A DNA stretch of 64,000 bases from an uncultured Actinomycetes bacterium (lineage in GTDB: Bacteria > Actinomycetota > UBA4738 > HRBIN12). The position numbers were made by a program, and so were the translations under genes. The DNA is taken from the NCBI GenBank assembly GCA_963704725.1, contig OY969934.1, positions 320,001 through 384,000 of the forward strand, written 5' to 3'. The notes under the pieces are model-generated. The model ran no database searches. It saw only the letters and a program-made list of their open reading frames with translations, and was not told where the DNA came from. This document shows positions 1 through 64,000 of this stretch, piece by piece; the stretch's first letter is position 1, and every line of letters starts with the position of its first letter.

Positions 1-349
1 CCGGACGCTCCCGATCGAGCTCGAGGAGGCGGCGCGGATCGACGGAGCCTCGCGGCTCGGCGTGCTGTTCAAGATCGTGCTGCCGCTGTCGGGGCCGGCG
101 CTCGCGACGCTGGCCATCGTCACGTTCCTGTGGACGTGGAACGACTTCCTGCTCCCGCTCGTGACCATCTACTCTCCGAACCACATGACGCTGCAGCTCG
201 GTCTCGCGACGTTCCAGGGCGCCCATTCGACGAACACGCACCTGCTCATGGCGGCGAACGTGATGAGCCTCGTGCCGATGCTGGTGCTGTTCCTCGTGCT
301 GCAGCGGTACTTCATCCGCGGCATCGCCACGACCGGGCTCAAGGGGTGA
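1..349 (+). CDS. Carbohydrate ABC transporter permease (MalG-type), 5' truncated by window edge
   Basis: EAA loop (ELEEAARIDGA), WTWNDFLLPL, C-terminal QRYFIRGIATTGLKG. Confidence 0.9.
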   Translation, partial: RTLPIELEEAARIDGASRLGVLFKIVLPLSGPALATLAIVTFLWTWNDFLLPLVTIYSPNHMTLQLGLATFQGAHSTNTHLLMAANVMSLVPMLVLFLVLQRYFIRGIATTGLKG

Positions 350-353
350 GGTC

Positions 354-1469
354 GTGGCCGAGGTCGTGATCGACGGCGTCACGAAGGAGTTCCTCGGCGG
401 CGCGGTGGCCCTGGAGGACCTGTCGCTGCAGATCCCCGACGGCGAGTTCATGATCCTGGTCGGGCCGTCGGGATGCGGGAAGACGACCGCGCTCCGCTGT
501 GTCGCCGGGCTCGAGCGGCCGACGCGCGGCCGGATCCTGATCGGCGATCGGGTCGTCAACGACGTGACCCCGCGGGACCGGGACATCGCCATGGTCTTCC
601 AGAGCTACGCCCTGTATCCGCACATGTCGGTCCGCCGGAACCTGGCGTTCGGCCTGAAGGAGCGGAGGACGCCGAAGCCGGAGGTCGAGCGGCGGGTCCT
701 CGAGATCAGCTCGATGCTCGGCCTCGACGACCTGCTCAAGCGCCGCCCGGCGCAGCTCTCGGGCGGGCAGCGGCAGCGGGTGGCGATGGGGCGGGCGCTC
801 GTGCGCGAGCCGAAGGCGTTCCTGCTGGACGAGCCGCTGTCGAACCTCGACGCGAAGCTCCGCGTGCAGATGCGGGCCGAGCTCAAGCGGCTCCACGCCC
901 GGCTCGGCATCACTACGATCTACGTGACGCACGACCAGGTCGAGGCCATGACCCTCGGCGACCGCATCGGCGTCCTGTCCGCCGGCCGCCTGCAGCAGGT
1001 CGGGCCGCCGCAAGAGCTCTACGACCGGCCGTGCAACCTGTTCGTCGCCGGGTTCATCGGGAGCCCGCCGATGAACCTGGTGCGCGGGATGGCCTCGGCC
1101 GGTCGCGTCACCGCGGGGGACCTGACCTTCGAACGAGGCGGCGTCCCGGACGGGGAGGTCGCGATCGGCATGCGCCCGGAGGCCTACGTCCCGGGCGACG
1201 ACGGGCTGCCGTCGCTCGAGCTGCTGGTCGACGTCGTCGAGCCACTCGGCGACGAGGTGGTCGTCCACGGGACCACGCCGGGCACCGCCGTCGAGAGTGG
1301 CGCCGAGGAGGAGGAGGTCCCGGTCGCCGTGGAGGAGTCGCGGGCTCCCATCACCGCGCGGTTCGACCCCGACGTTCGGCTGCGACCCGGCGAGCGGATC
1401 CGGCTCGGCGTCCGGCCCGAGCGCGTGCACCTGTTCGACGTTCGCACGGGCGTCGCGATCGGCCGCTGA
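354..1469 (+). CDS. Sugar ABC transporter ATP-binding protein (MalK/UgpC family)
   Basis: Walker A GPSGCGKT, LSGGQRQR signature, LLDEPLSNLDAKLR, YVTHDQ. Confidence 0.95.
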   Translation: MAEVVIDGVTKEFLGGAVALEDLSLQIPDGEFMILVGPSGCGKTTALRCVAGLERPTRGRILIGDRVVNDVTPRDRDIAMVFQSYALYPHMSVRRNLAFGLKERRTPKPEVERRVLEISSMLGLDDLLKRRPAQLSGGQRQRVAMGRALVREPKAFLLDEPLSNLDAKLRVQMRAELKRLHARLGITTIYVTHDQVEAMTLGDRIGVLSAGRLQQVGPPQELYDRPCNLFVAGFIGSPPMNLVRGMASAGRVTAGDLTFERGGVPDGEVAIGMRPEAYVPGDDGLPSLELLVDVVEPLGDEVVVHGTTPGTAVESGAEEEEVPVAVEESRAPITARFDPDVRLRPGERIRLGVRPERVHLFDVRTGVAIGR

Positions 1470-2962
1470 TCACCGGCAGGGCGTCCAGGGCTCGCGTAGA
1501 GGCTGTAGTTCCGGGCCTTGACGATCGAGCTGAAGTCCCAGGCGTTCGCCGTGTCGCAGAACTCGCCGGGGTCGAGCCGGTACTCGGCCTGGAAGACCGG
1601 CTTGCCGGACTCGATGAACGCCCGCCAGGCCGGCGCCGGGATAGCCGCCGCCGTCGCACTCGTCGTACTGGAAGCACTGCTCGTTGATCGCGTAGTCGAA
1701 CGACGAGAGCAGGTCCTGCGATCTGGCCGCCGTCATTCTTCAGCGCGACCGAGAGGCCGTCGGCGTGCGCCATCTCGGCGAGAGCCAGGTCGTACGCGAG
1801 CTGCGTCCGGGAGCTCACGCGCCAGCCGGTCGTGTCCCGTCCCTGCGCGTAGGTGTCGACGATGTCGTACTCGATGCCGTCGAACCCGGCCGCCGCGACC
1901 CGGTCGGTTCTCGCGCGCATCATCTGGAGCATGAAGTCGCGCTGGCCGTGGTCGTCGTTCAGGTTCGCCCAGTACTCGTCGGGGAAGCGGCGGCTGAACG
2001 GGTTGCCGAGCAGGCAGCCGTCGCACCGCCGGTCGAAGTCGACGAACTGCGCGTAGTCGGGGCGCCATCGCTCGGCGTCCCCCGCGGTCACGTAGCCGAT
2101 CGCGTGGCGGTCCGAGGCGTGGATCGCGTCGACGGCCGCCGTGTCGATCACGTAGCCGAACCGGCCGGCGATCTGTGGGTCGACGTAGATGTCGATGTCG
2201 AAGACGTCCGGACGCACACACGGGCCGCCGCCGAACGGCGGTTCGCAGACGTCGACGTCGATCCCGTTGGTCGCCTCGTGCTCCCCAGCCCGGGCCTCGA
2301 GCTGCCACTGCCAACGGGTGCCGACGGCGGGGAGCCACGGTGCCGAGGCGGGGCCGGCGCTCGAGTAGACCCACAGGGACTCCCAATCGAGGCGGGCGTC
2401 GCCGGGCTCGGCCGCCCGGAGCCGGATCCGCAGCTCACGCGTGCCGGGGTCCACGAGGTCGGCGAGGCTCGCGCCCGGCGCGTGGATCACGTTGTCCTGC
2501 ACGTACTTCCACCGGGCGCGCCGGAGGTCGTCGCACGGCCACTGGGCCGTCCCCGCGTCGCCGCCGCAGTGGTTCTGGTTCCCGAGCCGGACCCACGCGT
2601 CGCGCGCCCAGTCGAACGCGCTCCACGTCCATGCGTTCGATCGCGCCCTCGGGCCGCGGAGGTTCGCCACGAGCGTGATCGTCGTGACGGCCGAGGGCGC
2701 GACGTCGGCCGGCAGGACGTACGTGCGGGTGCCCGAGTACGGCTCGTCGGTCCCGGTCAGCCTGGACGAAGCGGGACGGGTCGTCCTGCGTCCCCGACTG
2801 ATCGCGCGCCGCGAGCGCCTCGACCGATCCCTCGTGCGAGCCGACGGCGTCGGTCAGGGCGGTCGGCGCGAGCTCGCTCAGGCGGACGGGTTCGGCGGCG
2901 GCGGTCGACGGCACGCTGAGGAGCGTTCCGACGATCGCCAGCGCGACGACGAGCCGATTCAC
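1470..2962 (-). CDS. Secreted endo-alpha-1,4-polygalactosaminidase-like protein (GH114) with N-terminal accessory domain; several 1-bp frameshifts
   Basis: Signal peptide VNRLVVALAIVGTLLSVPSTAAA; WQWQL, GFDGIEYDIVD, LKND, FDYAINEQCFQYDEC, KPVFQAEY spread over three frames; GTG start overlaps the upstream stop. Confidence 0.75.
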
Positions 2963-4296
2963 CGGTCGAACTGTGGCAGCCATCGCGCCTCCGCTTCGAG
3001 CATCCGATCCGCCATCTCGTGGATCCGGGGCAGGGTGAGCACGGCGCCCGTCAGCGGGTCGAGTGCGAGGGCCGTGTGGACGAGGTCCCGGTCGCCGGTG
3101 GTCGCCGCCTCGACGGTCAGGCGCTGCACGTTGACCTGGACCTCGTTGAGCGCGGCGCAGGCCGGCGGGAGCGCACCGTAGGGCGTGGGGTGCACGCCGT
3201 TCGCGTCGACCGAGCACGCCACCTCGACGCAGGCGTCGGGCGGGAGGTTGTCGATCAGCCCGGCGTTGCGCACGTTCCCGTACACGACGCGCGGCGTTCC
3301 GGTGACCATGCTGTCGACGATGAGCGCCGCGAACTCGCCTCCGTGCCGGAGCCCGTTCGTCCGCGCGTCCTCGACGATGTCCTCGTTCGTCACGTCGGCC
3401 GTCGTCGACCGGCAGATCTCGAGGTAGTCCCACCGGCGGTCCAGGTACTCCTCGACCAGCTCGGGCGTCTTGCGGAACCACGCCCAGTACTCGCTGGCGT
3501 GGTGGCTCGACTCGGTGTGGAAGTAGCCCGTGAGCCGCATGAGCTCGGCCCGGACGCGCTCGATGCTCTCGTAGGCGTCGTCCGACCGCGGCAGCAGGGG
3601 GATCGAGCGCTCCACGTGCCGCCGCGTCATGACGTCGCGGATCCGGGGGATCAGGTCCTCGTCGCCGCGGCGAAACGTCGTGAACCAGGCCGTGTGGTTC
3701 ACGCCGGCGCACTCGAAGGTCACCTCGTCGCGCGGAACCCCGAGCTCGCGAGCCAGGAGCTCGGACGTCCCCTGGACGCTGTGGCACAGGCCGACGACGT
3801 TCACGCGGGTGAGGTCCGTGGCCCAGCAGTTCACCGACATGGGGTTCGCGTAGTTGAGGAGGAGGGCGTCCGGGCAGATCTCGAGCATGGTCTCGGCCAC
3901 CACGCGGAGCGCCTCGACCGTCCGCAGCCCGCGGAACAGCCCGCCCGGCCCGAGCGTGTCGCCTACGGTCTGGTCGATCCCGAACTCCCGGGGGATCTCG
4001 ATGTCGGCGCCGTACGCGTCGAGTCCCCCGACCTGGAACACCGTCAACACGACGTCGGCGCCGGCGAGAGCCTCGCGCAGCTCGCGCGCCACGCGGACGC
4101 GCGCGGGCACCCGACCGATCTCGATCAGGGCCTCGACGAAGCCGCGGGTGCGCTCCGCCGCCGGGACGTCGAGGTCGTACAGCACGAACTCGGAGCCCCC
4201 CAGCGCCGGGAACGAGAGCACGTCGCGGGCGAGCTCCAGCGGGAACACCCACCCGCCCGCGCCCACGATCACGATCCGCGGCGTCTCCGAGGGCAT
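2959..4296 (-). CDS. melA: NAD-dependent alpha-galactosidase (GH4, MelA-like)
   Basis: IVIVGAGG, QTVGDTLGPGG, LLNYANPM, GLCHSVQ, GVNHTAW, TESSHHASEY. Confidence 0.85.
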   Translation of the reverse strand: MPSETPRIVIVGAGGWVFPLELARDVLSFPALGGSEFVLYDLDVPAAERTRGFVEALIEIGRVPARVRVARELREALAGADVVLTVFQVGGLDAYGADIEIPREFGIDQTVGDTLGPGGLFRGLRTVEALRVVAETMLEICPDALLLNYANPMSVNCWATDLTRVNVVGLCHSVQGTSELLARELGVPRDEVTFECAGVNHTAWFTTFRRGDEDLIPRIRDVMTRRHVERSIPLLPRSDDAYESIERVRAELMRLTGYFHTESSHHASEYWAWFRKTPELVEEYLDRRWDYLEICRSTTADVTNEDIVEDARTNGLRHGGEFAALIVDSMVTGTPRVVYGNVRNAGLIDNLPPDACVEVACSVDANGVHPTPYGALPPACAALNEVQVNVQRLTVEAATTGDRDLVHTALALDPLTGAVLTLPRIHEMADRMLEAEARWLPQFDR

Positions 4297-4384
4297 GTCG
4301 TGCCGATCCTAGCGAACCACCGGTGCGCCCCGGTCGAAGGAGGGTCGGGCCGCATCGACGCCGCCCAGGCGGAAGGAGAGGTTC

Positions 4385-4864
4385 ATGAGACGGATCGGGA
4401 TCATCGCGATCTCGGCGGGACTGGCGCTGGCGCTGGCCGCGTGCAGCAGCACGACGAACGACTCGACGTCGACGTCGCCGACGGGCGCAGCCGCCGCATC
4501 GACCGCCCCGGCCGGTTCGACGGCTCCGGCCGCGACGAGCACACCGGCCGCGACGAGCACACCGGAGGACTCCGGCGGACTCTCGGGCACCTGGTCGGGG
4601 CAGTACGACGGCGCCTACCACGGCACCTTCGTCCTCGACTGGCAGCAATCGGGGACGAACCTCAGCGGCACGATCGAGCTGTCGTCTCCGGCCCAGACCC
4701 TCAGCATCGACGGGACCGTGGAGGGGGGCACGATCAGCTTCGGCACCGTCGGCTCGACGGCGATCACCTACTCGGGAACGGTCTCCGGCGACTCGATGTC
4801 GGGCACGTACGAGGTTCAGGACGGGAGCGGCGGCTCTTGGAGCGCCGCCAAGGAGAGCTCCTGA
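4385..4864 (+). CDS. Putative lipoprotein with Ser/Thr/Pro linker and small beta-rich domain
   Basis: Lipobox LAAC after hydrophobic stretch; RBS AAGGAG; tandem 18-bp repeat encoding PAATST. Confidence 0.75.
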   Translation: MRRIGIIAISAGLALALAACSSTTNDSTSTSPTGAAAASTAPAGSTAPAATSTPAATSTPEDSGGLSGTWSGQYDGAYHGTFVLDWQQSGTNLSGTIELSSPAQTLSIDGTVEGGTISFGTVGSTAITYSGTVSGDSMSGTYEVQDGSGGSWSAAKESS

Positions 4865-4967
4865 GCGAGGGGACCGGCGGCCCGGCGCGGCTCCGCGGCC
4901 CGGCGCGTCGTCGCTCCCTCGGCGCGAGCGCCGGACACGGAGGCCGCGAGCGGGAGAAGATGCGTCC

Positions 4968-5723
4968 GTGCGCGGTCTGGACGACCAGGGGGTGCTCGTC
5001 ACCGGCGGGTCGAGCGGGATCGGCTTCGCGATCGCCGAGCGATTCCTCGCCGAGGGCGCGCGCGTGTTCCTGTGCGGCGTCGACCAGCCCGAGGTGACGG
5101 CGGCGCTGGATCGGCTGGGGCCGGATCGCCCCGTCGCCGGCGCGCCGTGCGACGTCAGCGGGCCCGACGGCGTCGCCGCCCTGGTCGAGGCCGCCGAGCG
5201 GTTCCTCGGCCGGATCGACGTGCTGGCCAACAACGCCGGCATCGCGAGCAAGGCCAGGTTCCTCGACCTGGACCTGGCCGAGCTGGGACCGCACGATCGC
5301 GGTGAACCTCCGCGGGATGTTCCTCGTGGCCCAGGCGGTCGCCCGGCGCATGGTGGCCGAGGCGGCGGCGGGTGCATCGTCAACATGGCCTCGACGAACG
5401 CCCTCGGTGGGGAGGAGGAGTTCGCCCACTACAACGCGTCGAAGGGCGGCGTGCTCCAGCTCACCCGGACGATGGCGATCGAGCTCGCCCCCCGCGGCGT
5501 GCGCGTGAACTGCGTCTGCCCCGGGTTCATCGACACGCCGCTGAACGCGGCCCTGGCCGACGAGGATGCCTCGCGCGCGTACGAGCGTGACAAGATCCCG
5601 CTCGGCCGCCGGGGCCGGCCCGAGGAGGTCGCCGCGGTGTTCGCGTTCCTCGCCTCGGACGACGCCTCGTTCGTCCACGGCGCCGCCGTCGTGGTGGACG
5701 GCGGCCAGACCGCGGTGATGTGA
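4968..5723 (+). CDS. SDR family oxidoreductase (compensating indels at about 5280-5370)
   Basis: TGGSSGIG, NNAG, YNASK, NCVCPG; the expected segment VNLRGMFLVAQAVARRM lies in another frame. Confidence 0.9.
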   Translation: MRGLDDQGVLVTGGSSGIGFAIAERFLAEGARVFLCGVDQPEVTAALDRLGPDRPVAGAPCDVSGPDGVAALVEAAERFLGRIDVLANNAGIASKARFLDLDLAELGPHDRGEPPRDVPRGPGGRPAHGGRGGGGCIVNMASTNALGGEEEFAHYNASKGGVLQLTRTMAIELAPRGVRVNCVCPGFIDTPLNAALADEDASRAYERDKIPLGRRGRPEEVAAVFAFLASDDASFVHGAAVVVDGGQTAVM

Positions 5724-6571
5724 AGGAGACGCCCGTGCCCACGCCGCTCGATCGCACCAGGCAGATCCCGACCGGTCCGGGCAAGGTCACGCTGTGCTGG
5801 CTTGGGCAGGCGGGGTTCGTCGCGCGCGGGCCGGAGGCGACCGTCCTCATCGACCCGTTCCTCTCGCCCCACCGCGGGCGGTTGTACGAGAGCGCCCTCC
5901 CCCCGGCCGAGGCCTCCGGCGTCGACGTCGTGCTCTGCACGCACGAGCACGTCGATCACTTCGACGCGGCGAGCGCGCCGGCCATCGCTAAGGCCTCGCC
6001 CGGCGCGGTCTTCGTGGTGCCCGCTCCGATCGTGGACATGGTGACCGAGGCGGGCATCGCCGCGGAACGCGTGGTGGGGCTTCAGCCGGGGGGCCCCGTC
6101 GAGGTGGCCGGGGTCACGCTCCGCGCCATGCCGGCCATGCACGGGGTCACGATGGCCGACGCGTACGGGTTCGGCGAGGCGCTCTCCGGGGGGATGATCA
6201 GGTTCCTCGGCTACGTGGTGGACCTCGGCGGCGTGCGGCTGTACCACGCGGGCGACACGATCCACTACGAGGGGATGGAGACGCGGCTCCGCGAGCTGTC
6301 GATCGACGTCGCCCTCCTGCCGATCAACGGCCGCGACCCCGAGCGCGAGGGCCGGGACATCGTGGGGAACCTCTCCGAGCGCGAGGCCGCGTGGCTCGCC
6401 GGCGAGATCGACGCGGGCGTGCTCATCCCTATGCACCACGACCTGTTCGAGCGGAACCGCGGCTACCCGGCCCACGTCGTCGAGAGCGTCGAGCGCGAGC
6501 ACCCCGGGACCGCCGTGCTGGTCCCGCCGCGCGAGGTGCCGTTCGTCCTCGCGCCGGCGAGGCCGGCGTGA
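5720..6571 (+). CDS. MBL-fold metallo-hydrolase (UlaG-like)
   Basis: WLGQAGF, THEHVDH, YHAGDT, LLPING, IPMHHD. Confidence 0.85.
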   Translation: MKETPVPTPLDRTRQIPTGPGKVTLCWLGQAGFVARGPEATVLIDPFLSPHRGRLYESALPPAEASGVDVVLCTHEHVDHFDAASAPAIAKASPGAVFVVPAPIVDMVTEAGIAAERVVGLQPGGPVEVAGVTLRAMPAMHGVTMADAYGFGEALSGGMIRFLGYVVDLGGVRLYHAGDTIHYEGMETRLRELSIDVALLPINGRDPEREGRDIVGNLSEREAAWLAGEIDAGVLIPMHHDLFERNRGYPAHVVESVEREHPGTAVLVPPREVPFVLAPARPA

Positions 6572-7566
6572 ACGCGCTCGTCTACCTCGGCCCCCGGCGG
6601 ATGTCGTGGCAGGAGGAACCCGATCCCGAGCCGGGCCCGGGGGAGGTGGTGATCCGGGCCACGGCCTCGGCCGTGTGCGGCTCCGACCTCCACGGCTTCC
6701 GGGAGGCCAGCCCGCGACGGATCCCCCCGCTCGTCATGGGACACGAGACCGTGGGCCGGATCGACGCGGTGGGCGAGGGCGTGGACGCCTCGCGCATCGG
6801 CGAGCGGGTCGTGCTCAAGCCGATCCTGGCGTGCGGCGCGTGCGACCGGTGTCTCGAGGGACGCGACAACATCTGCCGGCAGGGACGTCTCGTGGGGCGG
6901 GACCTCGCCGGCGGGTTCGCCGAGCGCTTCGCCGTCCCGGCGCCGGCGACGGTCCCGATCGCCGGGGACGTGTCCGACGACGTCGCCACCCTGACCGAGC
7001 CGCTGGCGAACGCCGTCCACGTGACGAGCCGGAGCGTGGCCCTCGGTGACACGGTGCTGGTGATCGGCGCCGGGCCGATCGGCGCGCTCATGGCGCGGAT
7101 GGCCGTCGAGCGCGGGGCATCGGCCGTGTTCTCGGCCGATCGCATCCCCTCGCGCCTGGAGCTCGCTCGGGCGCAGGGCGCCCGGCCGCTCGACCCGGAC
7201 GACCCGGAGGGCTCGATGCGGCGCGAAATCGCCGACGGCGTCGACGTGGTGATCGACGCGGTGGGGGTCGAGGCGACGTGGGCCCTTGGCCTCCGCTCGG
7301 TGCGTCCGGGTGGCCGGATCGAGGTGGTGGGTCTCGGGGCGCCCGCCGGGACGATCGACTTCTTCTCCGTGGTCGGCCGCGAGGTCCAGGTCTCCGGGTC
7401 GTTCGGCTGGACGAGCGAAGACTTCCGCCGCGCGCTCGAGCTCGTCGAGGGCGGCTCGATCGACGTCGCCGGGTGGCTGACGGGCTTCTCGATGGCCGAG
7501 GGTCAGCGCGCGTTCGAGGAGCTCGTCGACGGCACGGCACTGTTCAAGGTGGTCCTCGCTCCTTGA
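6568..7566 (+). CDS. Zinc-dependent sugar/alcohol dehydrogenase (MDR)
   Basis: VCGSDLH, GHE, CGACDRC..C, GAGPIG; GTGA overlap with the upstream gene. Confidence 0.9.
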   Translation: MNALVYLGPRRMSWQEEPDPEPGPGEVVIRATASAVCGSDLHGFREASPRRIPPLVMGHETVGRIDAVGEGVDASRIGERVVLKPILACGACDRCLEGRDNICRQGRLVGRDLAGGFAERFAVPAPATVPIAGDVSDDVATLTEPLANAVHVTSRSVALGDTVLVIGAGPIGALMARMAVERGASAVFSADRIPSRLELARAQGARPLDPDDPEGSMRREIADGVDVVIDAVGVEATWALGLRSVRPGGRIEVVGLGAPAGTIDFFSVVGREVQVSGSFGWTSEDFRRALELVEGGSIDVAGWLTGFSMAEGQRAFEELVDGTALFKVVLAP

Positions 7567-7580
7567 ACCCGAACGCGGCG

Positions 7581-8267
7581 ATGTTCGTCTACGCCGACGA
7601 GGTCGCCGAACGCTATCCGGCGATCCGCGCCGGGGTCGCCCACGCGGCCGGCCTGACCAATAGGCCGAGCGGACCGGAGCTGCTGGCCGAGCTCCGCGCC
7701 GAGCAGCGAGCGGCCGCCGACCGGCTGGCGGTCACGACGATCGCGGACCTCCCCTCGATCGCGGCGTGGCGGCGCGCGTTCTCGGCGTTCGGCGCCAAGC
7801 CGACGCAGTACCGCAGCGCGGCGGAAGCCCTGCTGCGCAGGCTCTCCAAGCAGGGCGATCTCCCCAGCATCAACACGCTCGTCGACATCGGGAACCTGGT
7901 CTCGATCCGCTTCGCCGTGCCGGTGGCCGTGTTCAATCTGGCCACCGTGGCCGTTCCCATCACGGTCCGGTTCGCCACCGGCGAGGAGCGGTTCGACGAC
8001 CTCGGGTCCGGCGGGAGCGACGCCCCCGAGCCCGGCGAGGTGATCTTCGTCGACCGGGACGGGGTGGTGTGCGCGCGACGGTGGTGCTGGCGCCAGAGCG
8101 CCGGCAGCGCGACCGGTCCGACCACGGCCGAGGCGCTGTTCGTCGTCGAGGGTCACCACGCCGCCGCGGCGACGGACGTGGAGGCGGCGCTGGCGGATCT
8201 GACTGGGCTGCTCGCGTCGCACCAGCCCGCGAGCGTGGTCACGACCCGAGCGGTCGCTCCGGTCTAA
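7581..8267 (+). CDS. Stand-alone B3/4 (PheRS beta editing-like) domain protein
   Basis: AWRRAFSAFGAKPTQYRSAAEALLRR, LPSINTLVDIGN, RRWCWRQS. Confidence 0.85.
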   Translation: MFVYADEVAERYPAIRAGVAHAAGLTNRPSGPELLAELRAEQRAAADRLAVTTIADLPSIAAWRRAFSAFGAKPTQYRSAAEALLRRLSKQGDLPSINTLVDIGNLVSIRFAVPVAVFNLATVAVPITVRFATGEERFDDLGSGGSDAPEPGEVIFVDRDGVVCARRWCWRQSAGSATGPTTAEALFVVEGHHAAAATDVEAALADLTGLLASHQPASVVTTRAVAPV

Positions 8268-9177
8268 GGGCTTCGAGCGCCTCCGCCATCGTCGGCTGCC
8301 CCCCCGTGCCCCCCACCGCGCGGGTCGAGAGCGCGCCGCACGCCACGGCGAGACCGAGGCAGCGCGACAACGGCCACGACGCCAGGAGTCCGGCGATGAA
8401 CCCCGCGTCGAACGAGTCCCCCGCCCCGACGGCGTCGACGACGTCGACCCGGGGTGCGCCCGTGTGGACGAGCTCGTCCCCCTGCGCGGCCACCGCGCCG
8501 ATCTCTCCGAGCTTCACGGCGACGATGCCGCCGTGCGTGCCGAGTGTGCGGGCCGCGTCCTCGGCGACCTCGACGCGAGCGATCGCGATCGCCTCGGCCG
8601 CGTTGGGGAGGAACACGTCGGTGTGCGGCAGGAGCTCGAGGAGCCAGTCGTCCCACCCCCCGCTCGCGTCCCAGTTGGGGTCGACCGATGTCGTGGCGCC
8701 GGCGCGGTGCGCCTCCTCGAACAGCGACGCCAGCCCGGGACGGAGCGAACGCTGCAGGAAGTACGACGACACATGGACGTGGCGCGCCGACCGCACGAGA
8801 TCGAGGTCGACGTCGTCGGCGGAGAGCGCCTCGACCGTGCCCGGGGACGTGAGGATCGCCCGATCCGTCCCATCGGACAGGATGACCGAGAGTCCCGTGG
8901 GGCCGCGGCCGCCGGTGACGATCCCCGCCGTGCCGACACCCCGCTCGGACAGCGCCCCGACCATGAACGCGCCGAACGGGTCGTCCCCGACGACCCCGCA
9001 GAGCGCCGTCCGCAGGCCGAGTCGCGCGGCGCCGCACGCGGTGATCGCCCCCGAGCCCCCCACGACCAGGGTGTGCTCGACGAGCTGCTCCACCTGGCCG
9101 AACGCCGGCCGAACGTCCCCCCGCAGGACCAGGTCGGGGTTCACGTCGCCCAGCACCAGGAGGTCGAGGTCGGCCAT
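8239..9177 (-). CDS. PfkB family carbohydrate kinase
   Basis: GGSGAITA, DPNWD, PNAAEA, DAVGAGDSF. Confidence 0.9.
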   Translation of the reverse strand: MADLDLLVLGDVNPDLVLRGDVRPAFGQVEQLVEHTLVVGGSGAITACGAARLGLRTALCGVVGDDPFGAFMVGALSERGVGTAGIVTGGRGPTGLSVILSDGTDRAILTSPGTVEALSADDVDLDLVRSARHVHVSSYFLQRSLRPGLASLFEEAHRAGATTSVDPNWDASGGWDDWLLELLPHTDVFLPNAAEAIAIARVEVAEDAARTLGTHGGIVAVKLGEIGAVAAQGDELVHTGAPRVDVVDAVGAGDSFDAGFIAGLLASWPLSRCLGLAVACGALSTRAVGGTGGQPTMAEALEALRPERPLGS

Positions 9178-9381
9178 GGCCGGCCCAGCCTATCGACCGC
9201 CGGTGTCGGGCTCCGGTGGGGCCGGGCCGGCGGTTGGCGCCGTCGCTGCAGGAAAGCACGTCGGCTTGCCCGCGATAGTCACGGAAGGGACAGCATCGCG
9301 CTCGAACGATGGCCGAGCGGTCGGTGCCGGTGGGCTCGCGCGTCGGGACGCTCCATCCCTCGGCACGAGAGGAGGGCGGCG

Positions 9382-9594
9382 ATGGACGTCGAGGAGCTCA
9401 AGCGCGGTGCCCGGATGGTGTGGGGTCTCGGCGACTACCGGGTGGAGGTGATCCTGCGATCGATGCTTCCGCCCGAGCGACTCGTCGAGTTCGAGCGCGA
9501 GGCCGAGCTCCTCGCTCGCGAGATGGCGCGGCCCGAGGGGGACGGCATCGTCATCCCGAACGCGTACCTGCGTGTCCTCGCTCGCAAGCGCTGA
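9382..9594 (+). pseudogene. Probable internally deleted class I SAM methyltransferase remnant
   Basis: N-terminus ELKRGARMVWGLGDY joined directly to a C-terminus-like YLRVLARKR; strong RBS; no SAM-binding motif in 70 aa. Confidence 0.5.
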
Positions 9595-9859
9595 GGGCTC
9601 GAGCGGCAGCCATCGACAGGCCCCTTGAAGATCCGGACCGGCCCACCCGATCGGTCAAGCGCCCGGCGATGGGGCGCAATGCGCTTGACCAGGCCTTTGT
9701 CGAACTGGTCGCCGATCTTGGCACTCCGACCGGTGGTCAACCCTTCCTGGCACACCGGTACTTCAGGTATCACACGCTCAGGGAAGGCTCGAGCAGGTTC
9801 GCCCGGTTGAGAATCCCCTGAGATACCTGGGGTTGAAAGAATGGAACATCGTGCCTAAC

Positions 9860-10102
9860 ATGTCCGAACGCTCGTTCGATGCGGAGCACGGGGAGGAGTC
9901 TCAGGTGATCTCGGAACGCACCCGCAAGCGCCGGGAAGCACTTGAGCGAACCCGGGAGGCTCGCCGCCAGATGCTCGAGGATCCGGCGATCAAGGCGCGG
10001 ACGCGTGAGGTGCTTGACCAGATGGCGGGAGGGGACAAGCCGAAGGAGCCTGGAATCACCAAGGAGAGATTGCCGGACTTCCTTCGTGAGCACAACTCCT
10101 AG
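9860..10102 (+). CDS. Small charged hypothetical protein, antitoxin-like, in a lower-GC islet
   Basis: 80-aa helical ORF; overlaps a second start (GTG 10086) whose frame runs into the downstream promoter. Confidence 0.5.
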   Translation: MSERSFDAEHGEESQVISERTRKRREALERTREARRQMLEDPAIKARTREVLDQMAGGDKPKEPGITKERLPDFLREHNS

Positions 10103-10185
10103 TTGGACTCTCGATCCTGATCGACTCGCCGAATCCCTGGCGGAGTGGCACCAAACGAATCCGAGCGTTCCCACAAGGGGTCGAT

Positions 10186-10216
10186 TTGTCTACCGAGCGG
10201 TAGAGATGCATAATCT
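10186..10216 (+). promoter_or_regulatory. Promoter with palindromic operator for the lipid operon
   Basis: TTGTCT-17-CATAAT; TCTACCG-AG-CGGTAGA at 10189-10204 overlaps the -35 and spacer; GTG at 10222 is near-leaderless. Confidence 0.7.
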
Positions 10217-10221
10217 GCCGC

Positions 10222-12510
10222 GTGGTAGAGCCTCGGCGGCCCCGCGCGAGCTCGATCGTGAAGCGGCTCGCGGGCAGGAACGTCCTGGTCACGGGCGTGA
10301 CCGGCTTCCTCGGGCAGGCCGTGTTCGAGCGCCTCCTGAACGACTTCCCCGAGACGCGGATCACGCTGCTGGTCCGGCCCCAGCTCGGCTCGAGCGGGCG
10401 GCAGCGGGTCGAGTCGCTGTTCGGCCGGCCCACCTTCGGAGCCCTCCGGGACAAGCTCGGCAACGAGGGGATGAAGGCGGCCTTCGAGGAGCGGGTCGAG
10501 GTCGTCGACGGCGACTTCTCGCAGGAGGGGCTGGAGATCCCGGGCGGGATCGACGTCGTCATCCACTGCGCGGCCACCGTCTCGTTCGACCCGCCGATAG
10601 ACGAGGGGTTCCTGACGAACCTGCTCGGTGCGGTCCGCTTCTACGAGGCGGTCCTGGCGAGCAACGACGCCCCGCACCTGCTCCACGTCTCGACGGCGTA
10701 CGTGGCGGGCAACCGCAAGGGTGTGATCCCCGAGGCCACGCTCGACCATCGCGTCGACTGGCGGGTCGAGGCCGAGCTCGCGCTCCAGGCCCGCAAAGAC
10801 GTCGAGGCGGCCAGCCGCAAGCCCGAGCTCTTGGACTCGTTCCTGCGCAGGGCGCGAGCCGAGCACGGCCGAGCCGGCCCCCAATCGGTCTCCGACGACG
10901 CCGAGGACCGCCGCAAGACCTGGGTGACCAAGCGCCTCGTCCAGTACGGGCGGGCCCGGGCGCAGACGCTCGGGTGGCCGGACAACTACACGTTCACGAA
11001 GGCCATGGGGGAGCGCGCCGTCGAGGAGACCGCCGCCGCGCACGGCGCGCCGCTATCGATCGTGCGCCCCTCGATCATCGAGTCCGCGTACGCGCACCCG
11101 TTCCCCGGCTGGATCGAGGGCTTCAAGATGGCCGAGCCGATCATCCTGGCGTACGGCCGCGGCACGATCCCCGAGTTCCCCGGCATCCCCGAGGGCATCG
11201 TCGACATCATCCCGGCCGACTACGTGGTGAACGCGATGCTCGCGGCCGCAGCCACCCCGCCCGAGCCGGCGAAGCCCGCCTACTACCACGTGAGCTCGGG
11301 GTCCCGGAACCCCTTGCAGTACAAGGGCCTGTACGAGTACGTGAAGGAGTACTACGAGCGCGACCCGCTGCCACAGCACGGGCGGGGCGACGTGAAGGTA
11401 CCCGAGTGGTCCTTCCCCGGCCATCTCCGCGTGGAGCGGCTCCTCAAGACGGCCGAGCGCGCCGTCGAGGTGGCCGACAAGGTGGTCACCCACCTCCCGA
11501 AGTCGAAGAAGATGCGCGACCTTGTCGGCCGCCTTGATCGCGACAAGGGGCGGGTCGACTTCATCCGGCGCTACTCGGACCTCTACGGTGCGTACACCGA
11601 GGCTGAGGTGATCTACACCGACGACCGCACGGTGGAGCTGTTCGGCTCGCTCACCGCGGCCGACCGCAAGCGGTTCCCGTTCGACTCGGCCGCGATGGAC
11701 TGGCGCTACTACCTCCAGGACGTGCACTGCCCCGCGGTGACGCAGGGGCTGCGGATGCTGTCGAGCGCGCGACTGAAGCCCCAGGTCCGGATCCGCGAGC
11801 GCGAACAGCTCGTCCTGGCGCTCTTCGACATGGAGGGGACGATCCTGCCCTCCAACGTCGTCGAGTCCTACGTGTGGTCGCGCATGGCAGACCTGCCGTG
11901 GGACCAGTGGCCGGATGAGCTCGTCAGCGTGTTCTCGCGGATCCCCTCGTACCTGATGGCCGACCGCCGAGACCGCGGTGAGTTCCTCCGCACGTTCTTC
12001 CGCCGGTACGAGAACGCCACCGTCGAGGGCGTCGACCGGCTCGTAGAGGAGGTCGTGTCGGAGTTCATGCTCCAGAAGGTCTCGGCGGCGGCGGTCCGGC
12101 GGGTCCGCGAGCACCGCGCGCACGGCCACCGCACGATCATGATCACGGCCGCCGCCGAGCCGTTCATCCAGCCGCTCGCGCCGCTGTTCGACGAGGTGGT
12201 GGGGGCTCGGTTGGCGGTCGAGAACGGCATCTACACCGGCTACCTGGCCGAGCCGCCGCTCGTGGGCGAGGCCCGGGGAGCGTGGCTCCGCCGGTACGCC
12301 CTCCTCGAAGGGGCCGACCTGAAGTCGAGCTACGCGTATGCGGACTCGCACTCGGACCTCGCGCTCCTGCGGGCGGTCGGCAACCCCGTCGCCGTGAGCC
12401 CCGACGCGGCGCTCCTGCGCCTGGCCCGCCGCCGCCGGTGGCCGGTCGAGGAGTGGCAGATGGCCGGCGGCATGCCTCGCGTCCGTTTCCCGAAGCCGGC
12501 GGTGCGCTGA
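10222..12510 (+). CDS. Fatty acyl-CoA reductase (male-sterility type) fused to HAD-IB phosphatase
   Basis: TGVTGFLG, HVSTAYV, YTFTK, IVRPSII, PFPGWIEG; C-terminal FDMEGT, ITAA, YADSHSD..VGNPVAV. Confidence 0.9.
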   Translation: MVEPRRPRASSIVKRLAGRNVLVTGVTGFLGQAVFERLLNDFPETRITLLVRPQLGSSGRQRVESLFGRPTFGALRDKLGNEGMKAAFEERVEVVDGDFSQEGLEIPGGIDVVIHCAATVSFDPPIDEGFLTNLLGAVRFYEAVLASNDAPHLLHVSTAYVAGNRKGVIPEATLDHRVDWRVEAELALQARKDVEAASRKPELLDSFLRRARAEHGRAGPQSVSDDAEDRRKTWVTKRLVQYGRARAQTLGWPDNYTFTKAMGERAVEETAAAHGAPLSIVRPSIIESAYAHPFPGWIEGFKMAEPIILAYGRGTIPEFPGIPEGIVDIIPADYVVNAMLAAAATPPEPAKPAYYHVSSGSRNPLQYKGLYEYVKEYYERDPLPQHGRGDVKVPEWSFPGHLRVERLLKTAERAVEVADKVVTHLPKSKKMRDLVGRLDRDKGRVDFIRRYSDLYGAYTEAEVIYTDDRTVELFGSLTAADRKRFPFDSAAMDWRYYLQDVHCPAVTQGLRMLSSARLKPQVRIREREQLVLALFDMEGTILPSNVVESYVWSRMADLPWDQWPDELVSVFSRIPSYLMADRRDRGEFLRTFFRRYENATVEGVDRLVEEVVSEFMLQKVSAAAVRRVREHRAHGHRTIMITAAAEPFIQPLAPLFDEVVGARLAVENGIYTGYLAEPPLVGEARGAWLRRYALLEGADLKSSYAYADSHSDLALLRAVGNPVAVSPDAALLRLARRRRWPVEEWQMAGGMPRVRFPKPAVR

Positions 12511-12601
12511 TGAGAGGGATGGCGCCTTCCGAACGCGGTCGATCTCGAATTCGGTATCGAGTCGTCTCGGGAGGTCTGCATGTGTGCCGGGTGCCGGGCC
12601 G

Positions 12602-13807
12602 ATGACGGTCCAGGCGCTCGAGCTGTTCCGCTCGGCCCCGCGGTACCTGACGGCTCGCGCGGTGGGCGACAGGGTCCCCGGCCTGCTCTCCGGCGCCCTC
12701 GCCCCGATGCGGCTCGTGAACAAGAAGGACCCCGAGGTGAAGGGCCCCGGCTGGGCCCGTGTGCGCCCCCTGCTCTCCGGTATCTGCGGCTCCGACCTCG
12801 CCACGATCAGCGGCAAGTCGAGCTTCTATTTCTCGCCGCTCGTCTCGCTCCCGTTCGTCCCCGGCCACGAGGTCGTGGGCGAGCTGATCGACGACGTCGA
12901 CGACCTCCCCGCCGGCACGCGGATCGCGCTCGAGCCGGTCCTGTCGTGCCTGGCCCGCGGCCTCGACCCGTGCCCGAACTGCGCCGCCGGCCTCACCGGC
13001 CGGTGCGACCGCGTTACCACCGGCCACGTCAGCGCCGGCCTCCAGACCGGGTACTGCGCCGACACCGGCGGGGGCTGGTCGAGGATGTTCGTCGCGCACC
13101 GGTCGCAGCTCCACCCGGTGCCGGACGAGCTCTCCGACCGCCGCGCCGTGCTCGTCGAGCCGCTCTCGTGCGCCGTCCACACCGCGCTCCGCGCGAACGT
13201 CGAGCCGAACGCGAACGTGCTCGTCGTCGGCGCGGGGACGGTCGGCGTCCTCGTCCTCCTCGCGCTGAAGGAGCTGACGAAGGCGGGCCGGATCACCGTC
13301 GTGGCCAAACACGGCGCCCAGCGCGAGTGGGCGAGGGCGTTCGGCGCCACCGAGGTCGTCGACACGAAGGAGGCCACGAACGCCGTCCGCCGCTCGAGCC
13401 ACGCGATGAAGCTGAAGCCCGAGTACGGGCCCTCGTTCCTGCTCGGCGGTGTCGACGTGGCGATCGACTGCGTGGGCTCGAAGGCAAGCCTCGACCTGGC
13501 GCTCCGGACCACCAAGGCGGGCGGGCGCGTCGTTGCGGCCGGCATCCCCGGCCCCGGCGCCGACCTCACGCCGCTGTGGTACCGCGAGCTCGAGCTCGTC
13601 GGCGCCTACACCGGCGGGATCGAGACCGTCGAGGGCGAGCAACGCAGCGCCTTCGACCTCGCCATCGACATCGCCCGCGAGAACCCGATCGACGGGATCG
13701 TCGGCGCGACCTACCCCCTCCCGCGGTGGCGCGAGGCCATCGACCACGCCCTCGGCGCGGGCAAGCTCGGCACGCTCCGCGTGGCCTTCGACCCTCGAAA
13801 GGACTGA
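12602..13807 (+). CDS. Zinc-binding dehydrogenase (MDR)
   Basis: GICGSD, GHE, C..CPNC..C, GAGTVG. Confidence 0.9.
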   Translation: MTVQALELFRSAPRYLTARAVGDRVPGLLSGALAPMRLVNKKDPEVKGPGWARVRPLLSGICGSDLATISGKSSFYFSPLVSLPFVPGHEVVGELIDDVDDLPAGTRIALEPVLSCLARGLDPCPNCAAGLTGRCDRVTTGHVSAGLQTGYCADTGGGWSRMFVAHRSQLHPVPDELSDRRAVLVEPLSCAVHTALRANVEPNANVLVVGAGTVGVLVLLALKELTKAGRITVVAKHGAQREWARAFGATEVVDTKEATNAVRRSSHAMKLKPEYGPSFLLGGVDVAIDCVGSKASLDLALRTTKAGGRVVAAGIPGPGADLTPLWYRELELVGAYTGGIETVEGEQRSAFDLAIDIARENPIDGIVGATYPLPRWREAIDHALGAGKLGTLRVAFDPRKD

Positions 13808-13815
13808 GACCAACC

Positions 13816-15402
13816 ATGGCGCGACCGGGTTTCGTGTTGGAAGTCGACGAGCGGACGCCTCCGCTCCTCGTCCACCAGGGCGAGGGGTTCCGGCTCCAGA
13901 AGTTCCCGCTCGGCTCGCGGGTGATCTACCCGCCGGACTCGCTCCCGGCGATCCGCAACGTCCGCGGCGCGATCCGCCACGCCCTCGAGCACCCCGTCGA
14001 CGCCGAGCCCCTCCGCGAGTTGCTCACGCCCGGCATGAAGCTCACGATCGCGATCGACGACGTCTCGCTCCCGCTCCCGCCGATGCGGAGCCCCGACGTC
14101 CGCCAGCTCGTGCTCGAGGAGGTCATCGAGCTCGCGGCCCACGAGGGCGTCGAGGACGTCAAGCTCTACATGGCCAACTCGCTGCATCGCCGGATGACCG
14201 CCGACGAGATCAAGCACGCCGTCGGCGAGCGCGTGTTCCGCTCGTTCTACCCGAAGGACCTCAAGAACCACGACGCCGAGGACCGCGACAACCTCGTCTT
14301 CGTCGGCACCACCGACCAGGGCGAGGAGGTCGAGCTCAACAAGCGGGCCATGGAGTCGGACCTGCTCGTCTACGTGAACATCAACCTCGTGGCCATGGAC
14401 GGTGGCCACAAGGCCGTGCCGGTCGGCCTGGCGAGCTACCGCAGCGTCCGCCATCACCACAACGTGCACACGATGCTGCACTCGAAGTCGTACATGGACC
14501 CCCGGCCCGGGCGCTCGGCGATCCACGACTCGTGCGCCCGGATGGGCCTCGTGCTGAAGGACGCCGGTCTGAAGATCTTCCAGATCGAGACCACGCTGAA
14601 CAACGAGACCTTCCCCAAGCCCTTCGGCTTCATGAACAAGCGCGAGTGGGAATGGTCGCTGATCGAGCAGGGCACGTACCTCGCGGCGAAGAAGGCCAAC
14701 GAGCTCGGCCCGAGCGCAGCCAAGCACCAGATCTGGACGCGGATCGAGTCGCCCTACGGCGTGACCGGGGTCAACGCCGGCGCCGTCGACGGCGTGCACG
14801 AGCGGACGCTGGCCCGCTTGCACGAGCAGCAGCTCGTCGAGGTGCAGGGCCAGAGCGACGTCATGGTGATCGGCCTGCCGTACGTCGGCCCGTACAACGT
14901 GCACTCGATCATGAACCCGATCCTCGTGCACTGCCTGGGGCTCGGCTACCTGTTCAACATGTACCGGAACAAGCCGGTGGTGCGGCCGGGCGGCGTGATG
15001 ATCCTGTTCCACCCGATGCCGAACGAGTTCCACCAGGTCCACCACCCGAGCTACGTCGACTTCTTCGAGGAGGTCCTGGCCGAGACCACCGACCCCAGCA
15101 CGATCGAGTCGAAGTACGAGGAGCGGTACGCCACCGACCCCTGGTACATACACCTGTACCGCAAGAGCTACGCGTACCACGGCGTGCACCCCTTCTACAT
15201 GTGGTACTGGGGCGCGCACGCGCTCGACTACCTCGGCGACGTGGTGGTGGTCGGCGGTGACGCCAAGGTGTGCGAGCGCCTGGGCTACCGGGCGGCGTCG
15301 AGCTTCCGCGACGCGCTCGAGATGGCCGGCGAGAAGGTGGGCCGCTCGCCCTCGATCAGCTACCTCCACGTGCCCCCGTTGGCGATCGCGGACGTGCGAT
15401 GA
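13816..15402 (+). CDS. Lactate racemase-like (LarA N / DUF2088) domain protein
   Basis: ALEHPVDAEPL, IAIDDVSLP, ANSLHRRMT, NHDAED, DGGHK, PGGVMIL. Confidence 0.8.
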   Translation: MARPGFVLEVDERTPPLLVHQGEGFRLQKFPLGSRVIYPPDSLPAIRNVRGAIRHALEHPVDAEPLRELLTPGMKLTIAIDDVSLPLPPMRSPDVRQLVLEEVIELAAHEGVEDVKLYMANSLHRRMTADEIKHAVGERVFRSFYPKDLKNHDAEDRDNLVFVGTTDQGEEVELNKRAMESDLLVYVNINLVAMDGGHKAVPVGLASYRSVRHHHNVHTMLHSKSYMDPRPGRSAIHDSCARMGLVLKDAGLKIFQIETTLNNETFPKPFGFMNKREWEWSLIEQGTYLAAKKANELGPSAAKHQIWTRIESPYGVTGVNAGAVDGVHERTLARLHEQQLVEVQGQSDVMVIGLPYVGPYNVHSIMNPILVHCLGLGYLFNMYRNKPVVRPGGVMILFHPMPNEFHQVHHPSYVDFFEEVLAETTDPSTIESKYEERYATDPWYIHLYRKSYAYHGVHPFYMWYWGAHALDYLGDVVVVGGDAKVCERLGYRAASSFRDALEMAGEKVGRSPSISYLHVPPLAIADVR

Positions 15403-16304
15403 GCTTCGTCGACGAGATCCGCGACGTCGCCAAGGGCTGGCGGTGGGGCCGCCGGACGATGACCCCGCGCTCGGCCCTCGAGTCGACGCCGCCGCCCAAG
15501 CGCTGGGACTTCCCCACGGACTGGGCCAGGACCGACGCGGCCGGCGTGGCGCGGGACGTGATCCTGGACTACGGGATCAAGTCGATCATCTGGAACGAGA
15601 CGAGCCCCGAGGTCTTCGGCCTCGACAACCTCGAGGGGCTGAAGGGCCCGGTGATGTTCATCTCGAACCACTCGAGCCACCTCGACGCGTCGATCCTCAT
15701 GGTCACGCTGCCGAAGGACTGGCGCGAGAAGACCGCGACCGCGGCGGCCAAGGACTACTTCTTCGACGTGTGGTGGCGCTCGGCGTTCACGGCGCTCGTG
15801 TACGCGGGCTTCCCGGTCGAGCGCGGCGCCGGCGAGCGGGCCACGGCCAAGGCCAAGGAGCTGATCCGCGACGGCTGGAACATCATCGTGTTCCCCGAGG
15901 GGACGAGGTCGGTCGACGGCTGGCTCCAGCGCTTCCGCCACGGGACGGCCAAGCTGGCCCTCGAGATGCACATGCCGGTGATGCCGGTGGCGATCGTCGG
16001 CGCATACGCGGCGATGCCGAAGGGCCGGTCCTGGCCCAAGCCGGGCCGGCCGCCGATCCGGGTCCGGTACGGCAAGCCGCTGTTCCCGGCCGAGGGCGAG
16101 ACGCACCAGCAGCTCTCGCTCCGGATGCAGCAGGCCGTGGCCGAGCTGTTCGACGAGGACCGCACGAGCTGGTTCGAGGCCCAGCAGCGCGCCGCCCGCG
16201 GCGAGACCCCCAAGATGACCGGCCCCCAGGGCCCCGGCTGGCTCCGGACCTGGGAGGGCACGAGGCCGATCCGCCGCAGCGGCAAGCCCCCGGTCTGGAA
16301 GTGA
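15399..16304 (+). CDS. PlsC-family (lysophospholipid) acyltransferase
   Basis: NHSSHLD, FPEGTRS; ATGA overlap. Confidence 0.9.
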   Translation: MSFVDEIRDVAKGWRWGRRTMTPRSALESTPPPKRWDFPTDWARTDAAGVARDVILDYGIKSIIWNETSPEVFGLDNLEGLKGPVMFISNHSSHLDASILMVTLPKDWREKTATAAAKDYFFDVWWRSAFTALVYAGFPVERGAGERATAKAKELIRDGWNIIVFPEGTRSVDGWLQRFRHGTAKLALEMHMPVMPVAIVGAYAAMPKGRSWPKPGRPPIRVRYGKPLFPAEGETHQQLSLRMQQAVAELFDEDRTSWFEAQQRAARGETPKMTGPQGPGWLRTWEGTRPIRRSGKPPVWK

Positions 16305-16308
16305 TCAG

Positions 16309-16917
16309 GTGACGCGCACGGGCGGCGAGGTCCGGCGCCACGCGCTCATCGAGGAGGCCATCCGCGCGTTCGGCCGCGAGGGCTACTCGGGCGCGAGCCT
16401 CGAGCAGATCGCGACCGCCGTCGGGATCCGCAAGCAGACCCTCCTGTACTACTTCCCGACCAAGGATGCGCTCCTCGAGGCGTGCCTCCAGGCCGCCGGT
16501 CAGCGCGTCGCCCAGGACGTCGTCGCCGCCCTCGAGGGCAAGGAGACCTACTGGGACCGGGCCGAGGCGGTCATCCACGCCGTCTTCCGCCTCGCCGAGG
16601 AGTGGCCCGAGTTCCCCATGTTCGTTCGGGAGGCGGGTCGGCTCGGCGCCGAGGGGTTCGAACGGTTCGCGAGCGTGATCGACCCGCTGAGGAAGCGGGC
16701 AGTGGACTTCCTCCAGGCCGGGATGGATGCGGGGGAGATCCGAGAGCAGGACCCCGCGTTGCTGCTGTTCATGCTGTACACGGCGGTGGTGGGATCGCTC
16801 ACTGAGGCGAGCGTCCTGAATGCCGTGGTCGGAAAGGACAGGAGCCGCGCTTCACTTCGTCGGCGTGAACGAGAGGTTGTCTCGTTCGTTCGGGGCGCCC
16901 TGGCGCCCGCCGTGTAG
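16309..16917 (+). CDS. TetR/AcrR family regulator
   Basis: GYSGASLEQIATAVGIRKQTLLYYFPTKDAL. Confidence 0.9.
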   Translation: MTRTGGEVRRHALIEEAIRAFGREGYSGASLEQIATAVGIRKQTLLYYFPTKDALLEACLQAAGQRVAQDVVAALEGKETYWDRAEAVIHAVFRLAEEWPEFPMFVREAGRLGAEGFERFASVIDPLRKRAVDFLQAGMDAGEIREQDPALLLFMLYTAVVGSLTEASVLNAVVGKDRSRASLRRREREVVSFVRGALAPAV

Positions 16918-16939
16918 TCCTCGCCCTTCTTTGACAGGT

Positions 16940-17326
16940 CTAGGCAGTTTGCGCGAGGCGCCTGGGATTGCCCGTGAAGCTCTCCTCGTGCGCCACACCC
17001 GTCACCGAAACAGGGGCCTGCTGTGCTGACGTCACGGCCTCTCGCAAGGCGGCCAGGAGGTTGTTGCTTGTCCCGGTTCCTGCCTCGACCGTGTACCTGG
17101 GGCTGAGGTAGGCCTTGAGCGCTTGCCGCACCACATCTGAGTAGCTGACGTCGAGGTCTCTTGCGGCACGCCGCAGTAGTTCTGCATCTTCTGAAGACAA
17201 GCGGACGGTAATTGTGGCGCCCAGTGGTCGGCGCGGGGCGCCGGCTTCAGACGTCTCGTCCTCACCCCACACATTCGAGTCGTCCTTGTGAGCCTGGTAG
17301 AAGGCTGCGCGCTCCATATCCGACAT
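16940..17326 (-). CDS. CopG/RHH antitoxin (BrnA-like) with C-terminal extension
   Basis: TITVRLSSEDAELLRRAARDLDVSYSDVVRQAL, downstream of the BrnT-like gene. Confidence 0.7.
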   Translation of the reverse strand: MSDMERAAFYQAHKDDSNVWGEDETSEAGAPRRPLGATITVRLSSEDAELLRRAARDLDVSYSDVVRQALKAYLSPRYTVEAGTGTSNNLLAALREAVTSAQQAPVSVTGVAHEESFTGNPRRLAQTA

Positions 17327-17341
17327 CTCCGCTCCTCGCTT

Positions 17342-17626
17342 TCACTTCGCCAAGTACTTCGCTTCCTCTTCCTTCGTAGGCCGCCAGCCGGTAACTGCCC
17401 TAAGCCACAGCGTCCGTTCGTTCATCGAGACCACGATCGTAAGCGGTCGGCCAGCGTCGGTGCGACCGACCATCTTCCAGTCTGCGCTCCCGCCGGCCTT
17501 ATTCGGAGCCCACTTGGGTGCGTTCCAGAAGACTTCCTCGACTTCCCAAGGGCGGATCTCGTGTGCCGCAAGCTCGCTCTCGTTCGCTTCATCCCACTCC
17601 AACCCCTCGCTGTCCCTTGGGTGCAC
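17342..17626 (-). CDS. BrnT-family RNase toxin
   Basis: LEWDEANE..HEI...EVEEVF..GRTDAGRPLTIV..RAVTGW. Confidence 0.8.
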   Translation of the reverse strand: MHPRDSEGLEWDEANESELAAHEIRPWEVEEVFWNAPKWAPNKAGGSADWKMVGRTDAGRPLTIVVSMNERTLWLRAVTGWRPTKEEEAKYLAK

Positions 17627-17644
17627 TTGTCAACTCCCGCCATC

Positions 17645-17676
17645 TGTCTTACACTTCAGCCCAGAATGTAATACAT
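17645..17676. promoter_or_regulatory. Putative RHH operator sites between divergent genes
   Basis: TGTCTTACA (17645-17653) and near-palindrome ATGTAATACAT (17666-17676). Confidence 0.45.
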
Positions 17677-17694
17677 CTGAAAGGGGTCGACAAC

Positions 17695-18120
17695 ATGCAG
17701 GTTGACTACGTGGTCCTGGCGGATGCCGCCGTGACGGCGGACGGGAAGCACTACATCCACGGTGCTGGGTGGGACACGATCTACGCGGCGGCGTTCCCAG
17801 TGCAACACCCGCTGCTTGCCGTGGCTGTGCGGCTCCGAGTGCCGTGGACGGCGACGAACCAGCCCCATTCGCTGGAGTTGGATATCGTCGATGAGGACGG
17901 GCGCTCAGCGTTGCCGGAGCCGCCAGGCGTGCTGAAGGGTGAAATCAACGTTGGCCGACCGCCTCAACTGCAGCCGTCCCAAGACCAAGTTGTCCCCCTG
18001 ACCTTCAATCTGCGGTCGCTCACCTTTGAGAAGCCAGGAGGCTACTCCGTTGTGGTCCGCGTCGACGGAAGCGAGGAAGGAAGATCGCCATTCAAGGTCG
18101 CTGAAGTGCTTGGTGGCTGA
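17695..18120 (+). CDS. DUF6941-like hypothetical protein
   Basis: VLADAAVTADGKHYIHGAGWD..PGGYSVVVRVDG, beta-rich. Confidence 0.7.
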   Translation: MQVDYVVLADAAVTADGKHYIHGAGWDTIYAAAFPVQHPLLAVAVRLRVPWTATNQPHSLELDIVDEDGRSALPEPPGVLKGEINVGRPPQLQPSQDQVVPLTFNLRSLTFEKPGGYSVVVRVDGSEEGRSPFKVAEVLGG

Positions 18121-18165
18121 TTGGCCAGTCGAAGCCAGTGACGGGGAAGGTGCGCGAGGCCGCTG

Positions 18166-18855
18166 CTAGGGGCCCGCCAGGAGATGCTCGAGGCCATCCA
18201 GGATCAGGTCGAGCGCGAACTCGAACTCGAACTGGTCGTCGCACCCCTCGCCGACCACCGCGCCGCCCTCGTCGTGCGTCCCCATGGCCACCGGGATCAG
18301 CTTCGCGATGTTCGGGTAGGCGTCGGCCATCTGCGTCCACATCTCGGCCGCTTCCTCCTCGGGCATGCTCGACGTGTCGTCGAACAGCTCCTGCGAGAAC
18401 CCCAGGATCCGACTGCCCATCACGTGCATCGCGTGGTGCGTCAGGTCGATCGAGAAGCCGCCGGCGAGGAAGACGCCCATCATCGAGTCCATGTAGGCGA
18501 TGACGGTCGGCGTCGGCTCGCCGCGGGACTCGAGCACGCGCGAGGCCCAGGGGTGGCGCAGCAGCGCGCGTCGGGCGGACAGGATCCGCTCGCGCATCGT
18601 CGTCTTCCACTCCGCGCCCTCGATCGGCGGGTCGATCTCGCCGACGACGACGTCGATCATCCCGTCGAGGAGCTCGCCCTTGTCGGCGACGTGTTTGTAG
18701 AGCGCCATCGGCACGACGCCGAGCTCCTGGGCGATCCGCCGCATGCTGATCGACTCGACGCCGCCCTCGTCGGCCAGGGCCACCGCCGCCCGGAGGATCC
18801 GCTCGCGGCTGAGCGGCTCGCGGGGACGTGCCTCGACCTCGGCCTTCGCGCTCAT
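18166..18855 (-). CDS. TetR family regulator with TetR_C domain
   Basis: LSRERILRAAVALAD..SMRRIAQELGVVPMALYKHV; FEFALDLILDGL. Confidence 0.92.
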   Translation of the reverse strand: MSAKAEVEARPREPLSRERILRAAVALADEGGVESISMRRIAQELGVVPMALYKHVADKGELLDGMIDVVVGEIDPPIEGAEWKTTMRERILSARRALLRHPWASRVLESRGEPTPTVIAYMDSMMGVFLAGGFSIDLTHHAMHVMGSRILGFSQELFDDTSSMPEEEAAEMWTQMADAYPNIAKLIPVAMGTHDEGGAVVGEGCDDQFEFEFALDLILDGLEHLLAGP

Positions 18856-18878
18856 CTCACCCCCGTCCGGAATCTGAC

Positions 18879-18934
18879 TTGACGAGTGTACGACGTACAC
18901 CCTAGGATACGCGCGCAGGTGTACGGCGTACACC
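18879..18934 (+). promoter_or_regulatory. Promoter with two TetR-type palindromic operators
   Basis: GTGTACGnCGTACAC at 18886-18900 and 18919-18933; TTGACG-18-TAGGAT. Confidence 0.8.
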
Positions 18935-18988
18935 AGCGAACGAGGGGCCGGCGGAGGGGCTCGCCGGCGGGACGGATCGGAGGGATCC

Positions 18989-19681
18989 ATGGCTTCGGAG
19001 AGACGGCTCGCGAGGATCGCAGGTCTGCTGTACCTGGCGGTCGCCGTGCTCGGCGGCTTCGCGGAGCTCTACGTGCGCGACCGCATCGTCGAGCTCGGGG
19101 ACCCGGCCGCGACGGCCGGGAACATCCGGGCGTCGGCCACGCTGTTCCGCGCCGGATTCGTCGCGGACCTCGCCCAGGCGACGATCTTCCTGTTCACCGC
19201 GATGGCGCTGTACCTGCTGCTCCGCGGCGTGAACGAGCTGGTGGCGCGCGCGATGGTCGTCATCGTCGCGGTGAGCGTCGCGATCATGTGCCTGAACCTG
19301 CTCAACCAGTTCACGGCGCTCCAGCTCGCCACCGGCGAGACGGCCGGATCCGCCGCCCAGGCGGGGCTGTTCGCCGAGATGCACCACGCCGGGTACCTGA
19401 TCGCGCAGGTCTTCTTCGGCCTGTGGCTGCTGCCGCTCGGCTACCTGGTCGTGCGGTCCGGATGGTTCCCGAAGGCGATCGGCGTCCTGCTGATCGCGGG
19501 GTGCTTCGGCTACCTGATCGACACGTTCGCGCGGTTCCTGGCTCCGAGCGTCGCGGACGGGATCGGGGCGGTCGTCCTCGTGCCGGCGGCGATCGGGGAG
19601 CTGTCGTTCGTGGCCTGGTTGCTCGTCAAGGGCGTGCGCGTCCGCGAGCGCGACGCGCTCGTGCCCGCGGTGGCGGCGTAG
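18989..19681 (+). CDS. DUF4386 family membrane protein
   Basis: ARIAGLLYL, FFGLWLLPLGYLV, GELSFVAWLLVKGV. Confidence 0.8.
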   Translation: MASERRLARIAGLLYLAVAVLGGFAELYVRDRIVELGDPAATAGNIRASATLFRAGFVADLAQATIFLFTAMALYLLLRGVNELVARAMVVIVAVSVAIMCLNLLNQFTALQLATGETAGSAAQAGLFAEMHHAGYLIAQVFFGLWLLPLGYLVVRSGWFPKAIGVLLIAGCFGYLIDTFARFLAPSVADGIGAVVLVPAAIGELSFVAWLLVKGVRVRERDALVPAVAA

Positions 19682-19694
19682 GTCGAGAGAGGAG

Positions 19695-20663
19695 ATGGCG
19701 ATGAAGGCGATCGTGCAGGACAGGTACGGGACCGCGGACGTGCTCGAGTTCCGGGACGTGCCGGAGCCGGACGTGGGGGAGGGCGAGGTCCGCATCCGGG
19801 TGCGGGCGGCGGGCGCGGGGCCCGACGTGTGGCACCTCATGACGGGGCAGCCGTACTTCGCGCGGCTCATGCCGGGGTTCCGGAAGATCTGGGGGCACCC
19901 CCGCGGCCGCGACGTGGCCGGCGTCGTCGAGTCCGTCGGCGCGAAGGTCACCGGGCTCGCGCCCGGCGACGAGGTGATGGGCATCGCCGAGGGCACGTTC
20001 GCCGAGCTCGCGGTGGGCACGGCCGAGCTCGTCGTCCCCAAGCCGTCGAGGCTCTCGTTCGAGGAGGCCGCCGCGGCGCCGATCTCGGGCCTCACGGCGG
20101 TCCAGGCGATCCGCGATTTCGCGAAGGTGAAGCCCGGGCAGCGCGTGCTCGTGATCGGCGCGGGCGGCGGCGCCGGCACCCTGACCGTGCAGGTCGCGAA
20201 GGCCTTCGGCGCCCACGTCACCGGGGTGGCGAGCACGTCGAAGCTCGAGCTCGTGCGCTCGGTCGGCGCCGACGAGGTCATCGACTACACGCGCCAGGAG
20301 CTCGCCGGCCGGTGGGACGCGATCGTCGACACGGCCGGCCGGCGTCCGCTCCGCGTGCTCCGCAAGCTCCTCACGCCGACCGGTGTGCTCGGGATCGTCG
20401 GCGGCGACGGCGGCGGGCGGTGGACGGGCGGGTTCTTCCGCCAGGTCCTCCGCGCGCCGATCGTCTCGCTGTTCACGAGGCAGCGGCTCGGCCCGGTGAT
20501 CGCGAAGGAGAAGGGCGAGGACCTGCGCGCGCTCGCCGAGCTGATCGAGCGCGGCGACGTCACGCCGGTCGTCGGCCGGACGTTCCCGCTGATCGAGGCC
20601 GCCGACGCGATCCGCCACATCGAGGGCGGTCACGCCGCCGGCAAGGTCGTCGTGACGGTCTGA
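19695..20663 (+). CDS. NAD(P)-dependent zinc-independent MDR oxidoreductase
   Basis: MKAIVQDRYG, GRDVAGVV, GAGGGAG, GHAAGKVVVTV. Confidence 0.9.
   Translation: MAMKAIVQDRYGTADVLEFRDVPEPDVGEGEVRIRVRAAGAGPDVWHLMTGQPYFARLMPGFRKIWGHPRGRDVAGVVESVGAKVTGLAPGDEVMGIAEGTFAELAVGTAELVVPKPSRLSFEEAAAAPISGLTAVQAIRDFAKVKPGQRVLVIGAGGGAGTLTVQVAKAFGAHVTGVASTSKLELVRSVGADEVIDYTRQELAGRWDAIVDTAGRRPLRVLRKLLTPTGVLGIVGGDGGGRWTGGFFRQVLRAPIVSLFTRQRLGPVIAKEKGEDLRALAELIERGDVTPVVGRTFPLIEAADAIRHIEGGHAAGKVVVTV
20501..20663 (+). repeat. Direct repeat copy 1 (3' end of the MDR gene)
   Basis: 163 bp, ungapped match to 29471-29633, 19 mismatches by hand count. Confidence 0.9.
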
Positions 20664-20813
20664 TCACCGCTCTTGGATGGCCTGCACGGGTGCGAGCCGG
20701 CAGCCATCCGCCGCCCGGAGGCGCTCGAGGATCTCGATCGTGCCGATGTGCGCGACCCCCCGCGCCCAGCCGCTCCCGAGCGCGAGGCCGATCCGCGGTC
20801 GGCGTGAGCTCAT
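20664..20813 (-). pseudogene. Truncated N-terminus of a patatin-like phospholipase
   Basis: RIGLALGSGWARGVAHIGTIEILE with no GxSxG following; ATGA-coupled to the hemerythrin gene. Confidence 0.7.
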
Positions 20814-21346
20814 CGTCGGCTCGCACCTGCGGCTTTGACCGGCTCGGCCTCGGGCCACTCGGGAGGCGGGCCGTACTCGGCGGCGAGACGGTCGAGGACC
20901 GCCTGACGGCGCTCGGGCGGCAGCTCCTGCAGCAGCGGGAGGTAGAGATGCTCGAGCTTCTCGAGGTGCAGCCGGACGATCGCCTCGAGCTGCGCCGCGA
21001 GGCGTTGGATCCGCTCCGTGCCGTCGCGCTGGGCCTCCGGGGGTGCGCCGAGGGTCAGGAGCGCGAGCCCCTCCGCCTCGTTCATCGTGTCGTCGATCGC
21101 GCGGATGTCGAAGATCATCGGCGCCATCACCTCGTCGTCCGAACGGACGAGCGGCGCCACGACGGGGAAGAGCGCCGACTCGTTCGCTTGCATGTACCGG
21201 ATGACGTCCTCGGCCAGCGACGACAGCGCGTCCCCGAGCAGGGGCTCGTCGTCGTTCGCGCGCTCGTCGAGTTGACCGAGCGCCGCTTCGATGCGCGTCC
21301 GGAACGCGCGATGGTAGGACCGGATGATGTCCTCTGCGTCGACCAT
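20810..21346 (-). CDS. Hemerythrin-like domain protein (divergent ligands)
   Basis: YH.., YMQANESALFP, HLEKLEHLYLPLL. Confidence 0.65.
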   Translation of the reverse strand: MVDAEDIIRSYHRAFRTRIEAALGQLDERANDDEPLLGDALSSLAEDVIRYMQANESALFPVVAPLVRSDDEVMAPMIFDIRAIDDTMNEAEGLALLTLGAPPEAQRDGTERIQRLAAQLEAIVRLHLEKLEHLYLPLLQELPPERRQAVLDRLAAEYGPPPEWPEAEPVKAAGASRR

Positions 21347-21350
21347 GTCC

Positions 21351-22420
21351 TCACACCTCCTCATCGGGGCCCGTGTCCTGCCCCTCGATCGGGATCCACA
21401 GCTCCAGCGTCATGCCGTGACCGGATGACGCCGACGCGTCGACGCGTCCGCCGATCGGGCTGAGCCGCCGGCGGATCGGGTCGAGCACGGTGTTTCGCCA
21501 GGCATGCGGGTCCGTCGTTCCGTCGTCGAAGATCGTGACCAGGAGCCCTCCGTCACGTTCGGCGAGCTCCACCTCGATCCGCGAGGCGTCGACGTTCGTC
21601 TCGAGGAACGCGAGGATCTCGCGCACCATCTCGTGGGCGATCGTCGCGACATCGACGGGCAGCGGCTCCGTCAACCGGTCGCGGACCTCGTGGGTCACGG
21701 TCGTGCGGCGCCCGACCTCGCCGAAAGCGATCTCGATCGCCGCCGCGAGTCCGGTCTGCTCCTGAACGGGTCGACGAAGCCCGGACACCATGGCTCTGGT
21801 CGACCTGGTTGCCGCGTCGAGCGCCTCGCCGAGGCGCTGGGCCTCAGCGAGGTTCCCGGGCGCGAGGCTCTCGTTCAGGAGGTAGAGCCGGAGCGTCGCG
21901 ACGGTCAGGTGCTGAAGCGTGGACTCGTGGAGCTCGTTCGCGATCCGAGCGCGCTCCTCGCCGACGGCGAGATCCAGCCGGGCGCTCAGCCGACGGCGTT
22001 CGACCGCCGGCGCCCGGACCGATCGACGGGACCGATCAAGCTCGTCGGTGCGAGCCAGTTCGTCCGAGACGTCTTCGCCCATCGCGAGGACGTACTCGGT
22101 GCCGTCCGCCTCGACGAGCTCGGCGGACCCGCGCAGCACCCGGACCATGCCGTCCTTCGAGCGGAGCTCGACCGCGACGCCCGAGACAGGACGGCCGCCC
22201 CTGAGCTCCTCGAGGATGCGCCCGATGAGGTCGCGATCGACCCAGAGGCCGAGGTCCGCGGGGCGCTTCCCGAGCACCTCGTCGCGATCGAAGCCGGTCA
22301 CGCGGAGGAACGCGTCGTTGACGTCGACGATCCGTTCCCCGGCGGGCGCGAGCACCGTCGCGGGGTCGGCCGTCAGGTCGAACGCTCGGGCGCGGACCGG
22401 GTCGAGATCGTGGTTGCTCG

Positions 22421-22424
<4 letters not shown>
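21351..22424 (-). CDS. PAS-domain HisKA_3-type sensor kinase-like protein with degenerate ATPase domain
   Basis: DVNDAFLRVTGFDRDEVLGK; ERARIANELHE; DDG present but N and G2 boxes not recognisable. Confidence 0.75.
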
Positions 22425-24325
<1,901 letters not shown>

Positions 24326-24398
24326 CGTGAGCCTCCCCTTCTCGGGAACCCGCTCCGGCACCGGTCGTGCCCCTCGCGTGGTTCCATCCGATAGCCCC

Positions 24399-24455
24399 AC
24401 TCTCGGTCCGGGCCCCGGCCCTCACATCCGTGGGACCACCGGCGCGTCCACCGGT
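24399..24455 (-). promoter_or_regulatory. Shared promoter motif upstream of ftsH
   Basis: CCGGTG-6-CCGGTG-6-CGGATGTG-18-GAGAGT. Confidence 0.65.
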
Positions 24456-24487
24456 GTGTCGCGAGCGCTGGCGCCCCCTCGACACGG

Positions 24488-24520
24488 CGGACGCCGGCGC
24501 CACGGGGGCGCCGGCGTCCG
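24488..24520. terminator. GC-rich hairpin after the HdeD-like gene
   Basis: CGGACGCCGGCGCC / GGCGCCGGCGTCCG. Confidence 0.55.
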
Positions 24521-24535
24521 GGTCGATCCGTCGGG

Positions 24536-25156
24536 TCAGCTGCGGGGCCGGTCGAGCTCCTTCGAGATCGAACGCATCTCGAACGCGAGCACGATCTCCG
24601 AGAAGCCTCGGAACATCGCGTAGAACCCCACCCACACCAGGACGAGCGCGGCCTGGGCCGGATACAGCTGCTGCGACGCCCAGAAACCGAGCAGGGTCTC
24701 GAGGATCCCGACCACGAGGCCGAGGCCCCAGATCGGGTTCACGATCCGCGACATCGTCGAGGCGATGATCTGCACCGATCCGCGGAGGATCAGCAGCAGC
24801 CCGAACACCGCCGCGAGCGCCCAGAAGGACTCGATCGGCCGGATGAAGCACCACGTCGCACCAGCGACGAACGCCACCGAGAGCAGCACGTGCACCCATC
24901 GCCCGGACGGGCGGACGGCGGCGATGAAGGCCTCGTCCGCGCCGGACAGCAGGAACACCACCCCGAGCAGACCGCCGACGGTGGCGATGGAGGCAACGTC
25001 GAACCGCAGGACCAGCGCCGCGATCAGCATCCAAGCCACGCCGGCGACCGCGAAGAGCCACCATCCGCCGGTCATCAACCGCGCGGCGTCGCGTGCCGCA
25101 TCGCCGGCGCCTTCCGTGTGGAGCGTGAACGGACGCTCCGGGTTGCTCATCGACAT
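24536..25156 (-). CDS. HdeD/DUF308 family membrane protein
   Basis: WWLFAVAGVAW; about six TM segments; VWVGFYAMFRGFSEIVLAF. Confidence 0.8.
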   Translation of the reverse strand: MSMSNPERPFTLHTEGAGDAARDAARLMTGGWWLFAVAGVAWMLIAALVLRFDVASIATVGGLLGVVFLLSGADEAFIAAVRPSGRWVHVLLSVAFVAGATWCFIRPIESFWALAAVFGLLLILRGSVQIIASTMSRIVNPIWGLGLVVGILETLLGFWASQQLYPAQAALVLVWVGFYAMFRGFSEIVLAFEMRSISKELDRPRS

Positions 25157-25212
25157 CGTTCTCTCCTTCCCTTCCGTGTCCGGGCTCTCTTCCGGCCCGG
25201 GAACCGACACCG

Positions 25213-25268
25213 ACTCTCGTCGTGGCCGACCCCGGCCGCATCCGTGGACCCACCGGTTGGAGCACCGG
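25213..25268 (-). promoter_or_regulatory. Shared promoter motif upstream of the HdeD-like gene
   Basis: CCGGTG-6-CCGGTG-6-CGGATGCG-18-GAGAGT. Confidence 0.65.
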
Positions 25269-25347
25269 CCACCCGGCGGCTCGCCTCGCCGGAGCCGGAA
25301 CGCGTGCCGGGGTAGGCTTCGACGGGCGAGGATCGCGGGGGGCGCGG

Positions 25348-28113
25348 ATGGTCCAGGGATCGGCCGCCGGACGCGGCGCTACCGCAGGGGCTCCGCTGCG
25401 CGGCCGCGATGTCGAGCTCGCGGCGATCGAGGGCCTCATCACGCGCGCTCGCGAGGGCCGGGGCGCCGGCGCGATCGTGCTGATCGGCGACGCCGGTCTC
25501 GGCACCTCCGCCCTGCTCGAGCGTGCGGCGGCGCTCGCAGACGGGATGCGAGTCCTGCGGTGCGTCGGCGCCCCGACAGAGGTCGAGCTGCCGTTCGCCG
25601 GCTTGCTGCAGATGCTGCGACCGCTGCTCGGGCTGCTCGCGCGCCTCCCGGCGCCGCAAGCCGCCGCGCTGCGAGGCGTGTTCGGTCTGTCGCCCGACCG
25701 GGTCGAGGATCGGTTCCTCATCTCGGTCGGCGCGCTGACGCTGCTCGGCGAGGCGGCGGAGGACGAGCCGCTCCTGTGCCTCATCGACGATGTCGGATCG
25801 CTCGACCACGAGACCGTCGAGACCCTCGTGTTCGTCACCCGCCGGCTGGAGGCGGAACGGATCGGGCTGCTCGTCGCGCTCACCGAGGAGGAAGCGGCGC
25901 GGTTCGCGCTCGCGAGCGTGACCGCCGTCCGGCTCTCGCCGCTCGAGGTCGACGATTCGCTCGCCGCCGTGCGCGACGTGGCCGGACCGGACGTGTCGCC
26001 TTCGGTCGCCGGCCGGATCGTCGCGGCCGCGGGCGGGGTGCCGCTCCTGCTGACCGAGCTCGTGGCGTCACTGTCGGCCGATCAGCTCCGCGGCCGCGAG
26101 CCGCTACCGGTCCCCCTCCCGGTCCCCGCGGGCGTCGAGGAGCTGTATCGGCAGCGCCTGCGGGCGCTCTCCGGGGCGACGCAGACGGCGCTCCTCGTCG
26201 CTGCGGCGACGCAGTTCGGGGAGATGAAGACGGTCTCCGCAGCCCTCACGAGCCTCGGTGTCGACGAGGACGCGTTGGACGCCGCGGCTCGGGCGGGGCT
26301 CGTCGACGTCGGCGATCGCGTCGTGTTCCGGCACCCGGCCGTGCGGCTGGCCGCGTACGCAGGTGCGTCGTCGGCCGACCGCCGGCGTGCGCACGAGGCG
26401 CTCGCCTCGGTCCTCGTCGACGCCGTGGATGAGGACCTCAGGGTGTGGCACCGCGCGCTCGCGACCGTCGGACCGGACGAGGGTGTCGCCGCCGAGCTCG
26501 AACGCTCGGCCGACCGGGCGGCCGCGCGCAGCGGGTGCGCCGGCGCGGCCTCGGCGCTCGAGCGGGCGGCCGCGCTCAGCGTCGACGACGCAGGCCGGGC
26601 CCGCCGGCTCGCGCGCGCGGCGGAGCTCGCGTGGCTCGGCGGGCAGTCCGACCGCGCGATGGCCTTCGCGGGCGAGGCGGAGGCGCTCGACCGCGATCGA
26701 GTGATCCGCGCGAGGCTGGATCTCGTCCGTGCCGCGTGGGAGGCGCAGCACGGCGTGACGAGCGACGCGATCCCGCTTCTCCTGCAGGCATCGTCGGCGG
26801 TGGAGGACGAGGATGCGGAGACGGCGTTGCGGTCGCTCTTCAGCGGCGTGATGGTGATGTCGTTGGTCGGCCGGCGACCCGCACCGCGGGACCTCGAGCG
26901 CCTCGGGCGGCTCGCGCGTCGGACGCCTCACGGCGATGCATTGGTCGCCCTCGTCACGGTCCAGGACTGGATGGCCGCCGGCGCGACGACGCCGGCACCG
27001 ATGTCCCCCGGGGACGTGGCATCGATCGTCGAGCGCGTCGACGACCCGCTCTCCGCACCGTTCGCGATCCCGACCGCGGCGTACCTCGGCGATCTCGGCG
27101 CTGCACGGATCAACGGGGAGGTCGTCGTGCGACGGGCGCGGGCGCGTGGCGCGGTCGCGATGCTCTCGTTCGCGCTGCGCGGCCTGGCGGGGCTCGAGTT
27201 CTGGGCGCGGCGGTTCGACGACGCGCGGATCAACGCGGCCGAGGGCCTGCGGCTCGGCCTCGAGACCGGCAACGAGAACGTGGCGTTCGTCCACCACGGG
27301 ATCCTCGCGGCCGTCGCCGCCGCACGTGGCGACGAGGCGACATGCCGCGAGGAGGCCGAAGCCGCGCTGCTCGGCGCGATCGAACGGGGCAACCGCGACG
27401 CGATCGAGTGGGCGAACTTCGCGCTCGGTCATCTCGAGCTGAGCCTCGGTGATCCGGACGCGGCGGATCGCTTCGAAGCCGTGTGGGCGCAACCGGGGAT
27501 CGGCGAGCCACGGCTGATCGGCGCGGCCGACGCTGTCGAGGCCGCCGTCCGCACCGAGCGGCGCCCGGTTGCCGAGCTCCGCCTCGCGGAGCTCGAGCGA
27601 TGGACGGCCCACACGCACGCTCCGTGGGCGCTCCCGCTCGTCGCGCGCTGCCGTGGGCTACTCGCGACCGGCGAGGCGGCGGAGCTGCACCTCGAGCAGG
27701 CGCTCGCGCTCCACGACGCCGGGGGGTCGGCGTTCGACCGGGCAAGGACGGAGCTCCTGCTCGGCGAGCTGCTGCGGCGCGATCGTCGGCGTGCCGACGC
27801 TCGCCCGCATCTCCGCGCGGCGGCCGAGACCTTCGCGAGCGTTCGAGCCGTGATCTGGGAGGAGCGGGCGCGGCACGAGCTCCGCACGACCGGCGAGGTC
27901 CTCCGCCGCCGTGACCCTGAGGCGATCTGGCAGCTCACGCCGCAGGAGCTCCAGATCGCCAGGATCGTCGCGCGCGGCGCGAGCAACCGCGATGCCGCCG
28001 CCGAGCTCTTCCTCAGCCCCCGCACGGTCGAGTACCACCTCCGGAAGGTCTTCACCAAGCTCGGCGTCTCCTCCCGCGCCGAGCTCGCCCGGATGTCGCT
28101 CGACGCCCCTTAG
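25348..28113 (+). CDS. Large ATP-binding LuxR (LAL) regulator
   Basis: LRGRDVEL, GDAGLGTS (Walker A Lys replaced by Thr), LCLIDD, FRHPAVR, C-terminal LTPQELQIAR..LSPRTVEYHLRKVFTKLGV. Confidence 0.92.
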   Translation: MVQGSAAGRGATAGAPLRGRDVELAAIEGLITRAREGRGAGAIVLIGDAGLGTSALLERAAALADGMRVLRCVGAPTEVELPFAGLLQMLRPLLGLLARLPAPQAAALRGVFGLSPDRVEDRFLISVGALTLLGEAAEDEPLLCLIDDVGSLDHETVETLVFVTRRLEAERIGLLVALTEEEAARFALASVTAVRLSPLEVDDSLAAVRDVAGPDVSPSVAGRIVAAAGGVPLLLTELVASLSADQLRGREPLPVPLPVPAGVEELYRQRLRALSGATQTALLVAAATQFGEMKTVSAALTSLGVDEDALDAAARAGLVDVGDRVVFRHPAVRLAAYAGASSADRRRAHEALASVLVDAVDEDLRVWHRALATVGPDEGVAAELERSADRAAARSGCAGAASALERAAALSVDDAGRARRLARAAELAWLGGQSDRAMAFAGEAEALDRDRVIRARLDLVRAAWEAQHGVTSDAIPLLLQASSAVEDEDAETALRSLFSGVMVMSLVGRRPAPRDLERLGRLARRTPHGDALVALVTVQDWMAAGATTPAPMSPGDVASIVERVDDPLSAPFAIPTAAYLGDLGAARINGEVVVRRARARGAVAMLSFALRGLAGLEFWARRFDDARINAAEGLRLGLETGNENVAFVHHGILAAVAAARGDEATCREEAEAALLGAIERGNRDAIEWANFALGHLELSLGDPDAADRFEAVWAQPGIGEPRLIGAADAVEAAVRTERRPVAELRLAELERWTAHTHAPWALPLVARCRGLLATGEAAELHLEQALALHDAGGSAFDRARTELLLGELLRRDRRRADARPHLRAAAETFASVRAVIWEERARHELRTTGEVLRRRDPEAIWQLTPQELQIARIVARGASNRDAAAELFLSPRTVEYHLRKVFTKLGVSSRAELARMSLDAP

Positions 28114-28144
28114 CGCGTCGCACCGCCGCGCGGGGGTGCACCGA

Positions 28145-28200
28145 CCGGTGATCGTCCTGGTCGCTCCACGGATGTGACGCATCCCCTCGAGCACCACTCT
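28145..28200 (+). promoter_or_regulatory. Shared promoter motif upstream of the hypothetical/DAG-kinase operon
   Basis: CCGGTG-6-CTGGTC-6-CGGATGTG-18-CACTCT. Confidence 0.6.
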
Positions 28201-28224
28201 GGAGGCATCGAGGGGTAGGAGGAG

Positions 28225-28524
28225 ATGAGGACCATGGGACCGGCGTTCAACGCGGGGGCCGAGGTCATGAACCACGTGTTCCGCACGTACCTGCTGATCG
28301 GGACCGGGGCGTTCTTGGTGATCGTCGGGATGTTGCTCGCGGGGGATCGGGTGCGGTCGCTCCGGCGACGCCGTCGCGCTCGCGCGAGGAAGGATGACCT
28401 GTGCTCGGCGTTCGCCGAGGCCGTCGCGCTCGGCGACCTGGATGGCGCCGAGGCGATCGCCGCCGTCGCCTTCATGCAGCCCGGCGTGGGCAGCGCGTCG
28501 AACCGCGGGGCCGGCGTCCGATGA
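28225..28524 (+). CDS. Single-TM hypothetical protein
   Basis: RBS AGGAG, TM helix, ATGA overlap with the next gene. Confidence 0.6.
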   Translation: MRTMGPAFNAGAEVMNHVFRTYLLIGTGAFLVIVGMLLAGDRVRSLRRRRRARARKDDLCSAFAEAVALGDLDGAEAIAAVAFMQPGVGSASNRGAGVR

Positions 28525-29402
28525 GGCTCCCCGCTCGGTCGCGCCCGCGCTCGGGATGGGGACTCGCCGACGCGCCGCGACACCCGGCCCTGTTCGTGAA
28601 TCCGTCGTCGGGCCGAGGCAAGGCCGAGCGGGTCGGGCTCGTCGGGTCCGCGCGCGAACGCGGGATCGAGGTCGTGGTGCTGTCGCCGGGCGACGACTTG
28701 CTCGCCCTCGTTCGAGGCGCGGTTGCTCGCGGCGCCGACGCCCTGGGCGTCGCCGGCGGGGACGGCTCTCTCGGTGCGGTCGCGGCGATCGCGTCGGCGC
28801 ACGGGCTGCGGTTCGTGTGCGTCCCCGTCGGCACGCGGAATCACTTCGCGCTCGACATCGGCCTCGACCGGCACGACCCGATCGCCGCCCTCGGCGCCTT
28901 CACCGACCCGGTCGAGCATCGGATCGACGTCGGCGAGGTGAACGGACGCGTCTTCCTCAACAACGTCTCGATGGGCGTCTACGGGGACGCGGTCCGACGA
29001 CCGGCGTACCGCGACGCGAAGGTCCGGACCTTGCTCGAGACGGCGGAGGAGGTCCTCGATCTCACGGGCGGCACGTCGGAGGTCGAAATCGTCGACGACA
29101 TCGGACGCGAGCACACGAATCCGGCCGTGGTCATCGTGTCGAACAACCCCTACGCGCTCGAGCCCCGGAACCGGGTGGGTGCGCGTGCGGCGCTGGACGG
29201 CGGCCTGCTCGGGGTCGTCGTCCTCGATCCGCCGCGACCGGGCCGGCCACCCCGGGGCCGGGCGTGGACGGCGCCGCGCCTCGAGGTCGCCTCCACCGGC
29301 ACCGTGCACGCGGGCATCGACGGCGAGGCCGTCGATCTCGTTCCCCCGCTGCGGTTCGGCGTCCGTCCGGCGGCGCTCCGCGTGCTCGTCCCCGCGCCCT
29401 GA
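28521..29402 (+). CDS. Diacylglycerol/lipid kinase family protein
   Basis: VNPSSG, GGDGSL, PVGTRNHFALD, FLNNVSMG, IDGE. Confidence 0.88.
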   Translation: MRLPARSRPRSGWGLADAPRHPALFVNPSSGRGKAERVGLVGSARERGIEVVVLSPGDDLLALVRGAVARGADALGVAGGDGSLGAVAAIASAHGLRFVCVPVGTRNHFALDIGLDRHDPIAALGAFTDPVEHRIDVGEVNGRVFLNNVSMGVYGDAVRRPAYRDAKVRTLLETAEEVLDLTGGTSEVEIVDDIGREHTNPAVVIVSNNPYALEPRNRVGARAALDGGLLGVVVLDPPRPGRPPRGRAWTAPRLEVASTGTVHAGIDGEAVDLVPPLRFGVRPAALRVLVPAP

Positions 29403-29470
29403 ACCGGCTGTCTCCCCGCGTCTGCGGGGACGGCAACCCTCGAGCCCAGGGTCGGCGGTCAGCCCCCGGC

Positions 29471-29633
29471 CGCGAAAGAGAGCGGCGAGGACCTGCGCGC
29501 GCTCGCCGGGCTGATCGAGCGCGGCGAGATCACACCGGTCGTCGACCGGACGTTCCAACTGGTCGAGGCCGCCGACGCGATCCGGTATCTCGAGCAAGGG
29601 CACGCCGCCGGCAAGGTCGTCGTGACGGTCTGA
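29471..29633 (+). repeat. Direct repeat copy 2: orphan MDR 3' end
   Basis: Encodes AKESGEDLRALAGLIERGEITPVV..GHAAGKVVVTV* without the rest of the gene. Confidence 0.9.
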
Positions 29634-29660
29634 CCTCGCGGATCGCTGGTCCGGGGGCGC

Positions 29661-30217
29661 TCAGGAGTCCCCGCCGGGCGCCCGCTTCCCGGCAGCCTCG
29701 ATCCAGCCCATGACCCGCCGTCTGACGGCCTCGGGCCCGGGAAGGAGCTTTGCGCGTTCGGACGGGACCTCGGCCCGGATCAGACGGGCATCGAGGAGCG
29801 CCCGGGCGAACCGATAGTCCTTCTCGCGTCCGGCGACCAGCTTCGAAACGACCAGATCGTGGGGCTCGAGGCAGACGGCCTTGCTCTCGCCAGCCTCGGG
29901 GTCGTCGAACGAGGCGACACGCTTCTCCCAACCTGCGGGGAGGATCGCCGTGGAGAGGCTGACACTTGCCCGTAGATACCGAACTCGTCGTGGAAGGGCG
30001 AGAGCTCGCCGATCGCACCATCGACGAGGTCGGACTTGCGCTCCTCCGGATCGTCGAAGAATGCGATGTCGGCTTCGATCGACAGCATGGCTTCCCGCGG
30101 CAGTGCGTCCTCGTCGAAGCCCGCGAGGATGGCCTGGCTCCCGATCACGAGGATCCGGGGATCGTTGGTGACGTCGCACGCGGCGCGGAGGATGTGCGCG
30201 AGGTCGCTCCTCCTCAC
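29661..30217 (-). CDS. DUF6036 nucleotidyltransferase-like protein (frameshift near 29965)
   Basis: LVIGSQAIL, SIEADIAF, GELSPFH..YGQ / VSLSTAILPAGW, HDLVVSKLVAGREKD. Confidence 0.8.
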
Positions 30218-30747
30218 GATCCGCTCCTGCGCCGGGTGGCCCGGAAGGCGGAGAGCACGCGCTGCCGCTCCTCCTTGGTCAGCACACCGGCGAACGGCGA
30301 GTTCTGCCGAAGCTCACGGAACCGAGGAGCCCTGGACGTGAGCGCCTCGAGGATGCGATCGAGCGGTCCACGAAGGAGAGACTCCCACTCATCGAGCCAC
30401 CGGCGGCTCACACCACGCGAGTGGACCACCTTGAGCTCGGCGAGATTCTCCCGAGCCTTCTGGAGGACGCCCGAGGGATCCGCGACGAGCTTGCCGGCCG
30501 CCGCATGCCCGAGCCAGAGGCTCCGTTCCTGGTCCAGCGTCAGTCGCTGGGTACGGGTTCGCAGCGCCTCGATGTCGGAGCGGCGGATGCGCCGATGCTT
30601 CCCCGTCGTGACGAACGGCAGGTCGCCCCGGTCGCACAGGTCGACCACGTGTTGGCGCGAGGTGTTGAGGATCTTCGCCGCCTCCCCGGTCGTCAGGAGC
30701 TCGTCACCCTCAGGGCCGATCACAGCGTCCACGGCCTGGACTCTCAT
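30214..30747 (-). CDS. Excisionase-like HTH protein, probable antitoxin partner
   Basis: LLTTGEAAKILNTSRQHVVDLCDRGDLP..GKHRRI; C-terminal ELRQNSPFAGVL. Confidence 0.8.
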   Translation of the reverse strand: MRVQAVDAVIGPEGDELLTTGEAAKILNTSRQHVVDLCDRGDLPFVTTGKHRRIRRSDIEALRTRTQRLTLDQERSLWLGHAAAGKLVADPSGVLQKARENLAELKVVHSRGVSRRWLDEWESLLRGPLDRILEALTSRAPRFRELRQNSPFAGVLTKEERQRVLSAFRATRRRSGS

Positions 30748-30767
30748 GCCGGCTATCGCACGTCATA

Positions 30768-30815
30768 ATCACAAGAAACACAATACCCCGCTACGCGAGT
30801 AGTGTTTCTTGTGAT
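30768..30815. promoter_or_regulatory. Perfect 14-bp inverted repeat, probable operator
   Basis: ATCACAAGAAACAC-20-GTGTTTCTTGTGAT. Confidence 0.75.
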
Positions 30816-30837
30816 ATCTGCGCCCGGGTCAGCCGAG

Positions 30838-31266
30838 CTACTCGGCCAGTGCGAGGAGCACGCCCTCGGGGCCGCGGACGTAACAGAGCCGATAGCTGTC
30901 CTCGTACTGCACCACCTCGCCGACGAGCTCGGCGCCGCGGGCCTGCAGGCGGGCGAGGACGTCCTCGATGTCGTCGACGGCGAACATGATGCGACCGATG
31001 CCCAGCGTGTTCACCGGTGCGTTCGGCTCAGCGGTGGTGGCGGGCGGCGAGTGGAACTTGCTCAGCTCGATCCGGCTATGGCCGTCCGGGGTTCGCAGCA
31101 TCGCGATGTCGCTCCGGACGCCGTCGAGCCCGACGAGGCGGTCCACCTCTGGTCCCTCGACCGTCGTCTCGCCCTCCAGCGCCAGACCGAGCTCGACGAA
31201 GAACGCGATTGCAGCCTGGAGGTCGTCCACGACGATGCCGACGTTGTCCATCCGCTTGATCGTCAT
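30838..31266 (-). CDS. VOC/glyoxalase family protein
   Basis: RMDNVGIVVDDL, RIELSKF, YRLCYVRGPEG. Confidence 0.88.
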   Translation of the reverse strand: MTIKRMDNVGIVVDDLQAAIAFFVELGLALEGETTVEGPEVDRLVGLDGVRSDIAMLRTPDGHSRIELSKFHSPPATTAEPNAPVNTLGIGRIMFAVDDIEDVLARLQARGAELVGEVVQYEDSYRLCYVRGPEGVLLALAE

Positions 31267-31291
31267 GTCCTCGACTCCTCTGTCACGTGCT

Positions 31292-31906
31292 TCAGGGTGT
31301 GGCGGTTGCATACTGCGGGCGCCCGGTGGGCCGGTAGACCTGGATCGTGACGCCCGACGGGGTGGGTCGCGAGTCGACCAGGTCGAGCGCCGTGTCCGGG
31401 CCGGAGTCGGGGAACAGCCGCGTGCCCTGGCCGACGACCACCGGGACGGTGAGCAGGGTGATCTCGTCGACGAGCTGGTTCTCGAGCAGCCACCGGATCA
31501 GGGCGCCGCTGCCGTGCACCTGCAGCTCGCCTTCCGGCTCGGCCTTCAGCTCGCCGACGGCGGCCGCGAGGTCACCGGAGAGGACGGTCGTGTCCGCCCA
31601 CAGCGGGTCGGTGAGTGTCGTCGATGCGACGTACTTGGGCTTCGCGTTCAACACCGTCCAGATCGGGCTGTCGCCCGGATCCGCCCACGTTCCCCAGGAG
31701 GCGGCGAAGATCTCGTAGGTCCGCCGGCCGAACAGGAACGCGTCGGCGCGCGCATAGACCTCGTTCAGGAACCCCATGGCCTCGGTGTCGGCGTACGGCG
31801 TGACCCATCCGCCGCGCTCGAAGCCGCCGCTGCGGTCCTCGTCCGGCCCGCCGAGTCCCTGCATCACTCCGTCGACGGTGACCATCGTGACGGTCGTCAG
31901 CTTCAT
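31292..31906 (-). CDS. Dihydrofolate reductase-like (RibD C-terminal) protein
   Basis: VTVDGVMQG, FGRRTYE, KYVASTT, QVHGSG, PVVVGQGTRLF. Confidence 0.9.
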   Translation of the reverse strand: MKLTTVTMVTVDGVMQGLGGPDEDRSGGFERGGWVTPYADTEAMGFLNEVYARADAFLFGRRTYEIFAASWGTWADPGDSPIWTVLNAKPKYVASTTLTDPLWADTTVLSGDLAAAVGELKAEPEGELQVHGSGALIRWLLENQLVDEITLLTVPVVVGQGTRLFPDSGPDTALDLVDSRPTPSGVTIQVYRPTGRPQYATATP

Positions 31907-31931
31907 GGTCGCATGTCCTTTCCCTCGTGGG

Positions 31932-32546
31932 TCAGTCGACCGTGGCCGTTCCGTACTGCGGGCGCCCGGTGGGCCGGTAGACCCGGATCGTTATGCCGCT
32001 GGGGGTGGTACGCGATGATCCGACCAGCTCGAGCGCCCCGTCCCGGCCGGTGTCGGGGAACAGCCGCGTGCCCTGGCCGACGACCACGGGGAAGGTGAAC
32101 AGGGTCATCTCGTCGACGAGGTCGTTGTCGAACAGCCACCGGAACAGGGCGCCGCAGCCGTGCACCTGCAGCTCGCGGCCCGGCCTGGCTTTCAGCTCGC
32201 CGACTGCGGCCGCGAGATCACCGGAGAGGACGGTCGTGTTCGCCCACCGCGGGTCGGTGAGTGTCGTCGATGCCACGTACTTGGGCTTCGTGTGCAACGC
32301 GGTCCAGATCGGACTGTCGCCCGGATCGTCCCACGATCCCCAGGAGCCGGCGAAGACCTCGTAGGTCCGGCGGCCGAACAGGAACGCGTCGGCGCGCTGG
32401 TAGATCTCGTCCATGACCGTCGAGGCTTCGTCGTCGAAGTGGGCCCATCCGCCGCGCTCGAATACGCCGCGCTCGTCCTCCTCCGGCCCGCCGGGCCCCT
32501 GCATCACTCCGTCGACGGAGACCTGCGTGGTGGTCGTCAGCTTCAT
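31932..32546 (-). CDS. Dihydrofolate reductase-like protein, tandem paralog
   Basis: Same length and motifs as 31292-31906, with long identical stretches. Confidence 0.9.
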   Translation of the reverse strand: MKLTTTTQVSVDGVMQGPGGPEEDERGVFERGGWAHFDDEASTVMDEIYQRADAFLFGRRTYEVFAGSWGSWDDPGDSPIWTALHTKPKYVASTTLTDPRWANTTVLSGDLAAAVGELKARPGRELQVHGCGALFRWLFDNDLVDEMTLFTFPVVVGQGTRLFPDTGRDGALELVGSSRTTPSGITIRVYRPTGRPQYGTATVD

Positions 32547-32588
32547 GGTCGCCCCCCTTTCTCGCCGGGTTCGTCCCTCGTTCGATTC

Positions 32589-32615
32589 GACCGGACCGCG
32601 GCGCCGATCTCATCG
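32589..32615 (-). promoter_or_regulatory. SigG/ECF56-type promoter
   Basis: CGATGA-N18-GTC. Confidence 0.6.
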
Positions 32616-32874
32616 GTCGCAGCAGATCCCGTCCGGCCGATCTTCCAGCACCCTTCCCGAACACGCGCCCCAGGTCGGCGAGGTCGTACTCCTGAACGGA
32701 CACGAACGGGACGGGCTGCATCGTTCCCGGTCCCCTCGCCGGGGGCAACTCGCCGCTCCGGGGTTCTCGAGGCCCGCCGGCGCACCGGCTGCCGTGTCCT
32801 CCGACACGCTGTGCTCGCCCGGTGCAAGGCGGCTCGATCTGTGGAAGGCTGACTCGGCTCGAAGGGGGCACGCG

Positions 32875-33402
32875 ATGCTGGCGGCGGATGTCTACATGGT
32901 CGTCTTCCGGATCGTGCACATCGTGTCCGGGGTCGTCTGGGTCGGCTCGCTGTTCGTGGTGGTGGTCTACATCCAACCGATCGCCGCGGCGATCGGGCCG
33001 GCGGGCACACCGTTCATGTCGGAGCTCCGCAGGCGCCGGCTCGTCGACGCCATCCTCGCCATCGCCGTGGTCACCGTGGCCGGCGGACTGTTCGTCTATT
33101 GGCACGACTGGCACACGTACCCGAGCTTCGGCGACTGGATCAGCTCGACCTTCGGCGCCACGTTGACCGTGGGCGCGCTCCTCGCGATCTCGGTGATCGG
33201 CATCGGTACGCTCGTCTCCCGCCCCAGCATCGGTCGGCTCGTGGCCCTCGGGCGGCAGGTCGCCGAGGCGGGCGGACCACCCTCGCCCGAGGTCTCGGCG
33301 CAGATCGCCGCGACCCAGCGCCGGCTGATGCTCGCCGAACGGGTGAGCCTCGCCCTCACCTTGCTCGCCGCCGTGGCGATGGCGTCGGCGCGATACCTGT
33401 AG
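32875..33402 (+). CDS. Four-TM hypothetical membrane protein
   Basis: VFRIVHIVSGVVWVG; hydrophobic helices; purine-rich RBS. Confidence 0.75.
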   Translation: MLAADVYMVVFRIVHIVSGVVWVGSLFVVVVYIQPIAAAIGPAGTPFMSELRRRRLVDAILAIAVVTVAGGLFVYWHDWHTYPSFGDWISSTFGATLTVGALLAISVIGIGTLVSRPSIGRLVALGRQVAEAGGPPSPEVSAQIAATQRRLMLAERVSLALTLLAAVAMASARYL

Positions 33403-33510
33403 CGGTCGTCCTGCGCCGCCGCGTCTCCGAGCGGGTCGTCCCTCCGGTGAGCGTGGTGCTCGAGGCCGAGGCCCGCGCCTACGTCGACGGTCTCACGGCG
33501 TTCCGGCGCT
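33402..33510 (+). pseudogene. Possible Fic-family internal fragment
   Basis: VVLRRR..VPPVSVVL..AYVDGLTAFR resembles the segment following the Fic motif. Confidence 0.45.
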
Positions 33511-33566
33511 GGGAGCGTCGGGAGCGTCGGGCCGCTCCCTACCCTTCGAGCCCGGATCCTCGCTCC

Positions 33567-33782
33567 TTACACGTGATGGATGCGCGTGCGGACAAGGTGG
33601 TAGAGCCCGATCAGCAGCGGGATCAGGGCGATCAGCGGAAGGAGCTCGGCGTCGTGCGTCCCTTCCTTGTTGGTCGTCGCGACGAGCCACCAACCTGCGA
33701 ACCCGGCGGCGAGAACGAAGGCTCCGGCGACGAGCCATCGGATGCCCGAGCGCCTCTCTTCTTGTGCGGTTCGAGGCTTCAT
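33567..33782 (-). CDS. Small two-TM hypothetical protein
   Basis: RBS GGGGAG; two hydrophobic helices in 71 aa. Confidence 0.6.
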   Translation of the reverse strand: MKPRTAQEERRSGIRWLVAGAFVLAAGFAGWWLVATTNKEGTHDAELLPLIALIPLLIGLYHLVRTRIHHV

Positions 33783-34064
33783 CTCCCCTCCCCTGGACCG
33801 GTTGCACGCCAACCGTCGATTCCCGCCGGCCATCGGGGGAGAGGCTTCGGTCCCCACCGGCGTGGGACCCTCTCTCTCCTGCGACCTGCTCGTCGACTGG
33901 AGGCGCCGGGCCCCGGGGCGCACATCTGAACAATCCCTTACAACTTGCGCTCTCGAGCCGGCCGTCCGTAACGCCCCCGCCGCGCGATCACACGTCCTCC
34001 CCGCATGCACATCCATCGACGGATGCCCGGGTCCCCGTCATCGACCCGAAGGGGGATCGACGCA

Positions 34065-35156
34065 ATGTCAGGCAGAACTCGATTCGCACGCGCGATCGTG
34101 GCCGGGGTGGTCCTCACCCTCGCCTCGATCGTCGCGGTCCCCGTCGCAGTCGCGGCGGAGCCCGCAGCAGGGCACGTGTACGTCCAGACGAACGACCCGA
34201 GCGGCAACGCGGTCGTCGCATTCGATCGCGCGGCCGACGGCACGCTCACGTACGCCGAGACCGTCTCGACGGGCGGCCTCGGGCTCGGGGCGAGCCTCGG
34301 CAGCCAGGGCGCGCTGACGGTCACCGACGACGAGCGGCACCTGCTCGTCGTCAACGGTGGGAGCGACGACGTCTCGCTGTTCGCGATCAGGGACGGCGGG
34401 CTCGCGCTCACCGACGTCGAGCCGGTCGGCGACCTGCCGGTCAGCGTGGACGCGTCGGGCAGCGTGGCGTACGTGCTGAACCAGGGCGCGAGCACGATCC
34501 AGGCGGTCCGGATCGCCAAGGACCGTCTCGTGGCGATCCCGAAATCGACCCGGCCGCTCTCCGGCCCGGCGGCGAACGCGGCGCAGGTCGCGTTCAGCCC
34601 GAACGGCCGGATCCTGGCCGTGACCGAGAAGGGAACCGCGACGATCGACACGTTCGCGGTGCGCCGGGACGGTCGCGCCACGGGCCCGAGGGTCCAGGCC
34701 TCGAACGGCCTCACCCCGTTCGGCTTCGCGTTCGGCCCGGACGGACGGCTGTACGTCTCGGAGGCCCCGACCAGCTCGGCGTCGAGCTACGACGTCGCGT
34801 CCGACGGAACGATCGGCCTGATCAGCGGGTCCGTGCCGAACGGCCAGGGCGCCGCTTGCTGGCTCGTGGTCACCGGCGACGGCCGCTTCGCGTACACGGC
34901 CAACGCCTCGACGGACGACGTCAGCTCGTATGCGATCGGCGCCGACGGCTCGCTCACGCTGGCGAGCGGCGTGGCCGGGACGACCGGCGACGGTCCGGTC
35001 GACATGGACCTGAGCGACGGCGACGGGTTCCTGTACGTGTTCGACCGCGCGGGCGGGTCGATCTCCGCCTTCGCGGTGAACGCCGATGGCTCGCTGACGG
35101 CGCTCGCCGGCGCCGGCGGCGTCCCGACGACGGGCAACGGGATCGCCGCGATCTGA
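34065..35156 (+). CDS. Secreted lactonase-family beta-propeller
   Basis: Signal peptide; VYVQTND, LGSQGAL, PFGFAF, AACWLVVT, PVDMDLS. Confidence 0.85.
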   Translation: MSGRTRFARAIVAGVVLTLASIVAVPVAVAAEPAAGHVYVQTNDPSGNAVVAFDRAADGTLTYAETVSTGGLGLGASLGSQGALTVTDDERHLLVVNGGSDDVSLFAIRDGGLALTDVEPVGDLPVSVDASGSVAYVLNQGASTIQAVRIAKDRLVAIPKSTRPLSGPAANAAQVAFSPNGRILAVTEKGTATIDTFAVRRDGRATGPRVQASNGLTPFGFAFGPDGRLYVSEAPTSSASSYDVASDGTIGLISGSVPNGQGAACWLVVTGDGRFAYTANASTDDVSSYAIGADGSLTLASGVAGTTGDGPVDMDLSDGDGFLYVFDRAGGSISAFAVNADGSLTALAGAGGVPTTGNGIAAI

Positions 35157-35178
35157 CGGCGGTCGAGCGTCACCGGTG

Positions 35179-35212
35179 GCGGGACGGGCGGGGAAGGCCT
35201 CGCCCGTCCCGC
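35179..35212 (+). terminator. GC-rich hairpin
   Basis: GCGGGACGGGCG / CGCCCGTCCCGC. Confidence 0.6.
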
Positions 35213-35301
35213 GCCGCGGCAAGCCCGGGTGAGGCTCGTCTAGAGTCCGGCCGATGGCGCCCGGCATGCCCGAGACCGTGGGCTCGAGGAAGCGGATCCC
35301 G

Positions 35302-36261
35302 ATGAGGGCGGCGGTCCGGACCCGGTACGGCCCGCCGGAGGTCGTCCGGGTCCGCGAGGTGCGCTCGCCGGCGATCGGCCCTCAGGACCTCCTGGTCCGG
35401 GTCCACGTCACGACGGTGACCCGGACCGACTGCGGCGTCCGCGCGGCCAAGCCGTTCTTCATCCGCGGGTTCACGGGGGTGACGAGGCCGAAGCGGTCGA
35501 TCCTCGGCGGCGAGTTCGCAGGCGTCGTCGAGGCCGTCGGGCCGGATGTCACGTCCTTCGAGGTCGGCGCGAGGGTCTTCGGCTTCAGCGAGGACCTCGG
35601 GGCGCACGCCGAGTACCTGCGGATGGCGCAGGATGGGCCGGTCGCGACGATCCCGGGCGATCTGACCTTCGAGGAGGTGGCCCCGAGCACGGAGGCCTCG
35701 TACTACGCGCTCACGATCGTCCGGGCCGCGGACGTTCGGAGCGGGCAGCGCGTCCTCGTGAACGGGGCGACCGGCGCGATCGGGTCGGCCGCGGTCCAGC
35801 TGTTGAAGGAGCGCGGGGCCGTCGTCACGGCCGTGTGCGACACGCCGAACATCGAGCTCGTCCGGGGTCTCGGCGCGGACCGCATCATCGACCGGAACGT
35901 GACCGACTTCACGCGGGACGAGGAGCGATACGCGGCCGTGGTGGACGCCGTGGGGAAGAGCTCGTTCGGGCGGTGCCGGCGGCTGCTGGAGCCGCACGGG
36001 CAGTACCTCTCGAGCGATCTCGGGCCGTACTGGACGACCCCGCTCCTCGCCCTCGTCACCCGCTTCGTCGGCGACAAGCGGGCGAGGCTGCCGGTCGGGC
36101 CGAACCGCGACCGCGCGGTCGTCGAGTACCTCCGCGGACTGCTCGAGTCCGGGGCGTTCCGGCCGCTCATCGACCGGCGGTATCCGCTGGAGGAGATCGT
36201 CGAGGCGTACCGATACGTCGAGACGGGTCGCAAGGTCGGCAACGTCCTGATCACCGTGTAG
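35302..36261 (+). CDS. NAD(P)-dependent MDR oxidoreductase
   Basis: MRAAVRTRYGPP, GATGAIG, ETGRKVGNVLITV. Confidence 0.9.
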   Translation: MRAAVRTRYGPPEVVRVREVRSPAIGPQDLLVRVHVTTVTRTDCGVRAAKPFFIRGFTGVTRPKRSILGGEFAGVVEAVGPDVTSFEVGARVFGFSEDLGAHAEYLRMAQDGPVATIPGDLTFEEVAPSTEASYYALTIVRAADVRSGQRVLVNGATGAIGSAAVQLLKERGAVVTAVCDTPNIELVRGLGADRIIDRNVTDFTRDEERYAAVVDAVGKSSFGRCRRLLEPHGQYLSSDLGPYWTTPLLALVTRFVGDKRARLPVGPNRDRAVVEYLRGLLESGAFRPLIDRRYPLEEIVEAYRYVETGRKVGNVLITV

Positions 36262-36304
36262 GGCGGCGCTGGTTGGTCGCGCGTTCGAGGCGCAGGATGG
36301 AGCC

Positions 36305-37277
36305 ATGGAGCCGGATCGTGGTCGTGTCCGGCGGATCGCCCCCGGGGTCGTGGCGTTCGCGGTCCTCGTCGGGGCGATCTGGCTCGTGGCGACCGGCGGG
36401 CCGATCGGCACCGCCCCCACGCCCACCCCGACCGGGTCGCCGGCTCCGACGCCGCCGCCCGCCCTGTCCCGAATCGCCGAGGTCGGCGGTTCCGCGCGCG
36501 TCGGCTTCGTCGGCCTACCTCCCGAGGGGGCGACGCCGAGCCAGCCGAGCGAGCGGGGAGCTCGTCCTCAGCTACTTCGGGCGGCAGTTCACCCACTGGT
36601 ACCAGGTCTGGGTGTACGAGGACGGGCGGCTGATCTGGCAGGGGGAGGGCGACGTCCGGGAGGGGGCGAACGAGTACGCGACGGGCTTCCTCGAACAGCG
36701 CCTCACGCCCGGGGGCATCCGGCTGCTGCGGCGTCGAGGATCGCCGGAAGCCGCGCTGTTCGGCTTCCCGTGGCGGCCCCCGTACCCGGCGTCCTGGCTG
36801 CCGCCGCGTGCCTGGGAGGATCCCTCGATCCGGGCGTACGTGCCGTCCCGATACGCGGTCTGCTACCAGGGGTTGCTGCGACCGATCGAGCCGTCTCGCC
36901 TCGTGAGCTGGCTTCCGGCGCCGGTCGCGAGGATCCTCCGCGGCGGGGACTTCGACACGACCTCCGTCGACCACTGGCTCCGCGGGTTCGGCGGCGGCTG
37001 CTCCAGCGTCACGACCGAGGATGCTCGCGCGATCGCCGGAGCGCTCGAGGACGCCGGGTTCCGGCAGAACGAGGAGTTCCAGAAGGCGTTCGGGCTCACG
37101 TACTACTTCACGCCCGGAAGGTCGCTCCGGAACGAGATGGTGATCAGGTTCGAACCGATCCTTCCGCACGGCGAGGTGGGCTGCTCGAGCTGCGGAGTTG
37201 TGACCCCCGGTCCGCCACGGGACGGTGTCGAGCGGCGTGCCGGACCGGCGACGCCCCGGGGGCACCTCGTCGCCTGA
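36305..37277 (+). CDS. Membrane-anchored hypothetical protein (frameshift near 36553)
   Basis: TM helix and Pro/Thr linker, GFVGLPPEGATPS, continuing in another frame as GELVLSYFG..WVYEDGRLIW. Confidence 0.6.
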
Positions 37278-37284
37278 TCACCCC

Positions 37285-38472
37285 TCACGTCTCGGCGCCG
37301 CGCCAGGCCTCGCGCACGGGCACCCGGCCGCCGAAGCGGAGCACCCCGCCCGCGTAGACCCGGGCCGCCGCGCGCACCAGGCCGTAGACCGCGGCCGCCA
37401 TCAGCCCCGCAGCCAGGACGGTCTGCCACAGCGGGACGCCGCCGTGGGCGATGCGCACGATCATCACGAACGGCGCCGTGGGCGGGAACAACGACCCGAG
37501 GACGGCCGCGCCGCTGTCTGGGGACTCGGTCGCCAGGAACGCGAGGAGGTACGCGGCGAGCTGCACCGCCGTCATCGGGAGGACGAGGCTCTGGGTTTCC
37601 TCCTGGCGCGAGACCAGCGATCCCGCCGCCGCGTAGACCACCGAGTAGAACCCGTAGCCCAGGACGAACCAGAACACGATCCACCCGAGCGTGCCGGCCG
37701 TGGTCTCGGGGATCACCGCGTTGTCCGAGACCGACAGGGCGACGAGCCCGGCGGCGACGACGAGCGCGAACTGCGCCAGCCCGACGAGGCCGATCCCGAG
37801 GACCTTGCCACCGAGCAGCTCGGTGGCCCGGACGCGCGAGAGCAGCACCTCGACCACGCGGCTCGACTTCTCTTCCACCACGCCCACCAGCACGAAGCCA
37901 CCGTACGTGGCGATCATGATGAACAGCAGCACGACGCCGATCCGGCCGAGATCGGCTCGGGCCGTCTCCTCCTCGGTCGTCGGGTCGAGGCTCGTGGACC
38001 GGAGGTCCGGAGACGAAATCAGCCGCTCGGCCTCGTCCGCGGTGAGGCCGAGCTCGCCGATCGTCTCCTGCCGGTCGAGGGTCGTCACCGCCGCCGTCAC
38101 CGCGGTCCGGAGCTGCTCGTCGACCTCCGCCTTCCACACGAGCGCCTGCTGATCCACGAGGAGGACCGACACCTCGTCGGCGCGCAGGGCGGCCCGGCCC
38201 GCGGCCGCGCCGGCGAGCTCCCGGGTCTTCACGGTCATGTCGAGCTGCTCCCCGGTGGCCTCGAGGACGGCCGGGAGCTGCGGCGAGCTCGCGCCGACCA
38301 GGCCGACCGTCCGGGTGGGCTTCTCGCCCCCGCCGTAGATCTCGGGGACCATGATGAGGGCGACGACGACCCCGACCGCGACCAGGGTGGAGACCCGGAA
38401 CGCCGTCGTGCGCACCCGCTGGTTCCACTCGCGACGGGCGACGAGCCACAGGCGCCGCATCCCGCCGCTCAT
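37285..38472 (-). CDS. ABC-2 type permease (NatB-like)
   Basis: LVARREW, VVEEKSSRVVEVLL, GKVLGIG, AGSLVSRQEE. Confidence 0.88.
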   Translation of the reverse strand: MSGGMRRLWLVARREWNQRVRTTAFRVSTLVAVGVVVALIMVPEIYGGGEKPTRTVGLVGASSPQLPAVLEATGEQLDMTVKTRELAGAAAGRAALRADEVSVLLVDQQALVWKAEVDEQLRTAVTAAVTTLDRQETIGELGLTADEAERLISSPDLRSTSLDPTTEEETARADLGRIGVVLLFIMIATYGGFVLVGVVEEKSSRVVEVLLSRVRATELLGGKVLGIGLVGLAQFALVVAAGLVALSVSDNAVIPETTAGTLGWIVFWFVLGYGFYSVVYAAAGSLVSRQEETQSLVLPMTAVQLAAYLLAFLATESPDSGAAVLGSLFPPTAPFVMIVRIAHGGVPLWQTVLAAGLMAAAVYGLVRAAARVYAGGVLRFGGRVPVREAWRGAET

Positions 38473-39365
38473 GCGCCCCGCCCTTCCGAGACCGCCTCCA
38501 GGAACAGGTCCGTCAGCGACGGCGGCTCGAAGCTGAACGACGTGACCTCGCCGACCCGGCGAGCTCCCGCCAGGATCTCCTCCAGCTCGACCGCGGCGTC
38601 CACGAGCACGTGCACTCGGCCGTCCTGCTTGCTCGTGATGGTGCCGGTGGGAAGCGCGGGCACCCACGGCTGGCCGTCGACGGTGATCTCCAGCGATCGG
38701 TGGGACGAGGCCGCCTTGAGCTCCTCCACCACGCCGGCGAGCACGATCCTGCCGTGGTCGACGATCACGACGTCCTGGCACACGTCCTCGACGAGGTCCA
38801 GCTGGTGGCTCGAGAAGACCACGGCCACTCCCATCGCCGCCGTCTGCACCAGCAGCTCGGCCAGGGACTGGACGCCGAGGGGGTCGAGCCCGCTGAACGG
38901 CTCGTCGAGCACCGCGAGCTCGGGATCGTGCACGAGCGCCGCGGCCAGCTGCACGCGCTGCTGGTTTCCGTGGGACAGCTCCTGCAGGCGCGCGTCGGCG
39001 CGGTCCGCGAGACCCAGGCGCTCGAGCCATCCGGCGGCGGCGTGGCGGGCCTGCGCTCCCTCCAGCCCGGACAGCTCGGCCATGTAGGTGAGCTGCTCGG
39101 CCACCTTCATCTTCGGATAGAGGCCTCGCTCCTCCGGCATGTAGCCGAACCGGAGCCGCTGGGCGGGGCCAACCGGGGTGCCCTTCCACAGCACCTCGCC
39201 CCGGTCCGGGCGCACCAGGCCGAAGATCGCCCGCATCGTGGTGGTCTTGCCGGCGCCGTTCGGACCGAGGAACCCGACGATGCGACCCGGGGCCACGGTG
39301 AAGGACGCTCCGTTGAGGGCCACGACGTCGCCGAACCGCTTCGACAGGTCGACGATCTCGAGCAT
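38469..39365 (-). CDS. ABC transporter ATP-binding protein
   Basis: GPNGAGKT, LSHGNQQR, LDEPFSGLDP. Confidence 0.92.
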   Translation of the reverse strand: MLEIVDLSKRFGDVVALNGASFTVAPGRIVGFLGPNGAGKTTTMRAIFGLVRPDRGEVLWKGTPVGPAQRLRFGYMPEERGLYPKMKVAEQLTYMAELSGLEGAQARHAAAGWLERLGLADRADARLQELSHGNQQRVQLAAALVHDPELAVLDEPFSGLDPLGVQSLAELLVQTAAMGVAVVFSSHQLDLVEDVCQDVVIVDHGRIVLAGVVEELKAASSHRSLEITVDGQPWVPALPTGTITSKQDGRVHVLVDAAVELEEILAGARRVGEVTSFSFEPPSLTDLFLEAVSEGRGA

Positions 39366-39699
39366 CCGTGGCCTCCGGAGCCCAGCCTCGCCGGGGAGCC
39401 GGACGCACCGCAAGGTGCGGGGTCCCGATGGCCGAGGGACCAAGGTCCCGCCGCGCCCGCGGGCCCGACGCGCAACCCGAGCGGCCGAGGACCGGCCGGG
39501 TGCCGAGCCAGGGGTGTATCGTGTCGGAGCAACCAACGCTGGTGCGTTGTCTGACGCTCTCGGACCCCTCGCCTCCCGCGAAGCGGTCGCCTACCCCCAC
39601 CCCTGAGCCTGGGCCGCGTTCCCCCGCTGGGGATGCTCCGTCGACGGGAGGAGGGGCAGACCGTCCGTTGTCTCGACTTCGACAGGGGAAGGAGTTCCG

Positions 39700-40431
39700 A
39701 TGGATCAGACCAGGAAGATCTCGCTGATCGCGGGATGGCTCTTCATCATCACGTTCGTCACGTCGATCCCGGCAGCGCTGTTCCTGTACACGCCGGTTCT
39801 CGACGACGCCCGGTACATCGTCGGTGCCGGAGCCGACGGCCGCATCGCCTTCGGAGCGCTGCTCGAGATGATCCTCATCATCGCGAACATCGGGAGCGCG
39901 GTCGTCCTGTTCCCGATCCTCAAGCGACAGAACGAGGGACTCGCCCTCGGCTACGTGACCGCCCGCATCGTCGAGAGCGGATTCATCGCCGTCGGCATCC
40001 TCAGCCTCCTCGCGATCGTGACGTTGCGCCAGGACGTCGGAGGTTCCGCGGGCGCGGCCTCGCTCGTGCCGGTCGGCAGGTCGCTCGTCGCGGTCCACGA
40101 CTGGACGTTCCTGCTCGGACCCGGCTTCATCGTCGGGGTCGGGAACGGGTTGCTGCTGGGCTACCTGATGTACCGATCCGGCCTGGTGCCACGGCGCATG
40201 ACCATGCTGGGGCTCGTCGGAGGTCCGCTGATCGTCGCGTCGGGGATCGGCGTGCTGTTCAACGCCTTCGAGCCGGGCTCGGCGCCGCAGGTCGTCGCGA
40301 CGATCCCCGAGTTCTTCTGGGAGTTGTCGCTCGGCATCTACCTCATCGTCAAGGGGTTCAAGCCGGCGTCTCCGATCCTCGCGAGCGACACCACACGGGT
40401 CGTCTCGGTGAACGTTCCCGACCTCGTCTAG
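39700..40431 (+). CDS. DUF4386 family membrane protein
   Basis: FIITFVTSIPA, LALGYVTARIVE, WELSLGIYLIVKGF. Confidence 0.8.
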   Translation: MDQTRKISLIAGWLFIITFVTSIPAALFLYTPVLDDARYIVGAGADGRIAFGALLEMILIIANIGSAVVLFPILKRQNEGLALGYVTARIVESGFIAVGILSLLAIVTLRQDVGGSAGAASLVPVGRSLVAVHDWTFLLGPGFIVGVGNGLLLGYLMYRSGLVPRRMTMLGLVGGPLIVASGIGVLFNAFEPGSAPQVVATIPEFFWELSLGIYLIVKGFKPASPILASDTTRVVSVNVPDLV

Positions 40432-40437
40432 CGGATC

Positions 40438-40475
40438 CGTTCGAGGGCGGGGCACCACGGCTCCGCCCTCGAACG
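40438..40475. terminator. Hairpin between convergent genes
   Basis: CGTTCGAGGGCGG / CCGCCCTCGAACG. Confidence 0.65.
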
Positions 40476-40524
40476 CGCCGTCGCCGGGTCGGCTCGGCGG
40501 TGCGCGCTCCCCGTCGTCGGCTCG

Positions 40525-40887
40525 TCAGGCCCGCTTCGCACTCATCTGCGCGAGTCGCGTCTTTACGACCTTCTTCACGAGTGCCACGGGGAGTCGCTTG
40601 CCGTACGAGAAGCTGATCGTCCCCTTCCCGGTGACGAGGTCGCCGAGCTCCTCGCGGTGAGCCTCGACTGCCGCCCCGCTCATCGGGAAGAAGCTGTAGT
40701 GATCCTTGAACGCCGCGTATGCCACGAACCCGCGGCCGCCCAGGAGGAACCCGGGCATGCTGTAGGTGATCCCCTCCTTGGCCTCGGGCGCCGCCGCCGA
40801 AATCGTCTGGCGGAGCTTCTGGAGCGCGGCGCGCACCTCGGGGCTCAGGCTCTTGAAGTACGCTTCGACGCTCTTCGGCTTCTCCAC
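40525..40887 (-). CDS. DUF1801/YdhG family protein
   Basis: SVEAYF..LRQTISAAAPEAKEGITYSMP..YAAFKDH..KGTISF. Confidence 0.85.
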   Translation of the reverse strand: MEKPKSVEAYFKSLSPEVRAALQKLRQTISAAAPEAKEGITYSMPGFLLGGRGFVAYAAFKDHYSFFPMSGAAVEAHREELGDLVTGKGTISFSYGKRLPVALVKKVVKTRLAQMSAKRA

Positions 40888-40906
40888 GTGCGCTCCTCCG
40901 CCTCTG

Positions 40907-41509
40907 TCAGAACGACCCCGTGACGATCTCGCCGGCCGGCTCGTACGTCCCGATCACGACGCCCGTGGTGGAGACCTTGGTGTCGACGAGTCGCAGCGCG
41001 GCGGGGACGGTGCCCTCCGCGAACAGGCGCTTGCCCGACCCGATCACGACCGGGAAGACCCACAGGCGGAACTCGTCGACGAGGCCTTGGCGCAGGAGCG
41101 TCTGGATCAGGTTCGCGCTGCCGTGCACCTGGAGCTCCGGCCCGTCCTGCTCCTTGAGCCTCGCCAGGCCCTCGGCCGCGTCTCCCTCGATCAGGACGGA
41201 GTTGCTCCACGTCAGCGCCGGGCGACCCCGCGACGAGACGTACTTGGTGGCCTGGTTGAACACCGTGGCGCCGGCTTCGTCCGGAGCGGTCGGCCAGAAC
41301 GCGGCCATGATCTCGTAGGTGCGGCGTCCGAGCACCATGGCGAACGGCGTGCTCGTCGCCTCGCCCATGACCTCGCCCATCAGCTCATCCCAGTAGTTCA
41401 CGGACCAGCCGCCGAGGGTGAAGCCGCCGCTGTCGTCCTCCCCGGGCCCGCCCGGCCCCTGCATGACCCCGTCGAGGCTCAGGAACGTGCTCACGACCAG
41501 CTTCCTCAT
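40907..41509 (-). CDS. Dihydrofolate reductase-like protein
   Basis: [28 protein letters not shown]. Confidence 0.9.
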   Translation of the reverse strand: MRKLVVSTFLSLDGVMQGPGGPGEDDSGGFTLGGWSVNYWDELMGEVMGEATSTPFAMVLGRRTYEIMAAFWPTAPDEAGATVFNQATKYVSSRGRPALTWSNSVLIEGDAAEGLARLKEQDGPELQVHGSANLIQTLLRQGLVDEFRLWVFPVVIGSGKRLFAEGTVPAALRLVDTKVSTTGVVIGTYEPAGEIVTGSF

Positions 41510-41564
41510 GGCGCGTGTCCTTTCGCTCGGATCCCGGCTCCGATTCGAGCCGGCCGAGACTGAA

Positions 41565-41591
41565 GACCGTCCGGCCGAGCGCAACTCATCG
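41565..41591 (-). promoter_or_regulatory. SigG/ECF56-type promoter
   Basis: CGATGA-N18-GTC. Confidence 0.6.
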
Positions 41592-41635
41592 CCGTCCCGG
41601 AGCGCCCGGATCGCTGCTGCCGGGCTGAGATCCCT

Positions 41636-42112
41636 TCAGACCTTCCTGGGCACGTTCCCGGTCGCCGAGAACACGAAGCGCATGATCTTGTGGCCGACGT
41701 CCGCGGTCGGACCGAACATCAGCGGGCACCCCCCGTCGATCACCGTCGCGCCGTGCCGGCGTCCGTACTCCGTCGCCTCGGCGGACACGCTGCCGGGGCC
41801 GGGGCCGCGGTGCATCCACACGTTCGTGATCCCGAGCTCGATGCACTCGCGCATCGTGTTCTCGGTGATCTCGGGGCTGGTCCCGATCACGACGGCCTCG
41901 ACGCCGCCCGGGATCGACTTCAGATCGTGGAAACACGGGTCGCCCTCGACCTCGTCGGCGTTCGGGTTCACCGCGAAGACCTCGTACCCCCGGTCCCGCA
42001 AGCGTCGGTACACGCCGTTGCTCGCGTGCATCTTGGGGGCTCTCGAGACGCCGGTGACCGCGATGCGCCGGTGCTCGAGGAATCCGCACGCCGCGTCCTT
42101 GATGCCCTGCAT
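41636..42112 (-). CDS. CoA-binding protein (YccU-like)
   Basis: IAVTGVSR, VFAVNP, VWMH, GGCPLMF. Confidence 0.85.
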   Translation of the reverse strand: MQGIKDAACGFLEHRRIAVTGVSRAPKMHASNGVYRRLRDRGYEVFAVNPNADEVEGDPCFHDLKSIPGGVEAVVIGTSPEITENTMRECIELGITNVWMHRGPGPGSVSAEATEYGRRHGATVIDGGCPLMFGPTADVGHKIMRFVFSATGNVPRKV

Positions 42113-42199
42113 GTCGCTCCTCCTCGGCGGGGTTGACGGGTTCAGCCTCCCGCGATGCCCGGCCGGCATCCCGGGGCGTTCGACCCTCCTCGCCTGGGC

Positions 42200-42511
42200 T
42201 CAGGCTCTCGAAGGACGCTTCGACGCTCTTCGGCCCCGCGTCGCCCGTTCGCCGTCGCCGGAGGGCGACGGTCCCTGATCCTCGCGCACGACGCGGATCA
42301 GGACCTCGGTCGGGGGCGTGCGGTCGTTGCCTCTCGACAGGAGCCTCCGGAGCACGATCGCGCCGCCCATCGTCCCGGCGAGCATCCCGACGATCGCCTT
42401 GCCGGAGCGCAGCGGCGCCGGCATCCGCTCCTCGAGCTCCCGCAGGTCCGTCTCCAGGCGTTGGCGCGTCTGTTCGATCTCGGTCACCTTGCGAGCTGCC
42501 GCTTCGCCCAT
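42200..42511 (-). CDS. DUF3618-like small protein
   Basis: EIEQTRQRLETDLRELEER followed by a TM helix. Confidence 0.6.
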   Translation of the reverse strand: MGEAAARKVTEIEQTRQRLETDLRELEERMPAPLRSGKAIVGMLAGTMGGAIVLRRLLSRGNDRTPPTEVLIRVVREDQGPSPSGDGERATRGRRASKRPSRA

Positions 42512-42885
42512 CGGGCGTCCTCCTTCAGGGATTCCATCGTCCGCTCGGGCTTCGGGGCGGTTCGGATCGCGCGACGGCCGATGAGGACCAGCGCTGCGGC
42601 GGCCACGCCGAACACCGCCGCCACGATGAGGTGCGCGGTCCACGTCGGCATCACGAGGTCGAGCGCGGCCGAACCCGAGAACCCCACGAACACGAGCGCG
42701 AACAGCCCCACCACGCCTGCCGCGCCCATCATGCCGGCGCCCATCCCGCGGGCGCCCACGGCCTCACCCGCCTCGATCTTGGCGAGCTCGACCTGCTGGC
42801 GGATCAACGTCCGCACGCCGTCGACGATCGACGACACGACGACGCCGATCGGCCGTCTCCCGTCGCCTCCGATCACTTCGCTCAT
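42484..42885 (-). CDS. YqjE/DUF1469 ('holin-X') family membrane protein
   Basis: LIRQQVELAKIE..two TM helices..PERTMESLKED. Confidence 0.8.
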   Translation of the reverse strand: MSEVIGGDGRRPIGVVVSSIVDGVRTLIRQQVELAKIEAGEAVGARGMGAGMMGAAGVVGLFALVFVGFSGSAALDLVMPTWTAHLIVAAVFGVAAAALVLIGRRAIRTAPKPERTMESLKEDARWAKRQLAR

Positions 42886-42921
42886 CCGATCCTCCTCTGT
42901 GCTGACGACCACATGATGCTC

Positions 42922-42958
42922 TGTCAGACCCGAGGAGTAGCATCCGAACATGTGTTCG
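42922..42958 (+). promoter_or_regulatory. PafBC (RecA-NDp)-type promoter plus LexA SOS box
   Basis: TGTCAG-N10-TAgcaT (42922-42943); CGAAC-ATGT-GTTCG (42945-42958) covering the ATG. Confidence 0.8.
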
Positions 42959-44120
42959 CCGGGTTTGGACGTGCGCTCGCTGTCCGATACCGAGCTCAGG
43001 CTGCACCTGGATCGGGTCGAGCGCTCGGCTCGCGCGATCGAGGCGGATCGCGCGCAGTGTCTCGCCGAGATCGAGCGCCGAGGCGTCCACGCGGCGGATG
43101 GCCAGCTCTCGGCCGCGGCGTGGGTCGCGCGACGGCACGGTCTGTCGCAGGGCGCGGCCGAGGCGCAGGTGCGCACGGCCCGGGCGCTGGGGGACATGCC
43201 GCTCGTGGCCGAGGCCCGTCGCGAGGTGAGATCTCGACCGCCGCCACGGACGCGTTGGTCCGCGCGCGAGATGCGGCGCCGGAGGCGTTCGCTCGCGTGG
43301 AAGGGAGCTTGGTCGAGTCCGCTCGGTCGCTTCCGCACCGGGACCTTCGAGCCGAGCTCGAACGGTGGCGGCTGGAGGTCGACGCCGATCGGGCGGCCCG
43401 GGACGAGCAGGAGCGGTTCGCACGCCGGCGGTTCACGGCCGTCGTGGCCTCAGGCGGCATGGTCCGCACGGACGGAGAGCTCGACCCGAGAACGGTCAGT
43501 ACCTCATCACCGCCCTTCGCGCCAAGGTCGACGCCTGGGCTCGCGGGCGGACCGAGGACCTGCGGACCCCGGCTCAGCGTCGCGCCGACGCGCTCGGCGA
43601 GATCTGCCGCGAGTGGCTCGACCTGGCCGAACGCCCCGGCCTCGGTGGCGAGCGCCCCCACGTGGTGGTGACGATGGATCTGGGGGCGCTCCAGGCTCGC
43701 GCGGGCGGCCGGGCGTCGCTCGAAGACGTCGGCCCGGTCACCGCCGAGGCGGCCCGACGCCTGGCGTGCGACGCCTCGGTCACTCGAGTGGTCACCGACA
43801 CGCGCTCGGTGCCGCTCGAGGTCGGACGAACCACCAAGGTCGTCTCCCCGTCCCTTCGTCGGGCGCTGGCGGTCCGCGACGGTGGGTGCGCGTTCCCCGG
43901 GTGCGAACGACCACCTGGGTGGTGTGACGCCCACCTTGCGAACCACTGGGCCGACGGGGGCGAGACCGGCCTGTCGAACCTCGTGCTCCTGTGCCGGCCG
44001 CACCACCGGGTGATCCATCGAGGGTTCGGCGTGGCGATGGTCGACGGCCTGCCGGTGTTCCGGCGACCCGACGGCACCCCGCTCGAGGGCCGCAGCCCGC
44101 CGCGGGCGGTGGTCGCCTGA
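42950..44120 (+). CDS. DUF222 (REP13E12-like) HNH protein, two frameshifts (near 43225 and 43488)
   Basis: AQRRADAL, RRLACDA, RALAVRDGGCAFPGC..HWADGGETGLSNLVLLCRPHH. Confidence 0.85.
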
Positions 44121-44152
44121 CCCGCGTGGCGGTACGAGCTGAGGGGCCGGGA

Positions 44153-44592
44153 TCAGTCCTTCTCGAGCAACGCCTTGAGGCGGGCCAGGTCGCCACGGTT
44201 CGCCCGTCGTATCGCGGCCTCGAGCACGGGACCGGCCACCCGCATCACGCCGCCGGGCTCGCCCCGGTTGCGGAGCGTCATGAGGGTGCCGCCGCCGGGG
44301 GCGTCGGCCCACGTGACGTGGTCTCCATCGCGAACGGACCGGACGTCGTGCCCTGGACGAGAAGCTCCAGCGGCTCGAGCTCGAGGATCTCGTACGTGTA
44401 CTCGAGGGTCCGGCCCAGGAACCGGGCGCGGAACCGGACCCTCGATCCGACGGCCAGCGGCGGCGGGGTCTCCCACGTCACCGCCGTGATGTTGCGCTAC
44501 CACGTCGTCGCGTTCGACGGGTCGGCCGCGAACCCCGCCACCTCGGCGCGCGGCCGGGCGATCTCGATCCGCGTGACGACGTCGACGCCCAT
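44153..44592 (-). CDS. SRPBCC family protein (frameshifted)
   Basis: DPSNATTW / WETPPPLAVGSR..FLGRTLEYTYE..GPFAMETT / MTLRNRGEP..RRANRGDLARLK. Confidence 0.8.
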
Positions 44593-44744
44593 TACGCCTC
44601 GTACGGCTTGAGCTGCGCCACGACCTGCTCGGGCGTGACGTCCATCCCGTGCTTCGCCTTGCCGTGAGCCTGCACCACCGGCACGAGGTCCTCCTCGGTG
44701 CCGCGGGCGTAGAACCCGCACTCGCACTGCACTTCCTTGATCAT
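44592..44744 (-). CDS. DUF1059 small metal-binding protein (50 aa, not in ORF track)
   Basis: MIKEVQCECGFYARGTEEDLVPVVQAHGKAKHGMDVTPEQVVAQLKPYEA; RBS AAGGAGG. Confidence 0.8.
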   Translation of the reverse strand: MIKEVQCECGFYARGTEEDLVPVVQAHGKAKHGMDVTPEQVVAQLKPYEA

Positions 44745-44768
44745 CGGACCACCTCCTTCGGCTGCCGG

Positions 44769-44811
44769 ATACTACGGGCGGTCGGTTGGCCGAACGTTGG
44801 AGGACGCTTGA
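44769..44811 (-). promoter_or_regulatory. SARP-type direct repeats and -10 element
   Basis: TCAAG/CCAAC/CCAAC at 11-bp period, then TAGTAT. Confidence 0.5.
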
Positions 44812-45569
44812 CGCTCCGGGTGTACCTCGCCGGCAACGTCGCCGTCGAGCACGGGGACGCGCTCGTGCCCGAGAGGCGCCTTCCCGGACGGCAGGGCCGG
44901 CTCACCCTGGCCGTGCTGACGTGGGAGCGGGCCCGGGCGGTCTCGGTCGACGAGCTCGCCGACGTCGTGTGGGACGGCGCTCCGCCGGCCGCGTGGCAGA
45001 CGGCGCTGCGTGCCCTGGTCAGCAAGCTCCGCGCCGCGCTCGACGAGGCCGGGGCCGGCGCGAGCATCGAGCACGCGTTCGGCTGCTATCAGCTCCGGCT
45101 GCCGGCGGACGCCTGGGTCGACGTCGAGGCCGCGACTGCCGCCGTCCACGAGGCGGAGGCCGCCCTCCACCAAGGCGACCTCCAGGCCGCGAACGGGGCC
45201 GCGCTCGTCGCCAACGCCATAGCCCGCCGGCCGTTCCTGCCCGGGGACGCCGGGGAGTGGGTGGAGCGGCGGCGAGAGCACCTCCGGCAGGTGCGCATCC
45301 GCGCCCTCGAGGTGCGGGGCCGGGTCGCCCTGGCCAACCACGATCCGGCCGGCGCGGCCACCGACGCGGGGCTCGTGGTCGAGCTCGAGCCCTACCGCGA
45401 GACCGGCCACGTCCTGCTCATGCGCGCCCACGCGGCTGCCGGGAACCCGGCGCAGGCCCTCGCGGCGTTCGAGCGGCTGCGGACCACCCTGGCGGACGAG
45501 CTCGGCGCGTCCCCATCACCGGAGACCGAGGCGGCGTTCCTGGAGATCCTCGGTCGGGGACCCCGCTGA
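44808..45569 (+). CDS. SARP family regulator (wHTH + BTAD)
   Basis: [41 protein letters not shown]; TTG start after GGAGG. Confidence 0.88.
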
Positions 45570-45614
45570 GTCGCGCGATTCAAGGCGCGGGCCGAGGCTC
45601 CCGACCTCTCTGAT

Positions 45615-46343
45615 ATGTGGTTCACGCTCGCCCTCATCGTCGTGGTGCTGGTCGTCGGCGGGTGGCGGCTTCGCCGAAGCCTGTCGCGCCAGCGCAAGCT
45701 CATGCTCCTGTGCCGGCGGGCGGGCCTGGACTTCACGCCCCTCGACCTGTTCGAGACCACGGCGTGGCTCCCGTTCCCGATGTTCGGCCGGCCGAGCCAC
45801 GGGACCGAGAACGTGGTCTGGGAGCGGCAGCGGGGTCTCGACATCCGGGCGTTCGACTTCTGGTACGAGGACCCCTCGGAGGATCGCCCGGTCGGGCCGC
45901 GGCACCGGCTGACCTGCGCCGTGGTGCCCCTCGGGACCTCGGGCCGGCGGCTCCGGGTCGAGCCGCGGGACCTCGACGACGAGGTGCGGGACCTCCTCGG
46001 TCTGCACGAGATCGAGCTCGAGCTCGAGACGTTCAACCGCCGGTTCGCCGTCAACGCCGAGGACGAGCGGTTCGCCGTCGCCTTCCTCGAGCAGCGGATG
46101 ATGGAGGGGATCCTGGCCCTCCCCGACGGCGTCGGCCTCGAGGTGAACGAGGACGTCATCCTGCTCTCGGCTCCCGAGCTCCCCGCGGCGCAGGTCCTCC
46201 GCCTGTACGACGCCGCCGTGGCCATCCACGAGCGGATCCCGCACTCGCTCCCGAGCCTGTTCCCGCCGAGGCCGGTCGAGGGGCCGCACGAGGATCGCTG
46301 GCTCCAGGGCCACTGGAGCCCCGAGCCGATCGACGGCGTCTGA
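45615..46343 (+). CDS. Membrane-anchored hypothetical protein
   Basis: N-terminal TM helix; [19 protein letters not shown]. Confidence 0.75.
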
Positions 46344-46408
46344 GCCCTGAAGGAGACCGGCCACACGCGGGGAAGCTCGTCATCGCGATGTGAGAGGGTT
46401 GGAACCTC

Positions 46409-46897
46409 ATGGACCGCACCGCGATCGAGGAGCTGTTCACGTTCACCGACCACGCCTGGCGACAGTACGAGGAGCTGCTTCGTCCGCTCGGCGACGAGGT
46501 GCTCACGCGCCCGGCGCCCGGCTCCGGCTGGCCGGCGCTCCGTGACGCCCTGTCCCACATGACGTGGGCGTACGTCCGCTGGCTGGGCGATCCGACCGGA
46601 ACGAGCGGCCGGCCCGAGGTGCGCCTGTCCTCGTGGGACGAGCTCGAGGACTACCGGCGCCGCGTCCGCGGCAACATGCGCGAGTACCTCGACTCGCTCG
46701 GTGAGGACGAGCTCATGACGCCGCGCGAGATGAACGTCGACGGCGACCCGCTGGTCTACAGCCCGGCCGAGATCTTCGCGCACGTCATGCTCCACGAGCG
46801 CCAGCACCACGGGGACGTGAACACGCTCATGTACCAGCTCGGCCTGGAGGTCCCGGTCGTGGAGTTCCGGTTCTCGCTGCGGGGACGCGGGCTGTAG
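46409..46897 (+). CDS. DinB family protein
   Basis: [19 protein letters not shown]. Confidence 0.85.
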
Positions 46898-46900
46898 CCG

Positions 46901-47458
46901 GTGGAGACGTACGTCGCGCTGCTCCGCGGGATCAACGTGGGCGGCAAGAACCTCATCAAGATGCCCGCCCTGAAGGCCTGCTTCGAGACCGGCGGGTTCG
47001 AGGACGTGACCACCTACATCCAGAGCGGCAACGTGATCTTCCGCTCCGCCCGCTCGGCGTCCGCGGCGATGACCCGCCGGATCGAGGAGATGCTCACCGC
47101 GACCTTCGGCCACTACACGGCGAGCGTGGTGCTCCGCACCCGCGCCCAGATGCGCGCCGTCGTGAACGGGGCGCCGAAGGGGTTCGGCTCGGAGCCGGCC
47201 GAGTACCGATACAACGTCATCTTCTTGAAGGAGCCCGTCACGGCCCGCGCCGCCCTGAAGGCCGTCCCGACGAGGGAGGGCGTCGATGCGGCGCACGCGG
47301 GAACGGGCGTCCTCTACTTCTCGAACCTCATGAGCCGGGCCTCCCAGAGTCGGCTCAGCAAGCTCGTCTCGCTCCCGATCTACCAGAGCATGACGATCCG
47401 CAACTGGAACACCACGACGAAGCTGCTCGCGATGATGGACGGGCGCGTCGCGGTCTAG
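46901..47458 (+). CDS. DUF1697 family protein
   Basis: [27 protein letters not shown]. Confidence 0.9.
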
Positions 47459-48646
47459 GTGGCCGCGCGCTCGAGGAAGGCGCGCTCGGCCGCGTTCCCC
47501 GCTCTCGCGCTCGCCGCCTCGTACGCGGCCCTCGCCTCCTCGTGGCGGCCGAGACGCCGGAGCAGGTCTGCCCGCACCGCGTGGAACACGTGGGAGCGGT
47601 CGAGATCGAGCCCGTCCACGATCCCGAGCGCGGCCTCCGGCCCCTCGACCTCGGCGAGCGCGACCGCGCGGTTCAGCGCGACGACCGGGCTCGGCGCGAC
47701 GGCCGTGAGCCGGTCGTAGAGCGCGAGGACCTGGCGCCAGTCGGTCTCGGCCACGCTCGGCGCCTCCGAATGCACGGCCTGGATCGCCGCCTGGATCTGG
47801 TACGGCCCGGGTCGGTTCCGCCGCAGGCACGCCCGGACGATCGCCTGCCCCTCGGCGATGAGCTCCCGGTCCCACCGGCCGCGGTCCTGATCGCGCAGGA
47901 GCACGAGTTCGCCCTCGGCCGTAACCCGGCTCTCGCGGCGCGACTCGGTGAGGAGCATGAGGGCCAGCAGGCCCATGACCTCGGGCTCGTCGGGCATGAG
48001 CTCGGCCAGGAGGCGGCCCAGGCGGATCGCCTCGGCGCACAGGTCCTCGCGCACCAGCTCGCCGGCCCGAGCTCGCCGCGTACCCCTCGTTGAAGATCAG
48101 GTAGACCACGGCGAGCACGGCCGTCAGCCGGTCGGGGAGATCGCTCTCGTACGGGACCCGGTAGGGGATCCCGGCGTCCCGGATCTTCGCCTTCGCGCGC
48201 ACGAGACGCTGGGCCATCGTGGCCTCGGGCACCAGGAACGCCCGGGCGATCTCGGCCGTGGTCAGCCCGCCGAGGAGCCGGAGCGTGAGCGCGACCCGGG
48301 CCGGCAGCCCGAGCGCGGGGTGGCAGCAGGTGAAGATCAATCGCAGCCGGTCGTCCTGCACGGCGCCCTCCTCCAGCGGCTCGTCCCGCGCGTGGAGCAG
48401 CGCGGCCTGGGCGTGGCGGTCCTCGCGCGAGGACTCGCGGCGCAGGCGGTCGATCGCACGGCGCTTGGCCGTCGTGACGATCCAGCCCTGCGGGCTCGGC
48501 GGGAAGCCGTCGCGGGGCCACCGCTCGGCCGCCACGGCGAACGCCTCCTGCACGGCCTCCTCGGCCACGTCGATGTCGCCGAACGCCCGGATGAGGATCG
48601 CCACCGCCCGCCCGTGCTCGGCGCGGAAGACGCGCTCGATGTTCAC
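47455..48646 (-). CDS. YciI-associated ECF sigma factor with C-terminal TPR extension (frameshift near 48065)
   Basis: [32 protein letters not shown] / [24 protein letters not shown]. Confidence 0.88.
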
Positions 48647-48987
48647 CCGTGCATGAACGGGCGGACCTCGATCGGCAGCCCGATCACCCGCGCCGTCTTG
48701 CGACCCCACTCGAGCGCCGCGTCGAGGTCCGGCGCGTCGATGACGAGGAACCCGCCGACGTGCTCCTTGCCCTCGAGGTACGGGCCGTCGGTGACGAGCA
48801 CCTCCTCGCCATCGGCACGGAGCACGGTCGCCGTGTCCGCCGGGTGGAGGCCGCCGTTGAACACCCAGGCGCCCGCGGCCTTCGCCTCGTCGATCAGGGC
48901 GTCGATGCCGGCCATGACGGCTCCGAGGTCGAGGTCCTCCGGCGGCGGGCCGTCGGGCTGCCAGATCGTGAGCAGGTAGCGCTTCAT
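48643..48987 (-). CDS. YciI (DGPF) family protein
   Basis: [25 protein letters not shown]. Confidence 0.9.
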
Positions 48988-49001
48988 CGGCTGCTCCGAG
49001 G

Positions 49002-49586
49002 CTACTCGCCGGCCCGCTCGTACGTCGCGATGATCACGCCGGTCGTCGTGACCGTGGAGCCGACGAGCTCGAGCTCGGCCGGCGCGCCGCCGTCGGGGAA
49101 CAGCCGCAGTCCCGTTCCCAGCACGAGCGGGTGGATCAGCAGGACGAGCCGGTCCACGAGGCTCCGGCGCATCAGCGACTGGATCAGCTCGCCGCTCCCG
49201 ATCACGACGAGGTCGGTCGTGCGCTTCAGGTCGGCGGCGGCGTCGGCCGCGTCGCCCTTCAGCAGCGTCGAGTTCTCCCAGGGGAGCGGCTCGGCGAGCG
49301 TCCTCGAGGCGACGTACTTCTGGGCGCGGTTCAGGTAGTCGGTGAACGGGTTCGGCTGGGGCGCGTTCGGCCAGACCCGGAAGAACTGCTCGTACGTTCG
49401 GCGGCCGAACAGCATCGCGCCCTCCCGCGCCATGCCCTCGGCCGCGACGCTCCCCATCACCTCGTCGCCGTACCGGCCCTCCCACCCGCCCATCGTGAAC
49501 CCGCCCCGCGTGTCCTCGTCCGGCCGGCCCGGCGCTTGCATGACCCCGTCGAGCGTCAGGTAGGTGAACGTGCTGATCGTCGCCAT
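49002..49586 (-). CDS. Dihydrofolate reductase-like protein
   Basis: [25 protein letters not shown]. Confidence 0.9.
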
Positions 49587-49612
49587 CGCCTTCTCCTCTC
49601 TTTCACCTCCTA

Positions 49613-49639
49613 CACGAACGCGCTCGCTCCGGATCGACA
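49613..49639 (-). promoter_or_regulatory. Putative ECF promoter for the DHFR-yciI-sigma operon
   Basis: TGTCGA...CGTTCGT just upstream of the operon. Confidence 0.5.
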
Positions 49640-49644
49640 GCCGC

Positions 49645-49674
49645 TTGACACATACCGATATCGGTATATATCCT
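49645..49674 (+). promoter_or_regulatory. Promoter with ArsR-type palindromic operator
   Basis: TTGACA-18-TATCCT enclosing perfect palindrome ATACCGATATCGGTAT (49652-49667). Confidence 0.8.
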
Positions 49675-49682
49675 CCCGACCG

Positions 49683-50042
49683 ATGGCACGGGCGGCGACC
49701 ACGACGGACGCGTTCAACGCAGTGGCCGAGCCCCGGCGGCGGCAGCTCCTGGACGTCCTCGCCGGCGGGGAGCGGTCGGTGGGTGGGCTGGTCGAGGCGC
49801 TCGGCCTGGGGCAGCCGCAGGTCTCCAAGCACCTGCGGGTCCTGCGAGAGGTGGGACTGGTGGAGGTCCGGGATGAAGGGAGGCGGCGCATCTACCGACT
49901 CAACGGCGTTCCCCTGCGGCCCATCCACGACTGGCTGAAGGGCTACGAGGACACGTGGAACGAGCGGTTCGACCGGCTTGACACGGTGTTGGAGGACCTG
50001 AAGAAGGAGGAAGGACATGGCGGCGGTGACGCACAGCGGTAA
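49683..50042 (+). CDS. ArsR/SmtB family regulator
   Basis: DAFNAVAEPRRRQLL..QPQVSKHLRVLREVGLV. Confidence 0.92.
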   Translation: MARAATTTDAFNAVAEPRRRQLLDVLAGGERSVGGLVEALGLGQPQVSKHLRVLREVGLVEVRDEGRRRIYRLNGVPLRPIHDWLKGYEDTWNERFDRLDTVLEDLKKEEGHGGGDAQR

Positions 50043-50517
50043 GGCCACGGTCGCGCTCCCGGCGGATACGCAGATCCTGATCACGCGGGAGTTCGACGCG
50101 CGCAAGCACCTCGTCTACCGGGCCACCACGGAGCCCGAGCTCGTCAAGCGGTGGTGGAGCGGTCTGCGCGGCGAGGTCACGAGCGCCGAGATCGACCTGC
50201 GCGTCGGCGGCCGGTGGCGGTACGTGATGGTGGCGAAGGAGGGGTTCGAGGTCGCGTTCCACGGCACGTACCGCGAGATCGTCCCGAACGAGCGCATCGT
50301 CTCGACCGAGCTCTACGAGGGCGTTCCCGGCGCGACCGAGGACGACGCCACGGTCAACACCGTCACCTTCACCGAGGTCGACGGCCGCACCACGCTCACG
50401 ACCCTCGTCGAGTGCCGAACGAAGGAGATCCGCGACCTGATCATCGAGTCCGGCATGGAGGGCGGCATGCAGGAGGCCTTCGACAAGCTCGAGGAGCTCG
50501 CCCGCTCGCTGGCCTGA
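50017..50517 (+). CDS. SRPBCC/AHSA1 family protein
   Basis: ITREFDA, IDLRVGGRWRY, SGMEGGM. Confidence 0.9.
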   Translation: MAAVTHSGKATVALPADTQILITREFDARKHLVYRATTEPELVKRWWSGLRGEVTSAEIDLRVGGRWRYVMVAKEGFEVAFHGTYREIVPNERIVSTELYEGVPGATEDDATVNTVTFTEVDGRTTLTTLVECRTKEIRDLIIESGMEGGMQEAFDKLEELARSLA

Positions 50518-50534
50518 GCACCGCTCCGAACGCG

Positions 50535-50570
50535 CACGGGCCACCGGGGACGCGCTCCCGGTGGCCCGTG
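50535..50570. terminator. Hairpin between convergent genes
   Basis: CACGGGCCACCGGG / CCCGGTGGCCCGTG. Confidence 0.65.
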
Positions 50571-50577
50571 GCGTGGC

Positions 50578-50985
50578 TCAGAAGCTCGGCTGCACGATCC
50601 GGATCTGGTTGCCGAACGGGTCGCGGATCGCGAAGTCGGTCCCGTACTCCTGCTCGACGGGCTCCTGCATCACCTCGACGCCCTTGGCCTTGAGGTCCTC
50701 GTACGTCGCGCGGCAGTCGTCCGTGTAGAACCCCACCCAGCCGGCGGCGCCCTTCGTGATCAGCTCGCGGAGCTTCTCGCCGGAGGCCTCGTCCATCGAC
50801 GGCGGCGCCGGACGCTCCAACAGGATGGCGTGGCCCGGCTGGCCGGGCACGACCACGGTCAGCCACCGCATGGGGCCGAAGTTCTGGTCGTCGCGGACCT
50901 CCAGGCCGAGCTTGCCGACGTAGAAGTCGAGCGCCTCGTCCTGGTCGAGCACGTAGATGTTCGAGATCGAGATCGAGGTGAGCAT
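50578..50985 (-). CDS. VOC family protein
   Basis: VLDQDEALDFY, RWLTV, RDPFGN. Confidence 0.9.
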   Translation of the reverse strand: MLTSISISNIYVLDQDEALDFYVGKLGLEVRDDQNFGPMRWLTVVVPGQPGHAILLERPAPPSMDEASGEKLRELITKGAAGWVGFYTDDCRATYEDLKAKGVEVMQEPVEQEYGTDFAIRDPFGNQIRIVQPSF

Positions 50986-51032
50986 GGGGGCTCCTCCTTC
51001 CGTCCGTTCGGTTCCCGTCGATGCCCGGGACC

Positions 51033-51464
51033 TTAGTGGTCGCCGCGGTCGCGGGCTTCTCCGAAACTGCTCGGTCTGGTCCAGGCCATGGCGAAGCACG
51101 TCGGCGCCGCGGGGACCCGTCCCCGAAGCCGGTACGCGCTCGGCGTCTCGCCGACGATCCGGTGGAACGTCCGGCTGAACGTGCCGAGGCTCGCGAACCC
51201 GACCTCCATGCAGATCTCGGTCACGGTGCGCTCGGTGGAGCGCAGGAGGAACATCGCCCGCTCGATCCGACGCCGCTGGAGGTACGTGTGCGGCGTCTCG
51301 CCGAACGTCGCGCGGAAGGTCCGGATGAAGTGCGCCTCCGAGACGTGGGCGATGCGGGCCAGGCTCGGGATGTCGAGGGGGCCGGCGTACGTCCGGTCCA
51401 TCGCGTCCCGAGCGCGGAGCATCCGGCGGTTCGTGTCCTCGACGGCCCTGCCCCACCCGGCCAC
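51033..51464 (-). CDS. AraC-family stand-alone HTH regulator
   Basis: LRARDAMDR, SEAHFIRTF, VGFASLGTFSRTF; start position uncertain. Confidence 0.88.
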   Translation of the reverse strand: MAGWGRAVEDTNRRMLRARDAMDRTYAGPLDIPSLARIAHVSEAHFIRTFRATFGETPHTYLQRRRIERAMFLLRSTERTVTEICMEVGFASLGTFSRTFHRIVGETPSAYRLRGRVPAAPTCFAMAWTRPSSFGEARDRGDH

Positions 51465-51576
51465 CGAAGGAGGTTCCCATACCGGTCCCCCGCGCGTAGG
51501 GCCGTCCGGCCGGCCCCGCCGCCGGCGCCCGCGCCTAGCGTCGAGGGTGGATGGGGGCGTCCGGAAGGGGGACGCG

Positions 51577-52077
51577 ATGACCAACCCGAAAGATTCGCTC
51601 TGCGAGCGCCACCGCGAGTTCGTCCCGCTGATCGCCGCCGTCGAGAGGGTCGAGGACTCGACGGAGGAGGGTCCGGTGCTCCGCGCCGAGGCGGTCGGCC
51701 TGCACGAGGCCTTCGCCCACGGTCTGATCCCGCACGCGGTCGGCGAGGGCCGAACGATCTTCCCGGTGCTGCGCGAGATCACGGGCTCCAACCGCGAGTC
51801 CACCGACATGACGAACGAGCACCGCGAGATCGCCCGGCTGACCGACGAGCTCGAGCGGATCACCGACGAGCTCGAGCGATCCGGCGCCGTGGGCGTCAAC
51901 GACCGGGCCCTGCGCTCGACCCTGCACCAGCTCCGAACCGCGGTGCAGGAGCACTTCGAGCAGGAGGAGGCGCTCTGCTTCCGGATCCTCAGCAGCGAGC
52001 TCGACCCGGAGGAGGGGCGGAGCCTCTACGAGGCGATGGAGCAGGCCGCCTCCGACCTCCGGAACGCGTACGAGTAG
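51577..52077 (+). CDS. Hemerythrin domain protein
   Basis: H..HAVGEGRTIFP..EHREI..HFEQEE. Confidence 0.8.
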   Translation: MTNPKDSLCERHREFVPLIAAVERVEDSTEEGPVLRAEAVGLHEAFAHGLIPHAVGEGRTIFPVLREITGSNRESTDMTNEHREIARLTDELERITDELERSGAVGVNDRALRSTLHQLRTAVQEHFEQEEALCFRILSSELDPEEGRSLYEAMEQAASDLRNAYE

Positions 52078-52080
52078 CGG

Positions 52081-52683
52081 CTACGAGTAGAACTCGATGA
52101 TCAGCCGCTCGTCGACCTGGACGGGCAGGGGGATCTCGGTCCGCTCCGGGTAGCGCGAGAGCGTCCCCTGGAACTCGTCCTTGTTCCGGTACAGGTACGG
52201 GGGCGGGTCCGGGGTGAGCGCCAGCGCCTCGTGCACGTAGACGAAGTTCTTCGCCTTGTCCGAGAGCTCGATCGTGGCCCCCGGCTTGACCTGCGCGCTC
52301 GGCACGTCGAGGCGCCGGCCGTTCACGCGCACGTGCCCGTGGCTCACGAGCTGGCGCGCCTGGCGCTGCGTCAGGGCGAAGCCCAAGCGCAACACCACGG
52401 CGTCCAGTCGCGTCTCGAGCTGGCGGATCAACTCCTCGCCGGTGACGCCCGTCTTGCGGCTGGCGTGGTCGTAGTAGACGCGCATCTGGCGCTCGCCGAC
52501 CCCGTAGATCGCGCGGAGCTTCTGCTTCTCGACCAGCCGCACGTTGTACTCGGAGATGCGCTTGCGCCCCCGGCCGTGCTGGCCCGGCGGGTAGGGTCGC
52601 TTGCCAGACGGGCAGTTGGGGCGGCCACACAGTGGCTGCCCGACCCGACGGCACATCCGATGACGAGGCCCGAACTTGTTCAT
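52081..52683 (-). CDS. rpsD: 30S ribosomal protein S4
   Basis: PPGQHG, SEY..EKQKLR, LETRLDAVV, ARQLVSHGH, LIIEFYS. Confidence 0.97.
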   Translation of the reverse strand: MNKFGPRHRMCRRVGQPLCGRPNCPSGKRPYPPGQHGRGRKRISEYNVRLVEKQKLRAIYGVGERQMRVYYDHASRKTGVTGEELIRQLETRLDAVVLRLGFALTQRQARQLVSHGHVRVNGRRLDVPSAQVKPGATIELSDKAKNFVYVHEALALTPDPPPYLYRNKDEFQGTLSRYPERTEIPLPVQVDERLIIEFYS

Positions 52684-52755
52684 GGGAGCACCTCAGGGTA
52701 CCAACGCGGACTGCATCCCGACATCGGGCCGCGCACCCCGTAGCATCCCGCGCCG

Positions 52756-53676
52756 ATGGATCTCGCGGATCGGGTGGTGGGCGGGTGCCTCGGGCTCGCG
52801 CTCGGGGACGCGCTCGGGGCCCCCTTCGAGTTCCTGAGGGCCCGCAACGTCCCGAGCCCGGTCCCGGCGCTCGAGCGGCCGTGGCTCGACCGCCCGCCGG
52901 GCTCGACCACCGACGACACGGCCCTGGCCAGGAACCTCATGCGGAGCCTGGCCGAGCGCGGCGGGTTCGATCCCGGCGACCTCGTGGAGCGCCATCTGGC
53001 CTGGTACCGGAGCGATCCCCCCGACGTCGGCACGATCACCGGCCGGGTCCTGCGCCGGGTCGACCGGGGTGAGGACGCGTCCGCCGTGGCCCGCGACGTC
53101 TGGGAGCAGCGCGGCCCCGAGGTCTCGGCCGGCAACGGGTCGGTGATGTACTGCGCCCCGCTCGGGTTCGCCTACGCCCACCGTCCCGAGGAGCTGTTCG
53201 AGCTCGCGCCCGCACTCTCGGCCCTCACGCACTACGACGGCCGGTGCCGGACCGCGGTCCTCGCGGTGACGCTGGCCGCCGCGGCGCTCGTCCGAGGCGA
53301 ACGAGCCGAGGCCGCCGCCCGCTCGGCGCTCGACGCCGTGCTGCCGCTCGAGGGTGGAGAGGAGCTCGAGTACCTCGTCGACGCCGCCGGGAGCCCCCGC
53401 CCGATCGACGGTCCGGACCAGGGGTTCTGCCTGTTCACGGCGGGGCTCGCGTTCCAGGCCCTGACCCGCGACACGGGCTTCGAGGCCGAGCTCCGGCGGG
53501 TGGTCTCGCTCGGCGGCGACACGGACACCAACGCCGCGGTGGCCGGCGCCCTGCTCGGCGCCCGCGACGGGATCGGCGCCCTGCCGAGGGCGTGGCTCGC
53601 GCGCCTCCTCGACGCCGACACCATCCGAGCCGAAGCCGAGGTCCTCGTTCCGCTCGCTCGAGCCGCTACCGCGTGA
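52756..53676 (+). CDS. ADP-ribosylglycohydrolase
   Basis: GDALG, TDDT, GNGSVM, GGDTDTNAAVAG. Confidence 0.92.
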   Translation: MDLADRVVGGCLGLALGDALGAPFEFLRARNVPSPVPALERPWLDRPPGSTTDDTALARNLMRSLAERGGFDPGDLVERHLAWYRSDPPDVGTITGRVLRRVDRGEDASAVARDVWEQRGPEVSAGNGSVMYCAPLGFAYAHRPEELFELAPALSALTHYDGRCRTAVLAVTLAAAALVRGERAEAAARSALDAVLPLEGGEELEYLVDAAGSPRPIDGPDQGFCLFTAGLAFQALTRDTGFEAELRRVVSLGGDTDTNAAVAGALLGARDGIGALPRAWLARLLDADTIRAEAEVLVPLARAATA

Positions 53677-55798
53677 CCGGTTCCGGCGCGTACACGCGCT
53701 CGAGGTACTCGCGGAGCATCCGGTCGGAGCCGAACATCGGCGGGATCGTGCGGAGCGAACGCTTCACCATGGCCACCCAGGCGCGCGGGATCCCGGCGCC
53801 GTCGCGGTCGTGGAACGTCGGCAGCAGCTCACGCTCGATCAGGTCGAACAGCGTTGCGGTGTCCCGGTCGTCCTGGGCCTCGGGATCGGGGGCGGGCGAC
53901 CCGTCGCCGATCACCCAGCCGTTGGTCCCGTCGTGGGCCTCGGCCCACCACCCGTCGGGGACCGAGAGGTTCAGGCCGCCGTTCAGCGCGGACTTCATCC
54001 CGCTCGTGCCGCTCGCCTCCATCGGGGGGCGGGGAAGGTTCACCCAGACGTCGCACCCGGCGACGAGGTTCAGGGCGACGCCTAGGTCGTAGTCCTCGAT
54101 GAAGGCGATCCTCGGGGCGACGGTCGGCGCCCACGGGCTTCGGATCAGCCCCGACAGGGCGGCCTTGGCCTCGTCGTCGCGGGGATGCGCCTTGCCGGCG
54201 ATGACGAACTGCACGGAATCGGGCTTGCCGAGCAGCGCCTCCAGGCGCTCGGGGTGCCGGAACAGCAGATGGAGCCGCTTGTACGTGGCCACGCGCCGGG
54301 CGAAGCCGAGCGTCAGCCGATCGGGGTCGAACGCCTGGGCGCCGACCTCGACGTTGGTGGGGTCCTCGTTGCGGCCCAGCCGTCCCGCCGCGTCCGCCTC
54401 GCGGACGTACTCGACGAGGCGGGCGCGGAGCATCGTCCGCGTCTCCCACAGCTCCTCGTCCGAGATGCCCTCGACGGCCCGCCACGTCTCGGGCTCATCG
54501 GCCCGATGCCGCCATCCCGGGCGGAGGTGGTGGTCGAGCAGCTCCCGCACCGGCTCGGCCATCCACGTGGGCAGGTGCACGCCGTTGGTCACGTGGCCGA
54601 TCGGGACCTGGTCGTCCGACTCGACGTCGAACAGCGGACGCCACATCGTCCGCGCGACCTTGCCGTGGAGCCGGCTCACCGCGTTCGAGCTCCTCGAGAG
54701 CCGAAGCGCTAGCGACGTCATCCCCACCGAGTCCTCGCCGAGGATGGCCCCGAGGCGCCGCAGCCGCTCGGGCTCGATGAGCCCGTCGAGCACCTCGAGG
54801 ACCACGTCCGGGTCGTGGCTCTCGTTCCCGGCCGCCACCGGGGTGTGCGTCGTGAAGACCGTCTTCGCTCTCGCGCGGGCCAGGGCCTCGTCCTCCGACG
54901 CGCCGGTCTCGCGCTCGCTCGCCGCGAGCTCGAGCGGGGCGAACGCGCCGTGGCCCTCGTTCACGTGGATCACCGAGGGCTCGATGCCCATGGCCCGGAG
55001 CGCCTTCATGCCGCCGACCCCGAGCATCGCGTACTGCTCCAGCCGCACCGTGCGATCGCCCACGTACAGGCGGGCGGTGATCCAGCGCTCCGCGATGCCG
55101 TTGTCGGCGCGGTTCGCGTCCAGCAGGTACAGCGGCACGCGCCCCACCTGGACCCGCCAGATCTGCGTGCGGACGATGCGGCCGCGGATCGGGACGTCCA
55201 CGACGAGCGGCGACCCGTCCTGCCCGCTCACGAGCACGAGCGGCAGGCGGTCCGGCTCGGTCTCGATCCAGTAGTCGTGTTGCCATCCCGTCGCGTCGAG
55301 CCGCTGGTGGTAGCCCCCCTTCGAGTACAGGATCCCCACGCCCACCATGGGGATCCGCAGGTCCGACGCGCCCTTCAGGATGTCGCCGGCCAGGACCCCC
55401 AGGCCGCCGCTGTAGATCGGGAGTGACCGATGGACCCCGAACTCGGCGCAGACGAAGGCGACCGGGCGCTCTCGCGAGACCTCGCCCCGGGAGACGTACG
55501 CGGCGGCGAAGTCCGCCTCCATGACCTCCATGAGCGCGGCGGCAGCGGCGTGGACGTCGTGGTCGCGGGCGATCTCCTCGAGCTGGCGCGGCGGGAGCTG
55601 GCCGAGCAGCCGGATCGGGTTGCCGCGGCAGCGCTCGTGGCGGAGGGGGTCCAGGCTCCGGAACAGCTCCTCGCCCCCCGGCGTCCACGACCAGCGGTAG
55701 TTGTAGGCGACCCGCGCCAGCGGCCACAGGCGCTCGGGCAATCGGTCCGCGAGATCGTCGACCGCGCGCTCGAGATCCTCCGTCCCGTCACGGTTCAT
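53666..55798 (-). CDS. glgP: Alpha-glucan phosphorylase
   Basis: YSGGLGVLAGD, NEGH, TNGVH, FARRVATYKR, EASGTSGMK. Confidence 0.95.
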   Translation of the reverse strand: MNRDGTEDLERAVDDLADRLPERLWPLARVAYNYRWSWTPGGEELFRSLDPLRHERCRGNPIRLLGQLPPRQLEEIARDHDVHAAAAALMEVMEADFAAAYVSRGEVSRERPVAFVCAEFGVHRSLPIYSGGLGVLAGDILKGASDLRIPMVGVGILYSKGGYHQRLDATGWQHDYWIETEPDRLPLVLVSGQDGSPLVVDVPIRGRIVRTQIWRVQVGRVPLYLLDANRADNGIAERWITARLYVGDRTVRLEQYAMLGVGGMKALRAMGIEPSVIHVNEGHGAFAPLELAASERETGASEDEALARARAKTVFTTHTPVAAGNESHDPDVVLEVLDGLIEPERLRRLGAILGEDSVGMTSLALRLSRSSNAVSRLHGKVARTMWRPLFDVESDDQVPIGHVTNGVHLPTWMAEPVRELLDHHLRPGWRHRADEPETWRAVEGISDEELWETRTMLRARLVEYVREADAAGRLGRNEDPTNVEVGAQAFDPDRLTLGFARRVATYKRLHLLFRHPERLEALLGKPDSVQFVIAGKAHPRDDEAKAALSGLIRSPWAPTVAPRIAFIEDYDLGVALNLVAGCDVWVNLPRPPMEASGTSGMKSALNGGLNLSVPDGWWAEAHDGTNGWVIGDGSPAPDPEAQDDRDTATLFDLIERELLPTFHDRDGAGIPRAWVAMVKRSLRTIPPMFGSDRMLREYLERVYAPEPVTR

Positions 55799-55853
55799 GA
55801 GGCCACATCCTACGGCGCTGCCCATTCGCCGCCGTAGCAGGCAGAATGGCCCG

Positions 55854-58800
55854 GTGAGCGAGCGGGAGCCGTCGGCGATGCGCGAGGAGCGCAAGGTGGT
55901 GACGGCGATGTTCGCCGACCTCGTCGGGTCGACCGCGCTGGCCGAGCGCCTCGATCCCGAGGACCTCAAGCTCGTCGTGAACGACGCCATCACCCGCGTG
56001 ATCGGCGCCGTCGAGGCCTTCGGGGGAACGGTCAAGGATCTCGCCGGCGACGGGGTCCTGGCCCTGTTCGGGGCTCCGCAGTCCCACGAGGACGACCCCG
56101 AGCGCGCCACCCGCGCCGCCCTGCAGGCGACCCAGGAGATCGTCGCCTACGCCAGGGACGTCGAGCAGGCCTTCGGCGTCCAGGGCTTCGGCGTCCGGGT
56201 GGGGGTCGCCACCGGCCCCGTCGTCGTGGGGGCCGTCGGCGCCGGCAGCCGCGTCGAGTACGGGGCGCTCGGGGACGCCGTGAACCTCGCGGCCCGGCTG
56301 CAGTCCGCGGCGGATCCCGGGACCGTCCTCGTCGGCTCGCACACCCGCCGCCGGATCGCGCTCCTGTTCGACTGGAGCGAGCCGATGGAGCTCGCGCTCA
56401 AGGGCAGGGCCGAGCCCGTCACCGCGTACCGGCTCGAGGGCGTTCGCGCCGGGCCGGGCGGCCCCCGCGCGGCCGGCCCGGCGCAGACGCGACTCGTCGG
56501 TCGCGAGCGCGAGCTGGCCGAGGCGCGGACGGCGGTCGACGCGGCGCTCGCGGGCTCGGGCCGGATCCTGTTCGTGACGGGCGAGCCGGGGATCGGCAAG
56601 AGCCGGCTGCTGGCCGAGCTCCGCCAGCTCGTGGAGGGCGCCAGCCCGGCGCACGGCCGGGCCCTGTGGGTCGAGGGCCGGTGCGTCTCCTACGGCGAGT
56701 CGATGCCGTACTGGCCGTTCCGGGATCTCCTTCGGTCCTGGCTCGGCGTCCTGGCGGACGAGCCGGAGCTCCGGGTGCGCGTGGCGCTTCGCCGGAGCGT
56801 CTCGCGGCTGTTCGGCGACCGCGTCCTCGAGGTCTACCCCTACCTCGGCGCGATGCTCGGCCTGTCGCTCGAGCCCGACGCGAACGACCGACTCGAGGAG
56901 CTTTCGCCGGAGGCGCTGCAGTACCGGACGTTCGAGGTGCTCCGGGCCCTGGTCGTGCGCCTGGCCCAGGACGGACCCGTCACGGTCGCCCTCGAGGACC
57001 TGCACTGGGCCGACGCCACCTCGCTCCAGCTCCTTGAGCGGCTCCTCGTCGACACGGAGGTGTCGGCCCTGCTCCTCGTGCTGACCAGCCGCCCCGAGCG
57101 CGACCATCACTCCTGGCGGGTCAAGGAGGCGGCCGCACGCGAGCTTCCCCACCGCACCCGCGAGATCGCGCTCGACGCGCTCTCGGGCGACGCCGGACGG
57201 GAGCTCCTGCGCGCCCTCGTCGGCGGGGCCGCCCTGCCCGCGGAGATGGAGCGCCGCATCCTCGAGCCGGCCGAGGGCAACCCGTTCTTCCTCGAGGAGA
57301 TCGTCCGGTCCCTCGTCGACGTCGGCGCGCTCGTCCGCGAGCCGCAGGTCTGGCGATTCGACCACGCGGTCGACGTCCAGATCCCACCGACCGTCGAGAA
57401 GGTCATCCTCACCCGCATCGACCGCCTCGCCCCGGGCCCCCACGAGGCGCTCATGGCGGCGTCGGTGCTGGGGCGGCAGTTCGGGCTGCCGCTGCTCGAG
57501 GCCGTCACCGGGGGGAACGGGTCGGTCGAGCGCTCGCTGAGCGAGCTGCAGCGGCTCGACCTCCTCCGCGAGAGCCGCAGGTGGCCGGAGCCGGAGTTCC
57601 GCTTCAAGCACGCGCTGATCCAGGAGGCGGCGTATCGCACCCTCGTGGTGCGCGGAGCGGACGAGGCTGCACCGCAAGGCCGCGGAGTGGCTCGAGGCGT
57701 CGTACGCCGGTCGCGACCACGAGGTGGCGGGGCTCCTGGCCCACCACTGGCTGGCCGCCGAGGACGAGGACAAGGCCGTCACCTACCTGACGAGGGCGGG
57801 CGACCGCGCCCGGCTGGACTACGCCCTCGACGAGGCGATCGGCCACTACCGGGAGCTGCTGCCGATCCTGGAGCGCCGCGGCGAACGCGGGGAGGTCGCG
57901 CTGGTGCTGTTCAAGCTCGCGCTGGCCCTGCACGTGTCCCTGCGGTTCGAGGAGGCGAACGAGACCTACCAGCGGGCCTTCGAGTTCTGGACGCCGCCGG
58001 AGTCCTCACCCGCCCCGCCGACGGCGACCCTGCGCGTGGCCACCAGCTTCCTGCCCAACGACCCCGACCCCCGGTCGGCGATCGCCTGGCCGAACATCCA
58101 GCTCTGCATGCAGCTCTTCGACCGCCTCGTCGAGGCGTGGCCCGAGCGGACCATCGTCCCCTTGCTGGCCGAGCGGTGGGAGATCTCGCCCGACGGGCTG
58201 CGATACGTCTTCCATCTGCGGGAGGGCGTCCGATGGTCGGACGGGACGCCGCTCACGGCGCGCGACGTCGAGTTCGGCATCAAGCGCGTGCTGGATCCCG
58301 ACGTGCCCGGGTCCTCCGTCGCGATCTACTTCGTCCTGGAGAACGGTCAGGACTACTACCTGCGTCGCAACGACGATGCGGACGCGATCGGCGTCCGGGC
58401 GCTCGACGACCGGACCGTGGAGTTCCGGCTCGCTGCGCCCGCCCCGTACTTCATGAGCGTCATGAACCGCCCCGACGGCGGTCCCCAGCCCCGCCACGCC
58501 ATCGAGCGCCACGGCGACGCGTGGGTCGACCCGGCCGTGCAGGTCGTGAGCGGGCCCTTCCGGGTGGCCGCGAAGGGGGACGACGTCTTGGTCCTCGAGC
58601 GGCGCGCGGACTACGGTCGCGCGCGGCCGGGCAACGCGGCGCGGATCGAGCTTGTCCGGACCGGGATCGCGGACGCGGTCGAGCCGTACGGGCGCGACGA
58701 GCTCGACCTCGTCACCGTCCGCTACACGCCCAGACTGGCGGATCTCGTCCCGGAGGTCGCCCGCGACGCGTCGCCGGGGCCGGCGGCGTGGTCGGCGTAC

Positions 58801-59520
58801 CTCGCGTTCGACCACTCCGATCCCGTGCTCGCCAACGTCGAATTCCGGCGTGCGCTGGCCCACGCCGTCGATCGGGAGGAATTCGAGCGGACGGCGCCGG
58901 AGAACCTCGTCGTCGCGCGGGGCGGGATCGTCCCGCCGGCGCTCCAGGGACACACGCCGGACATCGCCCTGTCGTTCGATCCCGACGAGGCGCGTGCGTG
59001 CCTCGAGCGGTCCGGCGTGGGCTCGGCGCGGATCACGGTGGGCGCGTACGCCCCGTGGGCCCACCCCTTCCTCGAGCCGCTCGTCCGCATGTGGCACGAC
59101 GTGCTCGGTCTCGACGTCGGCATCCGGCGCTGGACCGTCGAGCAGGGGTACGCGGTCCCCAAGCTCACCGATATCTCCGGCACCTACGTGACGGGGTGGC
59201 TTCCGGGCTACGCCGATCCCGAGTACTTCCTCCGCCTGCTGTTCCAGTCGGACAGCCGGACGAACGAGGGCGGGTTCTCGCACCCGCCGTTCGACGAGCT
59301 CATCGAGCGAGCCCGCCAGGAGCGCAGCGATCGCGCCCGCCTGGAGCTGTTCCACGAGGCCGACCGGATGGCCGTGACCGAGCGGGTCGCCGTCATCCCC
59401 CTCGCGTACGGGCGCAGCATGGCCTTCGTCAAGCCGTGGGTTCAGGGATGGTGGGAGTTCGGCAAGTCCTCCGCGAGCTTCGCCGACCTGCGGATCGACC
59501 CGTCGTCGCCTCGCGCCTAG
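55854..59520 (+). CDS. Class III nucleotide cyclase - STAND/AAA ATPase - family 5 solute-binding (OppA-like) fusion, about 1220 aa, one frameshift near 57652
   Basis: FADLVGST, GDGVLALFG, VNLAARLQ; GEPGIGKS, LEDLHWAD, GNPFF, FKHALI; LAERWEISPDG..FHLREGVRWSDGTPLTARDV, FRRALAHAVDRE. Confidence 0.85.
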
Positions 59521-60533
59521 CCCGGCTTCTCGGCATGACCGCCGAACTGCCGCCGGAGCGCCGACAGGACCTTGTTGGCGAACTCCGACTCGCTCCGCGA
59601 CTCGAACCGGTCGTACAGCGCCGCCGAGAGCACGTGGACGGGGACGCCCTCGTCGACCGCGGCCAGGACCGTCCACCGCCCCTCGCCCGAGTCCGACACG
59701 CGGCCGCCGAAGCCCTCGAGCTCCGGGTCCTCGAGCATCGCCGCCGCGGTGAGGTCGAGCAGCCAGGAGGCGATCACGCTCCCGCGCCGCCACACCTCCG
59801 CGATCTCGGGCAGGTCGAGGTCGTAGCGGTAGTACCGGGGGTCCCGCAGCGGCGTCGTCTCCGCGTCGGCCTCGCGCTCGGTGGCGCCGGCGCCGGCGTG
59901 CCGGAGCACGTTCAGGCCCTCGGCGTACGCCGCCATGAGCCCGTACTCGATGCCGTTGTGGACCATCTTCACGAAATGGCCGGCGCCGGCGGGGCCGCAG
60001 TGAAGGTATCCCGCCTCGGCCGTCGAGGCGTTGGCGTCGGTCCGGCCGAGCGTCCTCGAGGCGGCGTCGACGCCCGGCGCGAGGGCCGCGAAGATCGGGT
60101 CGAGGCGGGCCACGACGTCGTCCTCGCCGCCGATCATCATGCAGAACCCGCGCTCCAGCCCGAAGACGCCGCCGCTCACCCCGACGTCCACGAAGCGCAC
60201 GCCTCGCTTCCCGTACCGCTCGGCCCGGTCGACGTCGTCCCGGTAGTACGAGTTGCCCCCGTCGATCACCACATCGCCCGGCTCCATGAGCTCGGCGAGG
60301 CGGTCCGTCGTGGTCTCGGCGAAGGCGGCCGGCACCATGACCCAGGCCGCCCTGGGCGGTGAGAGCTTCTGGACCAACTCCTCGATCGAGCCCGCCCCGG
60401 TGGCCCCCTCGCGCTCGAGCAGCCGGACCGCGTCCTCGTTCACGTCGTACGCCACGACCTCGTGACCGTGGCGTACCAGACGGCGCGTCAGATTGGCGCC
60501 CATCCGGCCGAGGCCGACCATCCCGAGCTGCAT
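59517..60533 (-). CDS. gnd: 6-phosphogluconate dehydrogenase (decarboxylating, short form)
   Basis: GLGRMG, IDGGNS, VSGG, KMVHNGIEYG, DSGEGRW, FGGH. Confidence 0.95.
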   Translation of the reverse strand: MQLGMVGLGRMGANLTRRLVRHGHEVVAYDVNEDAVRLLEREGATGAGSIEELVQKLSPPRAAWVMVPAAFAETTTDRLAELMEPGDVVIDGGNSYYRDDVDRAERYGKRGVRFVDVGVSGGVFGLERGFCMMIGGEDDVVARLDPIFAALAPGVDAASRTLGRTDANASTAEAGYLHCGPAGAGHFVKMVHNGIEYGLMAAYAEGLNVLRHAGAGATEREADAETTPLRDPRYYRYDLDLPEIAEVWRRGSVIASWLLDLTAAAMLEDPELEGFGGRVSDSGEGRWTVLAAVDEGVPVHVLSAALYDRFESRSESEFANKVLSALRRQFGGHAEKPG

Positions 60534-62071
60534 CAGACCACCTCCATCAGAGAGTCGAGCGTGACGCGCGCCACCCGCCGGCCGCGCGCCCGCAGCGAGC
60601 GCAGGTCGCCCGCGGCCTGCGCGTCGATCAGCGTGCCGAACGAGTAGGGCTGTCCCGGGATCGCCACGTCCGTTTCACGGTCCGCGTCGACGACCTGCAC
60701 GAACACGCCGTCGTTCGCGCCACCCTTGTGGAGCTGGCCGGTCGAGTGCAGGAACCGCGGCCCGAACCCCACGGTGGTGGCCACGCGGTGCCGGTCGCGG
60801 ATCGCCGTTCGCGCCCGCTGCAGCGCGTCCTCGGTCTCGGACGTGCGGTCGAGGTACGCCATGATCGCCACGTAGTCGCCGGCGCCGGCCTGCTCCAGGA
60901 GCGCGCGCGGGTCGTCGAACCCCGGGTCCTCGGGCCGCCCTGCCAACAGGATCTGCCGCGTGGCGTCCTTGGCCTCCTGGACGTTCGGCTGGTCGAACGG
61001 GTTGATCTCGAGCACGTGGCCGGCCACCGCCGTCGCCAGCTCCCACCGGAAGAGCTCGCCGCCGAGCTTCCCGACGTCGTCGAGCTCGAGTCGGACGACC
61101 GGATGGCCCGCGCCCTCCAGGGCGTCGAGGCCGTCGTGCGCTCCCACGGCCACGAACACGCGGTCGTCTCCGTACGCGTCGGGGTCCGCGAGCGGCTCGC
61201 CCACGACCGGCACCACGCCGCGGTCCTGCTTGCCGGTGGACTCGGCCACGAGCTGCTCGACCCAGTCCCCCAGCGCGGCGACGTCCTCCGGCAGCACGAG
61301 CGTGAGCTTGTCCCGCCCCGCCCGCGCCGTCTCGCCGATCGCGGCGCCCAGCACCGCGCCGGGGTTCTCCGCCGACGGGGCGACGAGCTCGCAGGCCCGG
61401 CGCATCTCGGCGGCCCCGTCGAGCAGCTCGTGCAGCGGGGCCCCGATGAGGGCGCCCGGCACGAGCCCGAAGTAGGACAGCGCCGAGTACCGGCCGCCGA
61501 TGTCCGGGGGGTTGGCGAACACGGGCCGGAAGCCCCGCTCCGTCGCCAGGTCCTCGAGCGGCGTCCCCGGGTCCGTGATGGCGACGAAGCGACCGCCGTC
61601 CGGCACCAGCTCCCAGAAGTGCGCCAGGTGGGACCGGGTCTCCGTGGTCGTGCCCGACTTGCTCGCGACGACGAACAGCGTCGCGTCGAGGTCCAGCTCC
61701 GCGGTGACGCGCCGCACGGTCTCCGGATGCGTCGTGTCGAGGACCACGAGCTCGAGGGCGCCGTCGGCCGCCCCGAACGTCGACCTCAGCATCTCGGGGG
61801 CGAGCGAGGACCCGCCCATCCCGAGCAAGACCGCCGTCCGGAGCCCGTCCTCGGCCGCGCGGCCGGAGAAGGCCTCCAGCTCGTCGATCCGCTCCCGCAT
61901 CGGGTCGAGGACGCTCAACCACCCCAGGCGGTCGGCGATCTCGGTGGGATCGTCCTTCCACACGGTGTGATCCCGGGCCCAGATCCGCTCGACGATCCGG
62001 CCACGGTCCATCGCGGCGAGGCGCTCGGAGACCGAGCCCGGCATGGCCGCGAGCCGCGGCATCAGGTCCAC
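60533..62071 (-). CDS. pgi: Glucose-6-phosphate isomerase (Tal-Pgi-type PGI domain, stand-alone)
   Basis: GMGGSSL, SKSGTT, GGRYSALS, QLVAESTGK, NPFDQPNV, HSTGQLHKGG. Confidence 0.85.
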   Translation of the reverse strand: MDLMPRLAAMPGSVSERLAAMDRGRIVERIWARDHTVWKDDPTEIADRLGWLSVLDPMRERIDELEAFSGRAAEDGLRTAVLLGMGGSSLAPEMLRSTFGAADGALELVVLDTTHPETVRRVTAELDLDATLFVVASKSGTTTETRSHLAHFWELVPDGGRFVAITDPGTPLEDLATERGFRPVFANPPDIGGRYSALSYFGLVPGALIGAPLHELLDGAAEMRRACELVAPSAENPGAVLGAAIGETARAGRDKLTLVLPEDVAALGDWVEQLVAESTGKQDRGVVPVVGEPLADPDAYGDDRVFVAVGAHDGLDALEGAGHPVVRLELDDVGKLGGELFRWELATAVAGHVLEINPFDQPNVQEAKDATRQILLAGRPEDPGFDDPRALLEQAGAGDYVAIMAYLDRTSETEDALQRARTAIRDRHRVATTVGFGPRFLHSTGQLHKGGANDGVFVQVVDADRETDVAIPGQPYSFGTLIDAQAAGDLRSLRARGRRVARVTLDSLMEVV

Positions 62072-62184
62072 GGGGTTCGCCTCCTTCCTCGTCGGGCCGC
62101 CCGGTGGCGAGTCGCCTCGAGCCGTGTAACGCTGCCGTCCGCCAAGCGTACTCATCGCCGGGACGACCACGAGGGAGCCACGCC

Positions 62185-63402
62185 ATGCCGGAGCTGATCA
62201 GGGTCTACGGGGCCAGCTGGTGCCCCGACTGTCGTCGAGCCAAACGGTTCCTCGGCGACCAGCGCGTCCCGTTCGAGTGGCACGACATCGAGGTCGATCC
62301 CGACGGCGTTCGGGTCGTCCAGGAGCGCAACAACGGGAACAACATCATCCCGACGATCGTCTTCCCAGACGGCACGCACCTCGCCGAGCCCACGAACGAG
62401 CAGCTCGCCGAGAAGATCGGCCTCGAGCGCGCCGCGATGATGCACGTCTACGACCTCATCGTCATCGGGGGCGGCCCGGCCGGTCTCACCACCTCGATCT
62501 ACGCGGCGCGCGAGAACCTCCGGACGCTCGTGATCGACAGCAAGGGCCTCGGCGGCCAGGCCGGTGTCACCGAGCGCCTGGACAACTACCCAGGCTTCCC
62601 CGAGGGCATCGGCGGCGCCGAGCTGGCCGACCGCATCGTCAAGCAGGCGCGCCGCTACGGGGTGGAGATGCTCCAGGCGGTCTCGGTCACGCAGGTCTCG
62701 AGCGACGGCGAGCAGGTCGACGTCGAGACCGCGACCGGCGACCACTACCACGCCCGCGCCGCGCTCCTGGCCACCGGCTCCTCCTACCGACGCACGGGTG
62801 CGCCCGGCGAGGCGGACCTGATCGGCGCCGGCGTCCACTTCTGCGCCACGTGCGACGGCCCCTTCTACAAGGGGGCGGAGCAGCTCGTCGTCCTGGGCGG
62901 CGGCAACAGCGGGCTCGAGGAGGGACTGTTCCTCACCCAGTTCGCGGATCGGGTGACGATCGTCCAGCGCGGGGATCGCCTGACGGCCGGCAAGCTGCTC
63001 CAGGACAAGGTGAGCCGGCATCCCAAGATGGAGGTGCTGCTGAACCGCGAGGTCGTGGAGTTCCGGCCGAAAGGGGACGGGAGCGGCAAGCTCGGCGCCA
63101 TGGTGCTGCGGCGCTCCGAGACCGGGGAGACCGAGGAGCTCCACCCGGCGGCCGCCTTCGTCTTCATCGGTCTGGACGCGAACACCGGGTTCGTGAAGGG
63201 CGTCGTCGACCTGGACGAGCGGGGGCTCATCGTCACCGGCATGGGGTGCTCGACCAGCATGCCGGGCGTCTTCGCCGCGGGGGACGTCCGGGCCGGCTCG
63301 ACGAAGCAGCTGGCCTCGGCCGTCGGCGAGGGGGCCGCCGCCGCCATCGCCATCCGTCAGTACCTCGAGGCCCAGGAGGCCAAGCCCGTCCACACGATGT
63401 GA
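62185..63402 (+). CDS. Glutaredoxin/mycoredoxin-like domain fused to thioredoxin reductase
   Basis: WCPDC..IPT; GGGPAG, CATCDG, GGGNSG, FAAGD. Confidence 0.9.
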   Translation: MPELIRVYGASWCPDCRRAKRFLGDQRVPFEWHDIEVDPDGVRVVQERNNGNNIIPTIVFPDGTHLAEPTNEQLAEKIGLERAAMMHVYDLIVIGGGPAGLTTSIYAARENLRTLVIDSKGLGGQAGVTERLDNYPGFPEGIGGAELADRIVKQARRYGVEMLQAVSVTQVSSDGEQVDVETATGDHYHARAALLATGSSYRRTGAPGEADLIGAGVHFCATCDGPFYKGAEQLVVLGGGNSGLEEGLFLTQFADRVTIVQRGDRLTAGKLLQDKVSRHPKMEVLLNREVVEFRPKGDGSGKLGAMVLRRSETGETEELHPAAAFVFIGLDANTGFVKGVVDLDERGLIVTGMGCSTSMPGVFAAGDVRAGSTKQLASAVGEGAAAAIAIRQYLEAQEAKPVHTM

Positions 63403-63418
63403 ACCCAAGGAGCGCGTC

Positions 63419-63622
63419 GTGAACCCCAAGGAGATCTTCGAGCTGATCGTGAAGGCCGACGAGAAGCTGAAGTACGCGACCGCCGGCAAGCAGGACGTCC
63501 GGCGGCAGCAGGCGATCGACCTGCTGAAGCAGGCGCGGGCCTCGGCCGTGGAGATCGGGAACGACCCGCTGGTGCAGCAGGCCGACACGCGGCTGGCCGA
63601 CCTGGGTGAGTCGTCGTCGTGA
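63419..63622 (+). CDS. Small helical hypothetical protein
   Basis: RBS AAGGAG; GTGA overlap with the next gene. Confidence 0.7.
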   Translation: MNPKEIFELIVKADEKLKYATAGKQDVRRQQAIDLLKQARASAVEIGNDPLVQQADTRLADLGESSS

Positions 63623-64000
63623 CCGAACGCCGTCCCACCCCGCTCGACCCCACTCCCGAGCCGCGTCCTGAGGAAGCCTCCGGCGACGAGAAGGCCTACC
63701 CGCCCGAGCTCGGCACCGACGCGATCGCGATCCTCGAGGGTCGGACGTTCATGTTCTCGAACTCGGCGGGCGACATCCCGCCGGGCTCGACCGGCGGCCT
63801 GCTCCACGACGACACCCGCTTCGTCTCGTGCTGGGAGCTGACGCTGAACGGCCGTCCGCTCTCGGTCCTGAAGTCGAGCGTCGTCGACTACTACTCGGCC
63901 GCGTTCTTCCTCACGAACCCCGAGCTCCCCGGCCTGCGCCCGAACAGCCTGACGATCCGCCGCTTCCGGTTCGTCGGCGGCGGCGTCCACGAGCAGATCG
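63619..64000 (+). CDS. Glycogen-debranching/amylo-alpha-1,6-glucosidase N-terminus (runs off window)
   Basis: ILEGRTFMFS..GDI..GLLHDDTRFVS.W.LTLNG. Confidence 0.8.
   Translation, partial: MTERRPTPLDPTPEPRPEEASGDEKAYPPELGTDAIAILEGRTFMFSNSAGDIPPGSTGGLLHDDTRFVSCWELTLNGRPLSVLKSSVVDYYSAAFFLTNPELPGLRPNSLTIRRFRFVGGGVHEQI

Follow-up and report, generated by a model that had tools for sequence, protein, structure and literature searches.

Our analysis has shown that positions 10186-16917 of the window (the whole 64,000-nt stretch of DNA analysed) contain a genuine, presumably repressor-controlled five-gene operon, which is conserved in many actinobacteria and, as judged by sequence comparison, is related in rearranged form to the myxobacterial elb genes for ether lipids. 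Among its enzymes, the best conserved is a LarA homologue, a protein of the lactate-racemase type with a predicted nickel cofactor. The operon would form one autoregulated unit, with its four enzymes being the actinobacterial counterpart of the elbB-elbC-elbD core, and most likely, albeit with considerable room for doubt, their products are 1-O-alkyl glycerol (phosphate) ether lipids. The observations that bear on this assignment are gene content, operon structure, conserved operators, synteny, elb homology, residues anchoring the nickel-pincer nucleotide (NPN), and linkage to lar genes.

As described in the initial annotation, the five genes are co-oriented (plus strand) and lie behind a single promoter. 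The first gene encodes FAR-HAD (10222-12510, 762 aa), a fatty acyl reductase (NAD_binding_4 6e-51, Sterile) fused to a HAD-IB phosphatase domain (HAD 1e-31). It is followed by genes for a Zn-dependent medium-chain dehydrogenase, MDR (12584 or 12602 to 13807; ADH_N, ADH_zinc_N), an ElbC-type LarA homologue (LarAH) of the LarAH14/15/16 family (13816-15402, 528 aa; Lar_N 2e-40), a PlsC/AGPAT-type acyltransferase (15399-16304, 301 aa; Acyltransferase 8e-22) and, in the last position, a TetR-family regulator (16309-16917; TetR_N 48.6 bits). The distances between consecutive genes are 73, 8, -4 and 4 nt; the ATG of PlsC and the stop codon of the LarA homologue share an ATGA overlap, and the TetR gene starts 4 nt past the PlsC stop codon. 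No AMP-binding or PP-binding domain was found in the operon, in agreement with the earlier statement that it has no ligase or ACP. Longer ORFs overlapping these genes were rejected as high-G+C artefacts, as those at 13449-15260 and 15257-16312 have no Pfam match and the match of the one at 12580-15402 is confined to its LarA part.

The gene order FAR-HAD, MDR, LarAH, PlsC is constant among relatives. In named actinobacterial loci (from Actinomadura, Micromonospora, Frankia, Nocardioides, Kribbella, Streptomyces, Pseudonocardiales and Acidimicrobiales records), LarAH is preceded by FAR, HAD and MDR in 68 of 70 evaluable cases, the HAD match being fragmentary in the remaining two, and PlsC is located downstream of LarAH in all 76 evaluable cases.

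The promoter-like site TTGTCT-17-CATAAT (10186-10214, plus strand, 17-nt spacer) is kept in the aligned upstream regions of relatives; two promoter-like sites were observed in 9700-17400, compared to 0.2 in shuffled sequences. The 16-bp palindrome initially noticed at this promoter is exact: operator 1, TCTACCG-AG-CGGTAGA (10189-10204), is a 7+7 palindrome overlapping the -35 hexamer and the spacer. Moreover, it has a degenerate copy with two mismatches, operator 2 (TCTGCCGCGTGGTAGA, 10214-10229), that directly follows the -10 hexamer and spans the GTG start codon of FAR-HAD as well as the position where transcription probably starts. The window contains two matches to the palindrome, while 0.18 are expected by chance. 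Nine of 186 loci have the operator core TACCGNNCGGTA, always just upstream of FAR-HAD and always with TetR downstream, and it is restricted to TetR-bearing loci; operator 2 is present in 9/9 aligned sequences, with invariant core columns. The N-terminal HTH domain of TetR and the two inverted repeats at the regulated promoter point to this protein as the presumed repressor acting on both predicted operators. It would bind the operators bracketing the -10 hexamer and keep the operon, its own gene included, switched off until a ligand (presumably lipid-like) arrives. The relatives L032 and L033 align to FAR-HAD from residue one, the upstream alignment runs on past the GTG, and the FAR-HAD mRNA is probably leaderless.

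The initial annotation had related the operon to the elb cluster of Myxococcus xanthus, assigning a HAD gene and a DUF2088-type gene to the latter, and homology to elb-cluster proteins was indeed found. ElbB is a HAD-like phosphohydrolase according to the available text of PMC9131029, and the DUF2088-type gene corresponds to a full-length LarAH homologue flanked by the HAD and ElbD-like genes (in loci retrieved by ElbD-like proteins only). Metagenome contigs were scanned with an alignment of 12 ElbD-like proteins, yielding 22 ElbD-type loci with a FAR match and a PlsC match 1.5-3.5 kb downstream, 19 of them with more than 1 kb of upstream sequence. In 16 of these 19 evaluable loci a LarAH homologue is directly upstream, in the elbC position; it is absent there from the other three, which counts against the ether-lipid assignment. 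A HAD gene precedes LarAH in 15 of 17 ElbD-type loci, and the order in L103, Epimerase / HAD / Lar_N / FAR-AMP-PP-acyltransferase / Epimerase, is the elbABCDE layout as given in the available portions of PMC9131029 and PMC13012113. The LarAH from the window is 40-50% identical to LarAHs of ElbD-type loci, and all five elb-type LarAHs tested score above the NF052592 cut-off. The FastTree phylogeny separates the 84 actinobacterial LarAHs from the 27 elb-type ones, each group being a clade of its own (support 99 and 95). PlsC and FAR from the window also resemble the corresponding domains of ElbD: among the matches listed, most longer proteins related to PlsC (identity 31-45%, E 6e-33 to 2e-21) carry AMP-binding, PP-binding and acyltransferase domains, and many of them add FAR domains, being ElbD-type proteins of about 1450-1490 aa.

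The reductase and acyltransferase motifs are intact, as had been noted: TGVTGFLG (GxxGxxG) and YTFTK (YxxxK) in the former, NHSSHLD (Hx4D) and FPEGTRS in the latter. Residues 12-507 of FAR-HAD match a fatty acyl-CoA reductase of solved structure (PDB 7eoz, 2e-50), and its HAD domain retains motifs II and IV and has D-x-[D/E]-G-T as motif I, common to HADs of elb-type loci. The MDR gene has a ribosome-binding site, GGAGG, 9 nt ahead of the GTG at 12584 (12602 being the alternative start). The nearest solved structures of its product are a putative zinc-binding dehydrogenase, galactitol-1-phosphate 5-dehydrogenase, ketose reductase and sorbitol dehydrogenase, suggesting a polyol or polyol-phosphate dehydrogenase type. 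The acyltransferase scores 77.9 bits with Pfam Acyltransferase (cut-off 23) and 69.7 with TIGR00530, below the cut-off of 102.95; thus, it is not a canonical housekeeping PlsC.

These enzymes might instead make another specialised lipid without an ether bond, such as a fatty alcohol or wax-type ester, an acylated polyol phosphate, or a 1,2-diol-type lipid, with LarAH and MDR remodelling a polar polyol or hydroxy head group, which we regard as rather unlikely. Formation of wax esters likewise combines FAR with an acyltransferase, the nearest solved relatives of MDR act on polyols and polyol phosphates, and our literature search found no ether-lipid report for the named genera carrying the operon. 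The LarA-family enzymes characterised so far are hydroxy-compound racemases or epimerases, as far as described in the available parts of PMC7583248 and PMC11770544. On the other hand, ElbD-type loci have the complete FAR / HAD / LarAH / acyltransferase set as well, and disruption of elbD strongly lowers the level of ether lipids in M. xanthus, according to the account in PMC9131029. Counting against an ether product, no ether lipids could be detected in Pontiella strains that have ElbD homologues, according to PMC11868695. The PlsC-type acyltransferase is outside the wax-synthase enzyme classes named in the available text of PMC9319179. Moreover, where LarA has Arg75, which binds the substrate carboxylate, a hydrophobic residue is found in 111/111 LarAH sequences (L85 here; Leu, Ile, Val or Met in all of them), and this too speaks against a lipid without an ether bond.

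TetR-controlled operons are often substrate-induced, as would suit a pathway that salvages or degrades fatty alcohols, alkylglycerols or ether lipids of exogenous origin, with these substrates inducing the operon via TetR. A hydride-shuttling enzyme could also break an ether via a hemiacetal, and mammalian alkylglycerol salvage, as outlined in the available part of PMC13596139, uses a HAD phosphatase together with a kinase. Still, such a route seems improbable, as FAR and PlsC are biosynthetic enzyme types, there is no kinase, lipase or transporter among the operon genes, the elb counterpart is required for synthesis (according to PMC9131029), and a TetR gene was found in just 15 of the 69 evaluable loci of relatives.

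The LarA homologue scores 887.9 bits with NCBIfam NF052592 (cut-off 740). Its residues D82, H124, K199 and H215 align with Asp72, His108, Lys184 and His200 of L. plantarum LarA, and the equivalents are invariant in 111/111 LarAH sequences. A second catalytic histidine is missing: the position of His174 in LarA is taken by N190 here and by Asn or Thr in all 111 sequences; the loss of the His174 and Arg75 equivalents agrees with the statements on groups 14 and 15 in section 2.1 of PMC12611868. From these alignments the protein is predicted to be an NPN enzyme with a single catalytic histidine. It has in common with the LarA superfamily, including LarAH14 of Frankia sp. (as presented in PMC7583248), the Lar_N fold, the covalent-anchor Lys, the Ni-binding His, the ribose Asp and the first catalytic His, and with the single-histidine LarA homologues from Streptococcus plurextorum and Blautia wexlerae (PDB 9q2u/9q3k, 9q3j; described in PMC12611868) the replacement of the second His by Asn. 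It shares little identity with the solved structures (E 1e-31 for 9q2u, 2.5e-8 for L. plantarum LarA), and its genomic context is that of lipid genes and not of carbohydrate or hydroxyacid genes.

That LarAH is a true epimerase, inverting the configuration at C2 in a glycerol-phosphate backbone or a 2-hydroxyacyl chain so that the operon leads to lipids of unusual stereochemistry, is very improbable: its NCBIfam family is named "NPN-dependent hydroxyacid isomerase", and a second base could come from H328, H399, H410, H455, H458, Y444 or Y448 of the C-terminal domain (all invariant in the 111 sequences), but the His174 position has Asn or Thr throughout, an Asn there is incapable of acid/base catalysis according to the authors of the nearest structures (PMC12611868, section 2.5), and purified Frankia LarAH14 with NPN was inactive in all seven hydroxyacid reactions of Table 1 in PMC7583248, showing no racemase activity. 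This inactivity is compatible with a non-hydroxyacid substrate, although it is no proof of one. We know of no activity for the LarAH14/15/16 family, and a literature search retrieved no paper combining "ether lipid" with "lactate racemase".

The genes for cofactor synthesis, larB, larC and larE, were identified by profile search in the same genome (C1:1332749-1335398), all above the cut-offs. They occur, in several different arrangements, in the fetched operon flanks of 19 of the 80 named loci, and lar genes also flank the operon in the genomes G089 and G130; none were found in the fetched flanks of elb-type loci (0/80). In the phylum sample, LarC is present in 28 of 31 LarAH14-16-positive genomes versus 60 of 90 others. 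Three relatives from the family of the window (G022, G110 and G150, being 98, 97 and 94% complete) each carry a LarAH14-16 gene above the cut-off, with larB, larC and larE all not found; in G022 and G150, for which the loci were fetched, the operon is intact and has TetR. Therefore, either NPN dependence is not universal, or those copies are idle.

In the favoured reading, that of ether-lipid synthesis, the FAR domain would yield a fatty aldehyde or alcohol by reducing an acyl thioester, and the PlsC-type enzyme would acylate a glycerol-phosphate or DHAP backbone. The nickel-pincer cofactor of the ElbC-type LarAH14-16 may then serve as a transient hydride store, oxidising a C-OH group (possibly the one at C2 in the glycerol-phosphate backbone, or at C1 in the fatty alcohol or hemiacetal); this would allow the ether bond to form, and LarAH would give the hydride back, in an overall redox-neutral step. 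The polyol-phosphate-type MDR could perform the backbone keto/hydroxy step or aldehyde reduction, and the phosphate would be taken off by the fused HAD domain. The initial annotation had likewise supposed an alkylglycerol product, arising through LarA-like ether exchange, MDR keto reduction and HAD dephosphorylation; as the LarA homologue belongs to the NPN family and has the cofactor-anchoring residues, hydride transfer is expected rather than a plain AGPS-like exchange.

Of the known systems, elbABCDE of M. xanthus (Lorenzen et al. 2014, reviewed in PMC9131029; locus tags in PMC13012113) was compared with the operon via elb-type metagenome loci, M. xanthus itself being represented by its description in the available parts of these sources. 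Common to both are the FAR domain, the HAD-IB phosphatase, the LarAH14-16-type protein in the elbC position, and the PlsC-type acyltransferase with the signatures NHSSHLD, KDYFF and FPEGTR; the gene order in elb-type loci is HAD, LarAH, reductase/acyltransferase. The rearrangement proposed initially is borne out: in elb, FAR is fused to the ligase, ACP and acyltransferase of the multidomain ElbD, whereas in the operon it is fused to HAD, the acyltransferase is free, and the acyl-CoA ligase and ACP domains are absent. Instead of the SDR-type NAD-dependent epimerase/dehydratases ElbA and ElbE, the operon has the added Zn-MDR, which has no elb counterpart, and in part of its lineage it is under predicted TetR control with its own operators. 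The missing ligase and ACP domains and the unmatched MDR count against the ether-lipid assignment. The anaerobic ether-lipid enzymes PlsA/PlsR and Ger (PMC13159169) may lead to products of the same class (alkyl or alkenyl glycerol ethers of bacteria), but they belong to protein families unrelated to those of the operon and convert existing esters. The peroxisomal-type route (FAR1, GNPAT, AGPS, acyl/alkyl-DHAP reductase; MXAN_1676-1674 in the myxobacterial version) can be matched to the operon stepwise in its logic, as both include a fatty acyl reductase, an acyltransferase for the glycerol backbone and an oxidoreductase of the keto/hydroxy type; unlike this route with its FAD-linked AGPS, the operon has no AGPS gene, and the place expected for ether formation is taken by an NPN-type enzyme. 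Finally, Sinninghe Damste et al. 2023 (Syst Appl Microbiol 46:126404) reportedly found in all five Rubrobacter genomes a putative 1-O-alkyl glycerol phosphate operon, similar to the one for ether lipids in other aerobic bacteria; if the Rubrobacter operon is the present one, this gene set would be tied to actinobacteria with mostly mixed ether/ester lipids.

Because the G+C content of the window is about 70%, many long spurious frames overlap real genes; the genes of the operon were picked by Pfam and NCBIfam scans, which bear out the five co-oriented genes of the initial annotation, all on the plus strand. The first gene (10222-12510) encodes a fatty acyl reductase fused to a HAD domain (FAR-HAD), with matches to NAD_binding_4 (173.5 bits), Sterile and HAD (111.3 bits), and to the HAD-IB model TIGR01490 (101.3 bits, cut-off 98.3). 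It is followed by the gene of a Zn-dependent MDR dehydrogenase (ADH_N and ADH_zinc_N), which starts at 12584 or 12602 and ends at 13807, the GTG at 12584 being preceded by GGAGG 9 nt upstream. The third gene (13816-15402) encodes a LarA homologue (LarAH) with a Lar_N domain, matching the NCBIfam family NF052592, "LarAH14/15/16 family", with 887.9 bits (cut-off 740). Its stop overlaps in ATGA with the start of the gene for a PlsC-type acyltransferase (15399-16304; Acyltransferase, 77.9 bits), and 4 nt separate the PlsC stop from the start of the gene for a TetR regulator (16309-16917; TetR_N, 48.6 bits). All reductase and acyltransferase motifs initially named are found in the translations. Frames 13449-15260 and 15257-16312, without Pfam matches, and 12580-15402, matched by Pfam in its LarA part only, were rejected as genes.

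No link to the operon was seen in the window for the neighbouring genes of a PfkB kinase and another Zn-ADH, nor for three small flanking genes, which encode a ribbon-helix-helix protein (16940-17326, minus strand), a DUF6941 protein (17518-18120, plus strand) and, behind a promoter-like site of its own, an ORF of 89 aa (9833-10102, plus strand). Two more Zn-dependent MDR dehydrogenase genes (6391-7566 and 19695-20663, both on the plus strand) lie less than 10 kb from the operon.

The 16-bp palindrome reported earlier is exact at 10189-10204 (operator 1), and a second, degenerate copy with two mismatches is located at 10214-10229 (operator 2), giving two matches versus 0.18 in shuffled sequences. 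The promoter-like TTGTCT-17-CATAAT occupies positions 10186-10214, and therefore operator 1 lies over the -35 hexamer and the spacer, and operator 2 begins on the final base of the -10 hexamer. The operator core TACCGNNCGGTA is present in only 9 of 186 loci, each time just upstream of the FAR-HAD gene, and all nine have a TetR gene downstream. When the window was aligned with eight of these nine loci, the -10 hexamer and operator 2 were kept in all nine upstream sequences, and the -35 hexamer with operator 1 in seven (they are missing in loci L044 and L045), while the flanks vary freely. TetR presumably binds the two putative operators. The FAR-HAD start codon, GTG at 10222, falls inside operator 2, seven bases past the -10 hexamer, and the protein is matched from its first residue by relatives from loci L032 and L033; a leaderless FAR-HAD mRNA would fit this arrangement.

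With the LarA homologue as the query, one genome was scanned per species, and 588 relatives were found among the 599 stretches matched; the best 80 were kept. Among these best 80 of 588, FAR, HAD and MDR are found upstream in this order in 68 of 70 evaluable loci (in the other two the HAD matches are fragmentary), PlsC is downstream in 76 of 76, and TetR is downstream in 15 of 69, these being the closest relatives. The named records include Actinomadura, Micromonospora, Frankia, Nocardioides, Kribbella, Streptomyces, Haloechinothrix, Pseudonocardiales and Acidimicrobiales. The LarAH14-16 family is matched over the cut-off in 31 of 121 genomes of an even phylum sample (at least 90% complete) and in 28 of 41 close relatives, both tallies taking in genomes flagged as unpublished, such as G029 in the group of 31. 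In the protein-cluster atlas, with Lar_N clusters only, the clusters are commonest in Actinomycetota, and one is commonest in Myxococcota (score 0.92); no firm conclusion is drawn from these clusters.

Of the 15 longer proteins matched in the search for fusions, 14 are single records, and many appear to be merged gene calls (MDR-LarAH, LarAH-PlsC, LarAH-TetR), so that they carry little weight. The only possible true fusion, seen in one record, is P0256 (1328 aa, FAR-HAD-LarAH), which, if real, would be a natural link of these functions. P0258 (15 member sequences, 9 contigs) combines a LarAH14-16-like protein (35% identity, with 97% of the query covered) and a chlorophyll a/b-binding domain; its gene may be algal, or the gene model may be a merged one. 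A 2.7-kb contig in the MAG of Candidatus Velamenicoccus archaeovorus (L028), with LarAH, PlsC and TetR 73-83% identical to those of the window, is probably an actinobacterial contig in the wrong bin. Many LarAH genomes (G029, G039, G028, G050, G071, G133 and others; loci L189-L191) also have a paralogous group of LarA homologues of about 460-500 aa, matching NF052592 in two parts with roughly 125-240 bits.

In Myxococcus xanthus, the published order of the ether-lipid operon is elbABCDE, where ElbA and ElbE are described as NAD-dependent epimerase/dehydratase proteins, ElbB as a HAD-like phosphohydrolase, and ElbD as a single protein combining FAR, acyl-CoA synthetase, ACP and acyltransferase (PMC9131029, PMC13012113), while ElbC is given as a protein of unknown function (PMC9131029). 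When relatives of the window PlsC were restricted to proteins longer than 527 aa, most of the matches listed had AMP-binding, PP-binding and acyltransferase domains (multidomain relatives with 31-45% identity, E from 6e-33 to 2e-21), and many of those listed also had NAD_binding_4 and Sterile, thus being of the ElbD type (about 1450-1490 aa, one labelled Anaeromyxobacteraceae); the first listed match is a LarAH-PlsC record. A further protein, P0128 (541 aa), combines FAD_binding_4 with an acyltransferase domain 39% identical to the window PlsC, a pairing that recalls AGPS and GNPAT.

The elbC position was analyzed in 80 metagenome loci fetched solely with an alignment of 12 ElbD-type proteins; the comparison is therefore one with metagenome loci laid out like elbABCDE. 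A FAR match with a same-strand PlsC match 1.5-3.5 kb downstream is present in 22 of the 80, 19 of them with more than 1 kb of upstream sequence. Directly upstream, 16 of these 19 loci have a LarAH homologue, mostly full-length and 40-50% identical to that of the window (the exceptions are L116, L129 and L134), and a HAD gene precedes the LarAH position in 15 of 17 evaluable loci. Both genes that the initial annotation assigned to the elb cluster, the DUF2088-type and the HAD one, have been recovered in these loci, the latter also agreeing with the published ElbB. All five elb-type LarAHs tested exceed the NF052592 cut-off. In a FastTree tree of 114 rows (84 actinobacterial, 27 elb-type and, as the outgroup, three members of the paralogous group), the actinobacterial and elb-type proteins form two separate clades with support of 99 and 95 (FastTree values, without bootstrap), which speaks for an old divergence rather than a recent transfer. 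Outgroup loci L187 and L188, which gave only spurious long frames, were left out of the tree.

Other arrangements were also observed in metagenomes. L134, with an extra PlsC upstream and HAD downstream, contains a homologue of the window MDR (44% identity, 5e-93); beside ElbD-type genes, no other MDR was seen. In a third arrangement, HAD is followed by FAR and has no LarAH upstream. Two such loci, L153 and L163, have a solitary FAR and no adjacent acyltransferase domain, with over 3.6 kb of downstream sequence available, and in L154, L162, L170 and L173 the downstream sequence is too short to judge the acyltransferase.

The solved structures nearest to the window LarAH are single-histidine LarA homologues (9q2u and 9q3k, E 1e-31; 9q3j, 1e-27), followed by L. 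plantarum LarA (2.5e-8). Residues were mapped onto the latter by HMMER alignment, with roles taken from equivalent residues in other LarA homologues (PMC12611868, section 2.5). The first catalytic histidine (His108 in L. plantarum, H124 in the window), the covalent cofactor anchor (Lys184, K199), the Ni ligand (His200, H215) and the ribose contact (Asp72, D82) are retained, while the second catalytic histidine (His174, N190) and the arginine contacting the phosphate of the nickel-pincer nucleotide (NPN) and the substrate carboxylate (Arg75, L85) are lost. Across 111 aligned sequences (83 actinobacterial and 27 elb-type ones plus that of the window), D81, D82, H124, R125, N188, K199 and H215 do not vary, Asn or Thr occupies position 190, and only Leu, Ile, Val or Met occur in position 85. 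Family-specific C-terminal residues H328, H399, H410, Y444, Y448, R449, H455, H458, W463 and W465 are invariant as well. LarAH groups 14 and 15 are described as having no His174 equivalent (PMC12611868, sections 2.1 and 2.5), and the authors of that study argue that Asn in this position cannot serve as an acid or base. Given this argument and the residue pattern, the window LarAH looks like an enzyme predicted to hold NPN and take a hydride from C-OH, and not like a hydroxyacid racemase. When provided with NPN, LarAH14 of Frankia is listed as inactive in all seven assays of hydroxyacid reactions (PMC7583248, Table 1).

Genes of NPN synthesis have been identified in the same genome outside the window, where larB, larC and larE, each over its cut-off, lie together at C1:1332749-1335398. 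This genome also has a further LarC-like match (C1:221289-221780) and a second LarA homologue (C1:2233160-2234395), scoring 455 bits with the lactate racemase model, just under the cut-off of 460. With the lar genes of genome G089 as queries, lar genes were found within the fetched operon flanks in 19 of 80 named loci (best 80 of 588), either downstream on the same or opposite strand or divergently upstream; these include records of Actinomadura, Thermomonospora, Micromonospora, Actinoallomurus, Haloechinothrix and Pseudonocardiales. In G089 and G130, larE, larB and larC directly follow PlsC. The same queries found none in the flanks of 80 elb-type loci. In the 121-genome phylum sample, LarC is present in 28 of 31 LarAH14-16 carriers versus 60 of 90 other genomes. 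Three carriers with LarAH14-16 over the cut-off (G022, G110 and G150), all from the window's own family and 98, 97 and 94% complete, yielded no larB, larC or larE, and in the two whose loci were fetched (G022 and G150) the operon is intact, with TetR.

Along its whole length, the FAR part is matched by a fatty acyl-CoA reductase of known structure. The nearest solved relatives of MDR are a putative zinc-binding dehydrogenase, galactitol-1-phosphate 5-dehydrogenase, ketose reductase and sorbitol dehydrogenase, weakly suggesting that it may act on a polyol phosphate, at a secondary alcohol or ketone, and not on a plain fatty aldehyde. We infer five steps for the pathway. FAR would supply a fatty aldehyde or alcohol, and PlsC would acylate the backbone; the LarA homologue would store a hydride transiently on its NPN, whereby the alcohol is oxidised to a carbonyl, the C-O-C bond can form and the borrowed hydride is given back, with no net redox change. 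MDR might perform a keto/hydroxy step on the backbone or act on the aldehyde, and HAD might remove the phosphate, for which a HAD-type phosphatase acting on alkyl-glycerophosphate, ACAD10, is a recent precedent (PMC13596139), by analogy only.

We lean slightly towards ether-lipid synthesis as the function of this operon. A bolder proposal, which we consider rather doubtful, is that LarAH14-16/ElbC may form the ether bond in the aerobic bacterial (elb-type) pathway, where the enzyme for this step is missing, and that it acts by NPN hydride borrowing. The conserved operon with its attached lar genes, together with its counterpart in elb, yields one concrete proposal for both the ElbC function and the LarAH14-16 substrate. 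If true, it would extend nickel-pincer chemistry to lipids, make LarAH14-16/ElbC the first NPN enzyme beyond hydroxyacid racemases and epimerases and the first with a lipid as its substrate, and name a likely actinobacterial source for alkyl glycerol ethers of soils and sediments.

Rubrobacterales reportedly have mainly mixed ether/ester lipids, and the abstract of that study is said to mention a putative operon similar to the one known from other aerobic bacteria. In the literature searched, no paper was found combining "ether lipid" with "lactate racemase". A review (PMC9131029) lists as unknown the steps by which the elb pathway leads from a fatty acid to an alkyl ether lipid. ElbD homologues in Actinobacteriota MAGs are already in print in PMC11868695, which describes the role of elb proteins in ether-bond formation as not conclusively demonstrated and ether lipids as not detectable in Pontiella strains with ElbD homologues; both points weaken the ether-lipid reading.

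Unlike elbABCDE, the window operon has no ligase and ACP domains, in agreement with the initial annotation, and its MDR has no elb counterpart; together with the three carriers devoid of lar genes, these differences also weaken the ether-lipid reading. The relation to elb is further supported by the HAD domains, which in both lineages have an unusual alternation of Asp and Glu at +2 as well as the nucleophile Asp. The gene order in the elb-type locus L103 is Epimerase, HAD, Lar_N, FAR-AMP-binding-PP-binding-Acyltransferase, Epimerase, which, by its domain composition, is the published elbABCDE layout with a LarA homologue in the place of elbC.
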